Shown here one piece after another: positions 1 to 20,000 of a stretch of DNA of 20,000 bases (the first letter of the stretch is position 1; the number at the start of each line of letters is the position of its first letter). This stretch comes from an uncultured virus (IMG/VR IMGVR_UViG_3300025853_000072). Taxonomy: Duplodnaviria > Heunggongvirae > Uroviricota > Caudoviricetes > Crassvirales. Below the pieces are notes generated by a model. The model saw only the letters and a list, made by a program, of their open reading frames with translations, had not been told where the DNA came from and searched no databases. The stretch lies in IMG/VR virus record IMGVR_UViG_3300025853_000072; one strand, 5' to 3'. Position numbers and translations under genes: made by a program.

Positions 1-1509
1 GTATACGACGCCTTCGGTGACGGCATGTGCGGCAGCTGCTACGGCGGTGTCGATGGTAACCTACTGGTGGCCAACCTTTGCGGTGACGAGCTGTTCTACG
101 TTGGCGACACCACTCAGTACGAGAGCATTGGTAGCGACATCATTGTCGTAGAGCCATGCCTTCCTCCCATTCCTCAAGGCTGCACCGACCCGTGGTTTAC
201 TGAGTATGACCCCATCGCTGTGATTGACGACGGCAGTTGCCAGACAGAAGTTATCTTAGGATGTACTGATTCTCAGTCAATTAACTTTAACGAGAATGCC
301 AACACACTGGAGACAGAGGACAACTGTGACTTTACTCTGACACTTACGGACGGAGCAGGTGATGGATGGTTCGGAAGCTGGCTTGGAGTTCAGCAAGGTG
401 ACGAGACCTGGGGGCCTTTCACCATGTATCCTGCCGATGAGTTTGAGAAGGAGATTCAGATCCCCTTGTATTCTGGAGAGGCAGTCAACGTCATGTTCTT
501 TACGCAAGGCAACGCAGAGACTACAGCCAATCAATGCGGGTTCTACTTCGACGGACCTAATGGTGTATTCGTAGAGGGCGGAACCAACCCGTGGTCAGAT
601 GCTATCAAGAAGTTCCCGTTTAAGTACGAAGGGGTGCCTGTCTGCGGAGACTTCTGCGAGCCTGCCATCGTGGGATGCACGCTCAGCTTCGCGTGCGACT
701 ACAACCCAGAGGCAAACGTAGACGGTGACTGCACGTTCCCTATCGAGTACTACGGATGCGACAACGAGTGCATCAACGATACAGATGGGGACGGTGTATG
801 TAACGAACTCGAAGTCGTCGGATGTCAAGACCCCACCGCCTTCAACTACAACGAGGTGGCTACCGATCCAGCTGAATGCGAGGAGGTTGTGTTTGGATGC
901 ACTGACCCTACGATGTTCAACTACAACGAGCAGGCGAACACGGAGAACAACAGCTGCATCCCCTACATCTACGGTTGCATGGACCCAGATGCAATCAACT
1001 ATGACGAAGATGCCAACACTGAGCTAGAGGACTCCTGCATCCCCGCAGTTTCTGGATGCATGGACATTGATGCGCACAACTACAACCCCGATGCCAACAT
1101 GACAAGCGATGAATGCTTGTACGATGCTGGATGTATCACTGGCCCAGGGGAACCATACTGGGCCAACGACTTCTGCTACTCGTGGGTGATCGAGGTTGAC
1201 CCTTACTGCTGCGAAGTAGGATGGGATGAGGTATGTATCCAGATGTACGAGTACTGCAGCCAGGGTGTGACTAGCGTGGAGAGCTATGGGCTATATCACA
1301 TTCAGTTATGGCCCAACCCCACTAGAGGTGTCATCAACTTCCAGGCACCTGTCGGAGCATTTGCAGACGTTTACAGCGCCTCTGGTCAGATCGTAGTATC
1401 TGGCACTACATCGGGGCATATCGATCTTAAATCGCTTCCTAACGGGGTTTATGAGGTTGTTGTAAATTACAAGGAAGGATTTAGTGTAGAACGAATCATC
1501 AAGCAATGA
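1..1509 (+). CDS. Cys-rich repeat protein with C-terminal T9SS (Por secretion) type A sorting domain; 5'-truncated by the window edge
   Basis: The frame is open from base 1 (VYDAFGDGM...). It has about 7 GC(T/M/Q)Dx-x-A-x-NYN-like repeats, a DxDGDG Ca-binding-like motif and an LTLTDGAGDGW beta domain. The C-terminus IQLWPNP...DVYSASGQ...IDLKSLPNGVYEV...ERIIKQ matches the T9SS CTD pattern (YPNP / G..V / L..G.Y / K.IK). Confidence 0.85.
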   Translation, partial: VYDAFGDGMCGSCYGGVDGNLLVANLCGDELFYVGDTTQYESIGSDIIVVEPCLPPIPQGCTDPWFTEYDPIAVIDDGSCQTEVILGCTDSQSINFNENANTLETEDNCDFTLTLTDGAGDGWFGSWLGVQQGDETWGPFTMYPADEFEKEIQIPLYSGEAVNVMFFTQGNAETTANQCGFYFDGPNGVFVEGGTNPWSDAIKKFPFKYEGVPVCGDFCEPAIVGCTLSFACDYNPEANVDGDCTFPIEYYGCDNECINDTDGDGVCNELEVVGCQDPTAFNYNEVATDPAECEEVVFGCTDPTMFNYNEQANTENNSCIPYIYGCMDPDAINYDEDANTELEDSCIPAVSGCMDIDAHNYNPDANMTSDECLYDAGCITGPGEPYWANDFCYSWVIEVDPYCCEVGWDEVCIQMYEYCSQGVTSVESYGLYHIQLWPNPTRGVINFQAPVGAFADVYSASGQIVVSGTTSGHIDLKSLPNGVYEVVVNYKEGFSVERIIKQ

Positions 1510-2540
1510 GATATATTACATCCATAATCCTGATGATGCTGAGCCTCAGCGTCTCTGGTCAGTCACTGAAGAAAGCATTTAAGTTCGCAACTTTCTACAC
1601 CGCCTTCAGTGGGGGAAACTCTTTGTCAGATCGAGAGGTGTTCTCTGTTGCAAACGGATTGGAGACAGACGTTGTTGAGACTCCGTTCGACTACTCGTTT
1701 ACTGCAGGGGTTCGCAAGATCGCACGCTTTGGATACGAGAACAGAGCCAACACATTCTACAACGGAACGGAGAAGTCATACGGAGACGCCGCCACCATTG
1801 GAAAGGTGAGCGGCTTTGAGTTCCTGTTCGAGGGTGACTACAGGAGACAGCAGGGTGTCAACTACCTAGACCAAGACTACTTCCTGAGATACGTGGCTGA
1901 CAAGTGGATCGGCAAGGTGGAGTTCCTGCAGGATGGATTCGCAGACGTGAGATACTTCGAAGCATCACAGCGAGCAAGAGTCAAGCTGGGGAAGCTGTCC
2001 CTGAACGCTGGCGTCATGCAGAGACTGTCTGAGCCATACGGATACGACCCTCTAAATGAGTGGCTGCTTGACAACAATCAACTTCACTTTACTTCACTGG
2101 CACTGCAAGAAGGATACAACATCAATGTAAATACGGGTGAGTTTTTTTCTCCAGACGGTGAGCTCGTGGCAAATAGTTATGACGTATGGGAACAGGTCGT
2201 TGTTCCTGAGTTTCTTGAGAACTATGTAGCGGAGAAGAGAAGTGAATTGCCCAACCAATGGGTTCATTCTGTGGTACTTGGGTTCGACTACTACCACTTC
2301 ACCAAGAACTTCTGGGTACATACATGGGCCAACGTTATCCCGTATCACCTGGACACCGACGGGGAGTACTCTTACCACAGGTTCGTGAACAGTGATCAGT
2401 GGATGGATTATTCTGGAGGCCTTATCTTTGGAAAACGTTTTAACAAAAGCTTCGGGGTATTCGCAGAGGGAAAGTATCACAAGTACTGGGACAGGTCATG
2501 GCATGACTTCTCTCTGGGAATCAACTATGTAATTATCTGA
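1506..2540 (+). CDS. Putative outer-membrane beta-barrel protein
   Basis: N-terminal signal peptide (MRYITSIILMMLSLSVSG-Q), aromatic-rich amphipathic beta strands and a C-terminal FSLGINY beta-signal-like strand. ATGA overlap with the upstream gene. Confidence 0.7.
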   Translation: MRYITSIILMMLSLSVSGQSLKKAFKFATFYTAFSGGNSLSDREVFSVANGLETDVVETPFDYSFTAGVRKIARFGYENRANTFYNGTEKSYGDAATIGKVSGFEFLFEGDYRRQQGVNYLDQDYFLRYVADKWIGKVEFLQDGFADVRYFEASQRARVKLGKLSLNAGVMQRLSEPYGYDPLNEWLLDNNQLHFTSLALQEGYNINVNTGEFFSPDGELVANSYDVWEQVVVPEFLENYVAEKRSELPNQWVHSVVLGFDYYHFTKNFWVHTWANVIPYHLDTDGEYSYHRFVNSDQWMDYSGGLIFGKRFNKSFGVFAEGKYHKYWDRSWHDFSLGINYVII

Positions 2541-2541
2541 T

Positions 2542-2826
2542 ATGGCTCAGCAGATTGGGGAGGACACTAAGATTACGCTAGACTTAAAAACTATAGGTAT
2601 GCTAGCTGCGGGTATTGGCACAATCGTAGCCATGTGGTTTGCTTTGCAAGCAGATATTGCAGAGGCAAAGGAGTTGCCTGCCCCACCCGAACCCGTGATC
2701 TCGCGCATGGAGTTTGACATGAAAGACCAGCTGGTCCGTCAGACAATCATGACAACGCAAGATGACGTAGCTGAAATCAAGGAAGACATCAAGAGGATCG
2801 AGGAGAAAATAGACAAACTAAGATGA
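2542..2826 (+). CDS. Small single-pass membrane protein with C-terminal coiled coil
   Basis: Hydrophobic segment IGMLAAGIGTIVAMWFAL and heptad-like tail VAEIKEDIKRIEEKIDKL. Tightly packed in the operon. Confidence 0.75.
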   Translation: MAQQIGEDTKITLDLKTIGMLAAGIGTIVAMWFALQADIAEAKELPAPPEPVISRMEFDMKDQLVRQTIMTTQDDVAEIKEDIKRIEEKIDKLR

Positions 2827-2832
2827 TGAAGA

Positions 2833-3198
2833 ATGAATCTAATATCAACCCTATCTGCACCATTTGCTCTGCTCTTGGCGGCCACCTTTGCGGGGGCTGT
2901 AGAGGATGAGACGGTGTGCAAGTCAGGCCTGTGTGTCGTTGAGTTCAACGCGAGCTTCAACGCACAGAACAGCGTGCCCTGGATCGAAAGTCTCAACGAC
3001 TGCGAGACGGCTCGCGTCGACATTGTATCTTCTCCAGACCTTCAGAAGCAACACAAGATCGTGGTCGTCCCCACCATCGTGGTGTTCAATGACGGACAAG
3101 AGATGACCAGGTTCCAGGCCAACATCATGATGACGATGGAGACTACTGCCGATGAAGTGCAAGAGGCTATTGATGAAGCCTTGATGAGCGACTTCTAA
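2833..3198 (+). CDS. Exported thioredoxin-fold protein lacking the CxxC motif
   Basis: Signal peptide followed by the thioredoxin pattern VVEFNASFN...ARVDI...IVVVPTIVVFNDGQE (cis-Pro VPT). The WCGPC position is replaced by FNAQN. Confidence 0.75.
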   Translation: MNLISTLSAPFALLLAATFAGAVEDETVCKSGLCVVEFNASFNAQNSVPWIESLNDCETARVDIVSSPDLQKQHKIVVVPTIVVFNDGQEMTRFQANIMMTMETTADEVQEAIDEALMSDF

Positions 3199-3227
3199 AA
3201 AAGAAAGGGGGCCGAAGCCCCCTCTCC
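3197..3227 (-). terminator. Rho-independent terminator for the nrd operon, possibly bidirectional
   Basis: Minus strand reads GGGGGC-TTCG-GCCCCC followed by TTTCTTTTTT (cUUCGg tetraloop). Lies between convergent genes. Confidence 0.85.
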
Positions 3228-3281
3228 ACCAATAGCGAAGTTCCACAGCTAACTAAACCCGTGTAACCCTACGAATATACG

Positions 3282-4955
3282 TTAGCCTTCGCAAACCGCA
3301 CAGTTGAGGATGTCACGTCCCACTGCCTGCGCTTTGTTTACACCTCGCTGGTAGTACAAAGTCTTGATGCCCAGCTCCCAAGCCTTGATGACAAGCTGGT
3401 TCACGTCCTTCAGACTAACCTCATCTGATACTATCACGTTCAGAGATTGCCCCTGGTCGATGTACTTCTGACGATCGGCAGCCTGCTGAACAACCTCCAT
3501 CTGTGAGATCTCTCCGAACGTTTTGAACACGTCCTTCTCGTCCTGCGTGAGGAAGTCCAGGTGCTGGACAGAACCGCCTTTCATCATGATGCTCTTCCAT
3601 GTAGCCGCATCGTCCTTGTCGTACTCGGCCAACACCTCCTTGAGGTACGGGTTCTTGTATGTGAACTTACCCTTGGCCAAGTCCTTCGTGAAGTAGTTGG
3701 ACTGCAGTGGCTCGATAGATGGAGACACCTGCCCCAAGATAAACGACGATGATGTCGTAGGAGCCACAGCCTGTAGGGTGCTGTGGCGCCTGTATCCTGA
3801 GTGCTTGGACCTGCCGAACTCATCGGCCAACTCGTGACTCATCTCGATGCTCTTGAGCTCGATGTCCTTGAACATCTCCTTGTTGATGAGCCTAGCCTGG
3901 ATGCTCTCGAATGGAATGCGGTTCTTCTGTAGGTAGGAGTGATACCCCAGTGCTCCGATGCCGATGCTTCTGTGCTCTCTGGCAAAGCGCACGGCCTTCT
4001 CCATGAAGGGGATGTCCTTCGCCTTGTCGATGAACTCAGTGTACACTGCGTCCAAGAAGGATGTCAGGATGTATACAGGATCGAACTCCATCGATGATCC
4101 CTTCCACTCGTCGTAGTGCAGCAGGTTCATGGACGACAGGCAACACACGAAAGACTTGGTGTCGTCGGTGTACTCCATGATCTCTGCGCACAGTTGTGAG
4201 TGCTTGATCTTCATGTCGTTTTCCTTGTACCATTCAGGCGCTGCCTTGTTCACGTTGTCCGTGAAGAAGATGTATGGGTAGCCTGTCTCGCTGCGCTTCT
4301 TGTGGATCTTGGCCATGATGCCACGCTTCTCCTTGTCGCCATCAATCATAGACTGCATCCACTCGTCGCTGATGCACACAGCAAACGACACGTCCTGGAT
4401 GGGGTGCCCCTCGCTGCGGATCTGCAAGAACTCTTCGATGTCTGGGTGCTCTACGTCTAGGTATGCGGCCCAGCTACCACGTCGCACCTTGCCTTGTGAG
4501 ATGACATTGGTGGTGGTGTTGAACAGCTCCATCATGGACACGGCACCGTTGGTTTCGCCACCGCTGGAGATCTTGGCTCCGCGTGGTCGAAGGTTGCCGA
4601 AGTACGTGGCAGTACCGCCTCCCACCTTACTCATGGCTCCGATCTCTGCGGCACCACGCAAGATGTCGAAGGTGTCGTCCTGCACCTGCGTTCCGAAGCA
4701 CGAGATGGGTAGGCCCTTGTCCTTGCCGAAGTTCACCCACACGGGGGTGCTTAGGCTAAAGAACCCACGCTTCATGCAATCGTAGAAGTGGTCGCTGAAG
4801 TTGTCCCACTTGCCCGTTCCGTTCCGCTCAAGGATAGACTGCGCATGATCGGCAATCTCCTTCACCCTCTCTTCGACCGACTGGCCTGGGTCAAGGTAAC
4901 CCTTCTCCATAAACTGACGGGTCTCTTCTGTGACCCAGTAAAAATCTTTGTACAT
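3282..4955 (-). CDS. nrdA: Ribonucleoside-diphosphate reductase class I, alpha subunit (no ATP cone)
   Basis: Motifs PISCF, GGGT, QGKVRRGS, GYPY, SQLCAEI, FVCCLSS, APTTSSS, DQGQSLN, KTLYY and C-terminal CAVCEG. Confidence 0.97.
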   Translation of the reverse strand: MYKDFYWVTEETRQFMEKGYLDPGQSVEERVKEIADHAQSILERNGTGKWDNFSDHFYDCMKRGFFSLSTPVWVNFGKDKGLPISCFGTQVQDDTFDILRGAAEIGAMSKVGGGTATYFGNLRPRGAKISSGGETNGAVSMMELFNTTTNVISQGKVRRGSWAAYLDVEHPDIEEFLQIRSEGHPIQDVSFAVCISDEWMQSMIDGDKEKRGIMAKIHKKRSETGYPYIFFTDNVNKAAPEWYKENDMKIKHSQLCAEIMEYTDDTKSFVCCLSSMNLLHYDEWKGSSMEFDPVYILTSFLDAVYTEFIDKAKDIPFMEKAVRFAREHRSIGIGALGYHSYLQKNRIPFESIQARLINKEMFKDIELKSIEMSHELADEFGRSKHSGYRRHSTLQAVAPTTSSSFILGQVSPSIEPLQSNYFTKDLAKGKFTYKNPYLKEVLAEYDKDDAATWKSIMMKGGSVQHLDFLTQDEKDVFKTFGEISQMEVVQQAADRQKYIDQGQSLNVIVSDEVSLKDVNQLVIKAWELGIKTLYYQRGVNKAQAVGRDILNCAVCEG

Positions 4956-5938
4956 TAAAATAATTCGTCTGCTGTGAAACTCTTGGTGCTCTTTGCGTAG
5001 TCGATAGGCTTCTTGTGAAAGAAGTCAGACAACGCGGACGCATACACCTCCTCGTCCATCCACTCTGTAACGCCTAGCGACTCAGGATCCACAGGGAACT
5101 CGAAGGCGAAGCCGATGCGACGCATGCTCTCGTTCACTCTGTTCTTGAGGTAGTTGTTCAGGATGCTCTCGCTAAGGAACTCATTGTCAAAGCCTTGCAA
5201 TATCCACCTGATCAGACTCTGCTCTGCATCGAGCGCAACTTGTGCCTCTTCCCAGATGCGTGTCTCAAGATCCGCGTCGAACAACTCAGGATGTTCGGCT
5301 CGGATCTGATTGACCAAAGCCATGCCGCCTTCTGCATGTAGGTTCTCCTCCTTCGAGGTGTACTGCACGACGTTGGCTGTGTCCTTGAGCACGGCCTTGA
5401 ACCTGTTGAACCCAAGGATGGTGTAGAACTGACTGAAAAGTGAGACGTTTTCCGTGAAGAGCGTGAAGAGGATGAGACTGTAGAGGAACTGCTTCCTGTC
5501 ATCTTCATATACGCGATCGACGTATTTGTTCAGATAGGTAACGCGGTTCAGTACAGGCTCATTCTCTAGAAGAGTGGTGAACTCTTCTTCCAACCCCAGC
5601 TTCGTCAGGATCTCTGAGTAGGCACGGGAGTGGATCACTTCCACGCCACCAAATACAGCACCCATGTCTGCAATCTCTGGCTTGGGCAGATGCTTGCCGA
5701 TGTTTGACCAGTACGATTTCACCGCCACTTCTACCTGGGAGATGAGCAGGATAGCACGCTTGATCACGTCGCGTTCCTGTTCGGTCAGGCTGGTATGGTA
5801 GTCCTGGACGTCTGACTTAAAATTAAATTCATTGTGTGTCCAGTGGCTTGCCCACATCGCATTGATGAGGGGGTCGGTGATTTCAGAATAGTCAAAGGGC
5901 TTGTAGCTCAGCCTCTTGTCAAAGATTGAGGTAGTCAT
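4955..5938 (-). CDS. nrdB: Ribonucleoside-diphosphate reductase class I, beta subunit (class Id-like)
   Basis: Ferritin-like ligands SQVEVAVK, EVIHSRAY, FTENVSLF and EENLH, plus C-terminal DFF...DY. Confidence 0.96.
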   Translation of the reverse strand: MTTSIFDKRLSYKPFDYSEITDPLINAMWASHWTHNEFNFKSDVQDYHTSLTEQERDVIKRAILLISQVEVAVKSYWSNIGKHLPKPEIADMGAVFGGVEVIHSRAYSEILTKLGLEEEFTTLLENEPVLNRVTYLNKYVDRVYEDDRKQFLYSLILFTLFTENVSLFSQFYTILGFNRFKAVLKDTANVVQYTSKEENLHAEGGMALVNQIRAEHPELFDADLETRIWEEAQVALDAEQSLIRWILQGFDNEFLSESILNNYLKNRVNESMRRIGFAFEFPVDPESLGVTEWMDEEVYASALSDFFHKKPIDYAKSTKSFTADELF

Positions 5939-5980
5939 GGGTTACTGTAAGTGGTGATTAAAAAAGGACTATGAAGATAG

Positions 5981-6487
5981 TTAATAATCCGTGTCATACT
6001 CCCACACTCTATAAGACTGTAACGTCTTGATATCGCGTAAGTTCAGTCGGGTTATCACATCTTCTCGATCCTTGCGAGTGTATCTTTTTAGGTAGGCATC
6101 CTTCTTGTTCCTGACCTGCTCGTCGCTTACGTGCTTCTCGCAGAACAGGGCAAGCTCTTGCCTATCTACAATGGAGAATCCTCCTTCCTCTGGCATGTCG
6201 AATGCGATGATCGTTGCACCGCCGTACAGCCAGCCTTGATTCCCTCTAACGTTCTTGAACTCCACCCAGATCTCATCTGGTAGGTTGTTCCCCTTCACAT
6301 CCACTCCATGCTTCTTGCCCTCTGGTGACATGGCAAGCCAGTAATCGATGTGATGGTGTCTGTCCTCTGTGTGTGACGACTTCGTCACGGTCAAGCCTTT
6401 GCTCCTGGCGGCACGCACAAACCTAACCTCCGCTACCCTTCCCGTACTGCCTGAATAAGCTCTGCGTTTAGAGCCTATGTTGGCCAC
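5981..6487 (-). CDS. PD-(D/E)XK-superfamily endonuclease-like phage protein
   Basis: E...IDYWL...GVDVKG catalytic pattern and a WVEFKNVRGNQGW segment. Confidence 0.65.
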   Translation of the reverse strand: MANIGSKRRAYSGSTGRVAEVRFVRAARSKGLTVTKSSHTEDRHHHIDYWLAMSPEGKKHGVDVKGNNLPDEIWVEFKNVRGNQGWLYGGATIIAFDMPEEGGFSIVDRQELALFCEKHVSDEQVRNKKDAYLKRYTRKDREDVITRLNLRDIKTLQSYRVWEYDTDY

Positions 6488-6686
6488 TGTACTCTCCGAT
6501 GAGTTCTCGAATCAGGTCAATCTCATTGTTGACCCACTCTCTGAAGTCTCTGATGTTCTGCTCGGTAATGAGTAGGTCACCGTGAGGCTCACCGTCGGGG
6601 TGCATGGCTTCATACATGTCTGTCGTAGCCTGGTGGATACGATCGCACGCTGTATGAATCCTATGACTTAGTTCAAATGTCTCCAT
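6468..6686 (-). CDS. Hypothetical helical protein
   Basis: Overlaps both neighbours in the co-oriented operon. Confidence 0.65.
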   Translation of the reverse strand: METFELSHRIHTACDRIHQATTDMYEAMHPDGEPHGDLLITEQNIRDFREWVNNEIDLIRELIGEYSGQHRL

Positions 6687-7134
6687 CCTTGATTGATTTT
6701 AGAATTTCTTGAATAGCGTGGTCTACCTGACCGCTATTCTTCGCTAAAAATACAATCGTTTTGGAGTCAGTTCCAACTAATTGCCGAAGAAAAAGCTTCC
6801 ACCTCATAGGGAAGTCATGGTGTGAGGGAAGGTAACCCTTCGTCTCAATGATCCAATCGTGATCCCTGCCTACGAAGTCAGGCTTGTATGTGATAGGGAG
6901 TACGACGGACCCTGAACGGTCCGTCATCTCCTTACCTTTCGCAGTCATCTTGAAGTACTTGTTGGGGAATCTGAATCGGTCCATCAACTCGAAGGTGTGT
7001 TCTTCGTAGTCAAAAGCTAACCCGTATTCCTTTAGCTGATCTGCACAGTACTTCTCAAGAGAACTTGCATAACGACCCAGCTGCTTCTTGCGAGCGCTGG
7101 ATCGCTTGCGTGTTCCTGTCTTTTTACGTTTCAT
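6673..7134 (-). CDS. T7 endonuclease I-like Holliday junction resolvase/endonuclease
   Basis: Motif set YASSLE...FDYE...YKPDF...IIETKG. Confidence 0.8.
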   Translation of the reverse strand: MKRKKTGTRKRSSARKKQLGRYASSLEKYCADQLKEYGLAFDYEEHTFELMDRFRFPNKYFKMTAKGKEMTDRSGSVVLPITYKPDFVGRDHDWIIETKGYLPSHHDFPMRWKLFLRQLVGTDSKTIVFLAKNSGQVDHAIQEILKSIKDGDI

Positions 7135-7138
7135 GTAC

Positions 7139-7169
7139 CGAAGGTACCTCAGCTATTTTTCAAAATCAA
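7139..7169 (-). promoter_or_regulatory. Bacteroidota-type sigma-A promoter (variant -7 box)
   Basis: Minus strand TTG-N20-TACCTTCG, ending 4 nt before the ATG at 7134. Confidence 0.55.
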
Positions 7170-8971
7170 CTTTTTGTGGAAACAAAGTCCAGGTTGATCG
7201 GCATCGTAGCCTCCTTCGGAAACGTAATCGGCTTGTACAGAGCGCGTTGTCCAATGCGTGTCGTGAACCCTGTGTGTGATAAGTTCATGAGCATGCAGTA
7301 TGGATCCTCCAGTGGAGTAGGCTGACCGCCTGTCTCCACCTCGCGCACCTTTCGAACATGTAACTCGCTCATCCTGCGGATGTCTTGCTCCATCGATTGA
7401 ACCTTTCGGTGAATCGTGAGGAAGCAATCCGCTCTGTTTACGAACTTTCCGCCACCCTCTGTGTCTTCGGCGTAGGGGGCAACGGGCAAACCGTCTGGAC
7501 CCTTGCGCCTCTGAGCTTCAGTGACAGCGTGCATGTTCAACCACACGGCTACGTCATTCGCCTTGCTGAATGTCAGGAACTCCGACGCTGCCTCGTAGTG
7601 GTAGTCGTGTACCCCGATGCTCGCGTTCCTCATATCCAGTTTGAGACTGTTGTACGGATCCACGAAGATCCCGTCCAAGGGCTGCTGCCTTAAAATCTTC
7701 TCCATAAAGAGAATGATGTCTCCGTACGTGTAGATCTGATTGTTGTTGATGATGGTAAAGTGATTTCCTACCCATTTGTATGCTTGTTTACGTTCGAGAT
7801 AAGTCATGTCCGCAACCTTCTTGTCCATGGCGAACTGCATCAAGGACATCTTGACGGATGCGGTTTTGTTTTCTGAAGAGTAAATCGCCCACTTCCATCC
7901 GTGCCTGACTGCAGAGTTGGCAATCAGGTACAACATGGTGGTGGTCTTACCCACGTTAGAGTGTCCGTTCACGATGACGAACTCCTTCTTGTATCGGAAG
8001 TACTCGTCGAGCTTGGGGTCGCCTGTGTCCAGGCCGACCTCCACCTTGCCCTGGGAGTAGTCGTCGATCCATCGGAAGTCTTCATCGTCTGAAGAGATGA
8101 ACGACATGTCGCCATCGTTCAGCAGCATCTCACGTTGAGCAGACTTCTCCTCCTCGATGACGTCACGGATGGGCATGTTCTTGCCGATCTCAATGCCGTC
8201 GAGGATGGTGTTCAGTGCATGCTCCTCGCTGTCGATGTCACGCTTGCAGATCTCACGGTGCAGGATGCGCACAACCTCGTCGTGCTCCATCTTACCTGCG
8301 GCAATGTAACCACCGCATAGTCGGGATGCGTTGACTAGGACTCGATGCTTGTCTCCGTCGGATGCATTGCGAATCATACGCGCAGCCAAGTTCAACTTCA
8401 TGTAGTCCGTGTAGTCGTACGCCTCGTTGCTCGGGACCTGTGCCTCTGCGAACTCTGTGCTAAAGTGTCCGAACTTCTTGTAGTCTTCCTTGACAATGAG
8501 TTCAGGGTCGTGCGACTCGAAGCAGGCACGTGACTCGTTGATGCCAGACTCATCGAGCTCCAGTCCATACTGGCGCTCGAAGTACTTGATCATTGCACGG
8601 AAGTGGTCTCTGTGTCGCTCTGGATTCGTGATGTGGACCAAGGCCTTGACGCCGTTGCCACTAGGCGAAGTCCAGCACGAGTGAATGAAATCATCCGTGG
8701 CAAGAGCCCGCTTGGTTTGGTCAACGTCAACGTGATCAAAGTCCAGTACAACAAATCCCGAGTGCTCGAAGAGCGCGTCGTCAGCTCTTGACGAAAACTC
8801 CCCGCTGAAACATACAACGGGGAGCGCTTTCTTTTTCTCTTTGTTACCTGCACGTACCTCATCAATCACTGTACTCGACTTCCCAGTCTGAATCCTTTCC
8901 AACGCTTGTTGTAGTGGTATGTGATGGGGGTTGGTCTTGTCGAAGACGTTTTTGAATATCGTTACTTGCAT
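7166..8971 (-). CDS. Primase-helicase fusion: BT4734/VirE-N-like AEP primase domain plus SF4 (DnaB/gp4-like) helicase
   Basis: N-terminal KKALP..FSG.F...SGFVVLDFD...SPSGNGVK...RACFESHD. C-terminal Walker A GHSNVGKTT, Walker B IFVDPYN, and NRADCFLTIHR. Confidence 0.88.
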   Translation of the reverse strand: MQVTIFKNVFDKTNPHHIPLQQALERIQTGKSSTVIDEVRAGNKEKKKALPVVCFSGEFSSRADDALFEHSGFVVLDFDHVDVDQTKRALATDDFIHSCWTSPSGNGVKALVHITNPERHRDHFRAMIKYFERQYGLELDESGINESRACFESHDPELIVKEDYKKFGHFSTEFAEAQVPSNEAYDYTDYMKLNLAARMIRNASDGDKHRVLVNASRLCGGYIAAGKMEHDEVVRILHREICKRDIDSEEHALNTILDGIEIGKNMPIRDVIEEEKSAQREMLLNDGDMSFISSDDEDFRWIDDYSQGKVEVGLDTGDPKLDEYFRYKKEFVIVNGHSNVGKTTTMLYLIANSAVRHGWKWAIYSSENKTASVKMSLMQFAMDKKVADMTYLERKQAYKWVGNHFTIINNNQIYTYGDIILFMEKILRQQPLDGIFVDPYNSLKLDMRNASIGVHDYHYEAASEFLTFSKANDVAVWLNMHAVTEAQRRKGPDGLPVAPYAEDTEGGGKFVNRADCFLTIHRKVQSMEQDIRRMSELHVRKVREVETGGQPTPLEDPYCMLMNLSHTGFTTRIGQRALYKPITFPKEATMPINLDFVSTKS

Positions 8972-9224
8972 TGTCTCGTGCGATCATAAGGAGGATAAGA
9001 TAACCTGCGAGGTCTTGCAACGTATCCTCCGTCGCGTCGATAAGACCTGCGTTTTTAATTCGCTTCAGCTTGTCGTCGATGCGCATCTTGATGCCCGACA
9101 CAGCGTTGGCTTCTGAGAAAATGTTGAGAGGGTCGAGGGCCGAGTCACCATACTTGGCGTTCTTGCTTAGCAGCAGGTCCTCAAGGTCTTTACACTTGCT
9201 CTTTATTTTGTTGCTTGTGTTCAT
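8862..9224 (-). CDS. DUF1599 / nucleotide-modification-associated (MazG-like helical) protein
   Basis: Signature KNAKYGDS...RIDDKLKRI...EDTLQDLAGY. Confidence 0.75.
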   Translation of the reverse strand: MNTSNKIKSKCKDLEDLLLSKNAKYGDSALDPLNIFSEANAVSGIKMRIDDKLKRIKNAGLIDATEDTLQDLAGYLILLMIARDNASNDIQKRLRQDQPPSHTTTTSVGKDSDWEVEYSD

Positions 9225-9483
9225 CTTTAGTCAGTGTAGAATGTGAGATGAGCTTCTTGTCTAGGATTTCCCTGATGATTATTTGCTTCTCCGACTTGGC
9301 GTTCTTGCCGTAGAGCTCATGCTCTAGGCGTGTCATTGTTTTGATGTCGTAATTGCGGATGTCATTCGGGTTGTCGAAGACGGATACTATCCACACAACA
9401 CGCTCGTGTACAACCTTCCGTTTCTTGAAGGCGACACGAGCGGTCATGTAGTAGATAGGTGCCCTATCAGAATGGCAAGTCAT
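9190..9483 (-). CDS. Hypothetical protein (start probably 9483 or 9447)
   Basis: Fills the gap between the SSB-like and DUF1599-like genes. The track start at 9537 overlaps the SSB tail by about 70 nt. Confidence 0.55.
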   Translation of the reverse strand: MTCHSDRAPIYYMTARVAFKKRKVVHERVVWIVSVFDNPNDIRNYDIKTMTRLEHELYGKNAKSEKQIIIREILDKKLISHSTLTKDEHKQQNKEQV

Positions 9484-9787
9484 CTGACTCAGCAACAGGT
9501 GCTGGGGCATCCTGTGCTGCTTGAGCCTTCGCTTCACGCTTGGCTTGGGCAGCTGCGCTGTTCGGATCGAACACCGAACAGCAAGGCTTGCCGTTCTTGG
9601 ACATGAACAACTTGAGGTAGACGTTGCCGCCCTGTCCCTGATCGTTCACGGTGGTTGCATACTTGTCAATCATCTCTTGAAGTTCAGACTTCTTGAGTTT
9701 GACGGACCAAGATGAGAGGTTGTCCTCGTAGTAACGAGGTTCTTCGGTGTACCCTACGAGTACGGAGTCATAGCTGTTATCGCTCAT
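9467..9787 (-). CDS. Putative single-stranded DNA-binding protein
   Basis: Small beta-rich domain, Ala/Pro/Gln linker and acidic C-terminal DDLPF tail. Sits next to the recombination genes. Confidence 0.7.
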   Translation of the reverse strand: MSDNSYDSVLVGYTEEPRYYEDNLSSWSVKLKKSELQEMIDKYATTVNDQGQGGNVYLKLFMSKNGKPCCSVFDPNSAAAQAKREAKAQAAQDAPAPVAESDDLPF

Positions 9788-9828
9788 GATGTAAATAAAT
9801 TAAAAAAATTAAACAGGAAAGATATCGG

Positions 9829-9859
9829 TAAAGGTATAGTACAATGAGAATGCAAGCAA
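9829..9859 (-). promoter_or_regulatory. Bacteroidota-type promoter (variant) upstream of the SSB-like gene
   Basis: Minus strand TTG-N20-TACCTTTA, followed by an AT-rich leader. Confidence 0.5.
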
Positions 9860-9884
9860 GCATTTCCAAAGTACCCGTGTAGTC

Positions 9885-10658
9885 TTATACAATAAAGTCG
9901 GCATAGTGTTTTTCTGTTGGTGTGCTGTCGTTCAGCCAGTTATTGATGTTCTCGATCGCTTCGTGAAACTTCATCTCACCCTTGAACAGGGTCTCGTCGG
10001 AGCACTTGACGTCTGCAGGGAAGAAGGGGTAAGCCTTCTCCTGCACGACCCAGTAGTACTCCTTGATGCCGAACACCTTGGTGTAGATGTAGGCCTGGAT
10101 GTCGTAGCTAAAGCTGTTGACGTCGTACCTGAACTTGTCGATCGAGCGTGATGACTTGGAGTCCACGATGAACTCCCCGTCACGCAGACAATCGAGGAAC
10201 CCCTTGAGTGGGATACCGTCGAGGTCTGTATTGAACTCAACCTGAAACTTACCACCTGCAAAACGCTTGTCGTACAGGCCGCAGTCTTTCAGGCGTTGGA
10301 TCATCTCCTCAGCTCGCTTGACGTCAGCGGCAGGAGCTAGTTTCTTGTCCGCATTCGTCGCAGTTTGCCCCGCTTCGGCGACCCACTCCTTGTATCGTTT
10401 CGTGCTACGAGGGTTACGGCCACCAATGCTAGACACAATGTCAGCGTCATCGAGAGTGTAGTAGAGGTCATTGAATTTTTCAGGTTCGAACAGAAGCAAA
10501 TCATACAAGGACCCGAACTGAAGAGCTTCTGATTCTTTCTTCAGCTGGCCTCTCATGTACATCTCCCAGAGCTTCATGTCTCCGAGAGCATACTTGAGCG
10601 AGGAGTAGGAGAGGTGGGGTTTGCCCACTCTCTCCTTGAGTTGCTCTCGCATTGTCAT
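9885..10658 (-). CDS. RecE/exonuclease VIII-like PD-(D/E)XK exonuclease (DUF3799-like)
   Basis: Motifs HLSYSSLK, FGSLYD.LLFEP, KGFLDC, IVDSKS and YDIQAYIY. Confidence 0.85.
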   Translation of the reverse strand: MTMREQLKERVGKPHLSYSSLKYALGDMKLWEMYMRGQLKKESEALQFGSLYDLLLFEPEKFNDLYYTLDDADIVSSIGGRNPRSTKRYKEWVAEAGQTATNADKKLAPAADVKRAEEMIQRLKDCGLYDKRFAGGKFQVEFNTDLDGIPLKGFLDCLRDGEFIVDSKSSRSIDKFRYDVNSFSYDIQAYIYTKVFGIKEYYWVVQEKAYPFFPADVKCSDETLFKGEMKFHEAIENINNWLNDSTPTEKHYADFIV

Positions 10659-11209
10659 CGCACAAACTTTCTCAGCCCTGCAACTTGTTTCTCTGAAAGC
10701 TGATCACCGTACTTCTTGGTGACAGAATCAAACGCCTTGCGCTTGTCCGTCTGTCCCTTGATGTAGGCAACCGCCTTGTCCATGATGTTCTCTACTGGCG
10801 CGTCGAGAGCTTTGCTAAGCTTCTGGACTTTAGGGTTGTCGACCATGGCTTGTTGTTGCGCGATTGCATCTTCAACTTCATTAGCTGACGCAATAGACGT
10901 GTCGATTCCGATTCCGAGAACCGCCAATGCACGACCGACTGCTGAGGTTTCACAGTTTTCGACATAGCTTGTCTTGTTAATGTTGGACGATGACTTCACC
11001 TCATGAGCGTGACCCTGAGCCACGATAGTACCCTCTGCTGTAGTGATCGTACAGCGGCACATGCATTGTGTGTCGTCAATGATCGGGAACTCCGTGTGGA
11101 TGCCCCAGTTTTTGAAGCGGTCCTCTTGGCGAAAGAACTTGATGCGCTCGTTCACTTCGACGTACTGCTTGCCACGTATGTTCGTGGTCTTGAACTTGTA
11201 ATTAGACAT
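10655..11209 (-). CDS. Putative single-strand annealing protein (Sak/Rad52-like)
   Basis: IRGKQYVEVNERI...AQGHAHE...SYVENCETSAVGRALA.LGIG. Coupled to the RecE-like gene. Confidence 0.7.
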   Translation of the reverse strand: MSNYKFKTTNIRGKQYVEVNERIKFFRQEDRFKNWGIHTEFPIIDDTQCMCRCTITTAEGTIVAQGHAHEVKSSSNINKTSYVENCETSAVGRALAVLGIGIDTSIASANEVEDAIAQQQAMVDNPKVQKLSKALDAPVENIMDKAVAYIKGQTDKRKAFDSVTKKYGDQLSEKQVAGLRKFVR

Positions 11210-11218
11210 TGAATTGAA

Positions 11219-11689
11219 TTAGTTGTGGACAAATGTAGGGGAAAGGTTCGACACATCCAAGGATTTGTCGACACTTTCTTCAATCTTAGCACGCCGACGC
11301 TTGAGCTGTACGATCGTGCGGTTGAGTGTCTCAAGCTCAGTCTTGACGCACAACACAGAGGATTCTAGCATGACTCGTTGAACCATATTGTGCTTGCTTG
11401 CAAAGTCCTCGATAACTTTAAGGGCCATGGAGTAATTGAAGCGATAGAATGGTGAGCTCGCGGTGTACACCTCGTGTTGCTTCATCATGTGTACGATCGT
11501 GGAATGATCACCCTTGCCTAGCATGTCTGCTATTTGACGGAAGGTTGCGTAAGGTCTGATGGCGTTAGCCAAGGCTGACCGCACCTCCACCTTGTCTCGG
11601 CGTCGGCAGTTGGGTTCGATGCATTCACCGATGGCATCTTCGTACTCGATACGAATACGTTCGAGCAGTTGCTCAATTTTCATGTTCAT
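11219..11689 (-). CDS. DnaA domain IV-like HTH DNA-binding protein with C-terminal coiled coil
   Basis: TFRQIADMLGKGDHSTIVH resembles the DnaA signature IG..FG.RDHSTV.H. No AAA+ domain. Confidence 0.65.
   Translation of the reverse strand: MNMKIEQLLERIRIEYEDAIGECIEPNCRRRDKVEVRSALANAIRPYATFRQIADMLGKGDHSTIVHMMKQHEVYTASSPFYRFNYSMALKVIEDFASKHNMVQRVMLESSVLCVKTELETLNRTIVQLKRRRAKIEESVDKSLDVSNLSPTFVHN
11230..11260 (-). promoter_or_regulatory. Bacteroidota sigma-A promoter
   Basis: Minus strand TTG-N20-TACATTTG (consensus TAnnTTTG), about 20 nt upstream of the ATG at 11209. Confidence 0.7.
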
Positions 11690-12095
11690 TGTAAAAAAAT
11701 TTATATGCTAGTTCTTGTAATTCTAGGTAGGTCAACATGGACTTCATGATGTCCAGCATGCCAGTGTTGAGTGAGTTGACTAGACCTTTGACGTCAATCT
11801 TTTCTGATTGGTCTATGCCTAGTTCGTCGAGCATCTCCTCTTGACTCATGCTAACATTGAACTGATCCATCAATCCGTTGGATACCGTGACTGTCGCACC
11901 GATGTAGCCATGCACTACCTCTTGCGCCGTCATGTTGACGAACCCCTCCGCACCACGCTCGTCGATATCGGCCATGATGAAACCGACTGCGTTGTTGACG
12001 ACGGGACAGTCAGGTACATCCCACTCATTCTTCTGGTTCAGAACCCACTGTGTTAGTTCCAGGTCTGTCATTTGCTTTGAGTTTTTTGAGTTCAC
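11673..12095 (-). CDS. Hypothetical protein (start may be the ATG at 12071)
   Basis: Long co-oriented ORF overlapping the next gene's start. Confidence 0.65.
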   Translation of the reverse strand: MNSKNSKQMTDLELTQWVLNQKNEWDVPDCPVVNNAVGFIMADIDERGAEGFVNMTAQEVVHGYIGATVTVSNGLMDQFNVSMSQEEMLDELGIDQSEKIDVKGLVNSLNTGMLDIMKSMLTYLELQELAYKFFYNEHEN

Positions 12096-12169
12096 GTTCC
12101 ATCAGTCGCCGCCTGTTTCGGGGGCTACCCTTCTCACCCTTGGCGAGGTTCCTCATAAATCTTAGGTAC

Positions 12170-12559
12170 TTATCCATATATGGCTCTGTTGTTTGTCATC
12201 ATCGTTTTTATTTTGAGTCCGTCTCTGTTGTCGTGGGTGTCGGTGAACCAGTGAGGGTTCTTGCGTGGGTTGTACTTGTAGTGTGTCATGGCGGACGTGT
12301 CGATCTTGACCGTACCCGAGTCCCACACCTGAATGTCGTCGCACGAAACCCATGCACAGACCGTCTTGTTTTCACCCTCGAAGATGCGCTTGGCCGTAGC
12401 AGGTCGGTTACCCAGCACACAGTTACGCATCATTATTGTCTTGAAGGATGGGTCGAAGTAAGACTTCGTATTCTGCTGTCTATCAAACACTTGCCACTTC
12501 ATAAAGTTATCACCCTTGGCGAGGTGAAAACGTACGCGATATCTTTTGATGTTCTTCAT
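12170..12559 (-). CDS. Hypothetical phage protein
   Basis: 129-aa ORF, co-oriented, with globular composition (VRFHLAKG..FMKWQV; KTVCAWV; YNPRKNPHW). Confidence 0.7.
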   Translation of the reverse strand: MKNIKRYRVRFHLAKGDNFMKWQVFDRQQNTKSYFDPSFKTIMMRNCVLGNRPATAKRIFEGENKTVCAWVSCDDIQVWDSGTVKIDTSAMTHYKYNPRKNPHWFTDTHDNRDGLKIKTMMTNNRAIYG

Positions 12560-12704
12560 GCTGTAGTTTTAATCTCATTTTAGACTCCCAATCTCGGACC
12601 ATGCAGTCCAACATCATCTTGTCTTGAGGGGATGCGGTCGCCTCAAAGCGCCGCATCTTCTCCTCTATCTCCGCCCACTTGCGGTCCATGTACTCGTCAG
12701 TCAT
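12510..12704 (-). CDS. Hypothetical small protein
   Basis: Co-oriented, with its start overlapping the upstream stop. Confidence 0.5.
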   Translation of the reverse strand: MTDEYMDRKWAEIEEKMRRFEATASPQDKMMLDCMVRDWESKMRLKLQHEEHQKISRTFSPRQG

Positions 12705-13026
12705 TTACATTTGATTTGATTACAAATTTTGCGTAGGCTTTCATTGCTTCACATTCGGAGGAGAGGTGAGTGTAAACCTCAAACACATCACCGTCCTCCA
12801 TCTTCTTTCGCTTGCGCAACCTCCAGAAATCAATCTTCCTATCGATTACGCCTTCGACTACGCCTTGGAATCTAGTCAAGCCAGGCAATACTGTTTGTCT
12901 GTCTAGGGAATAGATGTCAATTCTTTTTCTTTCCTTCAGAGACTGCCTCCCTGCTGGAACTGTTATGTGAGTTTTATTTTTGTAAAACGTAATGTCTTTA
13001 AGTTTTATTTTTTCCATGTCAGTCAT
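12697..13026 (-). CDS. Hypothetical basic protein (start re-assigned to MTDMEKIKL)
   Basis: The ATG at 13026 overlaps the upstream stop. The longer track ORF overlaps 13019-13612 by 250 nt. Confidence 0.6.
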   Translation of the reverse strand: MTDMEKIKLKDITFYKNKTHITVPAGRQSLKERKRIDIYSLDRQTVLPGLTRFQGVVEGVIDRKIDFWRLRKRKKMEDGDVFEVYTHLSSECEAMKAYAKFVIKSNVND

Positions 13027-13612
13027 CTTCGGGTTTGAATTTGTCGAGTACGTTCTTCTGATCGACCGTGAAGTACACCCTGTGTGGGCGACTTGGAACA
13101 CTTGGGCTGTCGTGGATGCGCTCTGACTCGTCATCCCAGACCGACTCAATCCATGTGCCGTCGAGCTGATTGAATACGTAGTAAAGGTCTCCCTCCTTGA
13201 AGGGGTAGACCTTCTCACCTGTGTACTTGGCGAGTCGTCGCTCAAGCATAGCAATCTGGTCGTCACGCAGGGCTACGAGTTCCCTTTGCTCACGCCATGC
13301 TTTCTTCATGGTGACCTCCTCGTGGGTGGAGTCCTTGTATGCCTTGGACAACTCTGCAAGTTGGTCATTGAGCGTGGCAATCTCGTCGAGTAGCTTGTCA
13401 GCATACCCCTTCATCCTGTCGTACTCCTCGGTCATGAACGCAAGCTTCTTGGTGAGGGATTCTTCACGCCCTGTCTGTTCGTGCCATGCCTTGGTTGCCG
13501 CCTGCTGACGGAACTCCATCGACTCGATGGTTTGCTTGGCACGGCTGATGGCTGACTCGCAGTACCGCACAGCGGCTTCGAGTTCGTTCTTGTTTTCTTG
13601 TACTGATGTCAT
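13019..13612 (-). CDS. Coiled-coil protein with small C-terminal domain
   Basis: Long heptad-rich region followed by YPFKEGDLYY...ESVWDDESE. Confidence 0.7.
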   Translation of the reverse strand: MTSVQENKNELEAAVRYCESAISRAKQTIESMEFRQQAATKAWHEQTGREESLTKKLAFMTEEYDRMKGYADKLLDEIATLNDQLAELSKAYKDSTHEEVTMKKAWREQRELVALRDDQIAMLERRLAKYTGEKVYPFKEGDLYYVFNQLDGTWIESVWDDESERIHDSPSVPSRPHRVYFTVDQKNVLDKFKPEDD

Positions 13613-13848
13613 GAGTGGTAGATAAATGAAAAGTGTTCACGAATAGATCGTCCGTAGGGGCTGTGGAACCCGTAGCTGTGAGTGCCAGGCAGTGGCTTGT
13701 TCTCCACCATGAAGCAGAGAACATTGTAAGGGTCGAGTTTAAACGTTGCGCCTGTCTCGGTGGCTGCTTCGAGAAGCATCTCGGGGTCGTGCACGCACAC
13801 CTCTTGGACAACGTAATCGAAGTAATCTTGGATGTCTGATAATGTCAT
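13609..13848 (-). CDS. Hypothetical protein
   Basis: ATGA overlaps at both ends. Confidence 0.65.
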   Translation of the reverse strand: MTLSDIQDYFDYVVQEVCVHDPEMLLEAATETGATFKLDPYNVLCFMVENKPLPGTHSYGFHSPYGRSIREHFSFIYHS

Positions 13849-14069
13849 GCGTTCTGTTCTTCGTGAATACTGATGATGTGTTCTGCCACCTGCTCTTCGA
13901 TGCGGTCCACTACCTCGTCCACCTGATCGTAAGTGAACCCGTGGGTCTGACGTAGGTACTTCTGAAGTAGTTGGTATGCACTCTTGACGTGGGTGTCAAG
14001 GCTGTTGGCATTGAAGCAGTCGCTGACTGCCACTCGGATGTCGAGGTCTGTCTGTGATTCGATAGTCAT
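13845..14069 (-). CDS. Hypothetical protein
   Basis: ATGA overlaps at both ends. Confidence 0.65.
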   Translation of the reverse strand: MTIESQTDLDIRVAVSDCFNANSLDTHVKSAYQLLQKYLRQTHGFTYDQVDEVVDRIEEQVAEHIISIHEEQNA

Positions 14070-14206
14070 GCGTTTCGGTGTTGATTGTATTGATTCATGA
14101 TTTGCTCAACGGTCATGCCGTCGTTCAGGGATTCAGGTCGCCTGTCCATCCAGTACACAAGGGAGCGGAGGTAGTTGGCGGCGTAGTCATAGGGTTGTTC
14201 ATTCAT
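14066..14206 (-). CDS. Hypothetical 46-aa protein (MNEQPYDYAANY...)
   Basis: The start overlaps the upstream stop and the stop overlaps the downstream ATG. Confidence 0.55.
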   Translation of the reverse strand: MNEQPYDYAANYLRSLVYWMDRRPESLNDGMTVEQIMNQYNQHRNA

Positions 14207-14801
14207 CGGTCTTGAGTTTCTTGGGGATACGGAAAGCGTGCATGGTGTAGTCGTCGATGTCGATGAAGGCTTCGTTGCGGTAGTACACAGAGGAGATGAA
14301 CTCACCCATTTGTGCAAGGTTGTGCAGGGATTGGTGAGGATTGTCGTCGGTGCTGTTGTCCATCACATCGGAGGAGACACGAGCCACAAGTGACATACAC
14401 AGGGGGTAGTAGTCCCATGCCACGCAGGAATCCTGTTGGTCCCACGTCAGCCAGATATGCTCGGTGGTGGAAGAGTTCTCGTATCGTGAGGCATCAACCT
14501 CGACGATGCGGAACACCTCGACACTCACGTCATCCATGTACTCTGCAACGTAGTCGTCGTGGTCCATGTCTGAGGGGACGCAAGCCTTGTAGTTGTCAGG
14601 GTCGCGGTCCATGGTGACAAAGGTGTGCATCATGTCACGGCTGTGTTCGATGTTGACACACATCTCGTCCTTGCGGTAGTCGTCGAGGTTTTGCTTGATG
14701 TGCTTGATGGCGGACTCTTCGTCGGGGAAGAACTCGCAAGTGGTGTCGGAGTAGCCTTCGTACAGGCCGCACACTCCGTGGATTACTGCATAAATTTTCA
14801 T
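14199..14801 (-). CDS. Hypothetical acidic early protein
   Basis: 200-aa ORF preceded by the TCAAACTTCAA leader motif. Confidence 0.7.
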   Translation of the reverse strand: MKIYAVIHGVCGLYEGYSDTTCEFFPDEESAIKHIKQNLDDYRKDEMCVNIEHSRDMMHTFVTMDRDPDNYKACVPSDMDHDDYVAEYMDDVSVEVFRIVEVDASRYENSSTTEHIWLTWDQQDSCVAWDYYPLCMSLVARVSSDVMDNSTDDNPHQSLHNLAQMGEFISSVYYRNEAFIDIDDYTMHAFRIPKKLKTDE

Positions 14802-14843
14802 AGGTAGTGAATTGAAGTTTGAAAATGATTGATAAGTATTGTC

Positions 14844-14885
14844 TGTATATATACTCTCTTCACTCTGTTCAGAGAGATATATACA
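14844..14885 (-). repeat. Long hairpin, copy 1 of 3
   Basis: Plus strand TGTATATATACTCTCT-TCACTCTGTTC-AGAGAGATATATACA. Related copies at 15490-15544 and 16663-16725. Confidence 0.8.
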
Positions 14886-14897
14886 TACATACTATAG

Positions 14898-14946
14898 AAG
14901 GGAGGAGGGGACTCGAACACCTCGGACGCACCGACTGCGCTCCCTT
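14898..14946 (-). ncRNA. tRNA-like mini-element (acceptor-like stem, one hairpin, T-arm-like hairpin)
   Basis: Minus strand AAGGGAG-CGCAgtcggTGCG-tcc-GAGGTG TTCGAGT CCCCTC-CTCCCTT. Confidence 0.45.
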
Positions 14947-14947
14947 G

Positions 14948-15025
14948 AAAAAAGTCAGGGTTTGGCCTGACGCTTCAGGTAAAAAAGTGAGGGGATAGCC
15001 TGACGTTTCAGGTAGTTACCCCCTC
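14948..15025 (-). terminator. Two tandem intrinsic terminator-like hairpins, each associated with a CCTGA-A(A/G)CG-TCAGG hairpin
   Basis: Minus strand GAGGGGGTAA...TATCCCCTC-AC-TTTTTT and GTCAGG-CCAAAC-CCTGAC-TTTTTT. Confidence 0.6.
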
Positions 15026-15040
15026 GTGGTCAAACTTCAA

Positions 15041-15238
15041 TTAACCAAAGTGAGATGCGTGGTACATGATGTCCTCGTCGTGGAGACGGAAGGACGTTGC
15101 ATTCTGAAGTGCCGAGTCCCATACGCTGTCGATGTAGACAGCATACTGCTTGGGTTCGCACTCCACTACCGATGCGTTGTACCCATCATCTGTGAGTACG
15201 GAAACGCATTTGTCGCAAAGGTCTTGTGTGATTTTCAT
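15041..15238 (-). CDS. Hypothetical protein (start MKITQDL)
   Basis: ATGA overlap with the stop of the upstream gene at 15235-15238. Confidence 0.55.
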   Translation of the reverse strand: MKITQDLCDKCVSVLTDDGYNASVVECEPKQYAVYIDSVWDSALQNATSFRLHDEDIMYHASHFG

Positions 15239-15462
15239 GAGTTTACTGCGATTACATATTTTTCTTTGATAGACCACTTGAGCATCCGTTTCTTCTCCTC
15301 TTCGCTCTCCCAATCGAACATCATTGTGGCGTCAGCGATGTTCCGAATCCATTCAGGGTCGTGGCGTGAAACCACGTTCAAGCGGTCGAGGAACTCGCCG
15401 TAGTGAAAGCCGTTCAGGTACAGCACGGCGGAGCCGATGGTGGGGAAGTTTGATTCAGTCAT
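15235..15462 (-). CDS. Hypothetical early protein
   Basis: Directly downstream of a doubled TCAAACTTCAA motif. Confidence 0.65.
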   Translation of the reverse strand: MTESNFPTIGSAVLYLNGFHYGEFLDRLNVVSRHDPEWIRNIADATMMFDWESEEEKKRMLKWSIKEKYVIAVNS

Positions 15463-15489
15463 GGGTTTGAAGTTTGAAGTTTGACATTG

Positions 15490-15544
15490 AGAGGGTTGTA
15501 TATTACCTTCTTCATAAATTCAGAAGGTATATATACTACCTCTC
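15490..15544 (-). repeat. Long hairpin, copy 2 of 3
   Basis: Plus strand AGAGGGTTGTATATTACCTTCT-TCATAAATTC-AGAAGGTATATATACTACCTCT. The stem covaries relative to the other copies. Confidence 0.75.
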
Positions 15545-15546
15545 TA

Positions 15547-15732
15547 TTAAGGTTGGTCGGTGGTGCCGATGCCGAAGTAAGAGAGGTCGAGCCATGTGTC
15601 CTCGTTGTACGCCTCGGCAACCATTGAGGTTGCTTCGTAGTCGCGGCACTCGGAGTAGTAGGCGTACGCCTCGATGAGTTCGTCGTGACAAAGGTCACGG
15701 AATGGGTTGAAGTATTCGTTGAAGTTTGACAT
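15547..15732 (-). CDS. Hypothetical highly acidic 61-aa protein
   Basis: D/E/Y-rich ORF that begins ATG-TCAAACTTCAA. Confidence 0.6.
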   Translation of the reverse strand: MSNFNEYFNPFRDLCHDELIEAYAYYSECRDYEATSMVAEAYNEDTWLDLSYFGIGTTDQP

Positions 15733-15738
15733 GGTAAA

Positions 15739-15978
15739 TCACTGATTTTGAATGACTTTGAAGGTTTTGTTCCACACGGTCCACCCCGTGTTTGCGAAGT
15801 AGTCCTGTGCCGAGCGGATGGCTTCCTCTTTCGTGAGAGCCTTGATTTTGTGAGGGCCGCGCCAATCATCGCGGTCCCTCCCGTAGTATACGTAGTACTC
15901 GAATGTATGAAGTCCTGCCTTTGCTTTCATGGCTTCGTAGTGTGTTCCCTTCGCAGGGTAGCGTTCCCAAATGTTCAT
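15739..15978 (-). CDS. Hypothetical protein
   Basis: ATGA overlap with the upstream gene. Confidence 0.65.
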   Translation of the reverse strand: MNIWERYPAKGTHYEAMKAKAGLHTFEYYVYYGRDRDDWRGPHKIKALTKEEAIRSAQDYFANTGWTVWNKTFKVIQNQ

Positions 15979-16403
15979 GATGTTTGATTTTCGGTTTGAC
16001 GTGCAGGCAACTCGACCTTCGTGGTGGCTCCACCAACAACGAAGTCGGGGTTGCGTACCTCTGACTGCGCTTGGAAGTCGTAGATGGCGATTTCGTTTCG
16101 GTGCTTCGCAAGTTCCAAGGCTACGTACTTGCTACGAACCACGTCGGAAACCTCGATGAAGGCCATTCCTGCATCCACCCAGCCCCCGATCACCTGTGTG
16201 TCTGGGTCGAGCATCTCTGATGCCATGCTTGTCATGGCAAGACAGAACTTATTGAACGAAAGGCTGTCGTTTTCAACGACAAGAGAAGGGACTTCGGTGC
16301 CGCCTACTGCGTAGCCACGGCCTGTGAAGGTCTTTTGGTCAGCGTTTACGCTGAAGCCCTCGCCGTCTTGCAGGGCCATGTAAAGAGATTGCAATGATGC
16401 CAT
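15975..16403 (-). CDS. Hypothetical early phage protein (start re-assigned to MASLQSL)
   Basis: The ATG at 16403 follows the leader motif. The track GTG at 16433 lies inside the ribozyme. Motifs GFSV...GYAVG...IGGWVD...EVS...ALELA...EIAIYDF. Confidence 0.7.
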   Translation of the reverse strand: MASLQSLYMALQDGEGFSVNADQKTFTGRGYAVGGTEVPSLVVENDSLSFNKFCLAMTSMASEMLDPDTQVIGGWVDAGMAFIEVSDVVRSKYVALELAKHRNEIAIYDFQAQSEVRNPDFVVGGATTKVELPARQTENQTS

Positions 16404-16422
16404 TGTAAATGAATTGAAGTTT

Positions 16423-16475
16423 GATACAGACACCCCAAAGGGGTGTTTCGCCTACTCAAGGCTCATCAGTGTATC
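16423..16475 (-). ncRNA. Type I hammerhead ribozyme
   Basis: Minus strand GATACA-CTGATGA-GCCT tgagt AGGC-GAAA-CACCCC ttt GGGGTG-TC-TGTATC. All core nucleotides are present, with three perfect stems and a GUC cleavage triplet (cut between 16429 and 16428). Confidence 0.93.
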
Positions 16476-16487
16476 TGTGATTGGATA

Positions 16488-16634
16488 TTACATATCCATC
16501 AAATCCTCCAGGGTCATCTGCTCAAGGCAAGACATCTCATCCCACGTAGCCGTGGCACGGACTGATTCGAAGGAAAGGTGAGAATCGAGGAGTTCAGCAA
16601 TCAGCTGAGAACGGACATCAGTGAATGTGTTCAT
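16488..16634 (-). CDS. Hypothetical acidic 48-aa protein (alternative in-frame ATG at 16661)
   Basis: Follows a doubled leader motif. The stop is 12 nt before the ribozyme. Confidence 0.55.
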   Translation of the reverse strand: MNTFTDVRSQLIAELLDSHLSFESVRATATWDEMSCLEQMTLEDLMDM

Positions 16635-16662
16635 GATGAATTGAAGTTTGAAGTTTGACATT

Positions 16663-16725
16663 GAGAGGTTCTGTATATATACTCTCTTCACTACGTTCAG
16701 AGAGGGTATATATACTAGAACTCTC
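16663..16725 (-). repeat. Long hairpin, copy 3 of 3
   Basis: Plus strand GAGAGGTTCTGTATATATACTCTCT-TCACTACGTTC-AGAGAGGGTATATATACTAGAACTCTC. Confidence 0.8.
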
Positions 16726-16737
16726 TAGTAGTTGGGA

Positions 16738-16839
16738 TTATTGCCCTCGGCCCCTCAACAAGTTGAGAAAGGCGAGCACACAGAGAACACAGAGTGTTCC
16801 GTATACGCAGAGCATGAAGAGTTGGAGAATGATTGTCAT
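16738..16839 (-). CDS. Putative 33-aa single-TM peptide (MTIILQLFMLCVYGTLCVLCVLAFLNLLRGRGQ)
   Basis: Read by hand because it is below the track cutoff. It fills the gap, and has a hydrophobic helix with a basic C-terminus. Confidence 0.55.
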   Translation of the reverse strand: MTIILQLFMLCVYGTLCVLCVLAFLNLLRGRGQ

Positions 16840-16849
16840 CTTCGATGAA

Positions 16850-17005
16850 TTAGAGTTTTTCCATTGACATTGCTAAAGCAATGAGACCGATTTGAGTCTC
16901 GTAGAGACTTGCGTTTTCAGGTATGCTTGAATCAATTCCATTGATTTCAAGGATGTTATCGATTTCATCGATAAGACGGAGCACGAAGGAATGTTTGGTA
17001 TTCAT
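16850..17005 (-). CDS. Hypothetical 51-aa protein
   Basis: ATG at 17005 after a TTCATTGAAA leader similar to that of the 17519 gene. Confidence 0.5.
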   Translation of the reverse strand: MNTKHSFVLRLIDEIDNILEINGIDSSIPENASLYETQIGLIALAMSMEKL

Positions 17006-17015
17006 TTTCAATGAA

Positions 17016-17519
17016 TTAGATGATGAATGGAACGTCGTCGAAGCCAACTTCGTTGATTGATTGAGGAGTCGAAGACTCCATGTGGATGGCCAAGCAAGCT
17101 GTCAGGGCTTCAACCTTGGCTTCCAAAGAAGCCAACTTGTCATCCTCTGCCTTCACTTCGGCTTTCTTGGCTGCTCTCTGAGCAGCTCCTGTGTGCTCTG
17201 AGACAGCCTTGGCTGACTCAGCAGCTTCCTTAACGGAAGCCTTCGGAGCCTTCTTGGAAGGCTTGACTGGCCCAACTTCGTTGGTCTTCATCGAAGCTCT
17301 GTCCATTTGGTCTGCCACCTTCTGTGAAGGTGTTCTCTTCGCCGTCTTACGACGGCCCTTCTTGGCCTTCTTCTTGGTCGGCTTAACCTCTTCGAGGTTA
17401 TTGACGAAGTCCATAGCTTCTTGCAGAAGCTTCAGAGCCAGAGCTTTACGCTCTGAAGTAGGACGGAAGGTGGCTTGGTTCACTGCCTTACGGCAGTCTT
17501 GGAATTGGAAGTTATTCAT
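17016..17519 (-). CDS. First gene of the leftward unit: Lys/Ala-rich protein with FDDVPF-like tail
   Basis: Basic patch KPTKKKAKKGRRKTAKR, AAKKA segments, a coiled coil and C-terminal GFDDVPFII. Confidence 0.75.
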   Translation of the reverse strand: MNNFQFQDCRKAVNQATFRPTSERKALALKLLQEAMDFVNNLEEVKPTKKKAKKGRRKTAKRTPSQKVADQMDRASMKTNEVGPVKPSKKAPKASVKEAAESAKAVSEHTGAAQRAAKKAEVKAEDDKLASLEAKVEALTACLAIHMESSTPQSINEVGFDDVPFII

Positions 17520-17541
17520 TGAAAATGAATTTGAAGTTTGA

Positions 17542-17712
17542 CCTAGAACCGACTTCTCAAGGCTCTAGGAGATAGTAGTAAGGAAGAGAAGTCGTAAGAC
17601 TCCTCTTCTCTTTCTTACTACATCTCTACTCTGCCACCATCTTATTCCTTTACGAAGTAAAGTAATAGTTTGACCGAATCCTCGGTAGTGACAGGAAGCC
17701 AACAAGTTGGCT
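17542..17712 (-). ncRNA. Candidate structured 5' leader RNA
   Basis: Consecutive stems: CUGUCACU/GGUGGCAG closing two hairpins, a ~22-bp interrupted hairpin, and CCUAGAGCC/GGUUCUAGG. G-U pairs mostly favour the minus strand. Confidence 0.5.
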
Positions 17713-18201
17713 ATGTGTGCTACTGACGCAGCGCACCGCTCCGCCAATGGATTTTGATGTTGACAAAACATTCTCAATAACCCATGGTTATTGCAATTAC
17801 CAACAGCATCGAGGTTGGTAGTGTCTAGTCAGGTTGGAGTAATACTCCAAGTTGGAAAGGGAAAGGGGGTGATTGTCAACGCATTATGCCTAGGAACAAG
17901 CTGCGTACCCTTTTAGCCAGTTCTCTGTTAAACCAAAGGTTTAAGCTACAGGTCTAAAGACCTGTCGGTGAGATGGTTAGCGTCAAAAGTTACCCCACAA
18001 TCTTTGATTGTGTCGAAGGGAGGGGGGTCAGAAAACTCGTTTTCTGTGTCGAATTGGCCTCTCGTCAGATACATATAATCCCCACCCTACGTATTTCTCA
18101 CCCATTTTTCGAGGCGTGCGATCCGCTCGTCAAAGCGGGAGAGCACGTAACAGTCTCGTTAGGAAGCGGTTAAGGCTATTGATTAAAGTAACAATTCAAT
18201 C

Positions 18202-18232
18202 TTGACTTTTAAGAATTTCTGTTATACCTTTG
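18202..18232 (+). promoter_or_regulatory. Bacteroidota sigma-A promoter
   Basis: TTG (18202)-N20-TACCTTTG (18225-18232). Confidence 0.7.
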
Positions 18233-18361
18233 CTATTCTATATGGGGTGCTTTGGCGCACCCACACTAAATCAATAAGGATGTATAACTGTTCAATACAG
18301 GTTAGCTGTGTCCAGGCGTTAAGAGGCGGTTCTTGATCATCTGAGGTAAAAACAAAAGCAT

Positions 18362-18369
18362 TATATTTG
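18362..18369 (+). promoter_or_regulatory. -7 box TATATTTG directly before a start codon
   Basis: TAnnTTTG ending 4 nt before the ATG at 18374. The -33 element is weak. Confidence 0.5.
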
Positions 18370-18373
18370 CTGC

Positions 18374-19915
18374 ATGGCTAGAAAAGTAGACAAGCGGAGC
18401 CGTGCTCTCAGGCGCAACCTGAGGAAGCAGGCCCGCAAGGGGACACTCTCTGCACGTGAGCAGAAGGATCTTCTTGATCAAGAGGGTCGATTTAGAAAGG
18501 CGGCACGCCGTCGACGACCATACACACTTGGTCTCCCACTCGGGATGGGTGCAGGACTCGGTGCTGCAGCGCTGTTGGGTGGTGACATCTTCAGCAGACT
18601 GGGTGGTGCGAATAAAGAAGGTGTTCCTTCAGGGGATCCTGGGGACGTGACGGCGGGCCAGGAAAGGCCCTCCGAAACGTCTGAGCTTTTGAAGAGGTTG
18701 GAGGCGATGGGGGTAGATGCAGATCCACAAGAAACTACCAATGATGCAAAAGAAGAACCAACCTCTGAAGCAGGAGGACCTGGAGTGGGGGAGACCGCTT
18801 CTGAACCTGCATCCGATGAAGCTGCCGAAACTGCCGAAGCCGAAGAAGCGGAAGATCCTGAGGTGATCGCTGCTAGAAGAGCAGCTCTCGCCGAAGCAAT
18901 GAACGATCCAAATGCGTTGCGTACGGATGCGGCTACTGGTGAGATTCTCAATCAGGATCTTTACTTTACTCCAGAGTATACACCCTATGGAGATCCCGCA
19001 GCCATGGGAGCGACTCGGGTCTCTCCTAGAAATTTAACTCAAGATCTTCTAGAGGGGTTAAGCGGTCGTCAGATCAAGTCTATTGCAGACCTTGAAGCTA
19101 GACCACTCCCGAGTATGGGGCCATCTCTCGTCGACGGACAACAAAGACTTCTCGACTATCCTACGTACGAGGTCCCATTCAGGGAGCTTAGTCCGAAGGA
19201 GTACAGAAATCTTTCGCGTGACGAGAAGAGAGCATACAACGACGCACTGGAGGAGTACCGTTTCAGTGGTCCAGAGGTACGCGGTGCCTTCCCGTTCAGG
19301 CCTACACAGGTAGACGCGGGACCTAGCGCCGCAGAAGAAAGAAGAGAAGCGCTTCAGCCAGAGCTGGAGAGACGCAGACAGGAGAACGCTGCAGATCCTG
19401 CCTTGCGCAGTGCAAGAGAAGTGGCCTCTCAAGTTGATACACCGAATCCTCGTCGATGGAGCTACGGCAGTCCAGTCTTTAGGGAGATGTACCCTGGGGA
19501 CGAAAGAGTTGCCACTGGCAGCAGCAGAGATGAATTGATCAGAAGACGAGGCAACATGGTAGGTGCGAAAGAAGCCCTGCGTCCTGAAGAGGGCATTGGA
19601 CTCGGTGGCGCCACTGATTACACTGGAGGCTTTGATGTCGGGTCTGCCACTATGGACCCTAGAGACGGTAGAGTTGCAGCAGCCCTCGGCTTGCGTCCCA
19701 TGACAGACATGGAGAGGGTTGAGATGTTGCGCCGTGGCGTGAGCGCCAACGCGCAACGTGAAAGAGATGCCATCCTTGCGGATCAGGCTCGTAGAGCTGC
19801 AGCTGCACAGGCGGCAGGCGTGAGCGGTATCCCATACAGACAGGCCATGGGAGGAAAGAACCCATCCACTGCGAAACTCATGAAGCGCATCAAGGCTAAA
19901 TACGGAATGAAGTAA
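18374..19915 (+). CDS. Largely disordered protein, possibly virion-associated or ejected
   Basis: Arg/Lys-rich N-terminus, Gly-rich hydrophobic segment (LGLPLGMGAGLGAAALLGG), acidic low-complexity middle, no Cys. First gene of the divergent unit. Confidence 0.7.
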   Translation: MARKVDKRSRALRRNLRKQARKGTLSAREQKDLLDQEGRFRKAARRRRPYTLGLPLGMGAGLGAAALLGGDIFSRLGGANKEGVPSGDPGDVTAGQERPSETSELLKRLEAMGVDADPQETTNDAKEEPTSEAGGPGVGETASEPASDEAAETAEAEEAEDPEVIAARRAALAEAMNDPNALRTDAATGEILNQDLYFTPEYTPYGDPAAMGATRVSPRNLTQDLLEGLSGRQIKSIADLEARPLPSMGPSLVDGQQRLLDYPTYEVPFRELSPKEYRNLSRDEKRAYNDALEEYRFSGPEVRGAFPFRPTQVDAGPSAAEERREALQPELERRRQENAADPALRSAREVASQVDTPNPRRWSYGSPVFREMYPGDERVATGSSRDELIRRRGNMVGAKEALRPEEGIGLGGATDYTGGFDVGSATMDPRDGRVAAALGLRPMTDMERVEMLRRGVSANAQRERDAILADQARRAAAAQAAGVSGIPYRQAMGGKNPSTAKLMKRIKAKYGMK

Positions 19916-20000
19916 TGGCTACACTAGACGTCACAATCACAGAGTCGGTTACACTCAACGGAAAGGATCGAGGATCGGAGAACTTCCTGTCCATCACCTC
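19915..20000 (+). CDS. Partial CDS (MATLDVTITESVTLNGKDRGSENFLSIT...), putative structural protein
   Basis: TAATG overlap with the upstream stop. Open to the window end and beta-strand/Thr-rich. Confidence 0.6.
   Translation, partial: MATLDVTITESVTLNGKDRGSENFLSIT

What the first reader, a model, noticed from the sequence alone, without database searches (positions are those of the whole stretch)
14810..17712. Modular 'structure + common leader' architecture: candidate multi-mechanism mRNA processing system
Seen: in five intergenic spaces a structured element is followed on the minus strand by the same TCAAACTTCAA motif and then a start codon. The elements are the structured leader (17542-17712), hairpin 16663-16725, the hammerhead, hairpin 15490-15544, and the tRNA-like element plus hairpin (14844-14946). 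Established: T7 early mRNA is cut into monocistronic units at RNase III hairpins. Inference: this phage may cut its early transcript with interchangeable devices (ribozyme, RNase III-like hairpins, RNase P/Z-like substrate) so that each product begins with a standard leader. The hammerhead occupying the slot filled by hairpins elsewhere suggests they are functionally equivalent.
Basis: inference. Interest (0 to 1): 0.8.

Follow-up and report, generated by a model that had tools for sequence, protein, structure and literature searches.

The report
Interchangeable RNA punctuation in phage operon
In the early genes of an uncultured phage that probably infects Bacteroidota, a self-cutting hammerhead RNA, long hairpins and a tRNA-shaped RNA take turns in front of one shared, G-free start-up leader, which looks like a mix-and-match way of breaking one long message into single-gene messages, although no cutting has been measured.

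Summary
TCAAACTTCAA occurs 9 times exactly, against 0.03 expected, and all copies lie in 14812-17541. Five minus-strand sites follow a structured element and precede an ATG.

The hammerhead at 16423-16475 is real. In 19 aligned copies, 264 of 264 cells pair and 8 of 17 pairs show compensatory changes.

About 20 related phage contigs keep the same plan. The element in front of the same downstream gene differs between relatives:
- 48-aa gene: hairpin 7, hammerhead 8.
- 75-aa gene: hairpin 12, hammerhead 2.
- 142-aa gene: hammerhead 5, hammerhead plus tRNA-like 1, hairpin 1.
- 200-aa gene: tRNA-like element with a hairpin, alone, or with a host-type promoter.

The leader is G-free (1.8% G) and usually ends 21-24 nt before the ATG. 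That fits a host that does not use Shine-Dalgarno sites.

Caveats:
- The hairpins are DNA-type perfect palindromes, with 1 G.U in 661 pairs.
- Element type tracks the upstream gene.
- No cleavage by RNase III, P or Z is shown.

An inverted copy of the leader forms a hairpin at the end of the operon.

Verdict: a new variant of known phage mRNA punctuation. This scan already met the family on other DNA (e1-5895089).

The parts
17543..17626 (-). First-leader structure: a long hairpin (17569-17626) followed by a small hairpin (17543-17568) that abuts the motif
   Evidence: -41.5 kcal/mol, z -4.5. The same two-hairpin leader is present in L001, L002, L008, L019 and L025.
17531..17541 (-). Leader motif, slot 1. 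ATG at 17519 starts a 167-aa basic protein (17016-17519).
16663..16725 (-). Long hairpin, type A: 26 bp, with a bulged A in the 5' arm, a bulged C in the 3' arm, and an apical GAAC/GUGA with a triloop
   Evidence: z -5.9. Covariance-model hit of 89.2 bits.
16641..16658 (-). Two overlapping leader motifs, slot 2. ATG at 16634 starts the 48-aa gene (16488-16634).
16423..16475 (-). Type I hammerhead ribozyme. The predicted cut lies between 16429 and 16428, so the 3' product would start UGUA followed by the motif.
   Evidence: Full catalytic core and three stems. Covariation. Rfam RF03152 scores 33.5 bits, below its gathering score of 56.3.
16414..16424 (-). Leader motif, slot 3. Its first two bases are the end of hammerhead stem I. 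ATG at 16403 starts the 142-aa gene (15975-16403).
15719..15729 (-). Motif copy directly after the ATG (15732) of the 61-aa ORF, with no structure upstream
15489..15544 (-). Long hairpin, type B, 20 bp
   Evidence: z -6.5. Covariance-model hit of 43.7 bits.
15467..15484 (-). Two overlapping leader motifs, slot 4. ATG at 15462 starts the 75-aa gene (15235-15462).
15022..15052 (-). Anti-leader hairpin just after the stop of the last early ORF (15041-15238). Its 7-nt loop UUGAAGU and 3' arm are the reverse complement of the leader motif (15030-15040).
   Evidence: I9, I18, I19; z -2.4. It is present in 19 of 22 sources, and L017 carries a matching variant.
14948..15025 (-). Two terminator-like hairpins, each followed by U6. 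The first holds a conserved inner GAAACGUCA hairpin.
   Evidence: (z -3.1).
14898..14946 (-). tRNA-like element: a 7-bp acceptor stem (AAGGGAG/CUCCCUU), a D-like hairpin with GG, a T arm with a GUUCGAGUC loop, and no anticodon arm
   Evidence: ARAGORN finds no tRNA and Rfam has no hit.
14835..14893 (-). Long hairpin, type A variant, 24 bp
   Evidence: z -3.8. Covariance-model hit of 50.6 bits.
14812..14822 (-). Leader motif, slot 5. ATG at 14801 starts the 200-aa gene (14199-14801).

Best explanation
The early operon of this phage family is written as cassettes separated by RNA punctuation.

The leader. Each gene starts with a fixed, G-free leader, UCAAACUUCAA plus about 10 nt, usually 21-24 nt in all. 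I read this as a standard unstructured translation initiation region for a host ribosome that ignores Shine-Dalgarno sites.

The devices. Directly upstream sits a device that ends the previous message and gives the next one a 5' end close to the leader. Four kinds are seen:
- A type I hammerhead that cuts itself 4 nt before the motif. The fold is shown; the cutting is inferred.
- A 20-28 bp hairpin whose base also lies 4 nt before the motif in the commonest class. It may be cut as double-stranded RNA by an RNase III-type enzyme, or it may act as a 3' cap beside a cut in the single-stranded leader. Both are inferred.
- A tRNA-shaped element that keeps only the acceptor and T-arm parts that RNase P and RNase Z recognise. 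Cutting is inferred.
- In some relatives, an ordinary host promoter.

The devices are exchangeable because recombination joins cassettes at the shared leader.

The anti-leader. A hairpin in the 3' untranslated end of the operon displays the antisense of the leader. It probably pairs with leaders to damp early translation. This is inferred.
For: - The motif is far beyond chance and confined to the early genes.
- Hammerhead: there are 24 copies in 27 sources, all on the sense strand and all with a full core. In 19 aligned copies, 264 of 264 cells pair and 8 of 17 pairs are compensatory, while slid controls pair at 55% or less. A conserved G.U in stem I marks an RNA on the sense strand.
- Swapping at orthologous genes: 48-aa gene, hairpin 7 and hammerhead 8 of 15 rows; 75-aa gene, hairpin 12 and hammerhead 2; 142-aa gene, hammerhead 5, hammerhead plus tRNA-like 1 (L001), hairpin 1 (L025).
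- Strict host-type promoters (TTTG, 20-21 nt, TAnnTTTG) end 8-29 nt before the motif in 7 slots. In L017 and L022 such a promoter stands in front of the 200-aa gene, where the window has a hairpin. The motif is therefore part of the 5' untranslated region.
- Leaders hold 1.8% G over 1891 nt in 88 slots. In 72 of 88 slots the ATG lies 21-24 nt after the motif start. No gene in the window has a Shine-Dalgarno site.
- In Flavobacterium johnsoniae, initiation is tuned by low secondary structure at -20 to +20 and by A at -3, -6, -12 and -13 (PMC6847099, passages read).
- Hairpins: 43 sense sites were found in 240,650 nt and all lie in early regions. Of 59 copies of the type-A core in the viral collection, 54 are followed by the motif in the same orientation. 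Asymmetric bulges and the loop are conserved.
- The tRNA-like element is in 19 of 23 sources, with a hypervariable insert where the anticodon arm would be. Other, sequence-unrelated tRNA-like elements occupy slots in L001, L013, L018 and L023.
- No phage RNA polymerase was found in 4 relatives that are at least 99% complete. The giant ORF of one complete relative has no DxDxD motif.
Against:
- The hairpins have 1 G.U among 661 pairs and fold as well on the antisense strand (93% against 95.5% paired). They behave like DNA palindromes. Their compensatory changes could come from palindrome-correcting template switching rather than from selection on RNA.
- Element type tracks the upstream gene: U3 hammerhead 5 of 5, U5 4 of 4, U6 4 of 4, U2 hairpin 5 of 5. 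The devices may therefore be 3' features of the preceding gene.
- Some slots have a motif with little or no structure (window 15719-15729; L002 2612; L022 3150 and 5088).
- The window has two U-tract terminators before the tRNA-like element and hairpin, so these are transcribed only by read-through.
- No consensus host promoter was found within 900 nt upstream of the first leader in the window or in 5 relatives of its subgroup.
- The tRNA-like element alone has z -0.95.
Confidence: 0.55

Rival explanations
1. The system shuffles cassettes and the elements are passive 3' structures. The units are leader, gene, then 3' element. The hairpins are not cut. They protect the 3' end of the upstream message and insulate the next leader from upstream pairing. 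The shared leader matters mainly as microhomology that lets early genes be reshuffled, as PeSL motifs do in T4-type phages.
For: Element type follows the upstream gene, and the same upstream gene plus element is joined to different downstream genes: U3-hammerhead joins D2 or D3, and U0-hairpin joins D2, D3 or D5. Tandem motif copies offset by 7 nt look like out-of-register joints. Gene order differs among relatives. PeSL cassettes are described in PMC2839356 and PMC4122927; I saw the search listing and abstracts only.
Against: A hammerhead is a cutting device, not a passive cap, and it sits in the same slot. Microhomology alone does not explain the fixed 21-24 nt spacing to the ATG, the absence of G or the anti-leader. 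This reading overlaps with the best explanation more than it excludes it.
Confidence: 0.2
2. The hairpins, and perhaps the motif, work at the DNA level. They would be cruciforms or inverted-repeat binding sites, for example operators or promoter elements for a phage factor, placed before each early gene.
For: There is only 1 G.U in 661 pairs and the antisense strand folds equally well. In L017, three leaders and the inverted copy changed together (TCAAACATCAA and TTGATGTTTGA). This is what one DNA-binding specificity, or gene conversion, would produce. No consensus host promoter lies upstream of the window's first leader. An earlier scan report on a related phage also called the hairpin a DNA-type palindrome (e1-5895089).
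Against: Conserved single-base bulges on opposite arms and an asymmetric 11-nt loop break the symmetry that a dimeric DNA binder would need, and their orientation relative to the leader is fixed in 54 of 59 copies. Three unrelated hairpin sequence types occur within single genomes. A hammerhead or a tRNA-like element replaces the hairpin. Seven slots have host promoters immediately upstream of the motif. No phage RNA polymerase was found.
Confidence: 0.12
3. The motif is itself a promoter for a modified or phage-directed RNA polymerase. Each early gene would then have its own start, and the upstream structures would only end the previous transcript.
For: The spacing between motif and ATG is fixed. 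In the relative phi14:2, early genes are transcribed by a virion polymerase with no recognisable promoter motif (bioRxiv 10.1101/2020.03.07.982082, passages read). A complete relative carries a 3102-aa orphan ORF.
Against: The motif bears no likeness to the host -7 element on the sense strand. Host promoters sit just upstream of it in 7 slots, which would make tandem promoters. Hammerhead stem I needs transcription through the first bases of the motif. The giant ORF has no DxDxD motif, no PDB match, no match in cultured phages and no RNA polymerase family.
Confidence: 0.08

Closest known systems
Clustered hammerhead ribozymes flanking genes in prophages and phages (Perreault et al. 2011, PMC3088659; passages read)
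   Same: Hammerheads lie between small genes of one transcript. The authors propose that long phage RNAs are processed into operon-length or single-gene messages. They also report a halovirus hammerhead 13 nt upstream of a start codon, with a mapped 5' end within 3 nt of the cut.
   Different: Here the hammerhead is fused to a fixed G-free leader. At orthologous positions it alternates with long hairpins, tRNA-like elements and promoters. The family also carries an anti-leader hairpin.
RNase III processing of the T7 early transcript (named from my own knowledge; no paper read)
   Same: Hairpins between early cistrons of a single host-made transcript, proposed to yield single-gene messages with protective hairpin ends.
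   Different: Cutting is not shown here. The stems are nearly perfect 20-28 bp palindromes without G.U pairs. The host is probably a Bacteroidota member with no Shine-Dalgarno use.
tRNA punctuation of polycistronic transcripts (mitochondria; tRNA-linked bacterial operons; from my own knowledge)
   Same: An acceptor and T-arm structure at a gene boundary could direct RNase P and RNase Z cuts that free the flanking messages.
   Different: The element is not a tRNA. It has no anticodon arm, or a hypervariable insert in its place, and no tRNA finder detects it. Its 3' half matches no genome exactly in 185,579 species.
PeSL mobile regulatory cassettes of T4-type phages (PMC2839356, PMC4122927; search listing and abstracts only)
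   Same: A repeated composite intergenic motif with a stem-loop flanks small variable early ORFs and marks the joints of modular shuffling.
   Different: By its name, a PeSL is an early promoter plus a terminator stem-loop. Here the repeated part is a translated-region leader, no host promoter consensus lies inside it, and ribozymes take part.
Synthetic insulators and guide-RNA arrays that use ribozymes, Csy4 hairpins or tRNAs to standardise RNA ends (from my own knowledge; the reviews listed were not read)
   Same: Ribozyme, hairpin-plus-nuclease and tRNA serve as interchangeable ways to free RNAs with defined ends from one transcript.
   Different: Those are engineered. This would be a natural counterpart, and it is untested.

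Membership tests
Hammerhead ribozyme, type I | Catalytic core CUGANGA ... GAAA ... U-H at the junction of three helices | tested here: met
   Window 16423-16475 reads GAUACA CUGAUGA [stem II] GAA A[stem III]U C UGUAUC. The same core is in 24 of 24 copies found, and the core columns are invariant in alignment A2.
Hammerhead ribozyme, type I | Three helices kept by compensatory changes | tested here: met
   264 of 264 cells pair and 8 of 17 pairs changed on both sides; 0 of 500 shuffles reach this, and slid controls pair at 55% or less.
Hammerhead ribozyme, type I | Score above Rfam's gathering threshold | tested here: not met
   RF03152 scores 33.5 bits against 56.3 for the window. RF00163 scores 22.8 against 34 for a relative.
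Hammerhead ribozyme, type I | Self-cleavage | not testable with these tools
   This needs in vitro transcription of 16400-16500 (minus strand).
RNase III processing hairpin (T7 R-site type) | About two turns or more of double-stranded RNA between cistrons | tested here: met
   The stems are 20-28 bp. In 30 distinct sense copies, 95.5% of 692 cells pair. All 43 sites lie between early ORFs.
RNase III processing hairpin (T7 R-site type) | Signs that the helix is selected as RNA, such as G.U pairs or strand asymmetry | tested here: inconclusive
   Only 1 G.U among 661 pairs, and the antisense strand pairs at 93%. However, the bulges, the loop and the orientation relative to the leader are conserved.
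RNase III processing hairpin (T7 R-site type) | Cleavage by RNase III | not testable with these tools
   The host is unknown and no RNA data were available.
tRNA or tRNA-like substrate of RNase P and RNase Z | 7-bp acceptor stem stacked on a T arm with the canonical T loop | tested here: met
   The window has AAGGGAG/CUCCCUU and GAGGUG-UUCGAGU-CCCCUC. The element is in 19 of 23 sources. The T stem changes GAGG/CCUC to GUUG/CAAC with pairing kept.
tRNA or tRNA-like substrate of RNase P and RNase Z | Full cloverleaf with an anticodon arm, detected by tRNA finders | tested here: not met
   ARAGORN finds 0 genes in the window and in 4 loci. Rfam gives no tRNA hit in the window. Only the different element in L001 reaches 28.3 bits, against a threshold of 29.
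PeSL-type mobile regulatory cassette | A repeated intergenic motif at the joints of shuffled small early genes | tested here: met
   Gene order differs among relatives, and the joints fall between the element and the leader.
PeSL-type mobile regulatory cassette | The motif contains an early promoter and a terminator stem-loop | tested here: not met
   No host-type promoter lies in the window's slots. The hairpins have no U tract after them.

The most novel reading that the evidence does not exclude
This phage family may carry a complete RNA-level grammar for expressing genes in a host that is blind to Shine-Dalgarno sites. Any device that creates an mRNA 5' end is interchangeable in front of one fixed 21-24 nt G-free ribosome-loading leader. 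The devices are a host promoter, a hammerhead, a double-stranded hairpin and a tRNA-like element. That would imply that translation of these messages depends on a nearby 5' end. A 3'-end anti-leader hairpin would then switch all leaders off by loop-to-leader pairing. If so, phage hammerheads would have a defined job.
Probability: 0.2. Interest if true: 0.85.

Novelty: new variant of a known kind. Interest (0 to 1): 0.62.

Why it matters
What bacterial and phage hammerheads are for is still open; Perreault et al. could only suggest message processing. In this family the ribozyme sits in a defined slot. It is fused to a shared leader and is replaced in close relatives by other candidate end-making devices and by plain promoters. 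That turns the question into a simple experiment: do all four devices give the same 5' end and the same translation? It would also show how phages of Bacteroidota organise translation without Shine-Dalgarno sites. If it works as proposed, it offers natural, compact parts for multi-gene expression in that phylum.

Tried and rejected
- Whole genome of the window: none is held.
- Cultured relatives: blastn of the region against 50,697 phage records found nothing. The best protein match for the primase-helicase is Maribacter phage Panino at 35% identity.
- Rfam: only a sub-threshold hammerhead hit in the window. It found nothing for the hairpins, the tRNA-like element or the extra structured blocks in 6 loci.
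- tRNA fragment or attachment-site reading of the tRNA-like element: its 26-nt 3' half has no exact match in genome contigs, and the window holds no integrase family. I dropped this reading.
The 3102-aa ORF of G003 has no DxDxD motif, no PDB match, no match in cultured phages and no informative family. The idea is not supported, but it is not excluded.
- Host promoter upstream of the window's first leader: none was found, either strict or with one mismatch, within 900 nt.
- The 'HH+TLS' labels my script gave to L010 and L012 were false; the T-loop-like string lies in coding sequence.
- L004 from the first pattern scan is a chance match.
- Pairing of hammerhead loop II with the leader: considered by eye and dropped, because the loop varies in ways that a fixed leader could not follow.

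Full report
**What the window is.** Genes run on the minus strand from 17519 down to 3282. They include ribonucleotide reductase, a BT4734-type primase-helicase and a recombination exonuclease. One plus-strand ORF ends in a type IX secretion sorting domain. The best cultured match for the primase-helicase is Maribacter phage Panino at 35% identity, followed by Cellulophaga, Nonlabens and Flavobacterium phages. No gene has a Shine-Dalgarno site. I read the window as an uncultured phage of Bacteroidota. The flagged stretch is its block of small early genes.

- TCAAACTTCAA occurs 9 times exactly against 0.03 expected, and only in 14812-17541.
- All five described slots are present at the stated places.
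- The three long hairpins have 26, 20 and 24 bp and z-scores of -5.9, -6.5 and -3.8. The first leader scores -4.5 and the hammerhead -2.7. The tRNA-like element taken alone scores only -0.95.

**Relatives.**
- A pattern scan and a protein-based scan of the viral collection gave about 25 related contigs at roughly 52-86% protein identity, plus one near-identical contig.
- L027 nearly duplicates L018, and L003, L024 and L028 come from one contig.
- Four relatives are at least 99% complete genomes of 60-65 kb. One has 123-bp terminal repeats, and its early block starts about 2.3 kb from the left end.

**The hammerhead is genuine.**
- A rule-based scan found 24 copies in 27 sources. All are on the sense strand, with an intact core and three stems.
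- In 19 aligned copies every one of 264 cells pairs, 8 of 17 pairs have changes on both sides, and slid controls pair at 55% or less.
- Stem I holds a conserved G.U, which marks a sense-strand RNA.
- In 19 of the 24 copies the 3' strand of stem I ends in the first two bases of the motif, so the 3' product would begin 4 nt before UCAAACUUCAA.
- Rfam scores stay below threshold.
- L018 has two hammerheads in tandem. L001 and L018 carry branched inserts of 110-130 nt in stem III.

**The slot is shared by different devices.** I grouped 108 motif-plus-ORF slots by the protein that follows.

| Downstream gene | Devices found upstream |
|---|---|
| 48-aa gene (15 rows) | hairpin 7, hammerhead 8; one row is the L027 duplicate and one is a second start in L009 |
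| 75-aa gene | hairpin 12, hammerhead 2 |
| 142-aa gene | hammerhead 5, hairpin 1 (L025), hammerhead plus a different tRNA-like element 1 (L001) |
| 200-aa gene | tRNA-like element plus hairpin in most; tRNA-like element alone in L002; tRNA-like element plus a strict host promoter in L017 and L022 |

- Seven slots in all have a promoter of the form TTTG, 20-21 nt, TAnnTTTG, ending 8-29 nt before the motif. This is the Bacteroidota consensus given in PMC6847099.
- The motif therefore lies in the 5' untranslated region.
- A primary 5' end can stand where processing devices stand elsewhere.

**The leader.**
- Over 88 slots the leader holds 1.8% G, and the part after the motif holds 3.5%.
- In 72 of 88 slots the ATG lies 21-24 nt after the motif start. 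Tandem motif copies simply fill this spacing.
- The leader covers the stretch where low secondary structure and upstream adenines favour initiation in Flavobacterium johnsoniae.
- I infer that it is a standard unstructured initiation region.

**The hairpins.**
- A covariance model built from 14 type-A copies found 43 sense sites, plus 31 weaker mirror hits, in 240,650 nt. All sit upstream of the 200-aa gene.
- In 30 distinct sense copies 95.5% of 692 cells pair, and 20 of 24 pairs changed on both sides. This alignment is fitted to the model, which favours pairing.
- Three sequence types share the same plan: about 25 bp, a bulged A and a bulged C on opposite arms, and an apex of two G-A mismatches, two pairs and a small loop.
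- Of 59 exact copies of the type-A core in 2.9 million viral contigs, 54 are followed within 75 nt by the motif in the same orientation. Two more have a two-mismatch motif, one is cut off and two are not followed.
- Against an RNA-only reading, only 1 of 661 pairs is G.U and the antisense strand pairs at 93%. Such palindromes can also gain 'compensatory' changes by template switching, so the covariation is weaker evidence than it looks.
- An earlier report of this scan on a related phage made the same caveat (e1-5895089). Its word 'widespread' does not fit what I found for the type-A core.

**The tRNA-like element.**
- It has a 7-bp acceptor stem, a D-like hairpin with GG, and a T arm with the canonical loop.
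- Where the anticodon arm should be, it has nothing or an insert of up to about 100 nt.
- It occurs in 19 of 23 sources. The four without it are cut off or end early.
- Other, unrelated tRNA-like elements occur in L001, L013, L018 and L023.
- No tRNA finder accepts them, and the 3' half matches no genome exactly.
- The parts that are kept are those that RNase P and RNase Z recognise. That is established knowledge; it was not tested here.

**Cassettes.**
- Element type follows the upstream gene at least as well as the downstream one: U3 hammerhead 5 of 5, U5 4 of 4, U6 4 of 4, U2 hairpin 5 of 5. The upstream ORF was picked by a crude rule.
- The same gene-plus-element is joined to different downstream genes. 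The joints therefore fall at the leader, which is the only sequence all units share.
- This resembles the PeSL cassettes of T4-type phages (abstracts only). Here, though, no promoter or U-tract terminator lies inside the motif.

**The anti-leader.**
- Right after the last early ORF, GGUURR-UUGAAGU-UUGACC folds into a hairpin. Its loop and 3' arm are the antisense of the leader.
- It is present in 19 of 22 sources. Changes from A to G in its 5' arm keep pairing as G.U.
- It is complementary over 11-13 nt to every leader, and over 16 nt with one mismatch to the leader of the 200-aa gene.
- In L017, three of four leaders read TCAAACATCAA and the anti-leader reads TTGATGTTTGA. That fits RNA pairing. 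It fits gene conversion or a DNA-binding factor equally well.

**What is in print.**
- Perreault et al. 2011 already proposed that clustered phage hammerheads cut long transcripts into gene-length messages.
- My searches listed no paper that describes hammerheads alternating with hairpins, tRNA-like elements or promoters in front of a shared leader. None of the 15 papers listed on flavobacterial phages contains the word hammerhead.
- These searches cover only the held library, and only the listings were seen.

**Verdict.** The anatomy and the swapping are shown. Cleavage is inferred for the hammerhead from its fold and remains open for the hairpins and the tRNA-like element. I rate this a new variant of a known kind. 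This scan has already met the family on other DNA.

Noticed in passing
window 15022-15052 (-); L017 5705 and its leaders at 3232, 3893, 5979: An anti-leader hairpin at the end of the early operon displays the antisense of the shared leader. In L017 the leaders and the anti-leader carry a matching T-to-A / A-to-T change.
   Followed up: partly
window 17560-18370: An 800-nt gene-free stretch lies between divergent genes, and its hairpins are conserved in L002 (69% identity). There is no consensus host promoter on the minus strand. Two perfect -7 boxes lie on the plus strand (18225-18232, 18362-18369) just before ORF 18374-19915.
   Followed up: partly
window 14948-15025 (-): Two tandem terminator-like hairpins. 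The first has a conserved inner GAAACGUCA hairpin that is also kept in relatives lacking the U tract, so it may be more than a terminator.
   Followed up: no
L010 5770-5900; L012 3445-3780; L013 1700-2270; L014 4785-5115; L025 5770-5900: Between the tRNA-like element and the last hairpin lie further conserved structured blocks of 100-350 nt, including second tRNA-like elements. Rfam gives no hit at E up to 0.5.
   Followed up: partly
L018 2615-2815; L001 2103-2268: Two hammerheads stand directly in tandem in L018. L001 and L018 also have hammerheads with branched inserts of 110-130 nt in stem III.
   Followed up: partly
L032 782-10090 (-) and 12150-16409 (-), in complete relative G003: A 3102-aa orphan ORF has no RNA polymerase motif, no PDB match and no match in cultured phages. 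A nearby 1419-aa protein has a crAss-type muzzle C-terminal domain, which hints at crAss-like virion parts.
   Followed up: partly
window 17016-17519 (-): The first early gene encodes a 167-aa protein rich in Lys and Ala, with no Pfam or PHROG family. It is conserved in 15 slot rows and could bind nucleic acid.
   Followed up: no
window 16738-16839 (-) and L002 4034-4091 (-): Tiny hydrophobic ORFs of about 20-33 codons lie between the annotated small genes. In L002 one of them ends inside the hammerhead.
   Followed up: no
contig IMGVR_UViG_3300006919_002226 (L046-L051): This 9750-nt contig carries three hairpin cores on each strand in mirror order. It looks like an inverted-duplication assembly artefact.
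   Followed up: no
window 1-1509 (+): This phage ORF ends in a type IX secretion sorting domain (Por_Secre_tail, 28.3 bits), which is unusual for a virion or accessory protein and is a clue to the host phylum.
   Followed up: no

Follow-up and report, generated by a model that had tools for sequence, protein, structure and literature searches.

Intergenic hammerhead ribozymes of phages and prophages were described in 2011 by Perreault et al. (PMC3088659), who reported cleavage, both in vitro and in E. coli, by prophage hammerheads that flank genes and proposed that these process long polycistronic phage RNA. According to the same paper, the HHphage ribozyme of haloviruses HF1 and HF2 lies 13 nt before the start of an early gene, and the 5' end of a transcript was mapped no more than 3 nt from the cleavage site. 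The purpose of bacterial and phage hammerheads, and of most bacterial ribozymes, is described elsewhere as still largely open (PMC6765202). Type I hammerheads in the UTRs of RNA viruses have recently been linked to translation in a study that leaves out the hammerheads of DNA phages as previously reported (PMC13725137).

The hammerhead analyzed here lies in DNA from an uncultured virus of the Crassvirales (IMG/VR record IMGVR_UViG_3300025853_000072); "the window" denotes the whole stretch that was analyzed, 20,000 nucleotides long. All long ORFs between approximately 3.3 and 17.5 kb are on the minus strand; among their products are the two subunits of ribonucleotide reductase, a fusion of a BT4734-type primase with a DnaB-like helicase, and a PD-(D/E)XK nuclease. 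Judged by the primase/helicase, the nearest cultured phage is Maribacter phage Panino (35% identical), followed by phages of Cellulophaga, Flavobacterium, and Nonlabens; by these comparisons, the phage resembles those of marine Flavobacteriia. On the plus strand, a 494-aa protein (25-1509) carries a C-terminal type IX secretion sorting domain (Por_Secre_tail; E 2.2e-6; score 28.3 bits, cut-off 27), which fits a Bacteroidota host.

The preliminary description of this DNA had proposed a complete hammerhead on the minus strand, located between two co-oriented ORFs and cut at 16429/16428. Each of the elements it listed was found in place, minus-strand ORFs are present on both sides, and the predicted cut agrees with the hammerhead architecture, in which cleavage occurs 3' of C17 and leaves a 5'-OH on the 3' product and a 2',3'-cyclic phosphate on the upstream end. 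The parts of the ribozyme are as follows:

16423..16475, minus strand: type I hammerhead ribozyme (sequence reading, MFE fold, model R1 at 88 bits, covariation)
16475-16470, minus strand: 5' strand of stem I, GAUACA (sequence reading)
16469-16463, minus strand: core CUGAUGA (sequence reading)
16462-16450, minus strand: stem II, GCCU / loop UGAGU / AGGC, 4 bp with a 5-nt loop
16449-16447, minus strand: GAA (sequence reading)
16446-16430, minus strand: stem III, A-CACCCC / loop UUU / GGGGUG-U, 7 bp including A15.1-U16.1
16429, minus strand: C17 (sequence reading)
16429/16428, minus strand: predicted self-cleavage site, 3' of C17 (from the hammerhead architecture)
16428-16423, minus strand: 3' strand of stem I, UGUAUC, 6 bp with GAUACA

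The CUGAUGA block at 16469-16463 reads as C3-U4-G5-A6-N7-G8-A9, and the GAA at 16449-47 provides G12-A13-A14; A 16446 pairs with U 16430 as A15.1-U16.1, and C 16429 occupies H17. Loops close stems II and III and stem I opens to the flanks, which is the type I topology. The MFE fold of 16500-16400 consists of exactly the three hammerhead helices and one upstream hairpin, and its energy of -27.6 kcal/mol (z -2.57) was equalled by 2 of 200 shuffles. A pattern of fixed core blocks, GUC, and hairpin-sized gaps only (CTGATGAG..CGAAAC..GTC) had one match in the window and none in 200 dinucleotide-preserving shuffles, and a weaker two-block hammerhead pattern was matched in 5 of 200. When covariance model R1 (see below) was run with filters off, one hammerhead copy was found in the 20 kb, at 88 bits, and the runner-up scored 15 bits. 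The 16-mer at 17565-17550, on the minus strand before the 17539 leader, resembles the stem II region of the ribozyme at 14 of 16 bases. It was rejected as a hammerhead relic when R1 with filters off gave no match there at E<=10; either a relic or chance is possible for the resemblance itself.

The ribozyme sits in a module with a constant order: a 48-codon ORF, a hairpin containing its stop codon, the hammerhead, a leader with AAACUUCAA, and the ATG of a protein of 120-142 aa. In the window, the remaining parts of this module are:

16488..16634, minus strand: upstream 48-codon ORF (...EQMTLEDLMDM-stop), the conserved partner of the hammerhead
16483..16497, minus strand: upstream hairpin GGAUAU-GUA-AUAUCC (predicted folds, covariation, RF03152 alignment)
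16490-16488, minus strand: stop codon TAA of the small ORF, inside the upstream hairpin
16482-16476, minus strand: 7-nt linker between the hairpin and stem I
16404..16428, minus strand: 25-nt leader of the predicted 3' product, with the shared motif AAACUUCAA at 16422-16414
15975..16403, minus strand: downstream gene, 142 aa, of the GFSV..GYAVGG..GGWVD family, with homologues behind the hammerhead in relatives

In at least 10 of 17 distinct instances, the hammerhead comes after the C-terminal peptide of the 48-codon ORF, and where the small ORF is homologous the distance from its stop codon to stem I is 11-15 nt. The last codons and stop of this ORF form the 5' arm and loop of the hairpin at 16497-16483, and in relatives the non-coding 3' arm covaries with the codons (UUGAUAU/AUAUCAA, ACUGCU/AGCAGU, GUUGACAU/AUGUCAAC, and UUGAGAU/AUCUCAA). 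On the other side of the ribozyme, the leader of 25 nt to an ATG at 16403, as originally claimed, is correct, and the distance from cut to ATG is 25-27 nt in all 17 distinct subfamily instances (25 nt in the window).

The gene after the hammerhead is a diverged homologue of the 142-aa protein in 10 relatives, and the idea that the downstream gene varies among relatives was rejected for this reason. Its family comprises 220 metagenome clusters, unnamed save for one odd source label; Pfam holds no family for the 142-aa protein, and a flanking protein matched one PHROG of unknown function. A confident AF2 model of the 142-aa protein (pLDDT 86.5) gave no convincing fold match among solved structures, with a best Foldseek E of 0.086 and a best VIA-align Z of 4.2 (rmsd 3.2 over 68 residues). 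The ATG at 16403 is favored as the start because it is conserved in relatives. The ORF list starts this gene at a GTG at 16433, within stem III (152 aa), and 154-aa database entries (P0005 and P0010) suggest an equal over-extension by gene callers.

Relatives were found through the flanking proteins, with the ribozyme sequence not used in the search. The downstream protein led to L004 (83% identical) and the identical record L003, and the upstream 48-aa ORF led to L274 and L275 (73% identical). The whole core is kept in L004, L274, and L275, and the stems compare with those of the window as follows:

Stem I: GAUACA/UGUAUC in the window; second pair changed to G-U in L004; GGCAUA/UAUGUC in L274/L275
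Stem II: GCCU/AGGC in the window; GUCC/GGAC in L004; GCGC/GCGC in L274/L275
Stem III: CACCCC/GGGGUG in the window; unchanged in L004; CACCAC/GUGGUG in L274/L275
Core position 7, the one free core position: U in the window; C in L004; U in L274/L275

Variation in the core among these relatives is confined to N7 (U or C). Read as predicted pairs, the changes among relatives found by protein homology are compensatory in all three stems.

A scan of viral contigs with the fixed core and this stem III, leaving stems I and II free, returned 28 loci. Stems I and II are both perfect in 26 of them, with about ten different stem I sequences; the two exceptions have a bulged or irregular stem II (L010) or are cut by the contig end (L025). 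A looser viral pattern, which gave at least 119 loci, was discarded as nearly all chance: among the matches listed, only L113 and L140 passed the structure filter. In prokaryote genomes, a pattern of the core plus GUC-N5-CAAA gave at least 120 loci, and at least 26 among the matches listed passed a strict structure filter; the listed passers include Legionella species, Nitrosopumilus, Ulvibacterium, Saonia, Pedobacter, and Daejeonella. Almost all share a compact design in which stem I is exactly 6 bp, preceded by A and followed by AAA, often with a 4-bp stem II capped by a U..U pentaloop.

Model R1 was built from ten gap-free subfamily sequences. A search of 100 sources yielded 47 matches at E<=0.001, the window among them at 88 bits, and 46 distinct rows fitted to the model made up the covariation alignment. 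Of its 731 cells, 99.3% pair, compared with 71.0% in shuffles; both sides change in 14 of the 17 pairs, and five covariation measures were reached by none of 500 shuffles (0/500). Sliding the partners by 1-3 columns reduced pairing to 29-49%. The pairs G10.1-C11.1, A15.1-U16.1 (45 of 45 cells), and C15.2-G16.2 are invariant. Most of these sequences were gathered by patterns that require the core, and core conservation within the set is therefore partly built in.

Near-complete relatives of about 60 kb carry one or two ribozyme copies each, and the window carries one. In L022, L029, L113, and others, two hammerheads 200-500 nt apart bracket a single small gene, and the paired hammerheads within one relative genome share their stem I sequence. 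By DNA comparison with GenBank phages, 15900-17100 of the window had no match; the 101-nt element gave short chance matches and one real hammerhead, in AP013542.1. In this record of an uncultured Pelagivirus (L278), the hammerhead at 396-461 (approximately 30572-30637 of AP013542.1) has the same compact design, scores 47.3 bits with R1, and occupies an unannotated gap between two hypothetical genes. R1 found no hammerhead in Maribacter phage Panino or Cellulophaga phage phi38:1, in a search run without a positive control.

The preliminary description had named the Rfam hammerhead models as a check. The RAGATH-1 hammerhead is the best match, and every model scores below its curated threshold. 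At gathering thresholds, 4227 families gave 0 matches in the 20 kb. In a permissive search of a 201-base stretch, RF03152 (RAGATH-1) reached 33.5 bits against a gathering threshold of 56.3 (E 3e-4), with an alignment covering all 77 model positions, that is, the 5' hairpin, a 7-nt linker, and the open stem I; Hammerhead_3 reached 17.1 bits against 48.5. The 5' hairpin and linker before stem I are common to RF03152 and this element, and 16497-16483 aligns with model positions 2-18. The RF03152 model, however, shows a single closing pair in stem II, whereas stem II here is a canonical helix of 4 bp capped by a 5-nt loop, and the hairpin that RF03152 possesses is absent from some members of this subfamily (L004 and L022). 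Topology and core are identical to those of RF00163 (Hammerhead_1), but the score is below gathering: two relatives scored 23.2 and 22.8 bits against 34, and a viral record with an identical copy of the hammerhead gave no match at E<=10. The element therefore belongs to no Rfam family by curated score, yet all of the sequence and structure features that define the class are present; because relatives and an identical copy fall below the Hammerhead_1 threshold, routine Rfam annotation misses this compact subfamily.

The leader that follows the predicted cut is shared with other genes of the operon. Exact copies of AAACUUCAA occur eight times on the minus strand within 14.8-17.6 kb and once on the plus strand (15032). 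A 14-nt version of the leader, allowing up to 3 mismatches, gave 10 matches where 1.85 were expected, a number not attained in any of 200 shuffles. On the minus strand, AAACUUCAA is found just before the starts at 17519, 16634, 16403, 15462, and 14801 and overlaps the start at 15732, and some copies in 14801-17547 have a tandem AAACUUC-AAACUUCAA form. The motif also clusters in an early stretch of about 3 kb in two near-complete relatives. Stem I had been thought to overlap this repeated motif with its last bases; this is true of the terminal UC, but the likeness is otherwise a loose UGU..C resemblance only. The 25-nt leader is predicted to be unpaired as far as the start codon region. At three other places, a long hairpin or palindrome containing GTATATATAC was found:

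16725-16663, minus strand: long hairpin/palindrome with GTATATATAC, -27.3 kcal/mol
15544-15489, minus strand: long hairpin/palindrome with GTATATATAC, -24.6 kcal/mol
14893-14835, minus strand: long hairpin/palindrome with GTATATATAC, -22.6 kcal/mol

Each of these lies 10-25 nt ahead of a copy of the leader; at 16403, the hammerhead takes this place instead. The hairpin ahead of the small ORF (16725-16663) is kept, with altered arms, in L004 and L274.

Its full anatomy is present, it is conserved and covaries, and its position in a syntenic module is fixed; the element is a genuine and probably active type I hammerhead. We consider it quite likely that it is transcribed within the minus-strand early/replication operon, where it would cut itself and uncouple two cistrons; transcription across the site, the cleavage itself, and any consequences for stability or translation are what we infer from this arrangement. 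During transcription, all three stems, including the AU-rich stem I of 6 bp, would fold around the core, and the RNA would cut itself 3' of C17 (16429), separating the message of the small ORF from that of the downstream gene. The upstream product would contain the 48-codon ORF, and its 3' end would be the compactly folded ribozyme, carrying a 2',3'-cyclic phosphate. The product downstream of the cut would start at U 16428 with a 5'-OH and present an unstructured 25-nt leader with AAACUUCAA before the ATG of the 142-aa gene; its release should be easy because stem I is short. The net effect would be two uncoupled cistrons and a downstream message whose 5' end is defined and accessible.

RNA decay is influenced by 5'-OH ends and by structured 3' ends, and initiation may profit from a free 5' end where Shine-Dalgarno pairing is unused. 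It is conceivable, albeit rather unlikely, that the ribozyme acts as a host-independent maker of a free 5' end one leader-length (25-27 nt) before the ATG and so activates translation in non-Shine-Dalgarno hosts. As part of this reading, all early genes in the lineage may start with a AAACUUCAA leader behind either a hairpin/palindrome or a hammerhead. If true, then cleavage would be a translational activator and not a mere cutter.

Natural hammerheads need a tertiary contact to work at cellular Mg. Watson-Crick contact between loop II and the flanks was not above permuted controls (2.82 compared with 2.75; 282/1000), nor was complementarity between loop II and the 3' flank (2.84 compared with 2.90 permuted). 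The conserved A before stem I, the AAA after it, and the U..U pentaloop may point to a non-canonical tertiary contact.

A competing fold was also predicted. In a 311-nt context, both the MFE and the centroid structures pair codons 16526-16505 with the 3' half of the ribozyme (16440-16420) at -22.1 kcal/mol, a duplex that would disrupt stems I and III. The LEQMTLE codons could hold the 3' half inactive until ribosomes on the small ORF melt the helix and license cleavage and downstream release. The strength of the duplex in the window is consistent with such gating by translation, as is the constant position of the stop codon behind the homologous small ORF, since at 11-15 nt from stem I the base of the ribozyme would be within reach of a ribosome that terminates there. 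The helix is not kept, however: across 16 instances, the best duplex averages -16.2 kcal/mol compared with -14.4 (sd 2.6) for shuffled upstream sequence, and the stem III changes of L113a and L274 are unmatched in the codons. As the RNA is transcribed, moreover, the local hairpin of stem III should be the first to form. Because the alternative helix is not conserved across the 16 instances, we regard a translation-gated switch as improbable and only a minor rival.

Nucleotide similarity of the ribozyme and leader is high among phages, and in L022, L029, and L113 two copies bracket a single small gene, as might be expected if the hammerhead and leader were mainly shared DNA for recombination of early genes, with RNA cleavage secondary or lost. 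Both neighbors of the ribozyme are nevertheless conserved and syntenic in 10 relatives, so the junction is not a swap point, and the compensatory changes in all three stems show selection on RNA pairing, for which DNA homology alone would have no need; we give such a cassette boundary very little credence. That the element is an inactive look-alike or relic, matching the consensus with no useful rate of cleavage in the cell (for example, for lack of a tertiary contact), is hardly to be believed either: no Rfam threshold was reached, no loop II pseudoknot stood above permuted controls, and some phage variants are slow or inactive according to Perreault et al. (PMC3088659), but the consensus core here has no deviation, the stems pair perfectly and covary, and the 6-bp stem I, the A before and AAA after it, and the 5-nt U..U loop II are conserved across very different hosts.

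The active hammerhead that we favor is a clean further example of the phage hammerheads known since 2011; this copy leaves the general picture unchanged but is a well-defined case. A single ribozyme holds a fixed place between two conserved early genes with a constant spacing from cut to start, and other junctions of the same operon place a different element before the same leader; together, these features lend themselves to a simple reporter assay that sets cleavage against translation or stability. The case also bears on annotation: the curated Rfam thresholds miss the subfamily, at least one GenBank phage genome (AP013542.1) carries the hammerhead without annotation, and gene callers extend the downstream ORF into the ribozyme, yielding forms of 152-154 aa.

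In phage T7, RNase III processing sites between early genes cut the early polycistronic mRNA. The intercistronic cutting is alike, but here the RNA is proposed to cut itself without a host enzyme. The hammerheads of eukaryotic RNA viruses, as far as they are described in PMC13725137, are like this one in being type I with a long stem III, in the gap before an ORF, and in giving an RNA start shortly before the start codon, whereas their helix II is very short or long, unlike that found here. In HF1/HF2 HHphage, as here, a hammerhead lies a few nucleotides upstream of an early-gene start; that system, however, is an archaeal virus with a variant ribozyme that needs high Mg, and the present element has a canonical core and a spacing of 25-27 nt (PMC3088659). 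The hammerheads that Perreault et al. describe share with this one the consensus core, the three helices, and the location on the coding strand between phage genes of the same orientation; single small genes are flanked by one or two copies, as in the relatives found here, and the same transcript-cutting role was proposed (PMC3088659). In contrast to the clusters in the account of Perreault et al. (PMC3088659), the present element belongs to a compact subfamily that goes with a single syntenic pair of genes and a common leader, with a single copy in the window.
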